DNA of 51,882 nt from Nanobdellota archaeon (GTDB taxonomy: Archaea > Nanobdellota > Nanobdellia > SCGC-AAA011-G17 > UBA489): contig JAUYMN010000017.1 of NCBI GenBank assembly GCA_030699455.1, positions 1-51,882 of the forward strand, read 5' to 3'. This document shows, piece after piece, positions 1 to 51,882 of this stretch. The notes beneath the pieces are model-generated. The model was not told the origin of the DNA, searched no databases, and saw only the letters and a list, made by a program, of their open reading frames with translations. Positions within the stretch are counted from its first letter, which is position 1. Each line of letters starts with the position of its first letter. Both the position numbers and the translations under genes were made by a program.

Positions 1-106
1 TCTTCATTATTTTCAAAAATCTAAAAGTTTTTTTATTCCTTCATGCCGTAGCATCCATCCCCCATCTCTTGGAAATACATGTCTATTTTTTACTTTTGCC
101 GTTTTT

Positions 107-421
107 TTAGATAAAAATTAAATATACTCCAACTGATAAAATTATCAATATCAACAAAAATATTGCTAAAGCCCCTTTCGGGCTGTTAGCATCTTTTGTC
201 TCTCTTCTATCAGCAGTTATTTCATCGTTTTTTGCTCTGTTCTTTTTCAAAGTTGCATCTGCTTCAAATCTTCTTTCTTGAGTCAATGCATCATTTTTAT
301 CTCTGCTTTTGCTCAAAGCTCTATCGGTAGTTTCTCTTGTCTCATTTGTAGCCATGTCATTAGCTTTTCTTTGTTGATTTATCATTTTGTTCTGCCTCCT
401 TGTGATATATAATATAATCAA
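107..421 (-). CDS. small protein with charged internal repeat and C-terminal membrane anchor (start may be the internal MATNET)
   Basis: SRDKNDALTQERR / NRAKNDEITADRR duplication; hydrophobic tail ALAIFLLILIILSVGVYLIFI. Confidence 0.55.
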   Translation of the reverse strand: MIILYITRRQNKMINQQRKANDMATNETRETTDRALSKSRDKNDALTQERRFEADATLKKNRAKNDEITADRRETKDANSPKGALAIFLLILIILSVGVYLIFI

Positions 422-490
422 CAGAGTATATATACAAGTGCAGTAGTTAGATATAATTGTTGTATGAGGGAGGACTTAATCTTGTTAATT

Positions 491-1255
491 TTACTCTATC
501 TTCTTAGAATAATCCCAAAGAATATGGTATAAATCAAGATATTCTTTTGCAATAATATCGTTTTCTATTACAATTGTATAAATAGGATGAATCCAAAGAG
601 TAATATAAACAAAACCATCACAAACTATCTGAGTTATTTGAGATGCTTTTGATTGCTGTGTTTTTGGCAAAAGTCTTGCTTCTGTAAATTTTAGATTACT
701 AACTATTTTAATCTCCTCATCAGGAAGCTTATAAAAAAGTAATTTAAGTTCAATATTTTTTTTTATTCTTTCAATATGGAATGAATGCATTAATCTGTCA
801 TTAAGAACATTAATTATATTTTCGTTTTCTGCAAGCCCATATATCCAAACATCTGATTTTTTTTCAAGTAGACTAAATAAAATAATTTTTACTGCATTTA
901 ATCCTTCAAGAGTATACACCTTTGGAGTTTGTCCAGATACATAAGTTGTTTTTATGTAATCCATTGCAGATTTTAAATTTTCCAATTTATCTTTTTCTTC
1001 GTTTAGAATCATTTCGGTAGGCAAGGCTGCAAACACTTGCTTTCCTTCTTTAGTTGTAATATAGACAAGATTTCTTTCTTTAAGTTTATTTAAGGTGTCA
1101 TATACATTAGCTCTATGCATCTTTGTTCTTTTTGAAACCTGTGTTGCAGAAGATTCTTTATTTTTCAATAAATCTAAATAAATAGTAGTCTGCATCTTAG
1201 GAATACCTACCGATTCAAAAGCCTTTATTATGAGTCCATCTCCCATAATATTCAT
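491..1255 (-). CDS. TrmB-family transcriptional regulator
   Basis: N-terminal wHTH IYLDLLKNKESSATQVSKRTKMHRANVYDTLNKLKERNLV; VYTLEGLNAVK linker; C-terminal 'LYHILWDYS'. Confidence 0.85.
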   Translation of the reverse strand: MNIMGDGLIIKAFESVGIPKMQTTIYLDLLKNKESSATQVSKRTKMHRANVYDTLNKLKERNLVYITTKEGKQVFAALPTEMILNEEKDKLENLKSAMDYIKTTYVSGQTPKVYTLEGLNAVKIILFSLLEKKSDVWIYGLAENENIINVLNDRLMHSFHIERIKKNIELKLLFYKLPDEEIKIVSNLKFTEARLLPKTQQSKASQITQIVCDGFVYITLWIHPIYTIVIENDIIAKEYLDLYHILWDYSKKIE

Positions 1256-1553
1256 GAGATCATTTTATATATATTTTTATCGGTTTAACTCTTTAGAGAT
1301 TACTTTCTCAAAACTCGATGAAAATGAATTATTATGAAGGTGCTATCCACTTTTGGAAGTAATCTAATAAATTAGTTTATATTCGGTATCTCTAAGTTTG
1401 ATTCCTATTAGGTATAAAAAAGAAATTTAATAAAATTTGCTGTCCTGGATTAAAACTTAATTCTGAAAATAAATGGATGGATTTGATCAAAATGGCAAAT
1501 GAGTAAATCATAACAAAATTACCAACCGTTTGTGCGCTGGTGAATGGGAAAAA

Positions 1554-1625
1554 TGGGCCCAAGAGGAATTGAACCCCTATCTCCTGGTCCGAAGCCAAGT
1601 ATGCGATCCATTACACCATGAGCCC
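1554..1625 (-). tRNA. tRNA-Arg(TCG), CCA not encoded
   Basis: Reverse complement folds as cloverleaf: acceptor GGGCTCA/TGGGCCC, anticodon arm CTTGG-CTTCGGA-CCAGG, T arm AGGGG-TTCAATT-CCTCT, A after D-loop GG (Arg identity A20). Confidence 0.92.
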
Positions 1626-1662
1626 ATCTAAAATTATTCATAACTGCTGGATTTAAGCTTTA

Positions 1663-2055
1663 TCATTGCATGTAGCTGAGTACCAGAACTGCAATATTAA
1701 TAATATAAGAAGATATGCACAACAAGCAGAAATTTCTCTGAATAAAAAATGAAACGTATGCCAGCATTATGGTCATAATCATTGCAGGTATTGCCATAAA
1801 AAATATAAGAAAATTGAATTTTGTGAATGATACTACAAATACTGAAACATAAAACAAAAGTCCTAAAACATGGTTTGGAAGTATTTTTAACAGATTTCCA
1901 TACTTACTTGTTATTGCCTTCGTACATGAAATGTTGCTTTTTATGTCACATAATGGGTTATATTTTCTGCCCCTTTCAGCCTTGACCTTGACAATCCATG
2001 CATAAATTGATACAATCATACCCAAAACAGCAAAAATTCTCAAAGCAGTTATCAT
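1663..2055 (-). CDS. vitamin K epoxide reductase (VKOR) family protein
   Basis: Loop cysteines LCDIKSNISC, SKYG motif, several TM helices, active-site CLLC in last TM; ATG at 2055 preferred over the track's GTG. Confidence 0.88.
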   Translation of the reverse strand: MITALRIFAVLGMIVSIYAWIVKVKAERGRKYNPLCDIKSNISCTKAITSKYGNLLKILPNHVLGLLFYVSVFVVSFTKFNFLIFFMAIPAMIMTIMLAYVSFFIQRNFCLLCISSYIINIAVLVLSYMQ

Positions 2056-2270
2056 TGTAATGAAGAAGCAGACCACGTATATATTCTTTATGAATATGTC
2101 TTTTTCTGAATGAAATAATATTGGCGACCTGCAAAAACTCTATCTTCAGAAATAACAGGTCTTTAATAGGTAACTTTCAGTAAACATGCCAAAAATGGAA
2201 GAAGCCATGAAAAAAGATGGGATTCCGCCTGCATTATAGTCATTTGAAAACTGCTTCTCAAGATTGTCCA

Positions 2271-2510
2271 TTACGGGATGAGCTTAGATTTTCCAGATTT
2301 TTTGATTTTGAGATATTGCTCTCTGGTTAAAGATACTGCTTTTGCACTTTGCAATTGGCTGTTAACAATTACATTTCGCTGTTCACTCCATTCTTTATCT
2401 GAATGTGTCTTAACATACCTTGCCCAGTACTTAACAAAATTCATACGATCTTCCTTGTTTGTTTTTCCAGGCTTAAGAAAGATTTTTTTCGATTCTTTGT
2501 TTGTAGGCAT
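2271..2510 (-). CDS. small conserved-looking hypothetical protein (FVKYWARYV...WS.Q...NSQ)
   Basis: 79-aa ATG ORF overlapping the upstream fragment; resembles small DPANN proteins I recall next to nucleotidyltransferase-like genes. Confidence 0.6.
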   Translation of the reverse strand: MPTNKESKKIFLKPGKTNKEDRMNFVKYWARYVKTHSDKEWSEQRNVIVNSQLQSAKAVSLTREQYLKIKKSGKSKLIP

Positions 2511-2625
2511 ATACCTTCTCCATATCTATGTTATTCTTAAATATTTCTTCTATATGCTGGGCATCTTCTAAGTCTTTTTCAGACTTTAGATGGTATCGTT
2601 TAATGCCAATAATTCCCAAAAGTAT
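2473..2625 (-). pseudogene. C-terminal remnant of a putative nucleotidyltransferase-like gene
   Basis: IKRYHLKSEKDLEDAQHIEEIF reads like a protein C-terminus (K..KD.ED motif); no credible start; 3' end overlaps the 79-aa gene; 5' boundary approximate. Confidence 0.45.
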
Positions 2626-2651
2626 ATAAATTTGAATTAATTTATAAATAT

Positions 2652-2792
2652 ATGAAAACACTTGTGATAATAGTGCTTGTATTGTTGGTATTGGGGCTGT
2701 ATTTTTATACAGACGTCACCAGAGCACTCATTAATTTTACTGGAGGCTTTATCTCTGACAGAATTTCTGATGTAAAAGGTTTATTTAATTAG
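2652..2792 (+). CDS. 46-aa single-TM small protein missing from ORF track
   Basis: Manual translation MKTLVIIVLVLLVLGLYFYTDVTRALINFTGGFISDRISDVKGLFN*. Confidence 0.65.
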   Translation: MKTLVIIVLVLLVLGLYFYTDVTRALINFTGGFISDRISDVKGLFN

Positions 2793-3702
2793 TGCTGTTT
2801 GTTTCGTTGCTATTGAACCCTGTTGGATGCATTCTTACCCTAAATATTGCCTTATGTTTTGTCTCGGCTTCTGTATAAACTAAATCACAGTCCTTATCTT
2901 CGCAGAAATAACATCTTGCTTCATATTCTCCTTTAACTTCGCCGGTTGTTATTACTGCATCATTTATTATTTCTTCTTCTCCAATGTTTATCTCTAAAAC
3001 ATGCAAATCAAGATTATAATCTGTATTCTCATATTCTCCATCAAATTCACCATCAATTCTTATTGTTTCATCGACTTTGCATTGTATTTTTGTATTTTCC
3101 TCGTTTTTTATTCCAAGCCTGTATTTGTATATGCCTGACTCACCGGATTCCAACCATATGTCTATTATCTTGCCGCCTATTTTTCCATTGTCATCAAAAA
3201 TGCCTATGCCCTGTACATCATTATGGTCGTCTAATATGAAAATATTAAACTCTGGACCTGGCCCAGTATACACTGATTCGTTTTCTTCTTCTGTTTCATT
3301 GAGCTCTGGCTCGTCTTTTATTGGTGCCTCTTCCTTATCTTTGAGTTGCTTTTCAAGATCATCCAGCTTTTTCTGAAGGTTATCAATATTGTCTGAATCA
3401 TCCGAAACTTTTGGATTCATAAAACTTGAAATGACATAAATCCCAACAATTATTAATGCTACAAAGAATGCAAATCCCAAGAATACCCACTGTATATTGT
3501 CCTTTGGATGCCTATATCCTGGATCATGGTAGTGCCCACCTGTTGGTCTCTCTGGCGGTATATGTGTTATCTCTGTCTTTCTTTTGATTTCAATCTCTTT
3601 TTTTGGATATACTTTTTTCTTGTCAAGCTCTGATCTTGCCTCTAACAATTCCTTCTTCTTTTCAAGTTCTTTCTTCTTCTTCAGATACTCATCTATATCC
3701 AT
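2785..3702 (-). CDS. single-pass membrane protein, basic N-terminus and acidic external domain
   Basis: 305 aa, TM WVFLGFAFFVALIIVGIYVI, coiled segment, Cys-containing acidic C-terminal domain. Confidence 0.75.
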   Translation of the reverse strand: MDIDEYLKKKKELEKKKELLEARSELDKKKVYPKKEIEIKRKTEITHIPPERPTGGHYHDPGYRHPKDNIQWVFLGFAFFVALIIVGIYVISSFMNPKVSDDSDNIDNLQKKLDDLEKQLKDKEEAPIKDEPELNETEEENESVYTGPGPEFNIFILDDHNDVQGIGIFDDNGKIGGKIIDIWLESGESGIYKYRLGIKNEENTKIQCKVDETIRIDGEFDGEYENTDYNLDLHVLEINIGEEEIINDAVITTGEVKGEYEARCYFCEDKDCDLVYTEAETKHKAIFRVRMHPTGFNSNETNSTN

Positions 3703-3788
3703 TTTAAAGTAGTACCCACCATATTGTTGATGTTATAGGAAATCAATGAGATTTATATATAAGCTTTTCTCTGAAAAATCATCTACTT

Positions 3789-4115
3789 TCAATATTTTTC
3801 AATAAATGCTCCATCATAACATCCATTGTGAAAATAAATTTTCAATTTTCTTTTTCCGTGTGAGAGGGTTATTTCTGTGTTATCACAAAAAGATGGTGTT
3901 TCTCTGCTACAGAACTGATAGAAACACTTGCCTTCGATTGTTTCTGCTGAAGGGAGTATTGTAACTGCACCTTTTGGTAATTCCTCTCTTGATGCTATTA
4001 CTTCTATTAAATCCTCAAGAATACCCCTATTAACTGCCACTGATATTTCAGGCATTTGTCTACCTTCTCCTGCCAGTGGAAATGTGATAATTCCTTTTCT
4101 TAATGATTTTTTCAT
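3789..4115 (-). CDS. hypothetical protein, translationally coupled to asnS
   Basis: ATGA overlap with asnS stop; 108 aa. Confidence 0.6.
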   Translation of the reverse strand: MKKSLRKGIITFPLAGEGRQMPEISVAVNRGILEDLIEVIASREELPKGAVTILPSAETIEGKCFYQFCSRETPSFCDNTEITLSHGKRKLKIYFHNGCYDGAFIEKY

Positions 4116-5404
4116 GGTTTGTATCTTGTCATTGTTCTTGGGAATGCAATGGCATCCTTTATGTTATCGAGACCACATATCCATGCAATCACCCTTTCTG
4201 TTCCAATACCATATCCTGCGTGAGGAACACCACCATATTTTCTTAAATCAAAATACCATTCATAGTTTTTAGGGTCTTCTCCTTCTGCTTTTAACCTTTC
4301 TTCCATATCTTCAACATCCATACTCCTAACACTCCCCCCTATAATTTCAACTCCATTTGGTGCCAGCATATCAAAGCATAATGCCTCATCAGTATTTTCC
4401 GGGTCTCTTGGTTTGTAAAAACCCATTGCCTCAACTGGATAGTGGGTTACCACAACGGGAACATCAAAGTGGCTTGTAATTTTTTCTTCTTCTATTGTTC
4501 TTAGATCTTTTCCAAAAGGAACATCCATGTTGTCTTTTTCTTTAAGCATCTTTAGAGCTTCCCTGTATTTTATGGTCGGCCATTCCTTTTTAGTCATGGC
4601 AATAATTTTGTCTGGATCCTGGCCTAAGAATTTGAATTCTTCTCTTCTTTCTTCAACGGTTTTTCTAATTGTGTATTTTAATTCTTCTTTTCCAAATTCT
4701 GTTAAGTCTTTTAGGTCAAACCATGCGGCTTCCATTTCAGCCATCCAAAATTCTGATAAGTGATTGGTGGTTTTACTTTTTTCTGCTCTAAATGTTGGTC
4801 CAAAATTATAAATTCTTTCTAATGAAGGAATTGCTGCTTCTGCATATAACTGCCAAGTTTGGGCTAAATACATTTTATCCTTGTAGTATTTCACTTCAAA
4901 AACTGTTGAACCACCTTCGCTTTGTGTTGGCTGAAGTATTGGGGTGTCAAATCTGTAAAAGTTTTTTTCTCTAAAAAATTGTTCTCTGTGTTGAATAAAA
5001 GAACTTCTTATTTTGAAAATAGCTGCCAATCTTCTTGTTCTTATGGATAAATGTCTTTTTTCTAATAAAAAATCATAACTTTGGTCTTTTGTTATTGGAT
5101 ACTTATCCGAAGCTCCTATGATTTTAAAATCCTTTACTTTTAACTCATAACCTGTTGGTGCACGTGGGTCTTTTAACAGTGTTCCTGTTAATTCCAAAGA
5201 TGATTCCACTTGGATCTTATCTATCTCATCCCATTCTTTTGAGAAATCTTCTTTTTTAAGAACGCATTGGATAATATTTGATGAATCTCTTAATACTACA
5301 AATTTTAAGTTATTTGAACCTCTTTCTCTGTATGTCCATCCCCTGATTGAAACATTTCCTGTTCCTTTTTTTATAGCTTCCTGAATTGATATGAATTTTG
5401 TCAT
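4112..5404 (-). CDS. asnS: asparagine--tRNA ligase (archaeal type)
   Basis: OB-fold RGWTYRERGS..FVVLRD, YLAQTWQLY, motif 2 FRAEKSKTTNHLSEFWMAEME, EIIGGS, motif 3 YGGVPHAGYGIGTERV..FPR. Confidence 0.93.
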   Translation of the reverse strand: MTKFISIQEAIKKGTGNVSIRGWTYRERGSNNLKFVVLRDSSNIIQCVLKKEDFSKEWDEIDKIQVESSLELTGTLLKDPRAPTGYELKVKDFKIIGASDKYPITKDQSYDFLLEKRHLSIRTRRLAAIFKIRSSFIQHREQFFREKNFYRFDTPILQPTQSEGGSTVFEVKYYKDKMYLAQTWQLYAEAAIPSLERIYNFGPTFRAEKSKTTNHLSEFWMAEMEAAWFDLKDLTEFGKEELKYTIRKTVEERREEFKFLGQDPDKIIAMTKKEWPTIKYREALKMLKEKDNMDVPFGKDLRTIEEEKITSHFDVPVVVTHYPVEAMGFYKPRDPENTDEALCFDMLAPNGVEIIGGSVRSMDVEDMEERLKAEGEDPKNYEWYFDLRKYGGVPHAGYGIGTERVIAWICGLDNIKDAIAFPRTMTRYKP

Positions 5405-5421
5405 GATATCATCTCTTTGTT

Positions 5422-5805
5422 TTAGTTATTAAAGCTTTTTTGTTCTTCAAGTCTTTCTTGTAAATCTTTGTCTTTAAACATTTCAAATCCAATGTATCCT
5501 GCAAAGATTCTGAATCTGACTGGACCAAGTCCATATGGGCCACTTGCGAGCCAGTGTGGTGTTTTATCTATTTCTGCGCCGACCATTGTTGCCCTATATC
5601 CAGGGGTTATTGTATAATGGCTATCTATGTCTCCTTTTAGTGGTCTTCCGTGTTCATCAAAGAAGAATCTGTAAGCCGATCCCCTCTTTGATCTCCATTC
5701 TATGTATGTTATGTCTGCTGTTTTTTTTCTTGAATAAGTGGTTTTTTTCTCTTCTAAACTCTCTGTGAGCTTCTCTATCTCTGATTTTTTCATTTTTTCC
5801 TCCAA
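5422..5805 (-). CDS. hypothetical protein
   Basis: 127-aa ORF 17 bp upstream of asnS on the same strand; start codon uncertain. Confidence 0.55.
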   Translation of the reverse strand: MEEKMKKSEIEKLTESLEEKKTTYSRKKTADITYIEWRSKRGSAYRFFFDEHGRPLKGDIDSHYTITPGYRATMVGAEIDKTPHWLASGPYGLGPVRFRIFAGYIGFEMFKDKDLQERLEEQKSFNN

Positions 5806-5898
5806 ATGGGTAATATTTTACTAATTTTCTGTTTATTTAAGAAATTATCTTAAAAATATTGGAAAAATTAGCCAAAAATACAAAAATTTAAATATAAT

Positions 5899-6369
5899 AT
5901 GGCACATATGTACATTATGGAATATAAGCTTGATAGCAAGGATAAAAAAATATTGGGGGTGTTAAAGGAACATGGAGATTATACTACAAGGGAAATTGCA
6001 AAAAAGACATTAATCCCGTTTACCACAATCAATAACAGGATTAGAAAGTTAAAACAAGAGGGTTTTATCAAAAAATTTACAATTGAATTAGACCATGATA
6101 AAATTGCCCGTGGTTTTGTTGTTTATGTTTTAATTTCTGCTGATTTGAAATACCTGAAAGAAAAAAATAAAACCCAATACGATGTTGCAAAAGAATTGAA
6201 GAAATTTGATTCTGTTGAAAGGGTTGATATTGTATCTGGTGAGACAGATATTGTTGCAATTGTGAGAGTTAAAGATGTAAAGGAATTTGATAATTTTTTG
6301 CTAGAAAAAATTCATTCTATTGATGGTGTTGCAAATACTAAATCTATGATTGTGATACATGAATGTTAA
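5899..6369 (+). CDS. Lrp/AsnC family regulator (likely start ATG 5917)
   Basis: LDSKDKKILGVL..TTREIAKK..TINNRIRKLKQEGFIKKFTI HTH; RAM domain IVSGETDIV..IDGVANTKS. Confidence 0.92.
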   Translation: MAHMYIMEYKLDSKDKKILGVLKEHGDYTTREIAKKTLIPFTTINNRIRKLKQEGFIKKFTIELDHDKIARGFVVYVLISADLKYLKEKNKTQYDVAKELKKFDSVERVDIVSGETDIVAIVRVKDVKEFDNFLLEKIHSIDGVANTKSMIVIHEC

Positions 6370-6471
6370 TTTGGGTGCTGTGACTTTTGCATGGAAAGTT
6401 TCGAACCCAGAAGACATTGGATGTCTCTCCTTTTTGATAGGAGTGCGTTTACCAATTCTGCGAACCATTTT

Positions 6472-7821
6472 TTACTTTATCCCTAGCTCTTTTAATTGTT
6501 CTTTGGAAACTTCTGAAGGTGAATCCAACATTAAATCTTTTGCATCTTTGTTTTTAGGGAAAGCTATCATCTCTCGTATTGATTCTTCTCCAGCCATTAA
6601 TGCTGTTAGTCTATCTAATCCGAGTGCAATACCCCCCATTGGCGGTGCACCATATTTCATTGAATCTAATAAATAACCAAACTTTTCTTCTGCTTCTGCA
6701 TCTGAAATTTTTAAGGCTTTAAATATTTTCTTTTGTAGGTCTGGTGTATTAATCCTAATAGAACCGCTACCCATTTCAAAGCCATTTAACACTAAATCGT
6801 AACTTGTTGACATTACTTTTTCTGGAGATTTTTCTATTAAATTGATGTGTTCGTTTTTTGGAGCTGTGAATGGGTGGTGTTCAGAAACATAGCGCTTCTC
6901 TTCTTCTTTGTACTCAAATAATGGAAAGTCTGTAACCCACAAAAATTGAAAATCATCTTTACTTTTTGATAAATTAGGTTTGTCTGTTTTGTATTTTTTT
7001 ATAGATTCTTCGTAAGTTAATCTTTGAAACGGTAATTTTAGGTCGATATTTAAAACTTCTTTGAATATTGCTTTCATTAACTCTTCGCATAAATCATAAA
7101 TGTCTTCTTCTTCAACAAATGACATTTCCATGTCTAGCTGTGTAAATTCTGGTTGTCTATCTGAACGTAGATCTTCATCTCTCATACATCTTGCTATCTG
7201 GTAATATTTGTCGTAACCACTAACCATTAAAAGTTGTTTAAATATTTGCGGTGATTGTGGTAATGCATAGAACTTTTTGGGAAATTTCCTTGACGGAACT
7301 AAATAATCTCTTGCACCTTCAGGTGTTGATTTTGCTAATATTGGAGTTTCTATATTTAAAAAGTTTTTTTCGTCTAAAAATCTATGAATTGAATTAATCA
7401 CTTTATGACGTAAAATTAAATTTCTTTGCATGTTTTTTGATCTTAAATCAAGATATCTGTATTTTAATCTTGTTTCTTCCGAACTTGTTTTTGGATCTAG
7501 AGGGATTTCTTCTGCCTTATTTAATATTTCTATGTTGTCTGCAGATAATTCTATTTCTCCTGTGTCCATATCTTTTTTAATTTGATTTTCCGGACGTGCT
7601 TTAACTTCTCCAATTACCTTTATTACAGAATCATTTGAGATATGTGGAAATTCTTTTGTTAAGCTTGGATTCACAAATATTTGCGTAATACCATATCTGT
7701 CTTTTAATAAGATGAATGATAATTTTCCCTGCACCCTGTGGGCCTCCACCCATCCACAAAGTGCTACTTTTTTCCCAGAGTGTGTTTTTCTTAATTCTCC
7801 ACATGTGTGTGTTCTAAGCAT
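6472..7821 (-). CDS. aspS: aspartate--tRNA ligase, bacterial type lacking the GAD insertion
   Basis: MLRTHTCGELR start, STPEGARDYLVPSR, FYALPQSPQIFKQLLMVSG, RDEDLRSDRQPEFTQLD, HHPFTAP, YGAPPMGGIALGLDR; only ~449 aa. Confidence 0.95.
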   Translation of the reverse strand: MLRTHTCGELRKTHSGKKVALCGWVEAHRVQGKLSFILLKDRYGITQIFVNPSLTKEFPHISNDSVIKVIGEVKARPENQIKKDMDTGEIELSADNIEILNKAEEIPLDPKTSSEETRLKYRYLDLRSKNMQRNLILRHKVINSIHRFLDEKNFLNIETPILAKSTPEGARDYLVPSRKFPKKFYALPQSPQIFKQLLMVSGYDKYYQIARCMRDEDLRSDRQPEFTQLDMEMSFVEEEDIYDLCEELMKAIFKEVLNIDLKLPFQRLTYEESIKKYKTDKPNLSKSKDDFQFLWVTDFPLFEYKEEEKRYVSEHHPFTAPKNEHINLIEKSPEKVMSTSYDLVLNGFEMGSGSIRINTPDLQKKIFKALKISDAEAEEKFGYLLDSMKYGAPPMGGIALGLDRLTALMAGEESIREMIAFPKNKDAKDLMLDSPSEVSKEQLKELGIK

Positions 7822-7946
7822 ACTCAAGTGAAATTATAAGGGTATTTAAGATTTGTTGCTGTTTTGCATTGTTGCATCTATGGGGCTTAAGAGTTGCTAT
7901 TCTTAATTTGGAGTTAGGAAATAATAGATGGCTTGATCTAATTAAA

Positions 7947-8660
7947 CTATTTTCCTTTAGCTACTTTCCATAAAACTTCAAAATGATTTTTATAACTTTC
8001 AACAATGTCTTTATCTTTTATCATGATTATTATCGGCCTCTCTTTGATTACATGGATGCTCACTTTATCTCCAAAGATTGTTGTTGTAGCCTCACTTTTT
8101 ATATCTAAAAACCTTGCTTCCACACTTTTTAATTTTAATATTTCCTGAGTTTTATATTCCGTATTCATAATGATTCTAGCTCCAAAGCCTTTTTTTGTTA
8201 GTTCTTTCCCTATTCTAGGAAGTTCATATAGGACATCATAAGCTCTGCCAGTTGCACCAAAAGCACAGAAGGATTTTTCTTTAATGATTTCTCTCATTAA
8301 ACTTCTTAACCCCTCAATTCCTTCATAAATATTGATTTCTTGTTCTTCTTCTTTAATTTTTTCAAGTGATCTAAGTTCCGGTATAAAATCTTTAATAAAT
8401 GCCTCTTTTTCCTTTAGAGGATTTAATAAATTTTTAGGGTCGTTAGCTCCAAAGTATTTTTTATGGCTCTTTATAATGTAATGTACTAAGCCTTTTTCTA
8501 TAAGGTTATTTAATATTTGATAGGTTAATGTTCTATCTAAACCAGACTTCTTAGCTAATTGTGAGCCATTAATTAAGTCGTGTTTTAATAATTCCAGATA
8601 TACTTTGGCTCCATTTCTGGTTAATCCACATGTCTTAAGTTTTTCTTCTGTGCTTTGCAT
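7947..8660 (-). CDS. TrmB-family transcriptional regulator
   Basis: GLTRNGAKVYLELLK..QLAKKSGLDRTLTYQILNNLIEKGLV; IYEGIEGL; HFEVLWKVA. Confidence 0.88.
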   Translation of the reverse strand: MQSTEEKLKTCGLTRNGAKVYLELLKHDLINGSQLAKKSGLDRTLTYQILNNLIEKGLVHYIIKSHKKYFGANDPKNLLNPLKEKEAFIKDFIPELRSLEKIKEEEQEINIYEGIEGLRSLMREIIKEKSFCAFGATGRAYDVLYELPRIGKELTKKGFGARIIMNTEYKTQEILKLKSVEARFLDIKSEATTTIFGDKVSIHVIKERPIIIMIKDKDIVESYKNHFEVLWKVAKGK

Positions 8661-8754
8661 GAAGTTGTAGAGCCAAAATACTATATAACTGTTGTTATTT
8701 TTAATTACAACATATATTTAAAAGGGATATTCGTTGATTATAAGGTAATAAATT

Positions 8755-9192
8755 ATGGAGAAAATGGAGCAAAATAATAATTCAGTTAGAGAAACTTCAG
8801 GTTTAGAAGAAATGTTTAGACAAACTTTATCTGAAGAGGAAATTGCTAAAGTAGACAGAGCTGGCAAAAATTTGGCAAGATTTAATAGAATAGGTCTGCT
8901 TCTTCCCTTTGTAGGAGCCGTGGCTTCAGCATTACCTATGGGATCAGCCATTATATCTGGCTACCTTGGGGGATATGTCGAAGCAGGTAATTTTATCAAA
9001 GAAACTCCAGAATACATTGAAAATTTGTTTTATTTTGGAATGATGCCTTTATTCGGAGGATCCGCCGCATCTGCTCTGCTTTTCCCATTCAATATTCCTA
9101 ACTATAGAAATGTCAAGTCGTATCTAAGTAAATATGATACATTTGTTAGAAACTGCGAACTACCAAATTATGGAGAAGAAAATGGTCTGTAG
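8755..9192 (+). CDS. hypothetical membrane protein
   Basis: 145 aa with two hydrophobic Gly/Ala-rich segments. Confidence 0.6.
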   Translation: MEKMEQNNNSVRETSGLEEMFRQTLSEEEIAKVDRAGKNLARFNRIGLLLPFVGAVASALPMGSAIISGYLGGYVEAGNFIKETPEYIENLFYFGMMPLFGGSAASALLFPFNIPNYRNVKSYLSKYDTFVRNCELPNYGEENGL

Positions 9193-9385
9193 ATTGAGAC
9201 GAGAACATTTACAATCATAAAATTAAGAAATCCTCCTAAATTACAAAAACTTGGTCTTCCATTTCATAGCCAAGTCCCGACAACGCAACAATACATTGCT
9301 GTTTTGATAAATATTTAATCTTGTCTTTGAAAAATTGTTTTTTTGAACAGATATTATTTTATAGGTATTTGCATCCTTAAAATAG

Positions 9386-9955
9386 ATGAAACTAGAAGAT
9401 AATTTGATGATTACTGATGATGTGTTGCTTAGGGGCGCAGCTCTGCTAAAAGGATGCTATGCAAAGATAGACGATGAAAGTATCAGCACCATACTTCTTA
9501 GATATAATGAAGCTGAAATTAACACGCATGTTATAGACTGTGAAAAAGAAGTTGGATATCATATTAATGAAATTTCAGAAGAGGGGATAGTAAACAGGGT
9601 TGAGAGGATTACTACAGTGCCATTATCATGGCAAATTCCTATTGGCGGAGGGGATGATCTCGCATCGTGGACTAGTTCATATATCTTAAGGAGCACTAAG
9701 AATCATCTGACCACCATATTATCCAACTATCACGCAAGTATGTCACAGAATGTTATCGGGGGAGATGTTCTACATACTACTGGTGTTGTTATCAGTTTTT
9801 TTTATGAAGGTATGGGTGATCTAGTATGTGCTGCACAGGTTGTTTCAAAAGCTAAAAATATTGTGAGGAGCGTATGTGATCCTATGGAATCAGCTAGGAT
9901 CGAGTTATTGAGGTCTATAGAAAAGTCGGGTAATGCACTGAAATTTAGAAAATAA
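9386..9955 (+). CDS. hypothetical protein
   Basis: 189-aa ATG ORF, no recognised motif. Confidence 0.6.
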   Translation: MKLEDNLMITDDVLLRGAALLKGCYAKIDDESISTILLRYNEAEINTHVIDCEKEVGYHINEISEEGIVNRVERITTVPLSWQIPIGGGDDLASWTSSYILRSTKNHLTTILSNYHASMSQNVIGGDVLHTTGVVISFFYEGMGDLVCAAQVVSKAKNIVRSVCDPMESARIELLRSIEKSGNALKFRK

Positions 9956-9959
9956 CTGC

Positions 9960-11384
9960 TTAATCAATATTTTTTCTTATGATTTCCATCGCCTTTTTAC
10001 CGTCTAATTTACCACGGTATTTTGACATAACCATACCCATCAATGCATTTAGAGATAAGTTTTTATTTGATTTTACCAACTTTACTATTTCACTTTCTAT
10101 TTCAGAAGTTTCTATTTTTTTGTATTTATTCAGATTTATTTCATTGCCTCTTGCAGCCTGTGTTAAAATTTCTAATATTGCTGATTCATCTATTTTATTT
10201 TTTGTTAATGCATCAAATACCAAGTCATAGTGCTTCCTGTGAATTTTGTTAGTATCTAACTTAAATCTTGAGGATATTTCCTTAGGGATCTCTATTAACG
10301 TTTTTGCAATTAAATTTGGTGATATTTTGTACTTTTTTACAAAAGTTTCAAAGTCTTCATTATTAATTATTTCCTGTGCCAACTGCGATGGAAGGTTGTA
10401 TTTCTTTTCTAATTTAATTGCTTTTTCTGTCAACAATTCAGGTATCTTTATTTTTTTTATTAATTCAGATGTGAGTGATATTGGTGGCACGTCAGTTTCT
10501 GGGTACATTCTTGCAGCCCCTGGCATCGGCCTCAAGTAAGATGTTGTGTGGTCTGGGTCTGCTTTCCTAACGTGTGATTCTAATTTTTTCTTTGATTTTA
10601 TCTCTGACAACTCTCTTTTAATTTCAAATTCTATTACTTTTGGTATGCTTTTTAATTCCTGGAAACCTTTTATTTCAACTCTTGGATGTCCGTTTATTGA
10701 AACATTAACATCCTGCCTTATTGTGCCAATTCCGCGTTTTACCTTGTTTGTTGAACGTAATATCATTCCCAATATGCCTGCTACTTCTTTACACTGCTCT
10801 GAGTCTTTTATTGAGGCATCCGTTGCAATTTCGATTAATGGTATCCCTAATCTATCTAGTCTATACCTAACATAATCCTCTTTTTCTTCTATTTTTTTTG
10901 CTGATTCTTCTTCCAAACAAACTGAATCAATTATTACTATCCCTTTTGATGTTTCTATATAACCATCTGTTGCAATCAACATTGTTCTTTGAAAACCGGA
11001 GGTGTTTGAACCATCAATGACTATCTTTCTCATAACTCTTATTTCATCAACAGGTTTTGCCTTAAGCAGCAATGCAACCTGTAGTGCGGTTTCTAATGCA
11101 TCCATATTGACATCTTTTGGAGGCTCTTCATCTAACTCAACCAAGCATGATGAAGTTGAGCAGGCTTCATAGATAAACATTTTATTTTTTTTTAATTCAA
11201 ATTGTGCTGCTGCATCTATCTTTCCAGTTTCTCCAGCAACTGCACGAAGTCTTCTTTCTATTTTAATGTCTGGATTTTGATCATGAACAATAGAAGGACA
11301 GCTACAAAAAAGCTTGTGTGTTTCAACCTGCTGATGTATCTCTATTCCACACTTAAATCCTAATTTTTTATAATCTAATTCCAT
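9960..11384 (-). CDS. gatE: Glu-tRNA(Gln) amidotransferase subunit E (short form)
   Basis: DYKKLGFKCGIEIHQQ, KLFCSCP, CLVELDEEPP, MRKIVIDGSNTSGFQRT, RLDRLGIPLIEIAT, RGIGTIRQDVNVSI, RPMPGAARMYPETD. Confidence 0.96.
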   Translation of the reverse strand: MELDYKKLGFKCGIEIHQQVETHKLFCSCPSIVHDQNPDIKIERRLRAVAGETGKIDAAAQFELKKNKMFIYEACSTSSCLVELDEEPPKDVNMDALETALQVALLLKAKPVDEIRVMRKIVIDGSNTSGFQRTMLIATDGYIETSKGIVIIDSVCLEEESAKKIEEKEDYVRYRLDRLGIPLIEIATDASIKDSEQCKEVAGILGMILRSTNKVKRGIGTIRQDVNVSINGHPRVEIKGFQELKSIPKVIEFEIKRELSEIKSKKKLESHVRKADPDHTTSYLRPMPGAARMYPETDVPPISLTSELIKKIKIPELLTEKAIKLEKKYNLPSQLAQEIINNEDFETFVKKYKISPNLIAKTLIEIPKEISSRFKLDTNKIHRKHYDLVFDALTKNKIDESAILEILTQAARGNEINLNKYKKIETSEIESEIVKLVKSNKNLSLNALMGMVMSKYRGKLDGKKAMEIIRKNID

Positions 11385-11430
11385 GTTTAAAAATAGAAGT
11401 GTTATGTTTATATTAGTTTCTTAATCAGAT

Positions 11431-12309
11431 TTAGCCATACACGGGAATATCGTATATAAGCGTTTGTTCTACCTGTGGACCTGCAGAGCTGGTAATTAGC
11501 CGTGCGTCCATTTCTGCATCTAATCCAAGGAGTGATTCTGGATCTTCGATCTTGCTTTGAAGGCTTGCATCTCCAGGAGGCAGATAGGTATCAAATATTA
11601 GAGAATCTAAATATGTTTCAAGGTGTATTTCTCTGACCTTTCCTGTTGAATGATTAAAATTAATATTTCCGGTTACCTGTGTCATAGTTTGTTGATTTAT
11701 GATTAGGACTATACCATATGTTTGATAATCCCTTATTTCAACTGATGAAGGATATGAGTATGGATTTGAATTTTTTCTGCAAGATTCTAATTTTATTGTG
11801 ATATCACTTCCTGTAATCATTACATCTCGTACATAATATGGTGTCCCAAGAATGTTTAATTCTTGACCTCTCCTTAATTCAACTTCTGGTGTGAATGTTA
11901 AATATGTATCTGCAAATAATTCATTATTTGTTGCACCACTGCGGTCATCAACATGAAAATAAAAGTTTTTTATATCTCCATCACGAGTACTGCCTTCTTC
12001 AAATACAATTTGACCATGTGTTTCTATTCTTTGAGTTAGTATACTTGATTCCACTTGCGTATCCTTTAATGCTGAAGGCATCATGGTTTTATCAAGAGTC
12101 ATATCTGCTGCAATGGGGTATGTCTGCGAAGGTGATGGTGAGAATTCTATTCTCGCACTATCATATAATTGGAGGTTACAATTGGGAGTTGTTGCTATTT
12201 TATTTACTGAAGTAACTTGTTGTCCTGTAGGGTTATTGTTAAAATTACTTGCAAACATTGCAACTGCAAGGATTAATACAACACTCAATACTAAACCTCT
12301 TTTTTCCAT
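11431..12309 (-). CDS. secreted/surface protein between gatD and gatE
   Basis: N-terminal hydrophobic leader MEKRGLVLSVVLILAVAMFAS followed by PTGQQV; beta-rich S/T/N/D body. Confidence 0.75.
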   Translation of the reverse strand: MEKRGLVLSVVLILAVAMFASNFNNNPTGQQVTSVNKIATTPNCNLQLYDSARIEFSPSPSQTYPIAADMTLDKTMMPSALKDTQVESSILTQRIETHGQIVFEEGSTRDGDIKNFYFHVDDRSGATNNELFADTYLTFTPEVELRRGQELNILGTPYYVRDVMITGSDITIKLESCRKNSNPYSYPSSVEIRDYQTYGIVLIINQQTMTQVTGNINFNHSTGKVREIHLETYLDSLIFDTYLPPGDASLQSKIEDPESLLGLDAEMDARLITSSAGPQVEQTLIYDIPVYG

Positions 12310-12340
12310 ATTCCTATTGAGATTTAACAGTTATATATAT

Positions 12341-13672
12341 TTATTGGTTATTATTAAAAAAATGAAACTCTTTTTCTAATGAACGCGGACTTATCTCTCC
12401 GCGCAAGTTTTCCATCATTAACTTATGCACCATTGGTTTAGGGTAATTGCTCAATAACCATGCCATTTTTATAAATGCTGTTTCAGTTAACATGTCATTA
12501 TGATCTCCAATAACCCCTGATTCTTTTATTTTTCTGCCCGTAGAATAGACATTCATGTTGATTCTTCCATTATTACATTGTGATGTCATGAATACAGGCA
12601 TCTTTTTTGCAAGTGATTTTACTGAATTATATATCTTCTTGTTTTCCCCTGTATGCTTGTCTATTTCATTAATTGCTATATGCCCCAGCCCCGTTCCTTC
12701 AATTATCAATCCGTCAAATTTTGAATAATTATCCAATTCTGTGGCATATAAATTAGGATGTGCTTTTAATATTGCAACCTTTATGTTTTCTCTAAATGGC
12801 TTTACTTTGATTTTTGAATCCTTTTTGTCCTGCCTTGTAGCATGCTTGGAAATGTTTTCATATCTCCCATCAGGATAAACCCTTGCTATTGGTTCTGCGT
12901 TAAACGGTCTAAATGCATCTCTTCTAGAGGTGTGTGTTTTTTTTGTTTTTGTAGCTGGAAGAATCAAGCAGGATTTATCATCTGAAGTCTCGTGAAGACA
13001 TATTCCTACATCACAAAAATTGCTTTTTGCAATATAATTAACTGCACACAACAAATTCATGAATGCATCTGAACTTCCACGATCTGAGCTTCTTTGTGCT
13101 CCAACGATTAAGACAGGTATGTTTAAACCTTCTAAGGCAAATGATAGTGCTGCTGCAGTGTATGCCATTGTATCTGTGCCATGGGTTATTATTACTCCAT
13201 CGGCTCCCTTATCTGCCTCTTTTTTAACTGCCTTTGCCATCAAATTGTAATGTGAGAATCTCATGTCTTCTGACCACATATTTGATAACAGAAAAGAGTT
13301 GATATTTGCTATTTTTTTTAATTCAGGAAACATGCCCATCAATTCTTCAGGTGTAAATCTCGCTATGACTGCGCCTGAATCATAATCAACTTCTGATGCT
13401 ATTGTGCCACCTGTATGTATGATTGAGACTGTTGGCAAATTTTTATTATATTTTATTTTTTCTTTTTTTATTGCCTTCTTCATCTGCTTCGGCAATTGCT
13501 TGATTGATTCTATCTTTGTTTTTTTTATTCCAATATTATATCCTGATTGCAGTTTTATTACAATTTTTTCATTATTTGTGTCTGGAAGAATTGTGCCTTC
13601 AAATTCACGTGAGTCCCTTGTAGATAACCTTACATTGTTGCCTGGCACTATCATTTTTTTCAGATTGAACAC
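12341..13672 (-). CDS. gatD: Glu-tRNA(Gln) amidotransferase subunit D
   Basis: N-terminal IKLQSGYNIGI, HTGGTIAS, THGTDTM, GAQRSSDRGSSD, HTSRRDAF, GTGLGH, NLRGEI. Confidence 0.96.
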   Translation of the reverse strand: MFNLKKMIVPGNNVRLSTRDSREFEGTILPDTNNEKIVIKLQSGYNIGIKKTKIESIKQLPKQMKKAIKKEKIKYNKNLPTVSIIHTGGTIASEVDYDSGAVIARFTPEELMGMFPELKKIANINSFLLSNMWSEDMRFSHYNLMAKAVKKEADKGADGVIITHGTDTMAYTAAALSFALEGLNIPVLIVGAQRSSDRGSSDAFMNLLCAVNYIAKSNFCDVGICLHETSDDKSCLILPATKTKKTHTSRRDAFRPFNAEPIARVYPDGRYENISKHATRQDKKDSKIKVKPFRENIKVAILKAHPNLYATELDNYSKFDGLIIEGTGLGHIAINEIDKHTGENKKIYNSVKSLAKKMPVFMTSQCNNGRINMNVYSTGRKIKESGVIGDHNDMLTETAFIKMAWLLSNYPKPMVHKLMMENLRGEISPRSLEKEFHFFNNNQ

Positions 13673-13797
13673 CTTTTTTATTTATTTTATGATGTTTTAT
13701 TTGTTTGTTAAATAATCATTTATATACTTTAAGTTATATTTTAGAGTTAGAGAGTATTTATATATGAAAACGCATTTAAAAATAGAATTAGCGTATT

Positions 13798-13885
13798 TTT
13801 GTTGTCGGCTAAACAACAAATTTCGACTATAACTGTTAATTAAGTTCGGCTAAAACTTAATTGTAACCAGATTGGCTAAAATCTG
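13798..13885. repeat. three hairpins sharing the loop GGCTAA with unrelated stems
   Basis: TTTGTTGT-CGGCTAA-ACAACAAA (13798-13820); AATTAAGTT-CGGCTAA-AACTTAATT (13838-13862); CAGATT-GGCTAA-AATCTG (13868-13885). Confidence 0.85.
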
Positions 13886-14034
13886 TATGAAATTTGTTAA
13901 ATTGATTTTTCTTAGAGCACTTAAATCATTAATCATTAAATCTCTGACTGTAAAGTAGTTGGAACTATAATATAAATATTATTGTGGTTCAGGATATAAT
14001 AACAAAATAAAACCTTAACGGGGGAAAAAGAAAA

Positions 14035-15135
14035 ATGGAAAATTTGATACAAGATGCATTACAAAATGCGCCGGATATACAAAACACAATTAGTGTTGGA
14101 GAGGCCAAGATAAGAGTTATTGGCTGTGGCGGTGGCGGAAACAATATTGTTTCTTGGCTACATAGAAAAGGGATTAAAGGTGCTAAGATATATGCTGTTA
14201 ATACAGACAAGCAACACCTTGATATGACAAGCTGTGATGGCAAATTGCTTATTGGAACAGAGCTTACAAGAGGGTTAGGTTGTGGCGGTTATCCTGAAAA
14301 AGGAAGAGAAGCTGCAAAAGAGTCTATTCATGATATTAAAAATTATGTAAAGGAATCAGACATGGTATTTGTTTGTGCAGGTCTTGGTGGTGGAACAGGA
14401 ACAGGGGTTGCGCCAGAAGTTGCAAAGCTTGCCAAAGAAACTGGATCTATCGTTATAGGGTGTGTAACAATGCCCTTTGAAATTGAAAGAGCAAGAGTTG
14501 ACAAGGCTGAATTTGGTCTGCAGCAGTTGAGAGAGGCATGCGATACCGTTATTGTTATTGACAACAATAGGTTAGTCAGCATTGCTGGCAATCTTCCTAT
14601 TCAACAGGCTTTTGCTGTTGCCAATGAATTGATATCCACAATGATTAAGGGTATAGTTGAGACAATTGCAATACCATCACTGGTAAACTTAGATTATGCT
14701 GATGTAAGGGCAATTATGTCAAACGGAGATGTTTCTGTTATAGGTATCGGCGAGTCTGATACAGAGTCTAGGGTTGAAGAAGCTACAAGAAGAGCCTTGA
14801 CAAATCCATTACTTGATGTGAGTTATGATGGTGCAACTGGTGCGCTTATTCATGTAAGTGGCGGAGAGGACTTGACTCTTGATGAAGTCAACAGGATTGG
14901 AGAGATTATTACAGAAGCTCTTGATGCGGATGCCAATGTTATATGGGGTGCAAGAATTGATCCTAAAATGTCTGGCAGACTTAGGGTTATGACAATTGTT
15001 ACTGGTGTTACATCACCATACATCCTCGGAAGGACAAACAGCAAAGAGATGTCGCGTCAAGCTGTTCAAGTCGCTGATGACTTGGGCATAGACATGGTCG
15101 GTTACGAAAACCGATCTGTCCGCAGATCATACTAA
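14035..15135 (+). CDS. ftsZ: cell division protein FtsZ (archaeal FtsZ2-like)
   Basis: VIGCGGGGNN, AVNTD, GLGGGTGTG tubulin signature, T7 loop PSLVNLDYADV, IWGAR. Confidence 0.97.
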   Translation: MENLIQDALQNAPDIQNTISVGEAKIRVIGCGGGGNNIVSWLHRKGIKGAKIYAVNTDKQHLDMTSCDGKLLIGTELTRGLGCGGYPEKGREAAKESIHDIKNYVKESDMVFVCAGLGGGTGTGVAPEVAKLAKETGSIVIGCVTMPFEIERARVDKAEFGLQQLREACDTVIVIDNNRLVSIAGNLPIQQAFAVANELISTMIKGIVETIAIPSLVNLDYADVRAIMSNGDVSVIGIGESDTESRVEEATRRALTNPLLDVSYDGATGALIHVSGGEDLTLDEVNRIGEIITEALDADANVIWGARIDPKMSGRLRVMTIVTGVTSPYILGRTNSKEMSRQAVQVADDLGIDMVGYENRSVRRSY

Positions 15136-15216
15136 AAGGGCGACCCCCGAACAAAATGCCCTTTTGTGTCTTGTGTGCTGATGCCTATTCTTAACTCTGG
15201 CATCAGCTTCTTTTTT
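15134..15216 (+). terminator. double hairpin and T-tract after ftsZ
   Basis: AAAAGGGC..GCCCTTTT (15134-15165) and GCTGATGCC..GGCATCAGC (15177-15207), then TTCTTTTTT. Confidence 0.65.
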
Positions 15217-15371
15217 ATCTTAGGACTTTGTAAAGTAAACTAATGGTTAAAAAAACGAGGCTATATTTTTGGGGCTTAATTTCATTCTTTTTGTATTTAC
15301 TATGAAGTGACTAATTTATCGAAAGCTTTATAAATGAGCAGTTTTTTATATTTTTAAGAGCATTAAATCAA

Positions 15372-16373
15372 ATGGTAAACGAAACAAAATACGGCGTAAT
15401 TTCGGACGTTCATCACGATCCTAGCATAGTTCCTGTTACGATTGACGTTCTAAAAAAATTAGGAGCAGAAAAATTAATCTTAAATGGAGATATTGGAGAA
15501 CGTCAAAAGTCATCACAAGCAAGTCAAGATTATGTTGCAGTTATTTTAGATGCAGTTGGCAAGAGTGGATTAGAATCATATGTCCAGCCGGGAAGTCAGG
15601 AAACATTTGGAGTATTTCAGCCAGTTTTAGAACATTTCAAGGGCAAACATTCAAATTTAATTGATACTTTTAAAACTCAAAAAGTTGAAAATGGAGACCA
15701 TCATTTAGTATTTTTACCAGGTTCTGATTTTGTTTGTGGTGGAGAATATCAAATTGGAAGTAATGAAAAAATCCCATCAGGTTTGTATATTCCAACAGAA
15801 CAAGGAATCATGCCATATGATCCAAAGGTGCATCAAGCATTAATGGCTCAAGGACAATTTAGAGGATTATTGCAATATGTAAACATGCACGATTTGAAAA
15901 GATTAGTAAATGATGGCGAAAAAACTGTTGTTGTCTGCCACGTTCCACGAAAATTTGACTCTGTTGATGGAGCTGTTGATGTTGCTTATTTTGGAGAAAA
16001 AACAGATGGAAGCGTAATTCCAGGAGTTGCTGTTGAAGGAATGATTAGAAAACAATATGGAAATGTTTCTGATGATGAAATACGACTTATCGCTGCTTCC
16101 AACGGACTAACTCTTAAAGAAGAGAATAGAGGAAATGAAGATTTAAGAAATCTTTATGCGGAGTTAGGAGTTACAAAATCAATTAGTGGGCACTTCCACG
16201 AAAGCGGACATAGAGCACATGACGGTAGAGTTAATCCAATTCAGCAAGGAACTTTAGTTGATGAATTGTACTGGAATTCTGGACAACTTGATTTAGGTCA
16301 AACAGGAATTCTAACTGTGAGTGGTGGAAAAGTTAGTTACCAGAATGTTAAACTGCAAGATCATCTAAAATAA
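15372..16373 (+). CDS. calcineurin-like metallophosphoesterase
   Basis: ISDVHH, LNGDI, PGSQE, VCHVP, ISGHFHE motifs. Confidence 0.85.
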   Translation: MVNETKYGVISDVHHDPSIVPVTIDVLKKLGAEKLILNGDIGERQKSSQASQDYVAVILDAVGKSGLESYVQPGSQETFGVFQPVLEHFKGKHSNLIDTFKTQKVENGDHHLVFLPGSDFVCGGEYQIGSNEKIPSGLYIPTEQGIMPYDPKVHQALMAQGQFRGLLQYVNMHDLKRLVNDGEKTVVVCHVPRKFDSVDGAVDVAYFGEKTDGSVIPGVAVEGMIRKQYGNVSDDEIRLIAASNGLTLKEENRGNEDLRNLYAELGVTKSISGHFHESGHRAHDGRVNPIQQGTLVDELYWNSGQLDLGQTGILTVSGGKVSYQNVKLQDHLK

Positions 16374-16514
16374 TTCTTTTTTAGAACTTACGCCAATATT
16401 TGACGCTTTTTCAAAAACAAATTCTTCCCCCATTAATTAACCTAACAGAATCTATTTTAGCAATATTTAAATACTGGGGGCAATATTGTTTTTATCCAGA
16501 GAGGTGCATATAAC

Positions 16515-16853
16515 ATGGAAGAAAGAAATACTCGCGTTTTTGTTCTGCCAGCTGTGCTTATACTTGCTGCTGCATTTTTAGCTACCAGCTTGAGTACTGG
16601 TGGTATTGACGGAAATATTGATGGGGCTGCTGTAACTGAAAACAACCTTTACAACTGCGACTGGAGTTCTACTGAAGGAAGTGACAGAGCCTATTGCCCT
16701 GCTAAACATCCCAATGTAGTCGACGGAAAATGCAACAATGGAAATACTGGTAGTGTGTTGTTTGAAGGATCCCAATTAGGAAACGGAGTTGCACGACAGG
16801 GTTGGCGTTGTGATTCTAGTTCTGAAAAAATAGATGTTTTCTGCTGCAATTAA
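16515..16853 (+). CDS. small secreted Cys-rich protein
   Basis: GAGGTG ribosome-binding site; leader VFVLPAVLILAAAFLATSL; six Cys ending FCCN. Confidence 0.8.
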   Translation: MEERNTRVFVLPAVLILAAAFLATSLSTGGIDGNIDGAAVTENNLYNCDWSSTEGSDRAYCPAKHPNVVDGKCNNGNTGSVLFEGSQLGNGVARQGWRCDSSSEKIDVFCCN

Positions 16854-16865
16854 TTTGTAGCATTT

Positions 16866-17495
16866 TTATCTTTTTATTAATTTTGCCTTAGCTCTGTTTG
16901 TAGCCTGCTTTATTTTTTTCGTTGCTACTTTAACATGTTTTGATAATGGCCATATATCATTTTCCCTATCTTTTTGCCCCCACTCTTCAAAGTAGGTGAG
17001 GTATTTCATCTCTTCCCTAAATTGGTCTTCATCAAGAGAATTAGGATATCCTATTGTTATGACCATGTCTGGTATTACATCATCCGGCATGTGCAGTAGT
17101 TTTTGCATTTCATAAGGATCAAGAGCACCGACTATTGCTGATGCAAGCCCAACATCATGTGCTTTTAATATTATATTGGCAGCGATTATTGCACAATTTT
17201 GTATGCAGTAAAATTCTCCGCTTTCCTTGAATATGGACTTTCCTTCATCCCTCTTGTTGCAGATTATTAAATGTACTGGAGCGTCTGCCATCCACGATTG
17301 GTTTCTGCATATATCTGAAATTTTTTCCCTTTTATCCTGATTAGTTACAACAATAAACTGCCAATTTTGTATGTTTGCTGACGATGGGGCAAACCTGCAT
17401 ACGTCCAGTATCTCACCTATAAGCTTCATTGGAACTTTTTTTGTTGAATAATCCCTGCATGTTCTCCTTGAATGAATAATATTATCCAGCTCCAT
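16866..17495 (-). CDS. nitroreductase family protein
   Basis: IHSRRTCRDY, APSSANIQNWQFIVV, ITIGYP. Confidence 0.92.
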   Translation of the reverse strand: MELDNIIHSRRTCRDYSTKKVPMKLIGEILDVCRFAPSSANIQNWQFIVVTNQDKREKISDICRNQSWMADAPVHLIICNKRDEGKSIFKESGEFYCIQNCAIIAANIILKAHDVGLASAIVGALDPYEMQKLLHMPDDVIPDMVITIGYPNSLDEDQFREEMKYLTYFEEWGQKDRENDIWPLSKHVKVATKKIKQATNRAKAKLIKR

Positions 17496-17532
17496 ACAAA
17501 GATTTATATCTCAAGTTTATTTAAGTTTTACC

Positions 17533-19209
17533 ATGAAATATAATAAGCTTGTTGAGATATATTCCGAGCTTGAAAGCACTTCAAAAAGACTTGAAAAGAC
17601 AGATATTCTTGCGAAGTTTTTGAAAAAAGTTGATGATTCCGACATGGCAAATGTCATGAATTTAATTAGTGGTAGAGTCTTTCCGTTGTGGGACAGCAGA
17701 AACATTGGCTTTTCTTCAAGACTGCTAATAAAAGCAATAAGCTCTTCTACTGGCGCTGATGTTGGCAGGATAGAAAAAGAGTTTAACAGGCTTGGCGATC
17801 TTGGCGATGTTGCATCTTTGCTACTCAAGACAAAAACACAACAGACATTGTTTAGTGAAAAACTCACTGTTAAAAAAGTCGTTGAAAATCTAAAAAAACT
17901 TTCTGAACTTGAAGGCAATGGTTCAGTTGATAGGAAAATTGGGCTTGTTGCCGAATTGCTGAGTAATGCCAGTGCTGAAGAGGCAAGATATATCTCAAGA
18001 ACAGTCCTTGAAATCTTAAGAGTTGGAATTGCCGATGGAATAATAAAAGATTCTATTGCAAAAGCGTTTGGTAATGATGTAACAGAAATTGATGAGGCCT
18101 TTGACCTTGTGTCTGATCATGGTGAAGTTGCCATGCTGGCCAAAAATAACAATCTGAAAAGTTTAAAGCTGAGACCTGGAAGACCCATGAAGCTAATGCT
18201 GGCTATACTTGCAAAGAATGTTCAAGATGGATTTTCTGTTGTTGGCTCCCCTGCCGCCCTAGAACACAAGTATGACGGGTTTCGTCTTCAGGTGCACAAT
18301 GATGGAAAAACTGTAAAATTGTTCACAAGAAATATGGAAAATGTTACAACCCAGTTCCCAGATATTGTGAGGAATCTTAAATCCAGCGTCAATGCAAAAA
18401 ATTATATCATAGACTGCGAGGCTGTCGGCTATTCTCCAAATAGTGGAAAATACTTACCATTTCAAAAAATATCTCAAAGAATAAAAAGAAAATATGATAC
18501 TGATTATGTAGCGAGAGAATTTCCTGTTGAGCTGAATATTTTTGATATTATCTATTACAATGGGAAAAGTTTGCTAAATAATGTCTTTAGTTATAGGAGG
18601 GAATTGCTGGAAAAAATAATAAGACAGACAAAAAAGAAAGTTGTTTTGTCAAGATTACTTATTACTGATGACCATAATAAAGCCGAGAGATTTTTTAAAG
18701 ATTCTATAAAAGAAGGGCATGAAGGGCTGATATTTAAATCTTTAAATTCTGTTTACAGACCTGGAAGATATGTTGGATACATGGCAAAATTAAAAGACGT
18801 TATGGATTCCCTTGATTTGGTAATTGTAAAATCTGAATGGGGAAATGGAAAAAGAGCTTCATGGCTGACATCTTATACTGTTGCCTGCAGGAATGGGGAT
18901 GATTTTTTGGAAGTTGGCAAGGTCTCTACTGGACTGAAAGAAAAATCTGAGGGAGATGATAAAAATAATTTTTATGACATGACAAAAGAATTAAAAAAGA
19001 TAATTATTTCGGAGAAGGGCAAGGAAGTTATTGTAAAGCCTAAAATTGTTGTTGAGGTTTCCTATGAAGAAATACAAAAGAGTCCAACATACAGTTCAAA
19101 GTATGCACTTAGGTTTCCAAGAATAATTACAATCAGAGAAGATAAGCCATTAACTGAAATAGCAACACTTGATGACGTAAAAAAACTTTACATAAACCAA
19201 AATAAATAA
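17533..19209 (+). CDS. lig: ATP-dependent DNA ligase
   Basis: Motif I EHKYDGFRLQVH, LFTR, IIDCE, FDIIYYNG, HEGLIFK, LDLVIV, ALRFPRI..REDK. Confidence 0.96.
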   Translation: MKYNKLVEIYSELESTSKRLEKTDILAKFLKKVDDSDMANVMNLISGRVFPLWDSRNIGFSSRLLIKAISSSTGADVGRIEKEFNRLGDLGDVASLLLKTKTQQTLFSEKLTVKKVVENLKKLSELEGNGSVDRKIGLVAELLSNASAEEARYISRTVLEILRVGIADGIIKDSIAKAFGNDVTEIDEAFDLVSDHGEVAMLAKNNNLKSLKLRPGRPMKLMLAILAKNVQDGFSVVGSPAALEHKYDGFRLQVHNDGKTVKLFTRNMENVTTQFPDIVRNLKSSVNAKNYIIDCEAVGYSPNSGKYLPFQKISQRIKRKYDTDYVAREFPVELNIFDIIYYNGKSLLNNVFSYRRELLEKIIRQTKKKVVLSRLLITDDHNKAERFFKDSIKEGHEGLIFKSLNSVYRPGRYVGYMAKLKDVMDSLDLVIVKSEWGNGKRASWLTSYTVACRNGDDFLEVGKVSTGLKEKSEGDDKNNFYDMTKELKKIIISEKGKEVIVKPKIVVEVSYEEIQKSPTYSSKYALRFPRIITIREDKPLTEIATLDDVKKLYINQNK

Positions 19210-19327
19210 CAACTTAAAAATAACAATATTTAAATACTAGCAAGGAGTAAATGGTTTGTAGTGAAGGGAAAGGGGAAGATTTCTTCCTTCTTTAGTTTGA
19301 GGGTGCCTGGATGGAGAGAGGTCGCAT

Positions 19328-20146
19328 ATGATTGTAAAAGAAGATTTTTTGAATAAGATAAGGGGATTGTTTGGTCTCAATTTATATGAAGCAAGAATAT
19401 GGACTGCTTTGCTTTCGAGGGGTGTTTCTACTGCTGGTGAACTTTCTGATATAGGTGATGTTCCAAGGTCAAGGGCTTATGATGTTTTAGAATCCTTAGA
19501 GAAAAAAGGTTTTATTGTTATGAAGTTAGGAAAGCCAATAAAATATTTGGCTATCGAACCCGGACAGGTTGTTGATAAAGTTAAGAGATATGTCGGCAAT
19601 GAAACTAATGAAAGAATAAAAAGGCTTGATGAATTAAAAGGTGGTGATGTTCTTAATGAATTAGGTGCACTCCATAATCAAGGCGTGGACTTTATTGAAC
19701 CTGCTGATCTCGCCGGTGCTATACGTGGCAGACATAATATTTACACACATTTGGAGGCCATGGTCAAGGGTGCTCAGAAATCCATTGTTATCATGACTAC
19801 TTCGAAAGGCTTAATGAGAAAGATAGAAGCATTGAGACCTGAATTGAACAGACTTAAGAAAAAAGGAGTAAATATCAGGATTGCTGCGCCTCTTAGCAAA
19901 GATGCTGAAGGAGCCATAAAGAGTGTGTCTACTGTTGCTGAAATAAAGCATGCAACCCATGTCAATGCAAGATTTTGTATTGTTGATGAGAAAGATTTGA
20001 TGTTCATGGTATTAAATGATGAGGATGTACATCCAACGTATGATGTTGGCGTCTGGGTGCAAACCCCTTATTTTGCATCCGCCATGCAGAAAATGTTTGA
20101 TGCTAACTGGAACCAGATGAAACCTTCAAATACTGTTTTTAAGTGA
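19328..20146 (+). CDS. TrmB-family regulator (conserved core type)
   Basis: FGLNLYEARIWTALLSRGVSTAGELSDIGDVPRSRAYDVLESLEKKGF..GKPIKY. Confidence 0.92.
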   Translation: MIVKEDFLNKIRGLFGLNLYEARIWTALLSRGVSTAGELSDIGDVPRSRAYDVLESLEKKGFIVMKLGKPIKYLAIEPGQVVDKVKRYVGNETNERIKRLDELKGGDVLNELGALHNQGVDFIEPADLAGAIRGRHNIYTHLEAMVKGAQKSIVIMTTSKGLMRKIEALRPELNRLKKKGVNIRIAAPLSKDAEGAIKSVSTVAEIKHATHVNARFCIVDEKDLMFMVLNDEDVHPTYDVGVWVQTPYFASAMQKMFDANWNQMKPSNTVFK

Positions 20147-20185
20147 TTAGAAAGTTATTTAAGAATCCATTTGAGATTATTGATC

Positions 20186-21856
20186 ATGGATTTTAAAGAT
20201 AAGATTGCAATTGCGATTTCTAAGAAATTAAGAGTTGGAAAAAAAGAAATTTTTGACGTCATTGAGGTTCCCCCTGATGATAAACTGGGTGATTTTTCCT
20301 TTCCATGTTTTAAGTTTGCTGGAAAAAATAAACCTGCCGAAATTGCAAATGATTTGTCAAAAAAAATTAAAATCAGTTTCATTGATAAAATTGAGGTTAA
20401 GGGCCCATATTTGAATTTTTTTGTCAATAAGAAAAATCTTGCTGAATCTGTTTTAAGTAGTGTGTTTAAAGAAAAAGAAAATTATGGACGCTTGAAGTTA
20501 AGCAATAAGAAAGTAATGGTGGAATTTTCTCAGGCCAATACGCATAAAGCGTTTCATGTCGGGCATATAAGAGGGACTTCTCTTGGTGAGAGTATTTCTA
20601 GAATATTAGACTTTTGTGGCAATGAAGTTGTCAGAGCAAACTATCAAGGTGATACCGGAATGCATGTTGCTAAATGGATATGGTGTTATCAGAAATACCA
20701 CTCAAAAGATAAGCTAGTTGAAGATGAAGCATGGATTGCGCATATATATGTTGATGCTGTAAAAAGATTGTCTGAAAATCCAGAGTTTCAAAAGGAAGTT
20801 GATGACATTAACAGGAAACTGGAATCCAAAGAAGACTTGAAACTTAATGCGCTGTGGAATAAAACAAGATTGTTGTCTCTTGGCGCTTTGAGCAAAATTT
20901 ACAAAGATTTAGATACAAAATTTGATGAGTATTTCTTTGAATCACATGTTGAAAAAAAAGGGAAGGAAATTTCCAAAAAGCTTGTTAAGAAAAAAATTGC
21001 TGAAATTTCCGATGAAGCGACAATCATGAGGCTGGAAGATTACAATTTAGGTGTATGGGTCTTGTTAAGAAGTGATGGTACTGTCTTGTACTCTGCAAAG
21101 GATCTTGCATTAGCTGAAGAGAAGTTCATGAAGCATAAGATTCAGAAAGCAGTATATGTTGTTGGAAAAGAGCAGGAGATGCATTTTCATCAGTTGTTTA
21201 AGACATTAGAAATTATGGAGTTTAAACAAGCAAAAAATTGTCAGTATGTGCCTGTCAGCGAAGTTAGGTTGCCACATGGAAAAATGTCCTCCAGGACCGG
21301 TGATAATGTATTGTATTCTGATTTCAAAAATGAATTAATCAAGGCTGCTAAAAAAGAAATATTGAAAAGGGAAAAATTAAATGATTCAGATCTTGAAAAG
21401 AGGGCTCTTGCAATTGCCGTTGCCTCCATGAAGTACAGCATGCTTAACCAAGGCAATAACAAAACAATAGTATTTGATAAGGACAATGCTATGAAATTTG
21501 AAGGAGATACCGGACCTTATTTACAGTACACTTATGCCCGTGCATGTTCAATACTTAGAAAGTCTAAGAAGAAAAAATCCTTATATGCTCATTCAATAAG
21601 TGATAAGGAAACATCTCTTTTGAAGAAGATTTATGATTTTCCCATGGTTGTCAAAAAATCTTTTACAGAGCTGGATCCCAGTCCAATTGCAAATTATAGC
21701 CATGGTCTTGCAAAGAGCTTCAACGAATTCTATAATTCTTGCAAGGTAATTGGAGATAAGGAAGAAGTTTTTAGACTTAGTTTAGTTGAAGCATTTAAGA
21801 TAACCTTGGGCAATGCATTATATTTGCTTGGTATAAAGGCGTTAAATAAGATGTGA
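20186..21856 (+). CDS. argS: arginine--tRNA ligase
   Basis: VEFSQANTHKAFHVGHIRG (HIGH), YQGDTG, KMSSRTG, FEGDTGPYLQYTYARACSIL. Confidence 0.96.
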   Translation: MDFKDKIAIAISKKLRVGKKEIFDVIEVPPDDKLGDFSFPCFKFAGKNKPAEIANDLSKKIKISFIDKIEVKGPYLNFFVNKKNLAESVLSSVFKEKENYGRLKLSNKKVMVEFSQANTHKAFHVGHIRGTSLGESISRILDFCGNEVVRANYQGDTGMHVAKWIWCYQKYHSKDKLVEDEAWIAHIYVDAVKRLSENPEFQKEVDDINRKLESKEDLKLNALWNKTRLLSLGALSKIYKDLDTKFDEYFFESHVEKKGKEISKKLVKKKIAEISDEATIMRLEDYNLGVWVLLRSDGTVLYSAKDLALAEEKFMKHKIQKAVYVVGKEQEMHFHQLFKTLEIMEFKQAKNCQYVPVSEVRLPHGKMSSRTGDNVLYSDFKNELIKAAKKEILKREKLNDSDLEKRALAIAVASMKYSMLNQGNNKTIVFDKDNAMKFEGDTGPYLQYTYARACSILRKSKKKKSLYAHSISDKETSLLKKIYDFPMVVKKSFTELDPSPIANYSHGLAKSFNEFYNSCKVIGDKEEVFRLSLVEAFKITLGNALYLLGIKALNKM

Positions 21857-22912
21857 TTATTGGTTTTCATATTTTACAAATTCTTTGTCAATAACCACCA
21901 ATTCAACACCTGCATCATTAAATATCTGCCTTGAGAGCTCAGCTTTGTGATACATTTTATCTGCGACCACCATTTTGATTCCTGAATTAACTATCATCTT
22001 GGCACAAACATGGCATGGTTCCATCTTGGTGTATATTGTTGCACCGTCTACCGAGATTCCATATCTTGCAGCCTGAACTATTGCATTTTGTTCGGCGTGC
22101 GTTGTCCGAATGCAATGCATGCTTTTATTACCATCCTTATCATAAACTTCACTCATAAGATGTCCGACCTCATCACAATGCGGGGCGCCAATCGGGCTTC
22201 CAACATAACCAGTTGAAATAATTCTTTTGTTTTTCACAATTACTGAACCACACTTCCCACGGTCACATGTTGCCCTCTTTGCCACTTCCCTCGTTATGTT
22301 GATAAAATAATCATCCCAGTCGAGCCTTTTTTCTTTTTTACCATTTAAACTATCTATGATGCTATGTTTAAGGTCATCAATACTTCCCTCGTTTAAAATT
22401 GTTAAATCTGCCATGGCAATTGGACCAGCCTTATTTATATTCTCTATTTCTGCTTTGTCTCTTGAGCTTGATTCCTGCCTATTTAGCGGTCTTATTTCCC
22501 TTTTTTCGAGGCGGGAATATCTTATACTTGGTGCTGATTGCACTGAAATAACAAAGAGCTCTGGAAATTTTTCTTTGAGAATTTTATATTCTTCCCAGCT
22601 GTAGAGACCATCAATTACTACCTTTTTACATTCTGAAATTAACTTTTCTATTTTGGGGATATTTAATACTGCATATGCTGCCATGCCATGTTCTTTCCTT
22701 AATGACTCCCTTGCCCATCTTTCGTTAACTTCATTTACTTCCTTGTTGTGCGCTTTTACATACTCATCAGTTACATCGCCAAACCTGATTTTATGAAAAT
22801 CTAAACCTTCTAGTATATGTGTTACCTCACTTTTTCCAGATCCAGTAAGCCCAACAATGGCAATTAATCTTGTTTCTTCTGTTTTAACCACCTTGTTTGT
22901 TAAAAACGTCAT
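21857..22912 (-). CDS. fusion of P-loop nucleotide/dephospho-CoA-kinase-like domain and dCMP deaminase
   Basis: GLTGSGKS, VVIDG; C-terminal WDDYF..RATCDR..TGYVG..HAEQNAI..PCHVC. Confidence 0.9.
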   Translation of the reverse strand: MTFLTNKVVKTEETRLIAIVGLTGSGKSEVTHILEGLDFHKIRFGDVTDEYVKAHNKEVNEVNERWARESLRKEHGMAAYAVLNIPKIEKLISECKKVVIDGLYSWEEYKILKEKFPELFVISVQSAPSIRYSRLEKREIRPLNRQESSSRDKAEIENINKAGPIAMADLTILNEGSIDDLKHSIIDSLNGKKEKRLDWDDYFINITREVAKRATCDRGKCGSVIVKNKRIISTGYVGSPIGAPHCDEVGHLMSEVYDKDGNKSMHCIRTTHAEQNAIVQAARYGISVDGATIYTKMEPCHVCAKMIVNSGIKMVVADKMYHKAELSRQIFNDAGVELVVIDKEFVKYENQ

Positions 22913-22947
22913 ATTAATAAGTATTATTGTGTTTTATCATCACACCG

Positions 22948-23640
22948 ATGGAAATACATCCAAAAATAGAGATTGTAGATTTAGCACTTAAATACAAAGA
23001 TATTCTCATATTGGGAGATTTGCAGCTTGGATATGAGGACTATTTAAATAAAAATGGCATTATGGTTCCAAGATTTCAGACAGAAGACACATTAAACAAA
23101 ATAAGGGGCATATTAGACAATGTTAATGTTAAAATTATTGTTTTTAACGGAGATGTGAAACACCAGTTTAGCGGGATTTCTCCGCAGGAATGGGATTCTG
23201 TTGAAATGCTGATTGAAGAATTAATTGAAAAATACAAAATTGTGATTGTTAAAGGAAACCATGACAATTTATTAGAGCCAATTCTTAAAAAGTATAAAGG
23301 CAAAATAGAGCTGGTTAATTCTTACAAGGTAGACAATATCACAATAGTGCATGGTGACAAAATAATTCCAAACCCTTCTGAAATAATCATAATTGGTCAT
23401 GAACATCCAGCAATTGGATTCAAAGAAAAACCGAATGAAAAATATAAGTGTTTTTTAAAAGGCAAATGGAACAAGCACATATTAATTGTCATGCCATCTT
23501 TTAATATGCTTACAATCGGAAGTGATGTGTCAAAAGAGAAAATTTTGAGTCCGTACCTAAAAACAAATTTAGAAGACTACAATGTCTATGTTGTTGAGGA
23601 CAAAACCTACTGTTTCGGCAAGCTGAAAAATATTTTATAA
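22948..23640 (+). CDS. metallophosphoesterase (SbcD/Mre11-related archaeal type)
   Basis: GDLQLGYE, NGDVKH, KGNHD, VHGD, IGHEHPA, MPSFN. Confidence 0.88.
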   Translation: MEIHPKIEIVDLALKYKDILILGDLQLGYEDYLNKNGIMVPRFQTEDTLNKIRGILDNVNVKIIVFNGDVKHQFSGISPQEWDSVEMLIEELIEKYKIVIVKGNHDNLLEPILKKYKGKIELVNSYKVDNITIVHGDKIIPNPSEIIIIGHEHPAIGFKEKPNEKYKCFLKGKWNKHILIVMPSFNMLTIGSDVSKEKILSPYLKTNLEDYNVYVVEDKTYCFGKLKNIL

Positions 23641-23644
23641 CAAA

Positions 23645-23669
23645 AAAGAAAGAGGTTTCCCTCTTCTTT
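23645..23669. terminator. hairpin between convergent genes
   Basis: AAAGAAAGAGG-TTTC-CCTCTTCTTT, flanked by A/T runs. Confidence 0.5.
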
Positions 23670-23675
23670 ATATTA

Positions 23676-23831
23676 TTATTTAACAACCATACTTAATCCT
23701 GCCATCAGCAGAATAAAGTGCCATACATCAATATTCCATAGTCCAGGTCCAAAACCAAGGTCTCCTGCCACATATAGAATTGCTGCAATTAATACAACCC
23801 ATCTTATCCATGAAGGACAGTCATATTTCAT
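23676..23831 (-). CDS. 51-aa two-TM small membrane protein missing from ORF track
   Basis: MKYDCPSWIRWVVLIAAILYVAGDLGFGPGLWNIDVWHFILLMAGLSMVVK*; strong GGAGGTG SD 7 nt before ATG. Confidence 0.8.
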   Translation of the reverse strand: MKYDCPSWIRWVVLIAAILYVAGDLGFGPGLWNIDVWHFILLMAGLSMVVK

Positions 23832-23957
23832 ATTAAAGCACCTCCCTAATTTAATTTTTTAAAGACTTTCTAGATTATATTGTTTTCTATTCTATCTTTT
23901 TCAGATTTTATCATTGTTAAGTAAAGCTTTTATAGATTTGAATGTTTTTTAAATGAT

Positions 23958-24386
23958 ATGCATGGAAAAAGAGGGCAGGCTGGCATAGAGTATGTGATAC
24001 TTACTGGATTGCTGTTATTTTTCTTTATACCACTAATACACTACTCGCTACAAGAATCAAATAATGCGATAAAAAACAGCCAGCTTGATAGTTATGTCAA
24101 TCGACTGGCCAAATCTATTGATGCTGTGCATTCTATCGGTCCTGGTTCCAGCGAGATTGTTATTATCACTGTTCCAAAAGGAGTAACTGAATCATCTTTT
24201 AGTGATTGCTCTTTTGAAGGTATTAATGAATTTGTTCTAAAGGTGGGAATGTATGGTGGAATATCTGATGTGCATGCTTCTGTAAAACCCTGCCTTTATG
24301 GGGAACTTCCAATAACACATGGAACATATCACCTTAAGGTTCTGAGTATAAACGAAACTGCAATAAATATAAGCTGGGGAAGCTAA
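23958..24386 (+). CDS. class III signal peptide pilin-like protein
   Basis: KRG^QAGIEY followed by hydrophobic helix. Confidence 0.85.
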   Translation: MHGKRGQAGIEYVILTGLLLFFFIPLIHYSLQESNNAIKNSQLDSYVNRLAKSIDAVHSIGPGSSEIVIITVPKGVTESSFSDCSFEGINEFVLKVGMYGGISDVHASVKPCLYGELPITHGTYHLKVLSINETAINISWGS

Positions 24387-24806
24387 ATGGAACATATGAA
24401 AAAAAGAGGTCAGATAAGCATTGAAATCATGTATTCTGTAGGTGTTTTATTGGTTATATTTATATTAACAAGTTCGTTAGCTTTTAATAGGAAATTAGAT
24501 ATTGAAAGAGCAGGAGATACTGTGAGCAAAAGAAGTGATTGTGCCATGATATCAAATGCTATAAACAGGGTTGTTACTTTAGGTGAAGGACATAAGTCAA
24601 CATTTAAAACAGTATATAACTTTGATGTGTATGATATTGGGCTGATTATAGTGGGTGATGAACCTGGAACTTCTCCAGGAGAGTTGGAAGTTATCTGCAC
24701 TTACAATGGAAAACTGAATCAATCAAATTATACTGATGGTCAGGGAATATGGCAGGTTAGTGTTTCAAATTATACTGAAATCGTCATGGATCAATTGAGT
24801 ATTTAA
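24387..24806 (+). CDS. class III signal peptide pilin-like protein
   Basis: KKRG^QISIEI followed by hydrophobic helix. Confidence 0.85.
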   Translation: MEHMKKRGQISIEIMYSVGVLLVIFILTSSLAFNRKLDIERAGDTVSKRSDCAMISNAINRVVTLGEGHKSTFKTVYNFDVYDIGLIIVGDEPGTSPGELEVICTYNGKLNQSNYTDGQGIWQVSVSNYTEIVMDQLSI

Positions 24807-24807
24807 A

Positions 24808-25458
24808 ATGGTGAAAAAAAGAGGTCAGAGTGGGATGGAGGTGATGCTTATAATCGCCCTGATTTTAATTATTAGTCTGCCTTTTTTGGGTGGTTTTCTT
24901 GCAAACCTAAATTCAAGAATGAATTTGGAGGATAGGATTCAAGTTGCTGTTGAAGTTGCAGACCTTATTGAAACTACTGCAAATTTAGGATATGGAAATT
25001 ATGTAAGGTATAATACTGATTATCGCATGGAAATAAGAGATAATGAGCTGTTTGTTATTGGTAAAAATGGTGAGGACGATGTTTCTGTCATTATCACTCC
25101 CACAGTACCTAATGGTGTTTTGGAAGATGGGGCGATTCAAATTATTAATGGACAAAATCGGGGGATAACTATTGAAAATGGCGAAGAAATAGATTATCTT
25201 GATCCGGCAAAAGTCTCATATGATGATCTTGAGGATGGAATTGAAATAATTATTAATGGGGATTATTTTACTAATGAATCAAGAGTTAATTTCAATCAAG
25301 AAGAAGTCTCACCTACTAGTAAATCATTTTTCAACAAAAATAAAATATCATTTAAAGCAAAGACATCAATACGTCCATGCGGTTGTGAAGTTTACCTTGT
25401 AAGGGAAATTGATGGGGTTGATTCTTATTCAAACGTAGTTAAGCTTGAAGTAGACTGA
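24808..25458 (+). CDS. class III signal peptide pilin-like protein with possible C-terminal Ig/IPT-like domain
   Basis: KKRG^QSGMEV; IDYLDP..IIINGDYF..SNVVKLEV. Confidence 0.82.
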   Translation: MVKKRGQSGMEVMLIIALILIISLPFLGGFLANLNSRMNLEDRIQVAVEVADLIETTANLGYGNYVRYNTDYRMEIRDNELFVIGKNGEDDVSVIITPTVPNGVLEDGAIQIINGQNRGITIENGEEIDYLDPAKVSYDDLEDGIEIIINGDYFTNESRVNFNQEEVSPTSKSFFNKNKISFKAKTSIRPCGCEVYLVREIDGVDSYSNVVKLEVD

Positions 25459-25459
25459 T

Positions 25460-26017
25460 ATGAAAAATTATACCATGAGATTGAGGAATGTTAACGTGGG
25501 AAGAAAGGGGCAGGCTGCAGTAACCGACCTTTTTGTAGCTATTGGGGTATTCATTGTTTTAATAACTATAACCTCGGTCATGTGGAATTTATACAATATA
25601 AGACTGCAAAATAGAATTATTTATGATGACCTTGTTGTAAAAAGCTTCCAGATAAATGACCTTTTATTGAAGACGCCTGGATTTCCTGACAACTGGGATT
25701 ATTTGTTTTTGAGTGATAGAATCTTGACAGAGGAGATATATTACATTGGATTGGTTGAAGGTGAATTAAATATACCCTTCAATAAAACTTTAGCTTTAAG
25801 TAAAATGGGAGAAGAAAATATAACAAGTGTTTTTCATGCAGGACAGTATAGGATGGGCATCAGAATAAGGGATGCCGATGGCGAGGATTTGTACAGTGTT
25901 GGAAAGGTTAGTGGAAGTTCAAAATATTCTGTTAATTTGGGAAGAAATGTGATGTACCAAAATGTGCCTGACGGTTCATTCACTCCTTCTTCAATTGAGG
26001 TGATATTGAGCAGATGA
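25460..26017 (+). CDS. minor pilin-like protein
   Basis: RKG^QAAVTDLF followed by hydrophobic helix; LLKTPGFPDNW. Confidence 0.82.
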   Translation: MKNYTMRLRNVNVGRKGQAAVTDLFVAIGVFIVLITITSVMWNLYNIRLQNRIIYDDLVVKSFQINDLLLKTPGFPDNWDYLFLSDRILTEEIYYIGLVEGELNIPFNKTLALSKMGEENITSVFHAGQYRMGIRIRDADGEDLYSVGKVSGSSKYSVNLGRNVMYQNVPDGSFTPSSIEVILSR

Positions 26018-26808
26018 GAAAAAAAGGTGTTATCTTTGCGTTGGACGGTGCTATTGCTGTGACAATTGTGCTAATTATGCTAATTAATACTACCTATTAT
26101 TTTGCCACAACCTCTAAAGAATCTGTATCCCAAACACAGGTAATCAAGAGAGGTTATGATGTTCTTGCAATGTTTGATGAACTAGGGCAGCTTGATAGAG
26201 GTCTTAGGGATCTTCCTCCAGGTGCAGATAGCATAAGTGAAACTTTTATTGATGAATATGATGGGACTCTGCTGAATGTTTCTAATTTTCTGCCTTCTGG
26301 ATATAATATGATGCTGATCCTGGATGACGCTAATAAGACTGAATGTATAGGAGATTGTATTCTTATTAACGGAGGTTCGGTTGATATAGAAACTTTAGAT
26401 CTTGCTGAAGCAGGGAACTTTGTAATTCAGGTTAATGCTGTAATTACATCTGCCCCTGCGATTGATTCTGATTCCGGATTGAGCGTTATTTTTGAAGAAG
26501 TCACATACCCACTTGTTCAGCGCAGTGAAAAATGTGTAATGGATGTTGACTGCACCTATTCAACTCTGGATCTTGTTGCATTAATTGCAGGTGAAAATAC
26601 AATTACCATCAGTTCTGACATACAAGATAATATTGAAATAAACTGGATAAAAGTTCTTGATAATTCTGCATATTCATTGTCAACTGAAAGAGAAATTCCT
26701 GACAATAGGTTTGTTGGGACTGGCGAGAGATGGTATGCTGGGTTTGATAATAGTTTTGGACATTTTGAGGGATTTCATAGGGCGAGGTTCAAAATATGGA
26801 TAGTTTAA
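26014..26808 (+). CDS. minor pilin-like protein
   Basis: RKKG^VIFALDG followed by hydrophobic helix; ATGA coupling to upstream gene. Confidence 0.8.
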   Translation: MRKKGVIFALDGAIAVTIVLIMLINTTYYFATTSKESVSQTQVIKRGYDVLAMFDELGQLDRGLRDLPPGADSISETFIDEYDGTLLNVSNFLPSGYNMMLILDDANKTECIGDCILINGGSVDIETLDLAEAGNFVIQVNAVITSAPAIDSDSGLSVIFEEVTYPLVQRSEKCVMDVDCTYSTLDLVALIAGENTITISSDIQDNIEINWIKVLDNSAYSLSTEREIPDNRFVGTGERWYAGFDNSFGHFEGFHRARFKIWIV

Positions 26809-28109
26809 AGTGCAGGAAGGGTATATTGATTACGCTTGGAATGGTTTTTATTAGCTTGACTATACTATCATTTGCCAATGTTATCCTTAAAAATTCTGAA
26901 AACTCTGAGAGCAGGATTAAGGAATTTGCAGAAACTGAAAGAGTCTACAATCTTAGAAGTTCAATATCCAAAAGTATGGAAAGAATGAAAGACGAGATAA
27001 TGGCTGGCTATCTGGATATAAGCTACAAGAATGGCATTGTTGAATTTAAGACTAAATTTACCGGAAAACCTGTGAGGCCAGAAGTTGAAATAATACAGCA
27101 AATGGAGATATTCAATAAAAGGCTTAGAGAGAGATATTATGTGGATTTTGAGAATGATAAGTTTCCTATGGTAGATGATAAGGGGGTTTTGATTGAGTAT
27201 GAGCATATAAACAGCTTACCTGATGAGGATGGGGATGGACTGGGAGATATTGATCTTATTAACCAGATAAATATTACTAAGTTCTATCTAAAAGAAAATA
27301 ATTCCATGTACGTTGGATATTCTTCATGGCCATATAATGTGATTTATCTCAATGGATTTAATAATGTTAACATCAGGGAAATTAATTTTACATATAAGAG
27401 TGAGACAAACTATCCCCACGTTCCATTACTTAAAAATGATACTACTGGGGCATATGCAGTCATTCCGGCAGTGTGTAACCCCAATCAATGTATAACTTTT
27501 ACATTTAACAATTATCACCAAGGTGTTAAAATTTACCAGGAATCATTTTATGTTAAAGCATCTTCTTTAAATTTTCCTGCGTTTCCAAGCCTGTTTGGTA
27601 CTTCAAATTACCCATCCCCAAACGCAAACGTTGTTGTTGGAAGTGCATCAGATGGTTATGGATATCATCCCCTTTTTCAGTTAAATATCTCTAAATCTAT
27701 TCCTGATGATAGCAAAAATCGTACAATTATTTTTAACTGGGTTCATACTTCTGCAATTGATTATATATTTGGAACTCCAACAGACCGATCTACCTCTGGA
27801 ATGATGATTTTATTCCCCGAGCTAAAATCGACTCCCTGTGTAATTAATGGACTTGATAATACTGATGAGATATTTGATTGGCTGTTCTATGGTCTGGTTC
27901 AAAGAACCACCACTTCTGGGTGTGGGCGATATGGCAACTTCCCACCACTAGACCCAGAAGATGTGATTAATATAGAAATACAAATAATCATGAAAGATGA
28001 CTTTGCAACACATTATGGCGGATTAGAAAGCGCGAAAAGCTATAGCCTTAACCTGCCTTTTATTGAAACTGGTGGAAAGAATATTACCATAGAATACAGC
28101 GGTCAGTAA
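26796..28109 (+). CDS. large pilin-like/adhesin protein
   Basis: RKG^ILITLGMVFISLTILSF; long N/S/Y-rich body with DEDGDGLGD possible Ca-binding loop. Confidence 0.75.
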   Translation: MDSLKCRKGILITLGMVFISLTILSFANVILKNSENSESRIKEFAETERVYNLRSSISKSMERMKDEIMAGYLDISYKNGIVEFKTKFTGKPVRPEVEIIQQMEIFNKRLRERYYVDFENDKFPMVDDKGVLIEYEHINSLPDEDGDGLGDIDLINQINITKFYLKENNSMYVGYSSWPYNVIYLNGFNNVNIREINFTYKSETNYPHVPLLKNDTTGAYAVIPAVCNPNQCITFTFNNYHQGVKIYQESFYVKASSLNFPAFPSLFGTSNYPSPNANVVVGSASDGYGYHPLFQLNISKSIPDDSKNRTIIFNWVHTSAIDYIFGTPTDRSTSGMMILFPELKSTPCVINGLDNTDEIFDWLFYGLVQRTTTSGCGRYGNFPPLDPEDVINIEIQIIMKDDFATHYGGLESAKSYSLNLPFIETGGKNITIEYSGQ

Positions 28110-28154
28110 TGGAGCAAACAGTTTATAAAGAATTTTAGTATTGGAGAATATAGA

Positions 28155-29342
28155 ATGAAGAGGTTGTTTCAGGTTCTATTGGTGATAGGTATCATTATTA
28201 CAGCATTTTCTGTTTATCTGCTCAATATTAATGGGATTTATGCCATATTTGCCGCAGTTTTTGGCGTGATGATAGTGAGCTTCTCTGTTTTTGAGCTTAT
28301 CAGCCTGAAAAAGATGGGCAAAAAAAATAGTGCAAGACCAATAAATTCCAAGGTCACAGCAAAAGAAGATAAGGACAATATAGACTGGACATATTATGAT
28401 GAATCACCGAAGACAAAACCAACGCCTGTGCAGGAAGATTATGCAGGAAATGAAAAAGGCGCTGGAAAAAATGAAATCAAGTTTACTCTCTTTAGTAAAT
28501 TTTTATCGGCCTTGGGAATAAGAAAGCATCCAAAAGTTAATGGCAAAAAAGTTGAAGAAGAAACTAAAGAAGAAATAAAAAAAGTTTCTGGTGAGAAGAT
28601 TGAAGAAGGAAATGTCATAGCGGCAAAAAATGAAGAAAAACCTGCCGAAATAAAAAAAGCTGACACTGAAGAAGAAAAAATAAATAAACTGAGGGCATAT
28701 GTCTCTGGAGCATTAAAAAATAATGTTTCAAAGGAAAAGATAATTGAATCATGCAATGAATCGGGATGGCCAAAGGAAAAGGTTGATATTGTTTTGAATG
28801 AATTTTTTAAACCAAAGAAAAAAAATGAATTTGTTGGTCTTTATTTATTGATGATAACAACTATAGTCCTTCTTTTATCATTGATATTTACTGAAAATTT
28901 GCTGATTGGTGAATGGCTGATAATTCTCAGAGGATTCTCAATGTGGTTATTCTATGCGCTTGTCTTTATCATTGTGACTTTCATTGGATTCATAATTGTA
29001 GGGCTTAAGGAGAAGTTAATAAAAAAGAAAAAGGTTCATGAAATTAAAGTTAGTCAGGGTGTTTCCGCCATAAAGGGTGAGCTTGCAAAAAAAGAAGCGA
29101 ACAGCACCATAGATACCAGCAACAAAAAATATGAAACTGATATTGACAAGCTGCTTGCACTGGTAATTGAAAAGGGAAAACTTGGCGTTGATGAAGTAGC
29201 TGGCGTTTTTGGGATAAGCAAGTCAGAAGCAGAAGAGTGGGGAAAGATATTAAAAGATGAGGGACTGATAACTCTCTATTACCCCACTGTCGGGGAGGTG
29301 GAATTACGGTGGAAAAAGAAGGTGAGCGAGGAAGAGGAGTAA
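28155..29342 (+). CDS. multi-pass membrane protein of the pilus locus with C-terminal wHTH-like domain
   Basis: Four TM segments; YETDIDKLL..VDEVAGVFGISKSEAEEWGKIL..GLI. Confidence 0.75.
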   Translation: MKRLFQVLLVIGIIITAFSVYLLNINGIYAIFAAVFGVMIVSFSVFELISLKKMGKKNSARPINSKVTAKEDKDNIDWTYYDESPKTKPTPVQEDYAGNEKGAGKNEIKFTLFSKFLSALGIRKHPKVNGKKVEEETKEEIKKVSGEKIEEGNVIAAKNEEKPAEIKKADTEEEKINKLRAYVSGALKNNVSKEKIIESCNESGWPKEKVDIVLNEFFKPKKKNEFVGLYLLMITTIVLLLSLIFTENLLIGEWLIILRGFSMWLFYALVFIIVTFIGFIIVGLKEKLIKKKKVHEIKVSQGVSAIKGELAKKEANSTIDTSNKKYETDIDKLLALVIEKGKLGVDEVAGVFGISKSEAEEWGKILKDEGLITLYYPTVGEVELRWKKKVSEEEE

Positions 29343-30820
29343 TTGAGGAATACAAAGTAAAGACAGATGACCTTGTTTTGAACGTTTCTATTCTTGGTGG
29401 TAAGGGACTTACTAAAAGCTATTTTGTTGCTGTTCCAAATATAACCACTGCCACAAGGGCATTGATGGATCATATAAAGCAGGGCCTAGTTAATGAGATA
29501 GCAATAAGCAACAAAGAGATATTGGATCCAAATTCTATTACAATATTAAAAGAAAGATTTAGTAAAAAAGCCAAAATCCTTCTCAAGACAAGAGTGACAA
29601 GCATGCCAGATGAAACTATAAATTTCCTGGTTAACGTTTTGATTCAGGAGATGCTTGGTCTTGGTGAGATTGAATATTTATTAAATGACGCTAACTTAGA
29701 AGAGATTGTCATTACCTCATGCAATGAGCCTGTGAGAGTGTATCATAAAGTGCATGGATGGCTTGAAACAAATATAATTCCAAAAAGTGAAGATCAAATA
29801 CTAAACTATGCCAACATAATAGGAAGAAGGGTTGGAAGACAGATTACTGCATTAACACCTTTGTTGGATGCACATTTAGTTACTGGGGATAGGGCAAATG
29901 CTGTTTTATTCCCAATATCAACCAAAGGGCATACTATAACTATTCGTAAATTCTCAAGAGATCCATGGACATTAGTAAGCTTCTGCAAAAATAAAACAGT
30001 TACGCCTGAAGTTCTTGCATTGGTCTGGCTTTCGATACAGTATGAAATGAATGTTCTTATTAGCGGTGGAACTGCTTCTGGAAAAACAAGTTTTCTTAAC
30101 ATATGCATGCCGTTCATACCTCCTAACCAAAGAATCGTGAGCATTGAGGACACCAGAGAGCTTCAGTTGCCCAAATTTCTTTATTGGTGCCCGTTAACTG
30201 TAAGACAACCAAATCCAGAAGGCAAGGGAGAAGTTTCTATGCTTGACCTTCTTATCAACTCCCTGCGTATGAGACCAGATAGGATCATATTAGGAGAGAT
30301 GAGAAGAAAGGATCAGGCTGAGGTTTTGTTTGAAGCAATGCATACCGGACATTCGGTTTGTGCCACCGTCCACGCAGATTCCATTCAGGAGACTATTCAA
30401 AGATTGGTGAATCCCCCTATTGAAGTTCCAAAAAATCTTCTATCCGGAGTCAACCTTAATGTTGTGATGTTTAGGGATAGAAGATCTGGAAAAAGAAGAA
30501 CCCTGCAAGTTGGTGAGTTTGTTCCTTCAATGGATGAATTAGGATCTACAGTCAAGCCACACATGATGTACAGGTGGAAGCCTGTCAAAGATGAGATTGT
30601 TGAAACGGCTGCACCTGTAAGGCTATACTCCGAGATTGCAAGGCTTACCGGCATGTCCCTTACTGATATAAACAAAGATTTATTGATTAAACAAAATTTA
30701 ATCAAATGGATGATGAAAAAAGATTACAAATCGGTTGATGAAGTCGGCTCCATTATAAGAAGATATTATTCTGATCCAAAGTCTGTTATTGATAATTCGG
30801 GAGCAGGTGATAATGTTTAA
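29309..30820 (+). CDS. type II/IV secretion (pilus assembly) ATPase, VirB11/CpaF family (start uncertain)
   Basis: Walker A GGTASGKTS, Asp box SIEDTREL, LRMRPDRIILGEMR, His box HTGHSVCATVHA. Confidence 0.95.
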   Translation: MEKEGERGRGVIEEYKVKTDDLVLNVSILGGKGLTKSYFVAVPNITTATRALMDHIKQGLVNEIAISNKEILDPNSITILKERFSKKAKILLKTRVTSMPDETINFLVNVLIQEMLGLGEIEYLLNDANLEEIVITSCNEPVRVYHKVHGWLETNIIPKSEDQILNYANIIGRRVGRQITALTPLLDAHLVTGDRANAVLFPISTKGHTITIRKFSRDPWTLVSFCKNKTVTPEVLALVWLSIQYEMNVLISGGTASGKTSFLNICMPFIPPNQRIVSIEDTRELQLPKFLYWCPLTVRQPNPEGKGEVSMLDLLINSLRMRPDRIILGEMRRKDQAEVLFEAMHTGHSVCATVHADSIQETIQRLVNPPIEVPKNLLSGVNLNVVMFRDRRSGKRRTLQVGEFVPSMDELGSTVKPHMMYRWKPVKDEIVETAAPVRLYSEIARLTGMSLTDINKDLLIKQNLIKWMMKKDYKSVDEVGSIIRRYYSDPKSVIDNSGAGDNV

Positions 30821-30822
30821 GA

Positions 30823-31707
30823 ATGATTAAGATACCATTTTCTATTCTGCCACAAAAGAAACTTTTTGGTTTCTCCAAATATTGTAGAGGTATCGCTCAG
30901 AAAATTGACAAGAAAGTTCCTTTTTTGGAAGTGCATCTAAAACAGGCTGAGTCAAGGCTGAGTTCAATAGATTACATAAGTATGTGCATTGTTTCTTCCG
31001 GATTCATGCTGATATTTTTTCTGTTTATTTCGATGACTTCGTTAAAATTTGGAGCCAGCTGGTATCTTCCTGTCATAGTTTCGTTTGTGATAGCCACTTT
31101 TATGTTCATGCAGCAGATGGCTTATCCCAACCTTATTGCACAGCAGAGGGTAAGACTAATTGAAAGAAACTTACTGCCTGCACTGCAGGATATGCATGTT
31201 GAGTTGAATGCAGGAGTTCCAATGTTCAATATTCTTGTCAATATCTCTAATGGTAAGTATGGTGCTGTATCTGATGAGATAGGTCGCGCTGTGAAAGAAA
31301 TTAATGCGGGAATGGATCAGGTTGAAGCGCTAGAGATACTTGCTGTTAGAAACCCATCTCTTCTTTTTAGGAGATCACTGTGGCAGATTGTAAACGGCAT
31401 GAAAAGCGGTGCAGACATAGGAAATCTCATCAAAGATGTTATGGACAGCATATCTGATGAGCAATTGACACAGATTCAGAAATATGGCGGACAATTAAGT
31501 CCTCTTGCCTTATTTTATATGCTTGTTGCTGTCATAGCCCCATCACTTGGAACTACTTTTGTCATTGTCTTATCTTCATTCATTGCATTAGAGCCACAGT
31601 TTGTAAAGATGATATTTTATGGGATATTGGTTTTTGCATTATTCATGCAGATTGCATTTATGGGCATGATAAAATCTAGGAGGCCGTCATTGGTAACATA
31701 CGATTAA
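30823..31707 (+). CDS. type II secretion F / TadB-C platform membrane protein
   Basis: IERNLLPAL..GKYGAVSDEI..EINAG..PSLLFRRSLWQI, TM helices, follows ATPase. Confidence 0.88.
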   Translation: MIKIPFSILPQKKLFGFSKYCRGIAQKIDKKVPFLEVHLKQAESRLSSIDYISMCIVSSGFMLIFFLFISMTSLKFGASWYLPVIVSFVIATFMFMQQMAYPNLIAQQRVRLIERNLLPALQDMHVELNAGVPMFNILVNISNGKYGAVSDEIGRAVKEINAGMDQVEALEILAVRNPSLLFRRSLWQIVNGMKSGADIGNLIKDVMDSISDEQLTQIQKYGGQLSPLALFYMLVAVIAPSLGTTFVIVLSSFIALEPQFVKMIFYGILVFALFMQIAFMGMIKSRRPSLVTYD

Positions 31708-31708
31708 G

Positions 31709-32683
31709 ATGATAAGAATAATTGCAAAATTGTATCCAGAAAAAATAAGGGCAAGCTATAAGACACTGCTGGGCTATGTAGGAATATCCACGCCTTTGGA
31801 GACCTACTTAACGTTTATATTTGCAATTACTACAGCCAGCTCAATAATATTTGCATTTTTGCTGAATTTATTTCTAGGTTTTAATCTCTTTTTAGGGCTT
31901 GTTGGCATGTTTTTATTATCTCAACTGCTGGCACATTCGTGGCTTACATTAAATGCTGACGCGAGGGGGAAGTTTGTTGAAGACTTACTGCCAGACTTAT
32001 TACAGCTGATGGCTTCTAATCTAAGGGCAGGATATACATTAGACAGGGCATTATTGCTTGCTGCAAGACCTGAATTTGGAAGATTTAAAGATGAGATAAA
32101 TCGGGCAGGAAAAGATGTTGCAACAGGCAAAAACTTCAATGAAGCCCTGCTGGAAATGAGTGACAGGATAAAATCGGAAAAGCTTAGTAAAACTGTTCAG
32201 CTTATTGTTGCTGGTCAGAGAAGCGGAGGCTCACTTGTTGATTTATTGTCGCAATCTGCTGGAAATTTAAGGCAACAAAAGTTGATAGATGAAAGAATAA
32301 GATCTGGCGTTTTGGTTTATGTTATATTTATATTTGCTGCGATTGGTTTTGGTTCACCTGTATTGTTCAGCTTAAGCTCCTTTTTAATTGATATTATGAA
32401 AAATATTTTTTCTGAAGTTGATATTCCTGATACTGGCGGAAATATTGGCATTCCCATAAGTTTTTCTGAAATAAACCTTGATTCAACTTTTGTTGTGCAA
32501 TACACTATCCTGTCAATGATTATAACTTCTGTAATGGGCTCTTTGATTATCGGATTAATCTCAAAAGGAAAGAAAAAAGCAGGTCTTAAATATATCCCAA
32601 TATTGATTGTCCTTACAATTTCCTTGTTCTTTATTGTTAGATTTTTAATATCCACTATGCTTGGAGGATTGTTCAACATATAG
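31709..32683 (+). CDS. type II secretion F / TadC platform membrane protein
   Basis: LPDLLQLMASNLRAG..ARPEFG..RIKSEKL..SGGSL. Confidence 0.9.
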   Translation: MIRIIAKLYPEKIRASYKTLLGYVGISTPLETYLTFIFAITTASSIIFAFLLNLFLGFNLFLGLVGMFLLSQLLAHSWLTLNADARGKFVEDLLPDLLQLMASNLRAGYTLDRALLLAARPEFGRFKDEINRAGKDVATGKNFNEALLEMSDRIKSEKLSKTVQLIVAGQRSGGSLVDLLSQSAGNLRQQKLIDERIRSGVLVYVIFIFAAIGFGSPVLFSLSSFLIDIMKNIFSEVDIPDTGGNIGIPISFSEINLDSTFVVQYTILSMIITSVMGSLIIGLISKGKKKAGLKYIPILIVLTISLFFIVRFLISTMLGGLFNI

Positions 32684-32732
32684 TATGAATTGCCCAAAAA
32701 GACTTTTATATATGTAAACTGCCAGATATGTT

Positions 32733-33428
32733 ATGGCAGGAGAAAGAGTTGGCACCGGAATTCCAAATCTGGATAAACTTATTGAGGGCGGATTTAAGCA
32801 GGGGTCAATAAATCTTGTTGCTGGCAATGCAGGGAGCGGAAAAACAACAATGGCCATGCAGTTCATAATGGATGGTCTGAAAAAAGGAGAACCTGCTGTT
32901 TTTGTTTCTCTTGAAGAAACAAAGGAAAAGATTTTTGCTGATTTTATTGAGTTTGGATGGGATCTTGAACAGTATGAAAGAAATGGTCTCTTGAGATTTT
33001 TAGAATATGGTCCTGATCAGATTGGAAGACTAGTTGCTGAGGGTGGCGGTACTTTGGATGTTATGATTACACAGATAAATGCAAAAAGACTTGTGCTTGA
33101 TTCCATATCTTCATTTTCAGGAGTTTTCAGTAGCAGGGCAACAAGAAGAAGTTCTTCGATGGCATTCTTTGATTTAATATATAGGTGGGGCTGTACCGCA
33201 CTTGTGACGAGCCAAGCAACAAAGGTTGATGCTGATGATATTGAAGCAGAGCTTGAATTTGAGGTGGATGGAATAATTGTGCTTCACCACTTTAAGAAAA
33301 AAGGTGAAAGAGAAAGAGCAATTGAAATTCTAAAAATGAGAGGCACTAAAATACCTGAAAAAACAATGAAGATGACGCTTAGCAGTAAAGGTATTGATGT
33401 TGAACCAACAAAAGTTGTTTCTATCTAA
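32733..33428 (+). CDS. single-domain KaiC/RecA-superfamily ATPase
   Basis: RVGTGIPNLDKLIEGGF, GNAGSGKTT, VSLEE, RLVLDS, VDGII, IEILKMRGT. Confidence 0.92.
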   Translation: MAGERVGTGIPNLDKLIEGGFKQGSINLVAGNAGSGKTTMAMQFIMDGLKKGEPAVFVSLEETKEKIFADFIEFGWDLEQYERNGLLRFLEYGPDQIGRLVAEGGGTLDVMITQINAKRLVLDSISSFSGVFSSRATRRSSSMAFFDLIYRWGCTALVTSQATKVDADDIEAELEFEVDGIIVLHHFKKKGERERAIEILKMRGTKIPEKTMKMTLSSKGIDVEPTKVVSI

Positions 33429-33891
33429 ATACCATTTCCACTGCATCATCCCTTGATAAAAACTCTTCCTGTCTAATATCATCAATTATGTAATAAACGT
33501 GTTTTTCAATGATATTAAATTCTTTTTCAAGCCGGTATATGAAATCCTCAAGGTCTTTCATATTTCTAAATATTGCCTCAAACATAAAATCATAACCATT
33601 ATTTATCCTGTATGCATTATTTATGTTTTGATGCGTCTTTAAGACATTATTTATTTTTTCTCTATCTCCTCTTTCTACCTTTAGTATTATCTTTGCCCTG
33701 CTGTTAAACCCCAGAAGTTGAAAATCAATCAGAGATATATTCCTCTTGATTAATCCACCCGTATGAATCTTCAGCCTGTCAAAGATAGTTGATACTGGCA
33801 GTCCTGTTTTTCTTGATATTTTTGTAAGCATCTCTCTCGAGTTTTTTCTTAACTGGGATACTATGCTTATGTCTTTTTTTGTTATTTTCAT
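33421..33891 (-). CDS. Lrp/AsnC family regulator
   Basis: LRKNSREMLTKISRKTGLPVSTIFDRL HTH; YRINNGYDFM RAM domain; ATG 33891 preferred. Confidence 0.9.
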   Translation of the reverse strand: MKITKKDISIVSQLRKNSREMLTKISRKTGLPVSTIFDRLKIHTGGLIKRNISLIDFQLLGFNSRAKIILKVERGDREKINNVLKTHQNINNAYRINNGYDFMFEAIFRNMKDLEDFIYRLEKEFNIIEKHVYYIIDDIRQEEFLSRDDAVEMVFR

Positions 33892-34039
33892 AATCGAAAT
33901 TCCTCCACATTTTTTGATTAAATTTCTGATATATGGCAATAGTTTTCGGAAAGTAGAAAAGAATTCTGATTAAATTATAATAATAATTATAATATTATAA
34001 TATCCAAATATATTTAAATAAAATGGTTTAAAGTATCTT

Positions 34040-34945
34040 ATGGCAAGGAGAAAGGTATCCCTAATTGGTCCTTCTACCCTTATGGTTAGCCTCCCCAGCA
34101 AATGGGTAAAAGAATTTGGCATCAAGAAGGGAGATGAGGTAGACATCAATGTTAATGGCAGTAGTTTATTGGTTGAAACATCAAAATTGAAGAAAAATGA
34201 GGTTAAGAAGCTGGATATTTCTAACTTAAGCTCAAACTTAATAAGATACTTTATCTATTCTTCTTATAGAAACGGAAATGGTGAGATAGAGCTGAGTTTT
34301 GATGATGAACATGTCATTGATTGCAATACCAAGAAGAAAGAACTTGTATTAGATGTTATAAGCTCTGTTGTTGAGAATCTTGTTGGCGTTGAGATAATGG
34401 TTCAGAGGGAAAGATATGTTTTGATAAGGGAAATATCAACTGTTAACAGAGATGAATTTGCAAATACACTCGGAAGAATATTTGTTACTCTTGTTAATTC
34501 CTCCAATGATATAAGGAGTGCAATGAAAAACAATAATAAAGAGTTATTAGACAGAATTAAAAAATCTTCTGATAAAAAAATAAACAAGCTTTGTGATTTT
34601 TGCTTCAGAATAATCAACAAAGGTGGCATTGTTGAAAATAGCAAGGTTCCTTTTTATTATTCCATAATATCCGTACTAGAAGAATTGGGTGATGCTTTGG
34701 AGGATATATGCAAAATTGCCATTGAAGGCAGAGTAAGCGATGAAGAAATATCAAAGGTTAACAAAACTTTTGAAATATTGTACAAGCTATTCTGCAGTTA
34801 TAAAAAGGAAACATTAAATGACTTTTACAAGCAGAAAAATGAAATTAGAGATTTTAAAACGCATGGAGACATGGGAATAGCCTTTTCCAAAATAGCATCA
34901 TGCTGCTCCAGCATAATACCTGAGATGATATCCCTAAACCTATAA
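34040..34945 (+). CDS. AbrB-domain / PhoU-like regulator
   Basis: RRKVSLIGPSTLMVSLPSKWVKEFGIKKGDEV; helical PhoU-like LEELGD region. Confidence 0.85.
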   Translation: MARRKVSLIGPSTLMVSLPSKWVKEFGIKKGDEVDINVNGSSLLVETSKLKKNEVKKLDISNLSSNLIRYFIYSSYRNGNGEIELSFDDEHVIDCNTKKKELVLDVISSVVENLVGVEIMVQRERYVLIREISTVNRDEFANTLGRIFVTLVNSSNDIRSAMKNNNKELLDRIKKSSDKKINKLCDFCFRIINKGGIVENSKVPFYYSIISVLEELGDALEDICKIAIEGRVSDEEISKVNKTFEILYKLFCSYKKETLNDFYKQKNEIRDFKTHGDMGIAFSKIASCCSSIIPEMISLNL

Positions 34946-34946
34946 A

Positions 34947-36293
34947 ATGAAATATAGACCGAAAAAAAAGAGTTTTTTAGACTCGCTTAGGAACGTTGGG
35001 ATAGTTATTGCCTTATTGGCTGTATTGCTAGTGCTGTTTAGCATAGCCTCGGTTGTAACCAACTTTGGAAGCAGCATTGATAAAACAATAACAGGGGAAG
35101 TCATCAAAATAAAAAATGATGGAAGCGAAGAAATCAACAATTCTGCCGTAAATAACTTTGAAGAACCGAAATGCTGGACCGACAGCGGATTAAACGAACA
35201 GGACTTTGTTGTTATAGGCAATGCCGTCAGCGGATTAGACTGTCCCAGCAATGAAAAAAAAGACATTCGCGGGGTTTTAAAGGACAATTGTGCAATTATT
35301 TATATTACTGATGAAGGTTATGTTGAGCTTTGTTCAGATGGCTCCAAACCCAATATTAATGTCAATCTTATAAAAGAAAGCGGAGCTAATGGTAATCTAT
35401 CTGATTTTGGTGTGCCTGAAAGAAATTATTATGGATATATCCTTTTCTTCATCGCACTGATTATTGTTGTATTATTCTGGAGAGAATATGAAATGAGTGT
35501 AAGAACTAGCTATGATATACGTGCTGAGAAAGCATATCTGGAAAGAAGAGCCATGAAGAGGCATATTGAAGATAGAAAGAAACCGATTGAAAAAAAGGAA
35601 ATTTATGTTCCCAATGCACCATTTTATGATGAAGACGCTGCAAGAAACAAGATGGTTACTGAAGCAAAAATGAAAAAATCAGATATTCAAATAACAGAAA
35701 TAAATAAAGCAAAAAAAAATAATTTAATATCTGAATTTAACAAACTTTCTGACAGCATTAATGAATCGATAATACTTGGAAGACTCCATGAGAGCAGAAA
35801 AAATTATGTAAAACTATTTGATATATATGCAAAACTTATACTTCTTGTCAGTGAGGGAAACAGAAAAAACCTTGATGGTGTTATGGAATACCTTTGCACA
35901 TATCTTGGATCATTGGAAAAATTAAAAGGTACAAAGAGGGAGGGTGTTGAGGATAAAGCAAGGAAAGAAAAAAGCAATACAATAAAACCTAAGGGAAAGA
36001 TTTTAACAATGGATGAACTTGAAACCATGAAGAACCTCATAAAAGAAAAACATTATATGCAGGCAAAAAACATGTTCCAGAATGAAAATATCAAAGACTT
36101 TGAAATTAAAAACGTGGCAAAAAACATTGTTCATAAAAAAGACAAACTTGATGAAATAGAAGTATTACATGATAAGGTGATGAAAAAGGGTGTTGTTAAT
36201 GTTGCAGAAGAAGATTATTACAGATTTATGATGGACATGGATGCATTGAGAGAACAACTGAAGAAAAAAATAAAAAATAAAAAGAAAAGTTAA
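34947..36293 (+). CDS. two-TM membrane protein with external Cys domain and basic cytoplasmic tail
   Basis: TM1 followed by ITGEVI; TM2 YYGYILFFIALIIVVLFW. Confidence 0.72.
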   Translation: MKYRPKKKSFLDSLRNVGIVIALLAVLLVLFSIASVVTNFGSSIDKTITGEVIKIKNDGSEEINNSAVNNFEEPKCWTDSGLNEQDFVVIGNAVSGLDCPSNEKKDIRGVLKDNCAIIYITDEGYVELCSDGSKPNINVNLIKESGANGNLSDFGVPERNYYGYILFFIALIIVVLFWREYEMSVRTSYDIRAEKAYLERRAMKRHIEDRKKPIEKKEIYVPNAPFYDEDAARNKMVTEAKMKKSDIQITEINKAKKNNLISEFNKLSDSINESIILGRLHESRKNYVKLFDIYAKLILLVSEGNRKNLDGVMEYLCTYLGSLEKLKGTKREGVEDKARKEKSNTIKPKGKILTMDELETMKNLIKEKHYMQAKNMFQNENIKDFEIKNVAKNIVHKKDKLDEIEVLHDKVMKKGVVNVAEEDYYRFMMDMDALREQLKKKIKNKKKS

Positions 36294-36327
36294 TAAAGGT
36301 ATTTATAAATAGGAATATTGAGCAAAA

Positions 36328-36975
36328 ATGGGGTTATTTGGCAAGAAAAAAAAAGAGATTGTAAGGCTTCCTGAACTGCCTCGATTTGAGGATGATTTAG
36401 GATTGGACCTTGAAAGAGAGTTATCCGATAGAAAACCGGAACTGCCTTCTTATGATTCTCCTTTTTCAAAAGATAATGCAGATGCCACTGTGATAGGAAA
36501 ATATCCTGAAAAAGATTTTAATGCTCCCATAGATGAAACCTATTTTGAAAAACCAAAGAAGACCTATGAGGAAAGAATTCCTTCAAGCAATCCCAACAAA
36601 TTAGTTTTAGGAAACCCAGAGATTAACCATGATTCTCCATTTAGAAAAGATGTTCCTTTCAAGACCGATGAGATAATTCCATCATTCAAGAGCGTTGATT
36701 CTGTAAAAAATCAGCCTAAGCCTGACAGGAGACCATTTGAAATTCCTAGAAAGCTCATGGATAAAAGACCAGTATTTGTCCAGATAGATAATTACCGGGA
36801 AGCAATGAATGATATTGAGCTGATGAAACAAAAAGTACGAGAAGTTGAATACATACTCGATAGGCTAAACGAAATAAAATCACAGGAATCTTTAGAAATA
36901 AGTAATTGTGAGACTTCTTTGGAAAAGATAAAAGAAAAATTAGTTGAAATTGATAAGAGGCTATTTGAGATTTGA
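36328..36975 (+). CDS. hypothetical protein, Pro-rich N-half and coiled-coil C-terminus
   Basis: MGLFGKKKK..LPELP; PVFVQIDNY followed by heptads. Confidence 0.75.
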   Translation: MGLFGKKKKEIVRLPELPRFEDDLGLDLERELSDRKPELPSYDSPFSKDNADATVIGKYPEKDFNAPIDETYFEKPKKTYEERIPSSNPNKLVLGNPEINHDSPFRKDVPFKTDEIIPSFKSVDSVKNQPKPDRRPFEIPRKLMDKRPVFVQIDNYREAMNDIELMKQKVREVEYILDRLNEIKSQESLEISNCETSLEKIKEKLVEIDKRLFEI

Positions 36976-36976
36976 T

Positions 36977-37435
36977 ATGACAATACATGCAAGATTAGAC
37001 AATCCACTTGAATTAAGACGGGATATATTGGAATGCGCAGTTATTTCTACTGATGCAGTCAGGTGTGGAGAAAACATTAGGGAACTTGAAAGGGAGAAGA
37101 AGAAGCTTAACACCCAGCTGAAAAAAAATCTTAATGAACTGAAGAAAATGATAAGCAATACTGAGAAAGATCTTCCAAAACTACCGAAAGAAGAGAACAT
37201 GAGAGCAAGAAAGGAAGACATGAGAATGATAATGCAAGAAGATATTAGCGAAGAGCTTGGTGAGGTAAAGCCTTTTGAGGAAATAAGAAAGAATATAGAG
37301 AACATAAGCAAAAAGGATTTAAAAAAGCTCAAGAAAAAGGCTGCCAGTATTGAAGAAAGGAGAAGCCTGAATGAAGAACTGGACATGATTCGCAGCAGAA
37401 TTGCTGGTTTGAATAGGTTGATTCCGGAAGAATAG
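36977..37435 (+). CDS. hypothetical coiled-coil protein
   Basis: ATG 1 bp after previous stop; RLDNPLELRRDILE, K/E-rich. Confidence 0.72.
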   Translation: MTIHARLDNPLELRRDILECAVISTDAVRCGENIRELEREKKKLNTQLKKNLNELKKMISNTEKDLPKLPKEENMRARKEDMRMIMQEDISEELGEVKPFEEIRKNIENISKKDLKKLKKKAASIEERRSLNEELDMIRSRIAGLNRLIPEE

Positions 37436-37465
37436 TTTTAAATAATTCTGCATTAAGATTAGAAT

Positions 37466-39970
37466 ATGCTTACAGATAAAGAGTTGAAAAAGAAGTATTT
37501 GCCTGTTTTCTCAAAGAATCCGGATAAATATTATCCTGTTGGTGTGCTGAAAGGAGAAGGATTCTCCAGATTAAAGTGCAATAAATGCAACAAAATGTTC
37601 TGGGCTACAGACAGTTCAAGAAAATTATGCGGGGATCCTGCATGCAATCCTGAAGAGTCTTTTAGCTTTATTGGAAAAAGCCCTGCAAAAAATAAACTGG
37701 AATATCAGGAAGTTTGGCACAAGTTTTCAAAAATGTTCAGAGACTTAGATTACACACCCATAAAAAGATATCCCATTGTTGCGAGATGGAATCCAACTAT
37801 GGAGTTCACCAATGCTTCCATTGCTGCATTTCAGCCTTATGTTGTTAGCGGTGAAGCAAGCCCACCTGCAAATCCGCTTGTTATTCCACAATTTTGTTTC
37901 AGAACTGTTGACATTGATAACGTTGGCATAAGTGGAGCACATAATACTGTCTTCAACATGATAGGGCAGCACCAATTTATTGAAAAAAGCAAATGGAACC
38001 AGGAAAAAGTCTTCAGAGATATACATAAATGGCTAAAAAATGGGATTGGTTTGAAAAATGAAGATATTACTTTTCATGAGGACGCTTGGGCAGGCGGTGG
38101 CAATCTTGGATGCTGCATGGAATTTTTTTCAAGAGGGTGTGAAATTGGGAATCAAGTTTATATGCTTTATGAACAAACTGAAAAAGGAATTAATGATCTT
38201 AAACTAAATGTTCTTGACATGGGGATGGGAATGGAAAGAAATGCGTGGTTTTCACAGGGCACAAATACAATTTATGATGCAACATTCCCGCATGTAATGA
38301 AAAAAGTCTTTGGTTCAATCGGATTGAAATTTGACAAGAAAATCATAGAGTGTTATGTGCCTCATGCAGGGCTGTTAAATATTGATGAATCTGATGATAT
38401 AAAACAATCCTGGAAATCTGTTGCTAAAAAAGTTGGTGTTGATGTAACTACATTAAGAGGCACTGTTCTGCCATTGGCAGGAGCATATTCTGTTGCAGAG
38501 CATGCAAGAAGCCTTCTTGTTTTATTGGGTGATGGGGCTCTTCCGAGCAATACGGGGCAGGCATATAACATCAGGGTCATGTTGAGGCGCGCTTTAGGCT
38601 TTATTGATAAGTATAAATGGGATGTTGATTTGAATGAGGTTTGTGAATGGCATGCAAGGGATTTGAAAGTTATTTTTCCTGAATTAAGTGAAAACTTAGA
38701 AGATGTCAAAAAAATTATGGATGTTGAGATTGGCAAGTATAATTCCACCAGACAAAAATCGAAGCAGGTTGTGGAAGCTGTTATCAAAAAAAATGTTAGT
38801 ATCAAAGATTTGATGAGATTATATGATGAAAAAGGCATATCTCCTGAGTTAATTGCTGAAGAAGCAGAAAAATTTGGAGTAAAAATTGAAGTTCCTGATA
38901 ACTTTTATTCTTTAGTTGGTGAGCTGCATGAAAAAACTGAAAAGAAACATGCTATAAAAAGCAAGTTAGGAATCAATCTAAATGATATTGCGGCGACAAA
39001 AGTTGAATATTATGGAGATTACTCAATTAATAAATTTAAAGCCATAGTGATTAAGGTTAGTGGAAATTATGTTATTTTAGACAAAACTTATTTTTATCCA
39101 ACAAGCGGTGGGCAAATTCACGATTTAGGTTCTATTGATGGACATAAAGTTGTAGATGTTATTAAAGAAGGGGATGTTATGGTGCATATAATGGAACATG
39201 AATTTGATATTCCTAAAGATAAAGAGGTTCTTTGCATAATTGATAAAGACAGGAGAGTACAATTAGCACAACACCATACAAGCGCACATATAATCAATGC
39301 TGCTGCTAAAAGAATCTTGGGAAATCATGTAAACCAAGCTGGGGCATACAAACAGGTAGATAAGGCTAGAATTGATATTACACACTATTCTGCCCTAAGT
39401 GAAAAGGAAATATCTATGATTGAGGAAGAAGCTAACAAGATTATAAATGAAAAAATTAACATTAATAAGAGTTTTGTTGAAAGAGGGGAAGCTGAAACAA
39501 AATATGGCGTAGGCATATATCAAGGAGGGGTTGTTCCTGGGAAAATGCTGAGAATTGTTGAAATTCCTGAAGTTGATGTTGAAGCTTGCGGTGGAACTCA
39601 TTTGAATAATACTTCCGAAGCAGTTATGATTAAAATAATAAAAGCAAGTAAGATTAGTGACAGCATAGTTAGGATTGAATATGCTGCAGGAAATGCTGCT
39701 AAAAAAGAATCAAATGTTGAAAGTAAATTGTTGGAAGAGTCTGCAAATATTTTAGGTGTTAACAAAAAAGGTGTGGCAATAAAAGCTTCAGAGGTTTTTA
39801 AGTATTGGAAAGAAACTGTTAAGAAAAATAAAAAAGTTAAAATTGAATACTCTGGTGATGAAGAAGATTTAAGTGATAAAGAAATATTGGAAAAAACTGC
39901 CCATGTTTTGAAAACACAGATAGAACATATTCCTAAAACTTTGAAAAGATTTTTGAAAGAAATTAATTGA
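37466..39970 (+). CDS. alaS: alanine--tRNA ligase (archaeal type)
   Basis: RYPIVARW..FTNASIAAFQP, PPANPL, WAGGGNLG, DMGMGMER, editing HHTSAH..YQGG..EACGGTH. Confidence 0.96.
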   Translation: MLTDKELKKKYLPVFSKNPDKYYPVGVLKGEGFSRLKCNKCNKMFWATDSSRKLCGDPACNPEESFSFIGKSPAKNKLEYQEVWHKFSKMFRDLDYTPIKRYPIVARWNPTMEFTNASIAAFQPYVVSGEASPPANPLVIPQFCFRTVDIDNVGISGAHNTVFNMIGQHQFIEKSKWNQEKVFRDIHKWLKNGIGLKNEDITFHEDAWAGGGNLGCCMEFFSRGCEIGNQVYMLYEQTEKGINDLKLNVLDMGMGMERNAWFSQGTNTIYDATFPHVMKKVFGSIGLKFDKKIIECYVPHAGLLNIDESDDIKQSWKSVAKKVGVDVTTLRGTVLPLAGAYSVAEHARSLLVLLGDGALPSNTGQAYNIRVMLRRALGFIDKYKWDVDLNEVCEWHARDLKVIFPELSENLEDVKKIMDVEIGKYNSTRQKSKQVVEAVIKKNVSIKDLMRLYDEKGISPELIAEEAEKFGVKIEVPDNFYSLVGELHEKTEKKHAIKSKLGINLNDIAATKVEYYGDYSINKFKAIVIKVSGNYVILDKTYFYPTSGGQIHDLGSIDGHKVVDVIKEGDVMVHIMEHEFDIPKDKEVLCIIDKDRRVQLAQHHTSAHIINAAAKRILGNHVNQAGAYKQVDKARIDITHYSALSEKEISMIEEEANKIINEKININKSFVERGEAETKYGVGIYQGGVVPGKMLRIVEIPEVDVEACGGTHLNNTSEAVMIKIIKASKISDSIVRIEYAAGNAAKKESNVESKLLEESANILGVNKKGVAIKASEVFKYWKETVKKNKKVKIEYSGDEEDLSDKEILEKTAHVLKTQIEHIPKTLKRFLKEIN

Positions 39971-40065
39971 GAAAACTGTCTGCATTGATATTTAAATCTG
40001 GATTATTACCTGCAGATTAAGGAATATTGTAATCATGATTAAACTTGCTTTTATGATATATGCAA

Positions 40066-42645
40066 CTATTCCAAAACTATTGCAGGCTTTCCAGGGATTG
40101 CATTCTGCGCCTTTTGGTGTTTAGACGTCTCTGATGTCTCTACTGTTATTTTAAGGCCTGTTTCATCTTCTAGGGATTTTTTATTTTTTTTCAAAATATC
40201 TATTTCTTCCTTTTGTGTGAAAGAAATGTTGATGTTAATATTTCTTTTTGTGTAAGAATGTATTATTTTCATTCCTTCCTGCATGTGTGATTTATCTTTA
40301 ATTGCTTTTGTTATTTCTTTTATATCCATTGAATTTGCTTTTTTTATATCTTTAAAGAAATCATATTTCCATTTGTTTGATACAATTAATGCTGCTTTTG
40401 TGGGTTTTATTTTTATTAAATTTTTAATTTCTTCAATATCTGATTTTACTTTGGATATTAAATTGTCTTCTTCTTCAATCTTTATATCAATCTTTGATTT
40501 GTCTAATTTTGGCCAACTTTCTAATGAAATAAAACCTTTATTTCCTGTTTTTTCCCAAAGTTCTTCTGCTAAATGCGGACAGAATGGAGATATTAATTTT
40601 ATTAAGGAGTTTAAATCATCTTTTGAAATATTTTCTTCTAATTCAGAAATAACATTTCTTATTGCTATTGTTGCATGATCATATCTAAATGATTCAATAG
40701 ATTCTGTTATTTTTTGTATTGCAATGTTGATTTTATGCTGTGTTCTCTTTGAGGATTTGCCTATTTTTACTGTGGTTATGCAATCATAAAATTTTCTTAA
40801 GAATTTGTGACTCCCATCTATGCCATTTTTATTCCAGTCTCTGTCTTTATCAGGGGATGCTAGTGACAATAGAAAGAATCTTGCTGAATCAATCCCATAC
40901 TCTTTAGATACTTCTTCAGGGAGAACAACCTTGCCTGTGGATTTGGACATTTTTTCTCCCCCTTCGCCGTGAAGCATTCCATGGTTGAATAGCTTAACTG
41001 CCGGTTCATCAAATTTTAATAATCCAATATCTCTTAGGAATTTAGTGTAAAATCTAAAGTAAATCAGATGCATACATGCGTGTTCTTTTCCACCAATGTA
41101 AACATCTACAGGACACCAATAGTTTGCATTTTCTTTTTTAAAAATATTATTTTTGTTTTTTGGATCAGTATATCTTAAGAAATACCATGATGAATTGACA
41201 AAAGTGTCCATTGTATCTGTTTCTCTTTCTGCTTTGCCTTTGCATTTGGGACATTTTACTTCAAGGAATTTTTTATTGTTTAATAATGGATTTTTTGTTC
41301 CTGTGAATTTAATGTTGTCTGGAAGGATAATTGGGATATCATTATTTGGTACTGGACCGCAATTTTTACAATTGATTATTGGAATTGGTGTGCCCCAAAA
41401 TCTTTGCCTTGAAATTAACCAATCTCTCAATCTGAATGTTATTGTTGACTTTCCAAGCTTCTTAGATTTTAGATAATCTGTTATCTTTTCTTTTGCTTTT
41501 GCTGAGTTTAAACCATTAAATTTATCTGAATTAATTAATATTCCTTCTCCAGTGTATGCTTGGTTTGTTATCTTTTCTTTTGATTGTATTACCTGCTTAA
41601 TTGGAATGTTATACTTTTTTGCAAATTCAAAATCTCTTTGATCATGTGCTGGTACAGCCATAACCATCCCAGAGCCATAATCTGCCAATACAAAGTTTCC
41701 TGCATAAATTGGGATTCTTTCATGTGTTAATGGATGTGTTGCATAACTACCTGTGAAAACACCCTCCTTGGTTAGCATATCTTCCTCGCTTGTAGAATGT
41801 ATGTTTTTAATGAAGCTTTCAACTTTTGATTGTTGTTCTTTTGTTGTTATTTCTTTAAGCCTTGGGTGCTGTGCGGATATCACCAAAAAAGTAACACCAA
41901 ACAATGTGTCTGGTCTTGTTGTGAAAACTTTCCAGTCTTCATTATTTATACTAAAGATTATTTCTGTTCCGTGGCTCTTTCCTATCCAGTTTTTTTGAAG
42001 CTTTTTTATTAATTCCGGCCATTCTTTTAATTTATCTATATTTTCATATAATTCATCTGCATAATTTGTTATTTTTAGAAACCATTGTTCTAAGTTTTTT
42101 ATCTGCACTTCTGTTTCTTCATGTCTCCAACATCTGCCATTATTAACTTGTTCATTAGCTAATACTGTGTCACATTTAGGACACCAATTAACCGGAGATT
42201 TTTTCTTATATGCTAATCCTCTTTTGAACATTTCCAAGAATATCCACTGATCCCACTTGTAATATTCTGGTTTGTGAACTTGTATCATTCTTGACCAGTC
42301 ATAGCTTAAACCAATCGCCTTCTGTTGTTTTATGTAATTCTTTATTGCATCATCTGTAAACTTTTTTGGATGTGATTTTGCTTTTATTGCTGCATTTTCT
42401 GCCGGCAATCCAAATGAATCATACCCCATTGGGTACAAGACATTAAATCCCGACATTCGCTTGAATCTTGCATATATGTCCCCTACCGTGTAGTTGAATG
42501 CATGACCCATATGCAGTCCTAATCCTGAAGGGTATGGGAACATCTCCAGAACATAGAATTTTTTCCTTGAGTTTTTTTTTATGTTAAAAATTTTCTTTTC
42601 TTCCCATCTTTTCTGCCATTTTTTTGCTATTTTATTAAGATCCAT
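40066..42645 (-). CDS. leuS: leucine--tRNA ligase, bacterial-type core with archaeal-type C-terminal domain
   Basis: LEMFPYPSG.GLHMGH, DSFGLPAENAAI, VFTTRPDTLFG, RDWLISRQRFWGTPIP, GGKEHACMHL, KMSKS; ends KAQNAIPGKPAIVLE. Confidence 0.96.
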   Translation of the reverse strand: MDLNKIAKKWQKRWEEKKIFNIKKNSRKKFYVLEMFPYPSGLGLHMGHAFNYTVGDIYARFKRMSGFNVLYPMGYDSFGLPAENAAIKAKSHPKKFTDDAIKNYIKQQKAIGLSYDWSRMIQVHKPEYYKWDQWIFLEMFKRGLAYKKKSPVNWCPKCDTVLANEQVNNGRCWRHEETEVQIKNLEQWFLKITNYADELYENIDKLKEWPELIKKLQKNWIGKSHGTEIIFSINNEDWKVFTTRPDTLFGVTFLVISAQHPRLKEITTKEQQSKVESFIKNIHSTSEEDMLTKEGVFTGSYATHPLTHERIPIYAGNFVLADYGSGMVMAVPAHDQRDFEFAKKYNIPIKQVIQSKEKITNQAYTGEGILINSDKFNGLNSAKAKEKITDYLKSKKLGKSTITFRLRDWLISRQRFWGTPIPIINCKNCGPVPNNDIPIILPDNIKFTGTKNPLLNNKKFLEVKCPKCKGKAERETDTMDTFVNSSWYFLRYTDPKNKNNIFKKENANYWCPVDVYIGGKEHACMHLIYFRFYTKFLRDIGLLKFDEPAVKLFNHGMLHGEGGEKMSKSTGKVVLPEEVSKEYGIDSARFFLLSLASPDKDRDWNKNGIDGSHKFLRKFYDCITTVKIGKSSKRTQHKINIAIQKITESIESFRYDHATIAIRNVISELEENISKDDLNSLIKLISPFCPHLAEELWEKTGNKGFISLESWPKLDKSKIDIKIEEEDNLISKVKSDIEEIKNLIKIKPTKAALIVSNKWKYDFFKDIKKANSMDIKEITKAIKDKSHMQEGMKIIHSYTKRNININISFTQKEEIDILKKNKKSLEDETGLKITVETSETSKHQKAQNAIPGKPAIVLE

Positions 42646-42668
42646 GGTGTTTTTTATAGCAACCGTAT

Positions 42669-43745
42669 TTAAAAACTTTTAGAGAAGTGCATTGCTGCAT
42701 TAGCGGGTACTAAGAGAGTTATTTTCTTAACAACCTCTTTTCTGAGCTTAAAACTATCTGCCCATTTGGCATAAGCATTCCAGCCATAAAAACTTTCAAG
42801 TATCTTATCTTTGTTTATTTCTTTATTCTTATATTCCTTAACTTTATTTAGTATGCTTCTAATATTTCTTTTTCTTAAAAGCTTATGATAATAAAAAGTT
42901 CTGAATCCAACAAAATCAATCCCTCTTGAAAGGGAAATTATTCTTGATTTATCTGGGTGTAATTCAATCATTAATTTATCAATTAGAAACTCTTTTATTT
43001 TAGACTCCAAAATTTTTAGCTGTTGTCTTGATTTGTGCAAGATAACAAAATCGTCAACATATCTGATATAATGTTTTACCTTTAATCTATGTTTTACAAA
43101 ATAATCCAGCTCGTTAAGATAGACATTAGCAAAGAATTGTGATGTTAGATTTCCAAGAGGCATTCCTTTTTCAGAAAAACTCTTTTGCTGGATTTTATTT
43201 GAGCCATTCTTCAAAATTTTTTTAATGAGCCAATTGGCATTTTCATCTTTAATCTTTCTTTGGATTATTTTAATTAAAACTTTGTGATTAACTTCTTGAA
43301 AATAATGTTTTATATCTGCTTTGAAACAAAATGCCTCTTTTCTTAGATTGCAGGTCACCTTTCTCTTGAATAAATTAAACCTTTTTAATGCAAATAAATT
43401 TCCTTTTCCTATTCGGTTTGCACAAGAATCGTAAATAAAACTTTTATCAAAAATTGGTTCAATTACTTTAATTAATGCGTGATGCACTACTCTATCTCTG
43501 AATGCAGACTTGCTTATCTTTCTAGTTTTGGGGTCTCTTAGAATAAATATCTTCAATGGCTCTGGATTGTAAGTCTTAGCTTCAAGTTCTTCATGCAACT
43601 TAATCAGATTTTCTTGTAAATTTTCTTCAAATTCAATAACATATTCTTTTTTTGTCTTATGCTTTCTTGCTTTTTTATATGCAAAATAAAGATTTTCCAA
43701 TGAAATAATTTTTAAGTAAATCTCATTACAATCATTTTCATCCAT
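42669..43745 (-). CDS. DGR reverse transcriptase
   Basis: FRDRVVHHAL, SCANRIGKG, KADIKHYF, GMPLGNLTSQFFANVYL (DGR-type SQ motif), YIRYVDDF, IDFVGF; 358 aa with no endonuclease domain. Confidence 0.95.
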   Translation of the reverse strand: MDENDCNEIYLKIISLENLYFAYKKARKHKTKKEYVIEFEENLQENLIKLHEELEAKTYNPEPLKIFILRDPKTRKISKSAFRDRVVHHALIKVIEPIFDKSFIYDSCANRIGKGNLFALKRFNLFKRKVTCNLRKEAFCFKADIKHYFQEVNHKVLIKIIQRKIKDENANWLIKKILKNGSNKIQQKSFSEKGMPLGNLTSQFFANVYLNELDYFVKHRLKVKHYIRYVDDFVILHKSRQQLKILESKIKEFLIDKLMIELHPDKSRIISLSRGIDFVGFRTFYYHKLLRKRNIRSILNKVKEYKNKEINKDKILESFYGWNAYAKWADSFKLRKEVVKKITLLVPANAAMHFSKSF

Positions 43746-43778
43746 TTTATTATTAATCTTAAACCCGGGAAAGCCATT

Positions 43779-43865
43779 CCGCGCACAGCGTTGCCGTAGT
43801 TCAGGTACCTGTTGTTGCCATTAAGCCCAGACCTGTTGTCATCATCAATCCTATGAAGCCACGCC
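43779..43865 (-). repeat. DGR template repeat (TR)
   Basis: 87 nt, 78/87 identical to 44213-44299; conceptual translation AWLHRIDDDNRSGLNGNNRYLNYGNAVR, AAC-rich. Confidence 0.95.
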
Positions 43866-44030
43866 ATGCTATAGCCCTCGTTATCATGTATTCACCAAAG
43901 CTTCTCGCGAGTCGCTTTTGTATTTTATGACTTAAAATAAACAATAATGCCTTGATAAAAGGGCGTGTGACCTTTCCTGCTATTCTCCTTAAATAGCATA
44001 CTGCTAAATTCAAATAGCAATAGGGGTAAT
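43866..44030 (-). ncRNA. putative structured 5' region of the DGR template RNA
   Basis: Consecutive hairpins at 44002-44019, 43978-43998, 43921-43939 and 43897-43918; TTTAAA TATA-like box near 44049-44056. Confidence 0.55.
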
Positions 44031-44061
44031 GTTAGGTGGAAGAATATCTTTAAAAAAATTA

Positions 44062-44808
44062 TTATTTTCTGAAAAAAGTTTCCAAGCCTTTTTCGAAATC
44101 TTTTCTTGCTAATTTCGGAACAAATTGTCTGCTATAATTAGCAATGTCTGTAAGGTTAGGTGTGGAAATTATTGAAACAGTCTCGCCACTTCGTGGCTCG
44201 ACACGACGCACCCCGCGCACAGCGATGCCGTAGTCCAGGCACCCGAGGTTGCCATTAAGCCCAGACCTGTTGCCAACATCAAACCTATGAAGCCACGCCT
44301 GTCTTGCAAAAGGTCTCTTCTCTGGATTAGCTAAATAGACAGGCATTTCTTTTACTCCTGTTTCTTTTAAAAATTCTCCATATTCACCTGCTGACCTTCC
44401 AAAAGCAAAGGCTGTTATTTCATCTTCCTCAAATCTATTTGTAGGTATTGAGCTTGCATCTTTAAATTGAACAGAATTAACCAATGATTCTTCTACCTGT
44501 TCTTGAGTTAAATAAAATTCTTCTCCGTTTCTATTACAATTTGCTGCTTCTTCAGCATTAGCCAGTATTGGGGAGTCTCCTACTAAAAATATTCCTTTTT
44601 TAGAAACATACAAAAATCCTTCTTTTGTACGACTCCCATAATTAGCCACACGAGAACCCTCTCCTTGAGCAATCCTTAGTTCCGCAAATTGCTCTAAAGA
44701 AATAATATTATAACCATTAGCCTCAAGCTCTGCTTTTGCTTCATCGAATGGTTTTTCTACATAAGCTGATTCTATTTCTGTTGGCCTTACATCCCGAATT
44801 ATTGTCAT
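44062..44808 (-). CDS. DGR target (variable) protein, probably CLec-like fold, no signal peptide
   Basis: Contains VR encoding AWLHRFDVGNRSGLNGNLGCLDYGIAVRG, followed by ~50 more residues. Confidence 0.9.
   Translation of the reverse strand: MTIIRDVRPTEIESAYVEKPFDEAKAELEANGYNIISLEQFAELRIAQGEGSRVANYGSRTKEGFLYVSKKGIFLVGDSPILANAEEAANCNRNGEEFYLTQEQVEESLVNSVQFKDASSIPTNRFEEDEITAFAFGRSAGEYGEFLKETGVKEMPVYLANPEKRPFARQAWLHRFDVGNRSGLNGNLGCLDYGIAVRGVRRVEPRSGETVSIISTPNLTDIANYSRQFVPKLARKDFEKGLETFFRK
44180..44202 (-). promoter_or_regulatory. DGR homing hairpin downstream of VR/IMH
   Basis: Minus strand GTC-GA-GCCAC-GAA-GTGGC-GA-GAC, 10 nt after the VR end. Confidence 0.75.
44213..44299 (-). repeat. DGR variable repeat (VR)
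   Basis: 9 substitutions versus TR, all at TR A positions (minus strand), changing 8 codons. Confidence 0.95.
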
Positions 44809-45073
44809 ACTCTTATTTTAAAATTTGAAGTTTATAAATGTTTCTATTATGTTCTTATTTAATAGTGGTAATAAAATAAGGATAAATAACATACCATATT
44901 ATGGGCGACTGCTTCTAACAAGTTTTATTTAGAAGAGTCTTAGTAAAACTTGACATAACAATTAAGGAAACAGCTAATGCAGATAAAATGGAAAAGCTAA
45001 TCTTTGATTCAAATAACCCAATTTAATATTAGAATAGGCTTCAGAAGATAAAGTTAAAAAACACCATTATATT

Positions 45074-45826
45074 GTGATGTCTATGGGGAATAAGAGATTA
45101 CTGATAATTTGTATATTTTTTGTTGTGATATCTTCATCTTTTGTTGTTTCACAAAATAATTCTGGAGGTGGCTCAAGTTCAAATTCCACTTCCTATGCTG
45201 GTGGCGGATCTTTGCCCGTGATTGCCGATAATAAACATCTCAAAAACCTCTATTTTTCTGAACCTGTAAAATCCATAGATTTCCTGGTAAATAAAACTGT
45301 TTTTGCTGGAAAACCATTCCCCAAAAAAATTGAAAAACTACCTGACAAAATAAATGAAATTAAATCAAAAAATGTTTATTCCTACTTTAATATTGAATCT
45401 GACAAAAAGATAAATGATAATCTAGTATCTGCTGAAATAAAATTTAATGTTAAACGTTTTTGGATAGAAGAAAAAAATGTTGATTTTGAAGATATAACTT
45501 TGTTGATTTATGACAAAAATGGCTGGAGTGATTATGGAATCGATGTTGAATACTTTGGGGAAAACTCTGAAGATTATTTTTATTTAGCGCAGATTCCATA
45601 CTTTTCTTATTTTGCAATCATTGCAGAAAAAATGGCGGTCATTGAAGGGGATGCTTCTGAAAAGAGTTCTGTTGAAGAAATCAGGAATATTACTGAAGAA
45701 AAAATGCCTGAGGATGTTCCCAAGAAAAAATCTTCTGTTTCTTTAGTTATCTTTGGTGTTCTTTTTTTTGTTGTTTTGTATTTGACATATGAATGGTTAA
45801 TGAAGAAAAAAATTCGAAAGGTTTAA
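45074..45826 (+). CDS. PGF-pre-PGF domain surface protein
   Basis: Signal peptide, GGGSS linker, VYSYFNI..AEIKFNVKRFWI..IPYFSYFAI, C-terminal TM and basic tail. Confidence 0.85.
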   Translation: MMSMGNKRLLIICIFFVVISSSFVVSQNNSGGGSSSNSTSYAGGGSLPVIADNKHLKNLYFSEPVKSIDFLVNKTVFAGKPFPKKIEKLPDKINEIKSKNVYSYFNIESDKKINDNLVSAEIKFNVKRFWIEEKNVDFEDITLLIYDKNGWSDYGIDVEYFGENSEDYFYLAQIPYFSYFAIIAEKMAVIEGDASEKSSVEEIRNITEEKMPEDVPKKKSSVSLVIFGVLFFVVLYLTYEWLMKKKIRKV

Positions 45827-45856
45827 AACAATTAGAAATGAATTTTTTTCGTTTAG

Positions 45857-45958
45857 GAGCCCGTAGCTCAGTTTGGATAGAGCGTTTGCCTTCTAGCGTG
45901 GGAAAATATTCCTGTGGAAGTCAGCAAAAGGTCGCAGGTTCAAATCCTGTCGGGCTCG
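45857..45958 (+). tRNA. tRNA-Arg(TCT) with 27-nt canonical intron (45896-45922)
   Basis: Acceptor GAGCCCG/CGGGCTC, TAGCTCAGTTTGGATAGAGC D arm, TTTGC-CTTCTA^A-GCAAA, GCAGG-TTCAAAT-CCTGT; BHB with CTTC/GAAG helix and TAG and TCA bulges. Confidence 0.95.
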
Positions 45959-46009
45959 GTTTTTGGAGGATAGGTTAATTTAATATACTACTGCTTCTTT
46001 GATTCTTCC

Positions 46010-47920
46010 ATGAAGAAGCTAGTTATTATTATCGCATTTTTATTGATTTTGTCTATTTTGCCTGCTTTTGGCAGACTTCAGGCTCCCAAACAACTGCCCA
46101 GCAATATGGCATTTAATTCTGTCGATATGTGCTCTGATACTGATGGAGGGATTAATCCTTATGTTTATGGAGAATGCACAAAAGATGGCTCGAAATTAGT
46201 TGACAGTTGTGTTACTCCCTCAAGTGGCGCGGTTGATTCATATATAGTTAATGAGCAATACTGCGGGATTACCTGCAAGACGACTGCCATGGTTTGTGAT
46301 TCTGGTTATTGGTGTGAAAATGGAGCGTGCAAGACAGTTTATGATGTTCCAACATTACATGGTATAACTTCTCCTCTTGGAGAAAATCCTGTTTTACATG
46401 TTGGGGATATGCTTCCATTATTTTTCAATTGGTCTGATCCATCTGGAGGACATATGCCTGCCTTTAGTGAGGGGTGCAAGAGTGATGATCCTGGCGGGAT
46501 GGGAAATATTTGCAATGATCCTAATCAGCTAGACCTTGGAGAAAATACATGGTGCAATAGTGGTGTTCTTGCATATCCTAATGAGCCGTCCATCTGTTAT
46601 TTCCGTGTTGGATTTGAAGATATTGGGGAGCATACATTATATGGTTATACTTGCAATACTTACGGTTGTAGCGAGAATTTTGTAGATTTTAACTTTACTG
46701 TAGAGGGTAAGGAGATCATATACATAAGCTATTATGACAAGACAAAAGAAAATCTTAAGATGGCCAAAATTAACAATGTAGATTCTGTCAGCATTGAAAC
46801 TATTGATTCTAATTTTGGTGTTGGTGCATTTAATTCTATTATTCTGGACAGCAATGGAAACCCACATGTTTCATATTTTGATTCTGGAAAAACAGTAAAG
46901 TATGCCAAATATGTAAGAACTGGCGGAAATTGTGACACTGATGGCGAATGGGACTGCGAGACAATAGATGGAAGCATTGGCCCATATGCAAATACTCAAT
47001 TTGATGTGGGAGAATATACTACAATACTTTTGGATGGCAATGAACTGCCACAAATAATAGTCAATAATGATAAGCAGGATGGGCCATTTTTGGAGTATTG
47101 GAAACGGTTAGGGGCTGTAGGATATAGTTGTGATGAGTGGAGCTGTGAATGGATTACACAGTTTATTACTGCAGATAATTCTGCCGGAAGCATGATTAAT
47201 TCTTTAAGTGATGAATTTCCGATGGTTGTTTATATTAGTGACAATCCTGATAAGAATCGAATTGGACTTGCCCAACGGTGGCCTGGTTCTCCAAGTACAA
47301 CCTGCAATAATAGCCCGTCTTGGGATTGTTTAAGCATAATAAAACTAAATAATGGTGGCGGTTTTGGAGGAATCAATATGATTAAAGATAGTCTTAAAGT
47401 TGCTGTTTTTGAACAAGACAGAAAAAATATATGGTATATGGAAGAGGTTGGATATGGTGGAAAATGCGGTCCAACTAATGTTGATTGGAACTGTGATGTA
47501 ATTGATACAGGTATTGATAATAGTTACGATGGGAATGCAGAAATCTTCAGAATAGGCATTGCCCATTCTGCTGGAAGAACCTACCTAACATATTATGATG
47601 GAACTACAGGTCATTTGAAAGTTGCGTATAATAGCGGACTTGGAAATTGCGGACCAGATAATAGCTGGCAGTGTGATAAACTAGATTATGTTGGGGATGT
47701 TAACAGCCTACATGCTGATGATTTTGGTTCTTCAATTGCATATTCTGAAATTTCAGACAGATTTTATGTTGCATACAAAGATGCTGTTAAGGGCAATTTA
47801 AAATTAGCTTATAATGTAAGAGATGGAGGAAATTGCGGTCAGGGAAAATGGGAATGCATGACAATAGATAACGACGGTGATGTTGGTGGGTATCCTGATA
47901 TTGTTACATGGAATAATTAA
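46010..47920 (+). CDS. secreted Cys-rich repeat protein, probable beta-propeller
   Basis: Signal peptide; CSDTDGG module; repeated (Y/H)xxY(Y/F/K)D..(L/V)KxA and GxC..WxC..(I/L)D units. Confidence 0.82.
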   Translation: MKKLVIIIAFLLILSILPAFGRLQAPKQLPSNMAFNSVDMCSDTDGGINPYVYGECTKDGSKLVDSCVTPSSGAVDSYIVNEQYCGITCKTTAMVCDSGYWCENGACKTVYDVPTLHGITSPLGENPVLHVGDMLPLFFNWSDPSGGHMPAFSEGCKSDDPGGMGNICNDPNQLDLGENTWCNSGVLAYPNEPSICYFRVGFEDIGEHTLYGYTCNTYGCSENFVDFNFTVEGKEIIYISYYDKTKENLKMAKINNVDSVSIETIDSNFGVGAFNSIILDSNGNPHVSYFDSGKTVKYAKYVRTGGNCDTDGEWDCETIDGSIGPYANTQFDVGEYTTILLDGNELPQIIVNNDKQDGPFLEYWKRLGAVGYSCDEWSCEWITQFITADNSAGSMINSLSDEFPMVVYISDNPDKNRIGLAQRWPGSPSTTCNNSPSWDCLSIIKLNNGGGFGGINMIKDSLKVAVFEQDRKNIWYMEEVGYGGKCGPTNVDWNCDVIDTGIDNSYDGNAEIFRIGIAHSAGRTYLTYYDGTTGHLKVAYNSGLGNCGPDNSWQCDKLDYVGDVNSLHADDFGSSIAYSEISDRFYVAYKDAVKGNLKLAYNVRDGGNCGQGKWECMTIDNDGDVGGYPDIVTWNN

Positions 47921-48225
47921 TTAATATCCAATCCTTCGAGGCCATAAGAGATTACTGAACCTGCGCCTACTACTGATGCAATCTCGATTGCCTTTGCTAT
48001 TTCTTCTTGAGAAGCTCCAAACGATTTTGCTTTTTCAGCATGACTTTCGATACAATAACTGCATTTAATTGCTGCAGATGCTGTCAGTGCCATTAGCTCC
48101 ATTGTTTTTTTATCAAAAGGTGAAGATTCATCAAAAACTGCATTATGCCATTCCTGATATTTTTCACCAACGTTTCCAGAGAGCTTCTTAAAAACACCTG
48201 CTTTTTTCATATGATCTATATGCAT
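47917..48225 (-). CDS. carboxymuconolactone decarboxylase/AhpD-like protein
   Basis: FDKKTMELMAL..IKCSYCIESHAEKAKSFGASQEEI. Confidence 0.88.
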   Translation of the reverse strand: MHIDHMKKAGVFKKLSGNVGEKYQEWHNAVFDESSPFDKKTMELMALTASAAIKCSYCIESHAEKAKSFGASQEEIAKAIEIASVVGAGSVISYGLEGLDIN

Positions 48226-48328
48226 AGTGTGTTAATCTTATTAAAACTTAAAAAGTTTTCTAATCTTTTGAATCATAGAATGGAAAAAATTTTAAACAAT
48301 AGAATTGCTTTAGACAATGAATCAATGG

Positions 48329-48401
48329 GGTACCGTGTCCAAGTGGTTAAGGAGATCGCCTGCAGAGCGATTATTCGCAGGTTCGAATCCTGCCGGTACC
48401 T
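48329..48401 (+). tRNA. tRNA-Cys(GCA), CCA not encoded
   Basis: Acceptor GGTACCG/CGGTACC with U73, ATCGC-CTGCAGA-GCGAT, GCAGG-TTCGAAT-CCTGC. Confidence 0.95.
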
Positions 48402-48459
48402 TCGATATCTTTAAATACCAGAAATATCTTCACGTTTAATCGGAATAGAGGTGTTTAGT

Positions 48460-49158
48460 ATGATAAAAGAGAAAAGTTCGAGAACGTTAGTTCTTCCGGT
48501 TGTACTTGTATTGGCTGCAGCGATGATTGCTACGTCCTTAGGCGGTGGTTTGACTGGGAAGCAAATTTCTTCAGTTCAGCCGTCATACGATTCAAAGGAT
48601 AGTATTAATTTTGGAGCATCACGAGTTATTAGTATTGATGAAGGCTTTGTTGCTCCAGATGTTGCTACTGGTCTTGCCATATGGAGACTAAAATCCATAG
48701 ACTGGGCAACCCGCACTGTTGAGTTTACTAATGGTCCAAATACGAAGACTGCCAGTTTTAGTCCATATGCGGAAGATTTCTTTGGATATGAAGGAGAGTT
48801 TGTTGTTGGAGGACATGCTATTGATTTTAGGGTTAGCCCTAATAATTACGTGTTCCTTAACAGCAATGTTAACAGGGACTATAAAGTCGGAGTAGGTGAA
48901 ACATTGGTTTTTTCGGATGTAAATGTCTGCCTGAATTATCCATGTACTGGTGATGTTAAATATGCTCCAGAAGTGATGCTATTAAATAGTGTGACAAGCA
49001 CCCAAATTAACTTAACAAGACTTTATGGCGGTGGAACTTATAATTATGCAGTAAACAGTGGAAAAGCAGATATCGTCTTGAATGGCATTAGTCATAATGT
49101 AGATGTAAGCAATGGGATGATTGAATTATACCGGTCTTGGTGGGCTGAAGTGGTTTGA
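48460..49158 (+). CDS. secreted/surface protein
   Basis: GAGGTG SD; leader TLVLPVVLVLAAAMIATSLGGGLTGKQI; beta-rich body. Confidence 0.8.
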   Translation: MIKEKSSRTLVLPVVLVLAAAMIATSLGGGLTGKQISSVQPSYDSKDSINFGASRVISIDEGFVAPDVATGLAIWRLKSIDWATRTVEFTNGPNTKTASFSPYAEDFFGYEGEFVVGGHAIDFRVSPNNYVFLNSNVNRDYKVGVGETLVFSDVNVCLNYPCTGDVKYAPEVMLLNSVTSTQINLTRLYGGGTYNYAVNSGKADIVLNGISHNVDVSNGMIELYRSWWAEVV

Positions 49159-49535
49159 ACTGCTTTATTGAGCAGTTCTTTATTTTATATGGATTACCGC
49201 CACAACAACCATGTTTCTATCATTCCTATTGGAAAAAGCATCATCAGATTTTAGCAAAAGAGAAAATCAAATGCCGAATGCTTTATCATCCTGATGTAAC
49301 TGATAAAAATTTAAAGAACAGAAACAGTTACAAATATTGTGAAGCCAGACTGATGCCTTTCAATATCGAATCTCCCTCTTGGGTAATGATCTATAAAGCT
49401 GTTGTCTTAATTGCAATCCCTCAGGGTGAAATGCCTTTTGCGTCTGAAATAACAAGTCAGCAAGTAGCAGATTCTTTCAGAAATTATTTTGAATGGTTCT
49501 GGAAACAAAGCAGACCATTTAGAAATAACCTATAA
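49155..49535 (+). pseudogene. TrmB C-terminal domain fragment lacking the HTH
   Basis: EARLMP..SPSWVMIY..EITSQQVADSFRNYFEWFWKQS parallels the C-termini of the intact TrmBs here; only a TTG overlapping the previous stop. Confidence 0.7.
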
Positions 49536-49661
49536 ACTACCAATAGCTTCCAATAGCTTTTTATGTCCTTTTACAAGATCATTAAATCTATTTATTTCTT
49601 CAACAACAATCTTGTTCCTTTGTTTCTCATTCAAATCTTTTGAATGGTTTGATTTTTCCAT
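49530..49661 (-). CDS. 43-aa protein overlapping the Fic gene, putative antitoxin
   Basis: MEKSNHSKDLNEKQRNKIVVEEINRFNDLVKGHKKLLEAIGSL; 35-nt overlap with the Fic 3' end. Confidence 0.55.
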   Translation of the reverse strand: MEKSNHSKDLNEKQRNKIVVEEINRFNDLVKGHKKLLEAIGSL

Positions 49662-50034
49662 GTTTAATCCACTCTTTAATTTCTTCATCCATATAATACT
49701 TTTCACGTATTCCAAGCATTACTTTAGCTTGTTTAGGATCGTCTTCTATATTAAACTTTCCCCCATTTTGATTCAAAAATTCCTTTGTAACAATGAATGC
49801 TGTTCTTCTGTTTCCGCTGGCAAATGGATGCAGTTGAATAATCCCTTTAAGCAAACAAACTGCTTTATCATATAAATCTCCTTCTAAGATCTCACATTCT
49901 TTAATAATATGATCCAATCTACCAGAGCTAAGTACTTTTGGTCTATCCGCCTTCTTTACTTTAATAATGGTCAAAGCTAGAACATTGTATTCAATTATTC
50001 TATCAGCAGTAGGATATTTCAACCTCTTTTCCAT
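49627..50034 (-). CDS. Fic/Doc family protein
   Basis: KAVCLLKGIIQLHPFASGNRRTAF; ATG at 50034 preferred. Confidence 0.9.
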   Translation of the reverse strand: MEKRLKYPTADRIIEYNVLALTIIKVKKADRPKVLSSGRLDHIIKECEILEGDLYDKAVCLLKGIIQLHPFASGNRRTAFIVTKEFLNQNGGKFNIEDDPKQAKVMLGIREKYYMDEEIKEWIKHGKIKPFKRFE

Positions 50035-50243
50035 TTGTGAAATAAATAACTTCAAACTTATAAATCTAACTAAATGAAAATGGTCCCCCCTTGATTGTGT
50101 AACTAAAACTAACGGAACTCCCCTTTCTCAAAACTAAAACTGTAAGTGTAAGACGGCGCCAGTCTCTCTGCACGGTCACAAAAAAGCACAGAGAGGGTGG
50201 AAATCTAAAAAATTATAAAAATAGTAAAAAATAAGCCTAAGGC

Positions 50244-51882
50244 TTATTTTCTTTTTTTGTTCATAACGACTGAATGATCTGGTTCAAAGTCTGCAAGCTT
50301 TTTGTCTGCTACTTTTTTATTTCTCTTTTTGCCAGAGCTAAAAATCAGCCTGATAAGGAATATTGCTATGATAACCAACACTACATTTGCAACTATCAAC
50401 AATATCTTTGATTCCCCACCAAAGTTTAGTCCGCTGAACAATGGTGTGCCTGCATCAGACTTGCCAACAACATTTACTGTGAAAGTTTCTGTTTCTAATA
50501 TGTTGTTAGATTTTGCATCTTTCAGCACAACAGTTGCTGTGTACATTCCTTCCTCCGCATCATCATTTACCTTAAAGTTCAGGAACACCGTTGATGTCTG
50601 TCCTGGGTTTAGGTGTATTGTGCTGCTTGAACCAGAAGTACCAAAATCGGCGATGTTTTCAAGGCTGATAGTGTAGTCAACAGGAGCAGTTCCTTTGTTG
50701 TTAAGCTGAACCTTTACACTTGACTGCTTGTTTTTTTGCGCACTTACCTCTGATTGATCAAGTGTTATTGAATTTACAAAAGTCTGTGGAAGTTCATTGT
50801 CTTCTTCCTCTGAATCTGACATTGCATCACAAATGTTGTCTATCTGCACAACTGTACTGTCAGACTGTTTTGCATTATCATAAAAAGTTGAGACTAAAAG
50901 AGCATATTTTCCTTCTTCAAGACTGCTTGGATTAACATTGACTATAAATGTTTCCGAACTGCTGTCATCTTCATCGATCTGAAGGTTGGTCAATTTTTCA
51001 TTAACTCCTAAAGTAAGGCTCTGTATTTGTACTGCTACCTGGTCTTCGTCCTTTGTTCCGAGATTAATCATATCAACTACTACCTGGAATTCTGAATCAT
51101 CACAGGTTAAAGCTGTAGGATTTAATGCAACTGCATCTATTACAATATCGTGAGTCTGCCTGTCTATGGATATATCAATAGTGAGGCTTTCTCCGTGCTG
51201 TGCTCCGTTTTGGTCAACGCCTTCAAGTGTTACCACACAAGTAGCTGTATCTTCCTGAGCATCATTTTCAACATCAAAGTTAATTATATCTTCGTCATTG
51301 TCTCCTGGACCTATGTCTCCAAAATCTATGTTGTCATCTTCAAAGTCCAAGTCGTCATCATTTTCACAAAGGATATTTACTTCAACATCTTCTACGTCAA
51401 TATCTGCTTTTGTCTCATAAGAACTTTCTACTTTGATTGTTAATTCTACAGAATCGCCTGGTCTTAAATCCTTAATTTCATCCCCATCCTCAAGATTGTT
51501 TTCTGTATCTTTATCATTAATCAATGCGTCAAGATCTTCTATTAATAATTTATTTTCTCTTTGCATATATACTGTGAATTGTGCCACCTCACCGGTAGGG
51601 TTCGCATCAGAGTTCCCTTTGATTTTCAGAGTTCCAACTGGGAAAGCAACTTCCTCAAATTCAGAATTAACTGCATTCAAATCTTCCGGAATTTTTGCTT
51701 TAATAGTGATGGTTCCAGATACATTTGCATCTATTTGAGATTGCGCTGTTATTTCAAAATCATCCTTATCCAAGTTAAATCCATTAGGTATGAAATCATC
51801 TATTGTAAAAAGAGTGATGTCTATGCTTGCATCCCCTAAAGTGATTGTGCCCTCGGCAAACTGTTCTTTTCTACTATCAGTA
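50244..51882 (-). CDS. large acidic S-layer-like/Ig-repeat surface protein, 5' end outside the window
   Basis: Frame stays open from the track's TTG (51773) to the window edge; CARDB-like Ig repeats (NLGTKDED, LNPGQTSTV), C-terminal TM and basic tail. Confidence 0.85.
   Translation of the reverse strand, partial: TDSRKEQFAEGTITLGDASIDITLFTIDDFIPNGFNLDKDDFEITAQSQIDANVSGTITIKAKIPEDLNAVNSEFEEVAFPVGTLKIKGNSDANPTGEVAQFTVYMQRENKLLIEDLDALINDKDTENNLEDGDEIKDLRPGDSVELTIKVESSYETKADIDVEDVEVNILCENDDDLDFEDDNIDFGDIGPGDNDEDIINFDVENDAQEDTATCVVTLEGVDQNGAQHGESLTIDISIDRQTHDIVIDAVALNPTALTCDDSEFQVVVDMINLGTKDEDQVAVQIQSLTLGVNEKLTNLQIDEDDSSSETFIVNVNPSSLEEGKYALLVSTFYDNAKQSDSTVVQIDNICDAMSDSEEEDNELPQTFVNSITLDQSEVSAQKNKQSSVKVQLNNKGTAPVDYTISLENIADFGTSGSSSTIHLNPGQTSTVFLNFKVNDDAEEGMYTATVVLKDAKSNNILETETFTVNVVGKSDAGTPLFSGLNFGGESKILLIVANVVLVIIAIFLIRLIFSSGKKRNKKVADKKLADFEPDHSVVMNKKRK

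What the first reader, a model, noticed from the sequence alone, without database searches (positions are those of the whole stretch)
42669..44808. Intact diversity-generating retroelement with strictly adenine-specific TR-to-VR divergence
Seen: 43779-43865 and 44213-44299 align without gaps over 87 nt with 9 mismatches, every one at an A of the minus-strand TR (9 of 22 adenines). They change 8 codons: I>F, D>V, D>G, N>L, R>G, Y>C, N>D, N>I. The 22 adenines lie in 16 codons, all at positions 1-2, so A-mutagenesis cannot create a stop; nominal space is 4^22 sequences. The adjacent RT is intact with GNLTSQ and YVDD. Known: this is the DGR mutagenic retrohoming signature, and DGRs are enriched in DPANN/CPR. 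Inference: no non-A drift suggests recent or ongoing activity on a cytoplasmic protein of unknown ligand.
Basis: partly seen in the sequence, partly recalled or inferred. Interest (0 to 1): 0.88.

Follow-up and report, generated by a model that had tools for sequence, protein, structure and literature searches.

The report
AvpA-type archaeal DGR with RT-16 RNA
This is a genuine, complete diversity-generating retroelement of a type already described in tiny groundwater archaea, and it shows that an orphan structured RNA called RT-16 sits directly in front of the template repeat in this whole class of elements.

Summary
43779-43865 (TR) and 44213-44299 (VR) align ungapped over 87 nt. All 9 mismatches fall at minus-strand TR adenines (P about 1e-6). 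There are 22 adenines in 16 codons, and none can mutate to a stop.

The 358-aa RT is intact. Its best solved relative is the Bordetella phage DGR RT, and in a tree it groups with DGR RTs against group II intron RTs at 100/100 support.

The 248-aa target resembles AvpA (PDB 5ioo). Like AvpA it has an internal VR, a C-terminal tail of about 49 aa, a GGGGT/GGAAT difference at the repeat ends, and a GAA-loop hairpin inside the gene. Paul 2015 and Handa 2016 published these features for Nanoarchaeota DGRs. This is therefore a new member of a known kind.

New here: the 159 nt between the target stop and the TR match Rfam RT-16 (74 bits, cut-off 50). In 27 of 30 other RT-16 loci a TR follows directly, and 310 of 330 substitutions are at adenines. 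No Avd homologue was found in this genome.

Current activity could not be tested, because only contigs were available. The cassette is missing from all 8 same-genus genomes searched.

The parts
42669..43745 (-). DGR reverse transcriptase, 358 aa, intact (GNLTSQ at 198, YVDD at 229)
   Evidence: Pfam RVT_1 at 7.8e-22. Best PDB hit is 8ub7_A at 1.9e-42, and its aligned residues match the 328-aa Bordetella phage BMP-1 RT ORF. Best phage hit is the ANMV-1 virus DGR RT at 41% identity, 6e-69. The tree splits DGR RTs from group II RTs at 100/100.
43746..43778 (-). 33-nt TR-to-RT spacer. It begins with AATG, which completes the IMH*-like GGAATG.
   Evidence: GGAAT is invariant in the 5-locus alignment A3. 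Most RT-16 loci have [GC]GAAT at the TR end.
43779..43865 (-). Template repeat (TR), 87 nt, non-coding, 22 adenines
43866..44024 (-). RT-16 RNA (Rfam RF03019). Its 3' end abuts the first base of TR.
   Evidence: cmscan gives 74.2 bits against a gathering score of 50, E 6.5e-11, matching model positions 1-158 of 158. It is in the same place in L006, L010, L011 and L032. No ORF is conserved across it.
44025..44061 (-). AT-rich leader between the target stop and RT-16. It holds a TTTTAAA-like block conserved in 4 of 5 aligned loci. Possible archaeal TATA box (inference).
   Evidence: Alignment A3, columns 1-16. No promoter test was run.
44062..44808 (-). Target (variable protein) gene, 248 aa, AvpA-like, with no signal or transmembrane segment
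   Evidence: No Pfam hit. PDB 5ioo_A AvpA at E 3.1e-4 over residues 121-246. 121 homologues were found, and the named ones come from Pacearchaeota/Nanoarchaeia MAGs. Hydropathy.
44213..44299 (-). Variable repeat (VR), codons 171-199 of the target
   Evidence: Across 76 family members the A-codon positions are the hypervariable ones: mean entropy 2.43 bits against 1.07 for the other VR codons.
44209..44223 (-). G+C-rich 3' end of VR ending in GGGGTG (IMH-like). TR has GGAATG at the same place.
   Evidence: The motif pair TGGGGT/TGGAAT is described for DUSEL4 Nanoarchaeota DGRs in Paul 2015 (passages read).
44180..44202 (-). Hairpin inside the target gene, 10 nt after the repeat: stem GCCAC/GTGGC, GAA loop, plus a 3-bp outer stem. 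It encodes VEPRSGE.
   Evidence: strand folding. This is not significant for a single sequence (z 0.61). Relatives have hairpins at the same place with different stems (GTGCC/GGCAC, GGTGGC/GCCACC, GCGCCG/CGGCGC) and mostly GAA loops.

Best explanation
A complete four-part diversity-generating retroelement lies on the minus strand. It is of the archaeal AvpA/DUSEL4 type, in a 0.77-Mb DPANN (Pacearchaeota-like) genome from groundwater. The order is: target gene (VR, IMH-like GGGGTG, GAA-loop hairpin), RT-16 structured RNA, TR (IMH*-like GGAATG), RT.

Proposed mechanism (inferred from the Bordetella phage paradigm, not shown here): one transcript starting just upstream of RT-16 carries RT-16, TR and the RT mRNA. 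The RT copies TR into cDNA and misincorporates opposite adenines. The cDNA then replaces VR, with its 3' boundary set at the G+C-rich IMH and helped by the hairpin. This rewrites up to 16 codons (about 5e12 peptides) of the ligand-binding face of a presumably C-type-lectin-fold protein, without ever creating a stop.

No Avd gene is present. The RT-to-TR gap is only 33 nt, so there is no room for a Bordetella-like spacer RNA. The conserved RT-16 element 5' of TR is therefore the likely RT-recruiting or priming RNA module of this clade.
For: The TR/VR pair has 9 of 9 mismatches at TR adenines, P 9.7e-7.

The RT's best solved relative is the Bordetella phage DGR RT at 148.8 bits. The best group-II-like chain scores 82.8 bits. 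Its best phage relative is the ANMV-1 DGR RT.

In an IQ-TREE of 18 RTs, one side holds the window RT, 5 same-order RTs, 5 RTs from annotated DGR contexts and FP_Lagaffe. The other side holds 5 ltrA RTs and Javan33. The split has 100/100 support.

The target hits AvpA (5ioo) at E 3.1e-4, and the match includes the post-VR tail. The internal VR, the tail of about 46 aa holding the hairpin, the TGGGGT/TGGAAT pair and the GRA triloops are all described for this DGR type (Handa 2016 Background and Results; Paul 2015 passages).

Four of the fetched relatives of the target gene (L006, L010, L011, L026) carry a TR/VR pair at similar spacing. Their mismatches at TR adenines are 11/11, 10/10, 9/10 and 11/14. 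The RT follows the TR in all four.

Family-wide amino-acid spectra match A-mutagenesis. Examples are D/V/G at GAT codons, R/G/W at AGG, Y/C/F at TAC and H/R/L at CAT.

RT-16 scores 74.2 bits against a cut-off of 50. Of 30 other RT-16 loci in the order, 27 have a repeat of the sequence immediately 3' of RT-16 elsewhere in the locus, and 310 of 330 substitutions are at adenines of the RT-16-adjacent copy. In 23 of the 30, a homologous RT begins 106-148 nt after RT-16.

No PF05635 (Avd family) match was found in this genome. 59 of the 67 RT-16-positive genomes also lack a match over the cut-off.
Against: Activity is not shown. The runs were available only as contigs.

The genome is 82.7% complete, so an Avd gene or a remote target could lie in the missing part.

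The AvpA match is weak: E 3.1e-4 for the single sequence and 0.0086 for the profile. It covers only the C-terminal half. The C-type lectin fold could not be predicted because the tool was off.

The hairpin is not significant by single-sequence folding (z 0.61).

RT-16 was not detected at gathering score in L026 and L037, which do have TR/VR-like pairs.

Three RT-16 loci with 1500 nt of room (L053, L061, L062) have no RT downstream.

I looked for complementarity between the RT-16 3' end and the post-TR segment and found no covariation. The role proposed for RT-16 therefore has no direct support beyond its position.

No retron RT was in the tree.
Confidence: 0.9

Rival explanations
1. The cassette is structurally intact but currently silent, for example because it was recently acquired or lacks a trans factor such as Avd. 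On this reading the 9 differences record past homing events only.
For: No Avd homologue was found in the genome. In the probable source run, the exact VR contig has depth 7.7 against 8.45 for the flanking contig, so the reference VR dominates its lineage. The cassette is a lineage-specific insertion absent from the 8 same-genus genomes searched.
Against: There are zero non-adenine differences in 65 non-A columns. These include all 29 third codon positions, although the TR is non-coding. That argues for recent copying. All cis elements and the RT are intact. Most RT-16 DGR genomes also lack Avd, yet their TR/VR pairs are clean: 310 of 330 substitutions at A.
Confidence: 0.3
2. The 43866-44024 stretch encodes a small basic Avd-like protein (the 70-aa ORF 43801-44013, pI 11.6, 7.9 kDa) rather than a functional RNA. 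This follows Paul 2015, which marked ORFs between target and RT by pI and mass.
For: The ORF exists in this window, and its pI and mass fit the Paul 2015 criterion of pI 9±1 and 10±5 kDa loosely.
Against: The ORF starts at TTG, overlaps the TR and is not conserved. In L006 the same frame stops after about 44 codons. In L010 and L011 all frames carry stops. Indels in the 5-locus alignment are not multiples of three. It has no Pfam or NCBIfam hit. The stretch matches a curated covariance model end to end.
Confidence: 0.05
3. The RT belongs to a group II intron, retron or defence RT, and the 87-nt repeat is an unrelated partial gene duplication.
For: NCBIfam's best model is group_II_RT_mat at 156 bits. 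PADLOC lists many UG/DRT models with E down to 4e-34.
Against: The 156 bits fall well under the 300-bit cut-off, and the retron model scores 48 against 235. The tree split is 100/100. No group II intron RNA domain or retron msr appeared in the Rfam scan of 42000-45500 at E up to 1. The adenine-only mismatches have P 9.7e-7.
Confidence: 0.01

Closest known systems
DUSEL4 Nanoarchaeota DGRs and their variable protein AvpA (Paul et al. 2015, PMC4372165; Handa et al. 2016, PMC5006420; PDB 5ioo)
   Same: Target about 250 aa with no signal sequence. VR internal (AvpA 181-203, here 171-199). C-terminal tail of 46-49 aa that holds the hairpin. GRA trinucleotide loop (GAA here). IMH GGGGT against IMH* GGAAT. 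Variant space of 1e12-1e13 with no stop possible. Groundwater DPANN host. TR directly upstream of the RT.
   Different: Only weak sequence similarity to AvpA itself (E 3.1e-4, C-terminal half only). There is one cassette per genome here, against four or more in DUSEL4. The space between target and TR is shown here to be RT-16 RNA, whereas Paul 2015 drew Avd-like ORFs there on pI and mass alone.
Bordetella phage BPP-1/BMP-1 DGR (mtd-avd-TR-brt)
   Same: The RT is homologous (31% identity, 4e-41), with the same xGxxxSQ and Y[VM]DD motifs. TR-to-VR differences are at adenines only. There is a G+C-rich IMH and a downstream hairpin.
   Different: No Avd. No 140-nt spacer between TR and RT, since the gap here is 33 nt. 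The conserved structured RNA lies 5' of TR (RT-16), whereas Weinberg 2017 places RT-10 between TR and RT in BPP-1. [quoted passage not shown] The element is in a cellular archaeal genome, not a phage tail fibre.
ANMV-1 archaeal virus DGR (KP703175)
   Same: Closest RT in the phage collection (41% identity, 6e-69). The order is target, short gap, RT.
   Different: The target adtA (446 aa) is Mtd-like, and the element is viral. RT-16 was not detected in its locus L040 at gathering score.
Rfam RF03019 RT-16 RNA (Weinberg et al. 2017, PMC5737381)
   Same: Full-length match above the gathering score, next to an RT gene.
   Different: The main text of the paper assigns no role to RT-16 and links only RT-10 to a DGR. 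Here RT-16 is placed as the immediate 5' neighbour of DGR template repeats. The copy in this window lacks the tip of the third hairpin (about model positions 95-115).

Membership tests
Diversity-generating retroelement (DGR) | Two near-identical repeats whose differences fall at adenines of one copy (TR) | tested here: met
   9 of 9 mismatches at TR adenines over 87 nt, P 9.7e-7.
Diversity-generating retroelement (DGR) | Adjacent reverse transcriptase of the DGR clade | tested here: met
   Tree of 18 RTs with a 100/100 split from group II RTs. Best PDB hit is the Bordetella phage RT. Retron, Abi and UG references were not in the tree.
Diversity-generating retroelement (DGR) | RT motif 4 reads [LIV]GxxxSQ (motif recalled from the DGR literature, not from a call) | tested here: met
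   LGNLTSQ at 197-203 aligns with IGSLTSQ of the Bordetella RT.
Diversity-generating retroelement (DGR) | VR lies in the 3' part of a protein-coding gene, and TR is non-coding and near the RT | tested here: met
   VR covers codons 171-199 of 248. TR lies 33 nt upstream of the RT start.
Diversity-generating retroelement (DGR) | IMH at the VR 3' end differing from IMH* at the TR 3' end | tested here: met
   GCGCGGGGTG against GCGCGGAATG. The same GGGGT/GGAAT pair is present in L010 and L011 and is described by Paul 2015. GGAAT is invariant at the TR end in alignment A3.
Diversity-generating retroelement (DGR) | Hairpin/cruciform downstream of VR | tested here: met
   GCCAC-GAA-GTGGC at 44185-44197. 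Relatives have different stems at the same place. Single-sequence z-score is 0.61, which is not significant.
Diversity-generating retroelement (DGR) | Accessory protein Avd (common but not universal) | tested here: not met
   No PF05635 match in the 82.7%-complete genome. No conserved ORF lies between target and RT.
Diversity-generating retroelement (DGR) | Ongoing mutagenic retrohoming (VR polymorphic, TR invariant within a population) | tested here: inconclusive
   Only contigs were available. A second VR version is present in the source run, and 13 of its 14 listed differences fall at adenine columns. It belongs to a gene copy that also differs elsewhere (29 of 256 nt).
AvpA-like C-type-lectin-fold variable proteins | Sequence homology to AvpA (PDB 5ioo) | tested here: met
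   phmmer E 3.1e-4 over residues 121-246. Profile of 76 homologues gives E 0.0086. The L032 homologue gives 8.5e-6 and is 28% identical to the window protein (2e-17).
AvpA-like C-type-lectin-fold variable proteins | Internal VR followed by a tail of about 46 aa that holds the hairpin | tested here: met
   VR 171-199, tail 200-248, hairpin in codons 203-209. Compared with the Handa 2016 Results.
AvpA-like C-type-lectin-fold variable proteins | C-type lectin fold with the variable residues on one exposed face | not testable with these tools
The ESM Atlas holds no model.
Rfam RF03019 RT-16 RNA | Covariance-model score at or above the curated gathering score, full length | tested here: met
   74.2 bits against 50, model positions 1-158 of 158.
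Group II intron RT/maturase | Score over the TIGR04416 cut-off and flanking intron RNA domains | tested here: not met
   156 bits against a cut-off of 300. No intron RNA family in the Rfam scan at E up to 1. The RT falls on the other side of a 100/100 branch.

The most novel reading that the evidence does not exclude
RT-16 is the dedicated cis-acting RNA module of a large Avd-less clade of DPANN archaeal DGRs. On this reading it sits at the 5' end of the template transcript, abutting TR. It does the work that Avd plus the 3' spacer RNA do in the Bordetella phage: binding the RT and positioning or priming cDNA synthesis. The 'Avd-like ORFs' drawn between target and RT in the first archaeal DGR description would then be this RNA. 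RT-16+TR+VR units without an RT nearby (L053, L061, L062) would be satellite templates served in trans.
Probability: 0.4. Interest if true: 0.65.

Novelty: new member of a known kind. Interest (0 to 1): 0.4.

Why it matters
The DGR itself adds one more clean example to a class known since 2015-2017, so on its own it is ordinary.

The value lies in what surrounds it. RT-16 is an Rfam family with no assigned function. It can now be read as the immediate 5' neighbour of DGR template repeats: in this window, in the 4 related loci that match RT-16, and in 27 of 30 further loci. It occurs in 67 of 151 genomes of the order and in 35 of 151 sampled across the phylum. Most of the genomes carrying it have no recognisable Avd.

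That gives a concrete, testable entry point into how archaeal DGRs prime and target cDNA synthesis without the Bordetella-type accessory parts. It also gives a cheap marker (a covariance model) for finding DGR templates and their boundaries in DPANN genomes.

Tried and rejected
I did not try another folding route. I used sequence and profile searches against PDB and the ESM Atlas, which has no model. Its only family lead, Lcl_C at 0.77, is below the level worth quoting as evidence.

The search for related loci with the 76-row alignment had no conserved stretch. I repeated it with a 15-row alignment, which gave only 3 loci, so I moved to the genome search.

Reads. Laying them cannot show rare variants, depth or RNA, so there is no verdict on activity. 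In run X1 (95% of words, possibly the source), a 3660-nt exact contig ends at 44224, just inside VR. Two versions follow: an exact one at depth 7.7, and one with 19 differences at depth 12.5. Alternative contigs also cover 44365-44481 (6 differences) and 44493-44748 (29 differences). The second version is therefore a diverged gene copy or strain, not a simple VR variant. Parts of X2 to X4 without cover mean nothing.

I looked for base-pairing or covariation between the RT-16 3' end (GGCUA) and the post-TR GGAAURRC segment and found none. The idea was dropped.

Single-sequence folds of the hairpin region and of the whole RT-16-TR region were not better than shuffles (z 0.61 and -0.48).

A remote VR was sought with the TR as DNA and with the protein profile. 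Only the known VR and TR were found in the 82.7%-complete genome.

Paul et al. 2017 (Nat Microbiol) could not be read. It is not held by DOI or PMC id. What I say of it is recalled, or taken from a passage of Dombrowski 2019.

The supplements of Weinberg 2017, where RT-16 is described, are closed. They may already note a DGR link. Full-text searches for 'RT-16' with 'reverse transcriptase' and 'RNA motif' and for 'RT-16 motif', 'RT-16 RNA', 'RT-10 motif' and 'RT-10 RNA' found only Weinberg 2017, a 2026 JAR3D survey and an unrelated paper.

No retron, Abi or UG reference RTs were available as sequences, so the tree tests only DGR against group II.
Full report
OBSERVATION. The repeat finder reports 43779-43865 and 44213-44299 as an 87-nt ungapped direct repeat at 90% identity. 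Read on the minus strand, all 9 mismatches lie at an adenine of the 43865-43779 copy. That copy has 22 adenines in 16 codons, always at codon position 1 or 2. The chance of 9 of 9 mismatches falling on 22 of 87 columns is 9.7e-7. Enumerating all adenine substitutions gives 1.76e13 DNA variants and 5.04e12 peptide variants, and none of the 16 codons can become a stop.

THE REVERSE TRANSCRIPTASE. ORF 42669-43745 (-) is open for 358 aa, with GNLTSQ at residue 198 and YVDD at 229.
- It matches Pfam RVT_1 at 7.8e-22.
- NCBIfam's group II model scores 156 bits, well under its 300-bit cut-off. The retron St85 model scores 48 bits against 235.
- Among solved structures the best hit is 8ub7_A at 1.9e-42 and 148.8 bits. 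The best group-II-like chain scores 82.8 bits. The aligned residues of 8ub7_A are those of the 328-aa RT ORF of Bordetella phage BMP-1 that I read from locus L041, so this chain is the prototype DGR RT.
- tblastn against 50,697 phage records puts the ANMV-1 archaeal virus RT first (41% identity, 6e-69). That record annotates the neighbouring gene as 'DGR target protein adtA'.
- In plasmids, the group II ltrA genes listed below the top hit reach only about 24-28% identity, with E from 1e-22 to 7e-12. The top plasmid hit, on an Alteromonas plasmid, is itself a DGR RT next to an annotated avd gene.

I built a maximum-likelihood tree from 18 RTs:
- the window RT;
- 5 RTs from genomes of the same order;
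- 5 RTs from annotated DGR contexts (ANMV-1, BMP-1, VP58.5, Magia, Alteromonas plasmid);
- 5 annotated ltrA genes;
- 2 unclassified phage RTs (FP_Lagaffe, Javan33).

A branch with 100/100 support separates two groups. The first holds the window RT, the 5 same-order RTs, the 5 DGR references and FP_Lagaffe. The second holds the 5 ltrA genes and Javan33. Retron references were not in the tree.

THE TARGET. ORF 44062-44808 (-) is 248 aa and has no Pfam, NCBIfam or PADLOC family. It has no hydrophobic segment: the highest 19-residue Kyte-Doolittle mean is 1.03, against 2.45 in the neighbouring membrane-anchored protein. Its only meaningful hit among solved structures is AvpA, PDB 5ioo, at E 3.1e-4 over residues 121-246. 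A profile of 76 homologues gives 0.0086. A more distant homologue, L032, gives 8.5e-6 and is itself 28% identical to the window protein.

I read the Background and Results of Handa et al. 2016. AvpA is a 256-aa Nanoarchaeota DGR variable protein with a C-type lectin fold. Its VR is internal (181-203), and a 46-residue disordered tail follows whose DNA holds the hairpin. Nineteen of 22 groundwater homologues sat in DGRs. The window protein has the same layout: VR at 171-199 and a 49-residue tail. The fold itself could not be tested, because structure prediction was off.

The word-index search found 121 homologues. Every named one is a hypothetical protein, nearly all from Pacearchaeota, Nanoarchaeia or unclassified-archaeon MAGs. 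In the alignment of 76 homologues, the 16 adenine-bearing codon positions have a mean entropy of 2.43 bits. The other VR codons average 1.07 bits and the rest of the protein 1.61 bits. The residue sets are those expected from adenine mutagenesis: D/V/G at GAT, R/G/W at AGG, Y/C/F at TAC and H/R/L at CAT.

CIS ELEMENTS. Immediately 3' of the 87-nt repeat, VR reads GGTG where TR reads AATG. The resulting GGGGT in VR against GGAAT in TR is also seen in both relatives whose VR and TR were compared (L010, L011), and GGAAT is invariant at the TR end in the 5-locus alignment A3. G199 and V200, which this stretch encodes, are each conserved in 75 of 76 homologues. These two A/G differences are therefore fixed, not products of mutagenesis. 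Paul et al. [quoted passage not shown] They also report that all hairpins have GRA trinucleotide loops and lie within the target gene.

Ten nucleotides after the repeat, the window has GTCGAGCCAC-GAA-GTGGCGAGAC (44180-44202). Alone it is not significant (z 0.61). Relatives, however, have hairpins at the same place with other stems (GCCAC/GTGGC, GTGCC/GGCAC, GGTGGC/GCCACC, GCGCCG/CGGCGC) and mostly GAA loops. The TR copies lack them.

An Rfam scan of 42000-45500 finds RF03019, RT-16 RNA, at 43866-44024 (-). The score is 74.2 bits against a gathering score of 50, E 6.5e-11, over model positions 1-158 of 158. Its last base abuts the first base of TR, so it fills the space between the target stop codon (44062) and TR.

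The 70-aa ORF that the ORF listing shows there (43801-44013, TTG start, pI 11.6) is not conserved. In L006 the frame stops early. In L010 and L011 every frame has stops. Indels among the five aligned loci are not in threes.

At gathering score, RT-16 is found in the same position in L006, L010, L011 and L032. It is not found in L026, L037 or the ANMV-1 locus (20 loci scanned). Across the order it occurs in:
- 67 of 151 genomes searched;
- 0 of 7 same-genus genomes;
- 0 of 14 control genomes.

In a sample of the phylum it occurs in 35 of 151 genomes, 21 of them outside this order.

For the 30 best RT-16 loci (L052-L081) I took the 140 nt after RT-16 and searched the locus for a second copy. Twenty-seven loci have one. 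The three without are L056, with only 11 nt of sequence after RT-16, and L064 and L081, with 153 and 33 nt before it. In 26 of the 27 the repeat starts within 5 nt of the RT-16 end, and in L078 it starts at nt 33. Summed over the 27, 310 of 330 substitutions are at adenines of the RT-16-adjacent copy, plus 9 gap positions.

A homologue of the window RT begins 106-148 nt after RT-16 in 23 of the 30 loci. L053, L061 and L062 have 1500 nt of room but no RT. L056, L060 and L069 run off the contig. In L066 the only RT match lies upstream.

The main text of Weinberg et al. 2017 (passages read) says that RT-1 to RT-19 lie near RT genes. [quoted passage not shown] Its supplements are closed and may say more. 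The two full-text searches found no paper that assigns RT-16 a role.

NO AVD. The Avd family (PF05635) has no match in this 82.7%-complete genome at E up to 1. In the order, 19 of 240 genomes have a match over the cut-off. Only 8 of the 67 RT-16-positive genomes are among them. No relative has an ORF of Avd size between target and RT. Paul 2015 marked ORFs in that position as Avd-like on isoelectric point and mass only (figure legend). In the loci studied here that position is RT-16.

HOW IT MOST LIKELY WORKS. Shown here: all parts, their order, their integrity and the adenine-only signature, in this locus and in dozens of relatives.

Inferred from the Bordetella phage paradigm: a transcript carrying RT-16, TR and the RT mRNA is reverse-transcribed across TR with misincorporation opposite adenines. 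The cDNA replaces VR up to the G+C-rich IMH. Only 33 nt separate TR from the RT start, so there is no room for the 140-nt spacer RNA that (as I recall from Handa et al. 2018) primes cDNA synthesis in BPP-1. There is also no Avd. The conserved RNA 5' of TR is therefore the obvious candidate for RT binding or priming. I found no covariation between its 3' end and the post-TR segment, so this step is a hypothesis.

A conserved TTTTAAA block about 27 nt upstream of RT-16 may be an archaeal TATA box. This is an inference.

ACTIVITY. The TR and VR show no difference at any of 65 non-adenine columns, including all 29 third codon positions, although the TR is non-coding. That argues for recent copying.

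The runs that hold the stretch are groundwater metagenomes kept as contigs. In X1, which holds 95% of the words and is probably the source, one exact 3660-nt contig covers the RT, TR, RT-16 and the gene's 3' end and stops at 44224, just inside VR. Over VR there are two contigs: an exact one at depth 7.7, and one with 19 differences at depth 12.5. Of its 14 listed differences inside VR, 13 are at adenine columns (P 6e-9). The exception is 44285. Alternative contigs also differ further upstream in the gene (6 of 117 and 29 of 256 nt). This second version is therefore another gene copy or strain with an independently diversified VR, not proof of turnover in this population.

In X2, from a different study, a 350-nt contig over TR and RT-16 has 7 differences, while the contig over VR has 26 in 202 nt. 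All 8 listed VR differences there are at adenine columns. It is not known whether the two contigs are linked.

Contigs cannot show rare variants, so current activity is untested.

CONTEXT. The cassette lies between leucyl-tRNA synthetase (40066-42645, -) and a 250-aa membrane-anchored protein (45074-45826, +). In two same-genus genomes (G221, G222) these two genes are about 100-120 nt apart. In G224 an 830-nt gap holds an unrelated 236-aa membrane protein gene. None of the 8 same-genus genomes has a target homologue, and none of the 7 searched has RT-16. The best target matches are in other families of the order: 355 bits in f28 and f15, against 221 bits in the window's own family. The cassette is thus a lineage-specific gain, probably by transfer within the order.

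The genome has one RT, one RT-16 and no second VR.

VERDICT. This is a real, complete DGR and a new member of the published AvpA/DUSEL4 archaeal type. On its own it is ordinary. The link between RT-16 and the template repeat, together with the general lack of Avd, is the part worth following.

Noticed in passing
L053 (G108:C19), L061 (G163:C112), L062 (G132:C16): These are RT-16 + TR + VR units with clean adenine-only differences (12/12, 13/13, 12/12) but no RT homologue within 1500 nt downstream. G108 and G163 each have a second RT-16 copy elsewhere. They may be satellite templates served by an RT in trans.
   Followed up: partly
window 42646-45073, compared with L089/L093 (G221), L087/L094 (G222) and L083/L092 (G224): The DGR cassette fills a 2.4-kb gap between LeuRS and a 250-aa membrane-anchored protein. 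The gap is only about 100-120 nt in two congeners. In a third congener it holds an unrelated 236-aa membrane protein gene. This spot varies between genomes, and the cassette is a lineage-specific gain.
   Followed up: yes
window 44195-44748, in run X1: The probable source sample holds a second version of the target gene at similar depth. It has 19 differences over VR, 13 of the 14 listed ones at adenine columns, and 6 and 29 differences further upstream. No second version of the TR or RT was seen at 85% likeness. It could be a second target missing from the bin or a co-occurring strain.
   Followed up: partly
genomes G208, G020, G063: Several genomes of about 1 Mb carry 4-5 RT-16 copies. This matches the multiplicity of DGRs that Paul 2015 noted for DUSEL4. 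The window's genome has one.
   Followed up: no
G208:C28:26297-26608 (L097), near L058: A PF05635 (Avd-family) ORF lies about 2 kb beyond the RT of an RT-16 DGR, on the opposite strand. It is one of the 8 RT-16-positive genomes that do have this family. Whether it belongs to the DGR was not checked.
   Followed up: no
window 46010-47920 (+): A 636-aa protein with an N-terminal hydrophobic segment, many Cys and Gly, and repeated units ending in ...LK(V/L/M)A(Y/K). It has no Pfam hit. It looks like a secreted or surface repeat protein next to the DGR.
   Followed up: no
window 43866-44024 compared with the RF03019 model: The window's RT-16 lacks the tip of the third hairpin (about model positions 95-115). 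The four AvpA-linked relatives have equally short sequence at this stretch in alignment A3. This may be a subtype of the motif.
   Followed up: partly

Follow-up and report, generated by a model that had tools for sequence, protein, structure and literature searches.

The window, a 51,882-nt stretch of DNA from a Nanobdellota archaeon (assembly GCA_030699455.1, contig JAUYMN010000017.1), carries a cassette on its minus strand, to which all coordinates given here refer. The order of the cassette is target gene with VR, 196-nt gap, TR, 29-nt spacer and reverse transcriptase (RT) gene, and its parts are the following.

44808..44062, minus strand: target gene of 248 aa, an open frame of an orphan family common to other DPANN DGR targets
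44299..44209, minus strand: VR, aligned to TR over 91 positions
44197..44185, minus strand: GC stem with a GAA triloop, read from the sequence, downstream of VR and within the target ORF
43865..43775, minus strand: TR, defined by the TR/VR alignment and containing 24 A
43745..42669, minus strand: DGR reverse transcriptase of 358 aa, with an RVT_1 match of 78.4 bits

TR and VR differ at 11 of the 91 aligned positions, all 11 at TR adenines, and VR lies in the 3' part of the target ORF, as the DGR class requires. The best solved relative of the RT is the Bordetella phage DGR RT (chain 8ub7_A), to which it can be aligned along its full length (E 1.9e-42, residues 12-334); the LGNLTSQFFANVY motif falls inside the alignment, and xLGxLTSQxFANVY is common to both proteins. 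The adenine-specific TR/VR mismatches, the DGR-clade RT beside TR and the VR within a target gene thus identify the element as a DGR. The genome has a single RT, and no second VR or second RT was found in it. The target matched no Pfam or NCBIfam family, and ORFs of about 250 aa homologous to it sit upstream of RT in related loci. In sequencing run X1, an alternative contig showed 14 VR differences, 13 of them opposite TR adenines; the same contig set also differs outside VR, and this haplotype may thus belong to a second strain or a paralogue. Measured from the target stop codon (44064-44062), the gap before TR is 196 nt long (44061..43866), in agreement with an earlier sequence-only reading of the window (about 195 nt), and the spacer between TR and the RT ATG (43745) is 29 nt, not the 33 nt given there.

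DGRs reach their highest abundance in ultra-small archaea and bacteria. To our knowledge, the only DGR mechanism that has been worked out is that of the Bordetella phage, which needs Avd and a 3' spacer, and the DGR in the window has neither Avd nor a 3' spacer of the Bordetella type. The sequence-only reading had reported that the cassette lacks an avd gene, and this was borne out: the cassette contains no Avd-sized ORF, the gap ORFs of 70 aa and 51 aa belong to no Pfam family, and a genome-wide profile search detected no avd in the assembly (770 kb, 28 contigs, 82.67% complete). The PF05635 and TIGR02436 profiles gave 0 matches at E <= 10, and a profile built from four-helix-bundle proteins of kin reached no better than E 0.14, the erroneous inclusion of one ORF (L153) making this profile slightly weaker. 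Clustering of ORFs across 80 further RT loci, the best 80 of at least 592 RT relatives, revealed no conserved small neighbouring ORF. Pfam searches with 120 of the 350 small ORFs near these RTs gave no PF05635 match, the other 230 being covered indirectly by genome-wide searches in 50 of the 80 genomes. The cassette likewise lacks the long structured 3' spacer with a priming adenosine (Rfam RT-10) that characterizes, together with avd, the Avd-dependent BPP-1-type architecture B; RT-10 gave no match at E <= 10 in 43500-44400. A retron identity is not supported either, since the RT scored 48.3 bits with retron_St85_RT, where the cut-off is 235, and the element has a TR/VR pair. The TR-RT core without an accessory gene is that of DGR architecture A1. 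The element in the window is thus a compact DGR of the DPANN (Woesearchaeota/Nanoarchaeota) type with three parts, a target gene, one RNA and an RT, and without detectable Avd.

The gap between the target gene and TR had been read as a multi-hairpin RNA leader in the place of avd, and it does contain a conserved structured RNA, not a gene, as indicated by a match to Rfam RT-16 and by covarying helices. In the list below, P0, Pt, P2 and P4 are helices 1 to 4 of the covariation analysis.

44054-44049, minus strand: TATA-like box TTTAAA of the DGR RNA, from sequence and positional conservation
44027..44024, minus strand: 5' strand of P0 (ACCC) and putative RNA start, pairing with 43766-43763 in the minimum-free-energy fold
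44024..43866, minus strand: RT-16 RNA (Rfam RF03019), matched by cmscan with 74.2 bits (gathering score 50; E 1.7e-11) over the entire model, positions 1-158
44022..43978, minus strand: P1 region, two 8-bp hairpins in the fold or alternatively one long hairpin
43977..43968, minus strand: 5' strand of Pt, GGAAAGGUCA, primer-like, covarying and recovered by the fold
43967-43965, minus strand: linker CAC, preceding the 5' strand of P2
43964..43953, minus strand: 5' strand of P2, stop-duplex-like, covarying and part of the Rfam RT-16 structure
43952..43919, minus strand: P3 region, followed by the A-rich stretch AUAAAAUACA (43928-43919), which occupies invariant alignment columns
43918..43897, minus strand: P4 hairpin, covarying, shortened in the window
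43886..43874, minus strand: 3' strand of P2, ending 8 nt before the TR/VR homology
43776..43768, minus strand: 3' strand of Pt, UGGCUUUCC, template-side, beginning at the last homologous TR bases
43766..43763, minus strand: 3' strand of P0 (GGGU), from the fold and covariation

The RT-16 match lies beside the RT gene, as belongs to RT-16, and 121 nt upstream of the RT ATG. Of 61 related genomes, 30 had RT-16 and 31 had RT, and the RT-16 hits there show this layout too; none of 14 control genomes had RT-16. An nhmmer profile of the RT-16 core matched 71 of the 80 further loci, directly upstream of RT and on the same strand in 61. At about 10 of the 80 loci, RT-16 and TR stay adjacent to each other on the strand opposite to RT; two such units (L104 and L115) end in a T-run that comes after the 3' strand of P0, and P0 was clear in two of the four opposite-strand units inspected. 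The TATA box proposed for the leader was confirmed as a TATA-like TTTAAA at a position conserved among relatives: of 39 relatives, about 25 have a TTTWWA hexamer some 27-31 nt ahead of the first helix, compared with 2-5 of 39 in windows of the same width elsewhere, and the distance from the TATA-like box to P0 is fixed. The opposite-strand loci, the T-runs and this box speak for an RNA unit independent of the RT gene. P0 itself is a covarying 8-bp helix in relatives and a weak helix of 4 bp in the window.

The individual hairpins of the sequence-only reading fared differently. An unconstrained fold of the window's own RNA recovered P0, Pt and P2, with modest z-scores of -1.56 and -2.16, and the two proposed sibling hairpins appeared in the minimum-free-energy fold at 44022-43999 and 43998-43978; the Rfam RT-16 model has one variable hairpin at P1. 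The AAAGC/GCUUU stem (43918-43897) was confirmed as P4, which covaries among relatives, and most of these have a longer distal P4 with an AGUA/GAA loop. The GNRA tetraloop assigned to this stem was not supported, because relatives show N-[4-nt loop]-N' between conserved GAC and GAA, represented here by U-CGCG-A. The suggested TATTTTA/TAAAATA hairpin was not retained, its 3' half being the invariant A-rich stretch, which is unpaired in the Rfam model. The palindrome GCTATAGC is the GGCUA motif with which P2 ends on its 3' side, a conserved motif, and relatives do not support it as a functional unit of its own.

Covariation, which had been suggested as a check on the upstream regions of relatives, supported all four helices. 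In 40 elements, 35 pairs in P0, Pt, P2 and P4 were counted on a structure derived from the same 40 sequences, with Pt as the one helix replicated on new loci. Paired cells amounted to 91.4%, compared with 70.9% after shuffling (0 of 500 shuffles reached the observed value), and to only 29.5-42% when partners were slid by 1-3 columns; the covariation score was 0.650 vs 0.256. By helix, 85.9% (P0), 86.6% (Pt), 96.0% (P2) and 96.2% (P4) of cells were paired, and pairs changed on both sides numbered 7 of 9 in Pt, 9 of 10 in P2 and 8 of 8 in P4. For the six core pairs of Pt, 211 of 240 cells were paired, a count that took in one mis-parsed row (L014), later corrected, vs 191.9 +/- 2.5 after shuffling (0 of 10000). 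In the replication, 45 rows were parsed and 37 further non-duplicate elements remained after removal of seven duplicates and a false parse (L139, first row); 292 of 333 cells were paired, vs 237.4 +/- 5.6 (0 of 10000). The analysis thus supports two long-range helices outside the Rfam model, namely Pt, which joins the RT-16 junction to the 3' end of TR, and P0, which closes the RNA.

Within Pt, the pair 140/441 was U-A in 33 rows, C-G in seven and unpaired in none, and the C-G state required four changes on the RT tree, at least three of which are forced by strongly supported branches. The neighbouring pair 139/442 was a standard pair in only 20 of the 40 elements, the other 20 having mostly C opposite A. 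The terminal A of Pt was invariant in all 40 rows. In the 14 loci examined, the TR/VR homology ended at GGAAU, 1-2 nt into Pt, and VR had GGGG opposite TR GGAA in nearly all of them, suggesting that the two adenines may mark the IMH/IMH* difference and not the first copied bases. GGGCUA occurs a second time where P2 ends on its 3' side, and this copy could pair with the end of TR by way of G-U pairs; an alternative or switching partner of the TR end is thus possible.

Retron msr-msd RNA, with its priming nucleotide 5' of the template in the same RNA and its ends closed by a helix, resembles the RNA that we propose below; retrons differ from the element in the window in that they prime with guanosine, have no TR/VR pair and rewrite no gene. 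The closest mechanistic comparison is with the BPP-1 DGR RNA (Rfam RT-10), described in the preprint of Handa et al. (10.1101/2023.10.23.563531) in which the primer strand, whose last nucleotide is A56, is followed by a 2-nt linker, by an 11-bp duplex formed with the stretch that immediately precedes TR, by a stem-loop and by unpaired adenosines. The RTs of the two systems are homologous, and the RNAs share a template:primer duplex ending in an adenosine, a linker, a duplex upstream of TR, a stem-loop and adenosines, the priming and stop functions in the window being putative. The window's counterparts are the 9-bp Pt, with its invariant terminal A-U at the homology boundary, and the 10-bp P2 (96%), which has the topology of the stop duplex. 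However, the phage module lies 3' of TR in a 140-nt spacer and needs Avd, as the preprint describes, whereas the module in the window lies 5' of TR, with a 3' spacer of 29 nt, no Avd and no RT-10 match. A literature search on cis-priming in archaeal DGRs brought up only this preprint, and no publication joining a bulge-helix-bulge with a DGR was found.

RT-16 was described as a motif without an assigned function (Weinberg et al. 2017, PMC5737381); in the relevant passages, only RT-10 is tied to DGRs, and it is speculated that other RT motifs may work in them. The window matches the full Rfam model above the gathering score, but the model stops at the start of TR and thus lacks Pt and P0, the 3' strand of its P1 overlaps the strand that pairs with the end of TR, and the window's copy is without the distal P4. 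Paul et al. (2015, PMC4372165) described nanoarchaeal DGRs that have a GRA-triloop hairpin and an IMH/IMH* of GGGGT/GGAAT. The element shares with this DUSEL4-type or DPANN group the archaeal host, the orphan target of about 250 aa, GGGGT/GGAAT, the target-TR-RT layout and the GRA-triloop hairpin after VR within the target ORF, and one named record of the group (L131) is among the best 80 of at least 592 RT relatives; the published passages differ in marking only small Avd-like ORFs and no structured RNA upstream of TR. Avd-less cassettes make up 29% of catalogued DGRs in the survey of Wu et al. (2018; PMC5758913), which had already proposed an Avd-independent mechanism or homing. The absence of an accessory gene and the position of TR directly before RT agree with architecture A1 of that survey, the relevant passages of which contain neither an RNA structure nor a model of priming; a TR-(avd)-RT layout is reported there for 90% of the CPR/DPANN set, but the window's clade does not have it. 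The element itself is an ordinary member of an already known group. The sequence-only interpretation was supported in part: avd is missing and the gap holds a structured RNA, but this RNA is already catalogued as RT-16, and Avd-less and nanoarchaeal DGRs are published. The two helices beyond the Rfam model are new here.

Considering these results, we propose, with a probability of roughly 0.6, that RT-16 is a candidate cis-priming module of an Avd-less three-part DGR, in which it would act from the 5' side of the template. The RNA would start just after the TATA-like box, with the 5' strand of P0 and the variable hairpin region P1, continue through the RT-16 core, TR and a 9-nt strand that folds back on the RT-16 junction to form Pt, and finish in the 3' strand of P0, some 17 nt short of the RT start codon. 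RT-16 may thereby do the job of the BPP-1 spacer downstream of TR. The junction strand NNNGGGCUA (GGAAAGGUCA in the window) would pair with the 3' end of TR; this pairing puts the invariant A43968 opposite U43776, and its 2'-OH could thus prime cDNA on A43777. P2, 3 nt further on, would pair just upstream of TR and stop the polymerase there, and the hairpin and then the invariant A-rich strand would follow in the order known from BPP-1. Because the elements have the BPP-1 order and the module lies 5' of the template, the RNA looks like a circular permutation of the phage RNA. RNA structure, which the sequence-only reading had suggested as a replacement of Avd, is only one candidate for its role, which may be taken over by the RT itself, by the P0/P1 junction or by a host factor. 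The sequence-only reading had also considered that the priming segment might overlap the start of the RT gene; the covarying partner of the TR 3' end lies instead in the leader, 190 nt upstream, and no conserved pairing was found at the RT start, the conserved 3' elements ending at P0. The fuller proposal, that a circularly permuted, self-closing priming RNA with its own archaeal promoter lets the RT self-prime adenine-mutagenic copying without any Avd, is put forward tentatively, at somewhat less than even odds.

Several other explanations bear on these data. Avd might be used and be encoded elsewhere, in the missing 17% of the genome, in a form too divergent to detect or in the host of this probably episymbiotic archaeon, with RT-16 binding an RT-Avd complex. 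The 82.67% completeness of the genome leaves room for such a gene, avd genes are called very poorly conserved in the survey (Wu et al., PMC5758913), and PF05635 matches occurred in 6 of the 61 related genomes and in 9 of 50 further RT-bearing genomes, one related genome having a PF05635 protein 2.1 kb from an RT. However, neither curated profile found a match and the kin-derived one came no nearer than the E value given above; most RT-bearing relatives also lacked a PF05635 match, including assemblies that are 96-99% complete (G030, G047, G032, G033 and G049), one genome (G025) has PF05635 without an RT, the cassette entered the genus alone, and the profile search reported in the survey found no distant avd for Avd-less DGRs (PMC5758913). 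We consider an Avd from elsewhere unlikely. That the 70-aa gap ORF (44013..43801, pI 11.6, 7.9 kDa), which would encode a small basic protein, is a miniature Avd would fit the ORFs of Avd-like pI and size reported between RT and target in nanoarchaeal DGRs (PMC4372165), but the frame starts with TTG, overlaps RT-16 and TR and matches no family. Substitutions are compensatory for RNA helices. In 39 of 40 elements none of the three frames is free of stop codons over the length of RT-16 and TR, the longest open stretch having a median of 51 aa, and a hidden ORF in the gap was rejected on this ground; a miniature Avd is extremely improbable.

Two further explanations accept the RNA and deny it a role in priming. 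RT-16 might simply be the 5' leader of the RT mRNA and regulate RT expression in cis, for example as an attenuator or through a bound protein, as its place directly upstream of RT on the same strand at 61 of the 80 loci would suggest; in the window, moreover, only about 17 nt lie between P0 and the RT ATG, and no separate promoter of RT is visible. Such a leader would not be expected beside TR on the strand opposite to RT, as at about 10 of the 80 loci, or in units ending in a T-run, as in two of these, and RT-16 covaries with the 3' end of TR exactly where the TR/VR homology stops; we regard this explanation as decidedly unlikely. Alternatively, Pt might insulate or terminate, as a 3' limit of the template or a protection of the RNA, with the primer supplied by the target DNA or by another RNA. 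A non-priming Pt would be compatible with the deduced nature of its function, with the mismatch that half of the elements have in the middle of the helix and with the GGGG that VR keeps opposite GGAA; the invariant terminal A-U, the 3-nt linker and the adjacent duplex upstream of TR nevertheless repeat the order of the solved phage complex, and a Pt without a part in priming is in our judgement quite unlikely.

If the fuller proposal of an Avd-free, self-priming RNA is true, RT-16 gains a function, and the Avd-less DGRs so frequent among DPANN archaea gain a mechanism. The location of primer-like and stop-like helices in a catalogued motif bears on how Avd-less DGRs start and stop copying. A two-component system of RT plus RNA would, if the proposal is true, also offer the smallest DGR that one could turn to for targeted mutagenesis.

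The flanks of the cassette are leuS and a PGF-pre-PGF gene, as the sequence-only reading had named them, the latter matching TIGR04213 with 67.5 bits. The cassette is absent from all eight of eight genomes of the same genus, and the synteny from leuS to a tRNA indicates that it was inserted as a unit. As a separate observation on this region, split synteny matches suggest the presence of an intron-containing tRNA at about 45850-45960, which was missed by ARAGORN.

The window carries a genuine diversity-generating retroelement (DGR) with a target gene, variable repeat (VR), template repeat (TR), and reverse transcriptase (RT), arranged as follows.

Features of the cassette
44808..44062, minus strand: target ORF, 248 aa
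44299..44209, minus strand: VR, inside the target ORF, in its 3' part
44197..44185, minus strand: GC stem with a GAA triloop, 3' of the VR and within the target ORF
44054..44049, minus strand: TTTAAA, the TATA-like hexamer of the window
196 nt, minus strand: gap between the target ORF and the TR
43977..43968 and 43776..43768, minus strand: helix Pt, GGAAAGGUCA with UGGCUUUCC
43865..43775, minus strand: TR, 91-nt repeat
29 nt, minus strand: TR-RT spacer
43745..42669, minus strand: RT gene, 358 aa
24 nt beyond the RT gene, minus strand: leuS

A genome search returned one repeat copy besides the TR, namely the VR, and the two differ at 11 of 91 positions, all 11 of which are adenines in the RT-adjoining copy. 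The RT aligns end to end with the Bordetella phage DGR RT (8ub7_A; E 1.9e-42), sharing the motif LGxLTSQxFANVY. The TR ends in GGAAT versus GGGGT in the VR; GGGGT/GGAAT ends and a triloop stem are both described for nanoarchaeal DGRs by Paul et al. (2015, PMC4372165). In a second contig over the VR from sequencing run X1, 14 VR sites differ, 13 of them opposite TR adenines (24 A in 91 positions), which fits recent DGR activity. Two alternative X1 contig series span the target gene (44195-44830), and because they differ also at scattered target-gene sites outside the VR, they point to two strains, or two target copies (a paralogue), in the sample.

The sequence-only reading had placed a multi-hairpin RNA leader at the position of the missing helper gene avd, and this leader was identified as the Rfam motif RT-16 (RF03019), which 44024..43866 matches over the full model with 74.2 bits (gathering score, 50). 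Weinberg et al. (2017, PMC5737381) described RT-16 among nineteen 'RT' motifs located close to RT genes; their section on these motifs connects only RT-10 with a DGR and speculates about the others. Other mentions in the literature searched were list entries only, one of which gives a sarcin-ricin-like loop in P4; the P4 of the window is shortened and lacks this loop. Of 61 related genomes, 30 contain RT-16, with 54 hits that all exceed the cut-off, and none of 14 control genomes has it. The distribution of RT-16 tracks that of the RT, present in 31 of the 61. The best 80 of at least 592 RT relatives (named records) are almost all from Woesearchaeota, Pacearchaeota, Nanoarchaeota, and other DPANN archaea; an RT-16 core profile matched 71 of these 80 loci, 61 of the 80 carrying RT-16 directly upstream of the RT on the same strand. 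At about 10 of the 80, including L078, L089, L095, L101, L104, L110, L115, L130, and L142, the RT-16/TR unit is opposite in strand to the RT, convergent or divergent, which constitutes a second cassette layout inside one RT clade.

Covariation upstream of RT homologues was examined in an alignment of 40 elements that begins just 5' of the leader and extends to the start codon of the RT, on which the four-helix structure was also counted.

Helices in the 40-element alignment
P2: 96.0% paired; part of the Rfam RT-16 model
P4: 96.2% paired; part of the Rfam RT-16 model
Pt: 9 bp, 86.6% paired; RT-16 junction NNNGGGCUA with UAGCCCNNN, the latter starting at the last TR bases; outside the Rfam model
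P0: 8 bp, 85.9% paired; outside the Rfam model

Standard pairs filled 91.4% of cells versus 70.9% in shuffled controls (0 of 500 reached the observed value) and 29.5-42% with partners slid, and the covariation score was 0.650 against 0.256 in the control. P0, Pt, P2, and P4 are all nested, and Pt and P0 are new. P0 forms between the bases that immediately precede the first hairpin and GCYAGGA-like bases approximately 10-20 nt before the RT ATG. Pair 140/441 of Pt is U-A in 33 elements, C-G in 7, and unpaired in none, the C-G state requiring four changes on an RT tree, at least three of which are imposed by branches with strong support. Among 37 additional elements, duplicates excluded, Pt is paired in 292 of 333 cells, compared with 237.4 +/- 5.6 when partners were shuffled; the weak point is pair 139/442, standard in only 20 of the 40 elements. 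Folding 44027..43743 without constraints again yields P0, Pt, and P2, P0 being only 4 bp in the window. Where a VR was found, the homology between TR and VR stops at GGAAU, 1-2 nt inside Pt.

In the solved complex of the Bordetella phage BPP-1, as described in a preprint, spacer 47-56 is the primer strand; it base-pairs with the 3' end of the TR, and its last nucleotide is the priming A56. After a further 2 nt, the same strand enters an 11-bp duplex with the sequence immediately preceding the TR, which stops the polymerase, and a short stem-loop and unpaired adenosines come next (Handa et al., 10.1101/2023.10.23.563531). The elements of RT-16 stand in the same order: the 5' strand of Pt, whose terminal A is invariant, the invariant linker CAC, P2 with its partner stopping 8 nt ahead of the TR/VR homology, the P3 hairpin, and the invariant AUAAAAUACA. 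The connectivity, however, differs: RT-16 lies on the 5' side of the template, and the RNA is closed by P0 at the point where the BPP-1 RNA has an Avd-binding stem-loop. Considering this shared order and permuted connectivity, we propose that RT-16 is most likely the cis-priming and stop module of a circularly permuted DGR RNA, with A43968 as candidate primer. The proposed module would account for the 29-nt 3' spacer without the RT coding region; the priming segment overlapping the RT start, as suggested earlier, is not supported, the Pt partner of the TR 3' end being in the leader. Neither this functional reading nor Pt and P0 were found in the literature searched, and both the reading and the two long-range helices are directly testable.

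The absence of avd also held in the genome-wide search: neither PF05635 nor TIGR02436 matched the assembly (770 kb, 28 contigs, 82.67% complete) at E <= 10, and when 4547 open frames were searched with a profile derived from four-helix-bundle proteins encoded by relatives, the best E was 0.14. Six of 61 related genomes contain a PF05635 match, the 61 including G000, which has none; of these six, one lacks an RT, and just one match is located within approximately 2 kb of an RT. Of 50 further RT-bearing genomes, 9 had a match. Clustering of all ORFs of at least 60 aa from the 80 loci recovered the RT in 79, together with several target families, and no conserved small neighbour. The leader and TR contain stop codons in all three frames in 39 of 40 elements. 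Taken together, the profile, clustering, and stop-codon results argue that lacking Avd typifies this whole DGR group and not the window alone. The three-frame stops also rule out a basic 70-aa ORF of the window as a gene. A few related genomes (G025 and others) encode highly similar PF05635 four-helix-bundle proteins that begin MAR..K.LEIW; since one of these has no DGR RT, the family is not tied to DGRs in these archaea. DGRs without Avd are already in print: according to Wu et al. (2018, PMC5758913), 29% of DGRs have no accessory gene, no distant avd was found, and Avd-independent homing is proposed. The element belongs, as an ordinary representative, to the already known Avd-less DPANN DGRs that carry an RT-16 motif; the observation in the sequence-only reading stood, and its interpretation is partly supported. 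Replacement of Avd by the RNA is hypothetical; the role may fall to the RT itself, to the junction of P0 and P1, to a factor of the host, or to a protein that escaped detection.

The proposed TATA box of the leader was likewise upheld, a TTTWWA hexamer starting 27-31 nt before P0 in approximately 25 of 39 relatives and in 2-5 of 39 in equally wide windows elsewhere. The TTTAAA of the window predicts an RNA start near 44027, the first P0 base and 3 nt before the Rfam match. The opposite-strand units L104 and L115 end with P0 and then a T-run, indicating that the RNA is an independent unit; the copy in the window probably doubles as the leader of the RT mRNA.

The RT and RT-16 RNA are absent from all eight same-genus genomes examined, and the synteny of these genomes from leuS to an intron-containing tRNA indicates that target, RNA, and RT were inserted jointly as a unit of approximately 2.1 kb. 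A tRNA-like sequence with an apparent intron of approximately 27 nt lies on the plus strand at ~45850-45960, between the PGF-pre-PGF gene and a 636-aa ORF; ARAGORN made no call there, and same-genus genomes match the region in two blocks (query 5747-5830 and 5858-5897). Many contigs of related assemblies stop on the upstream side of the RT gene at a distance of 50-700 nt (L003, L006, L009, L010, L012-L018, L024, and others), probably breaking at the TR/VR repeat, and DGR targets would therefore be under-assembled in these genomes.

An 18-40-nt TR insert ending 10 nt before GAAU occurs in 20 of 80 distinct related elements (for example, L007:902-950, L019:1390-1441, and L139:3903-3957) and is absent from the window's own TR. 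Its form, CUCG-AAA-[covarying hairpin]-CGAG-NNN, is a 4-bp helix with 3-nt bulges on either side, resembling an archaeal bulge-helix-bulge intron, a combination with DGRs treated in no paper found in the literature searched. Canonical introns of this type are cut after the second bulge base. The insert is missing from the VR in all eight cleanly alignable cases, with joints after the second base of each bulge, and A-to-N differences lie on both sides of it; the template RNA is probably spliced by the tRNA-splicing machinery before copying.
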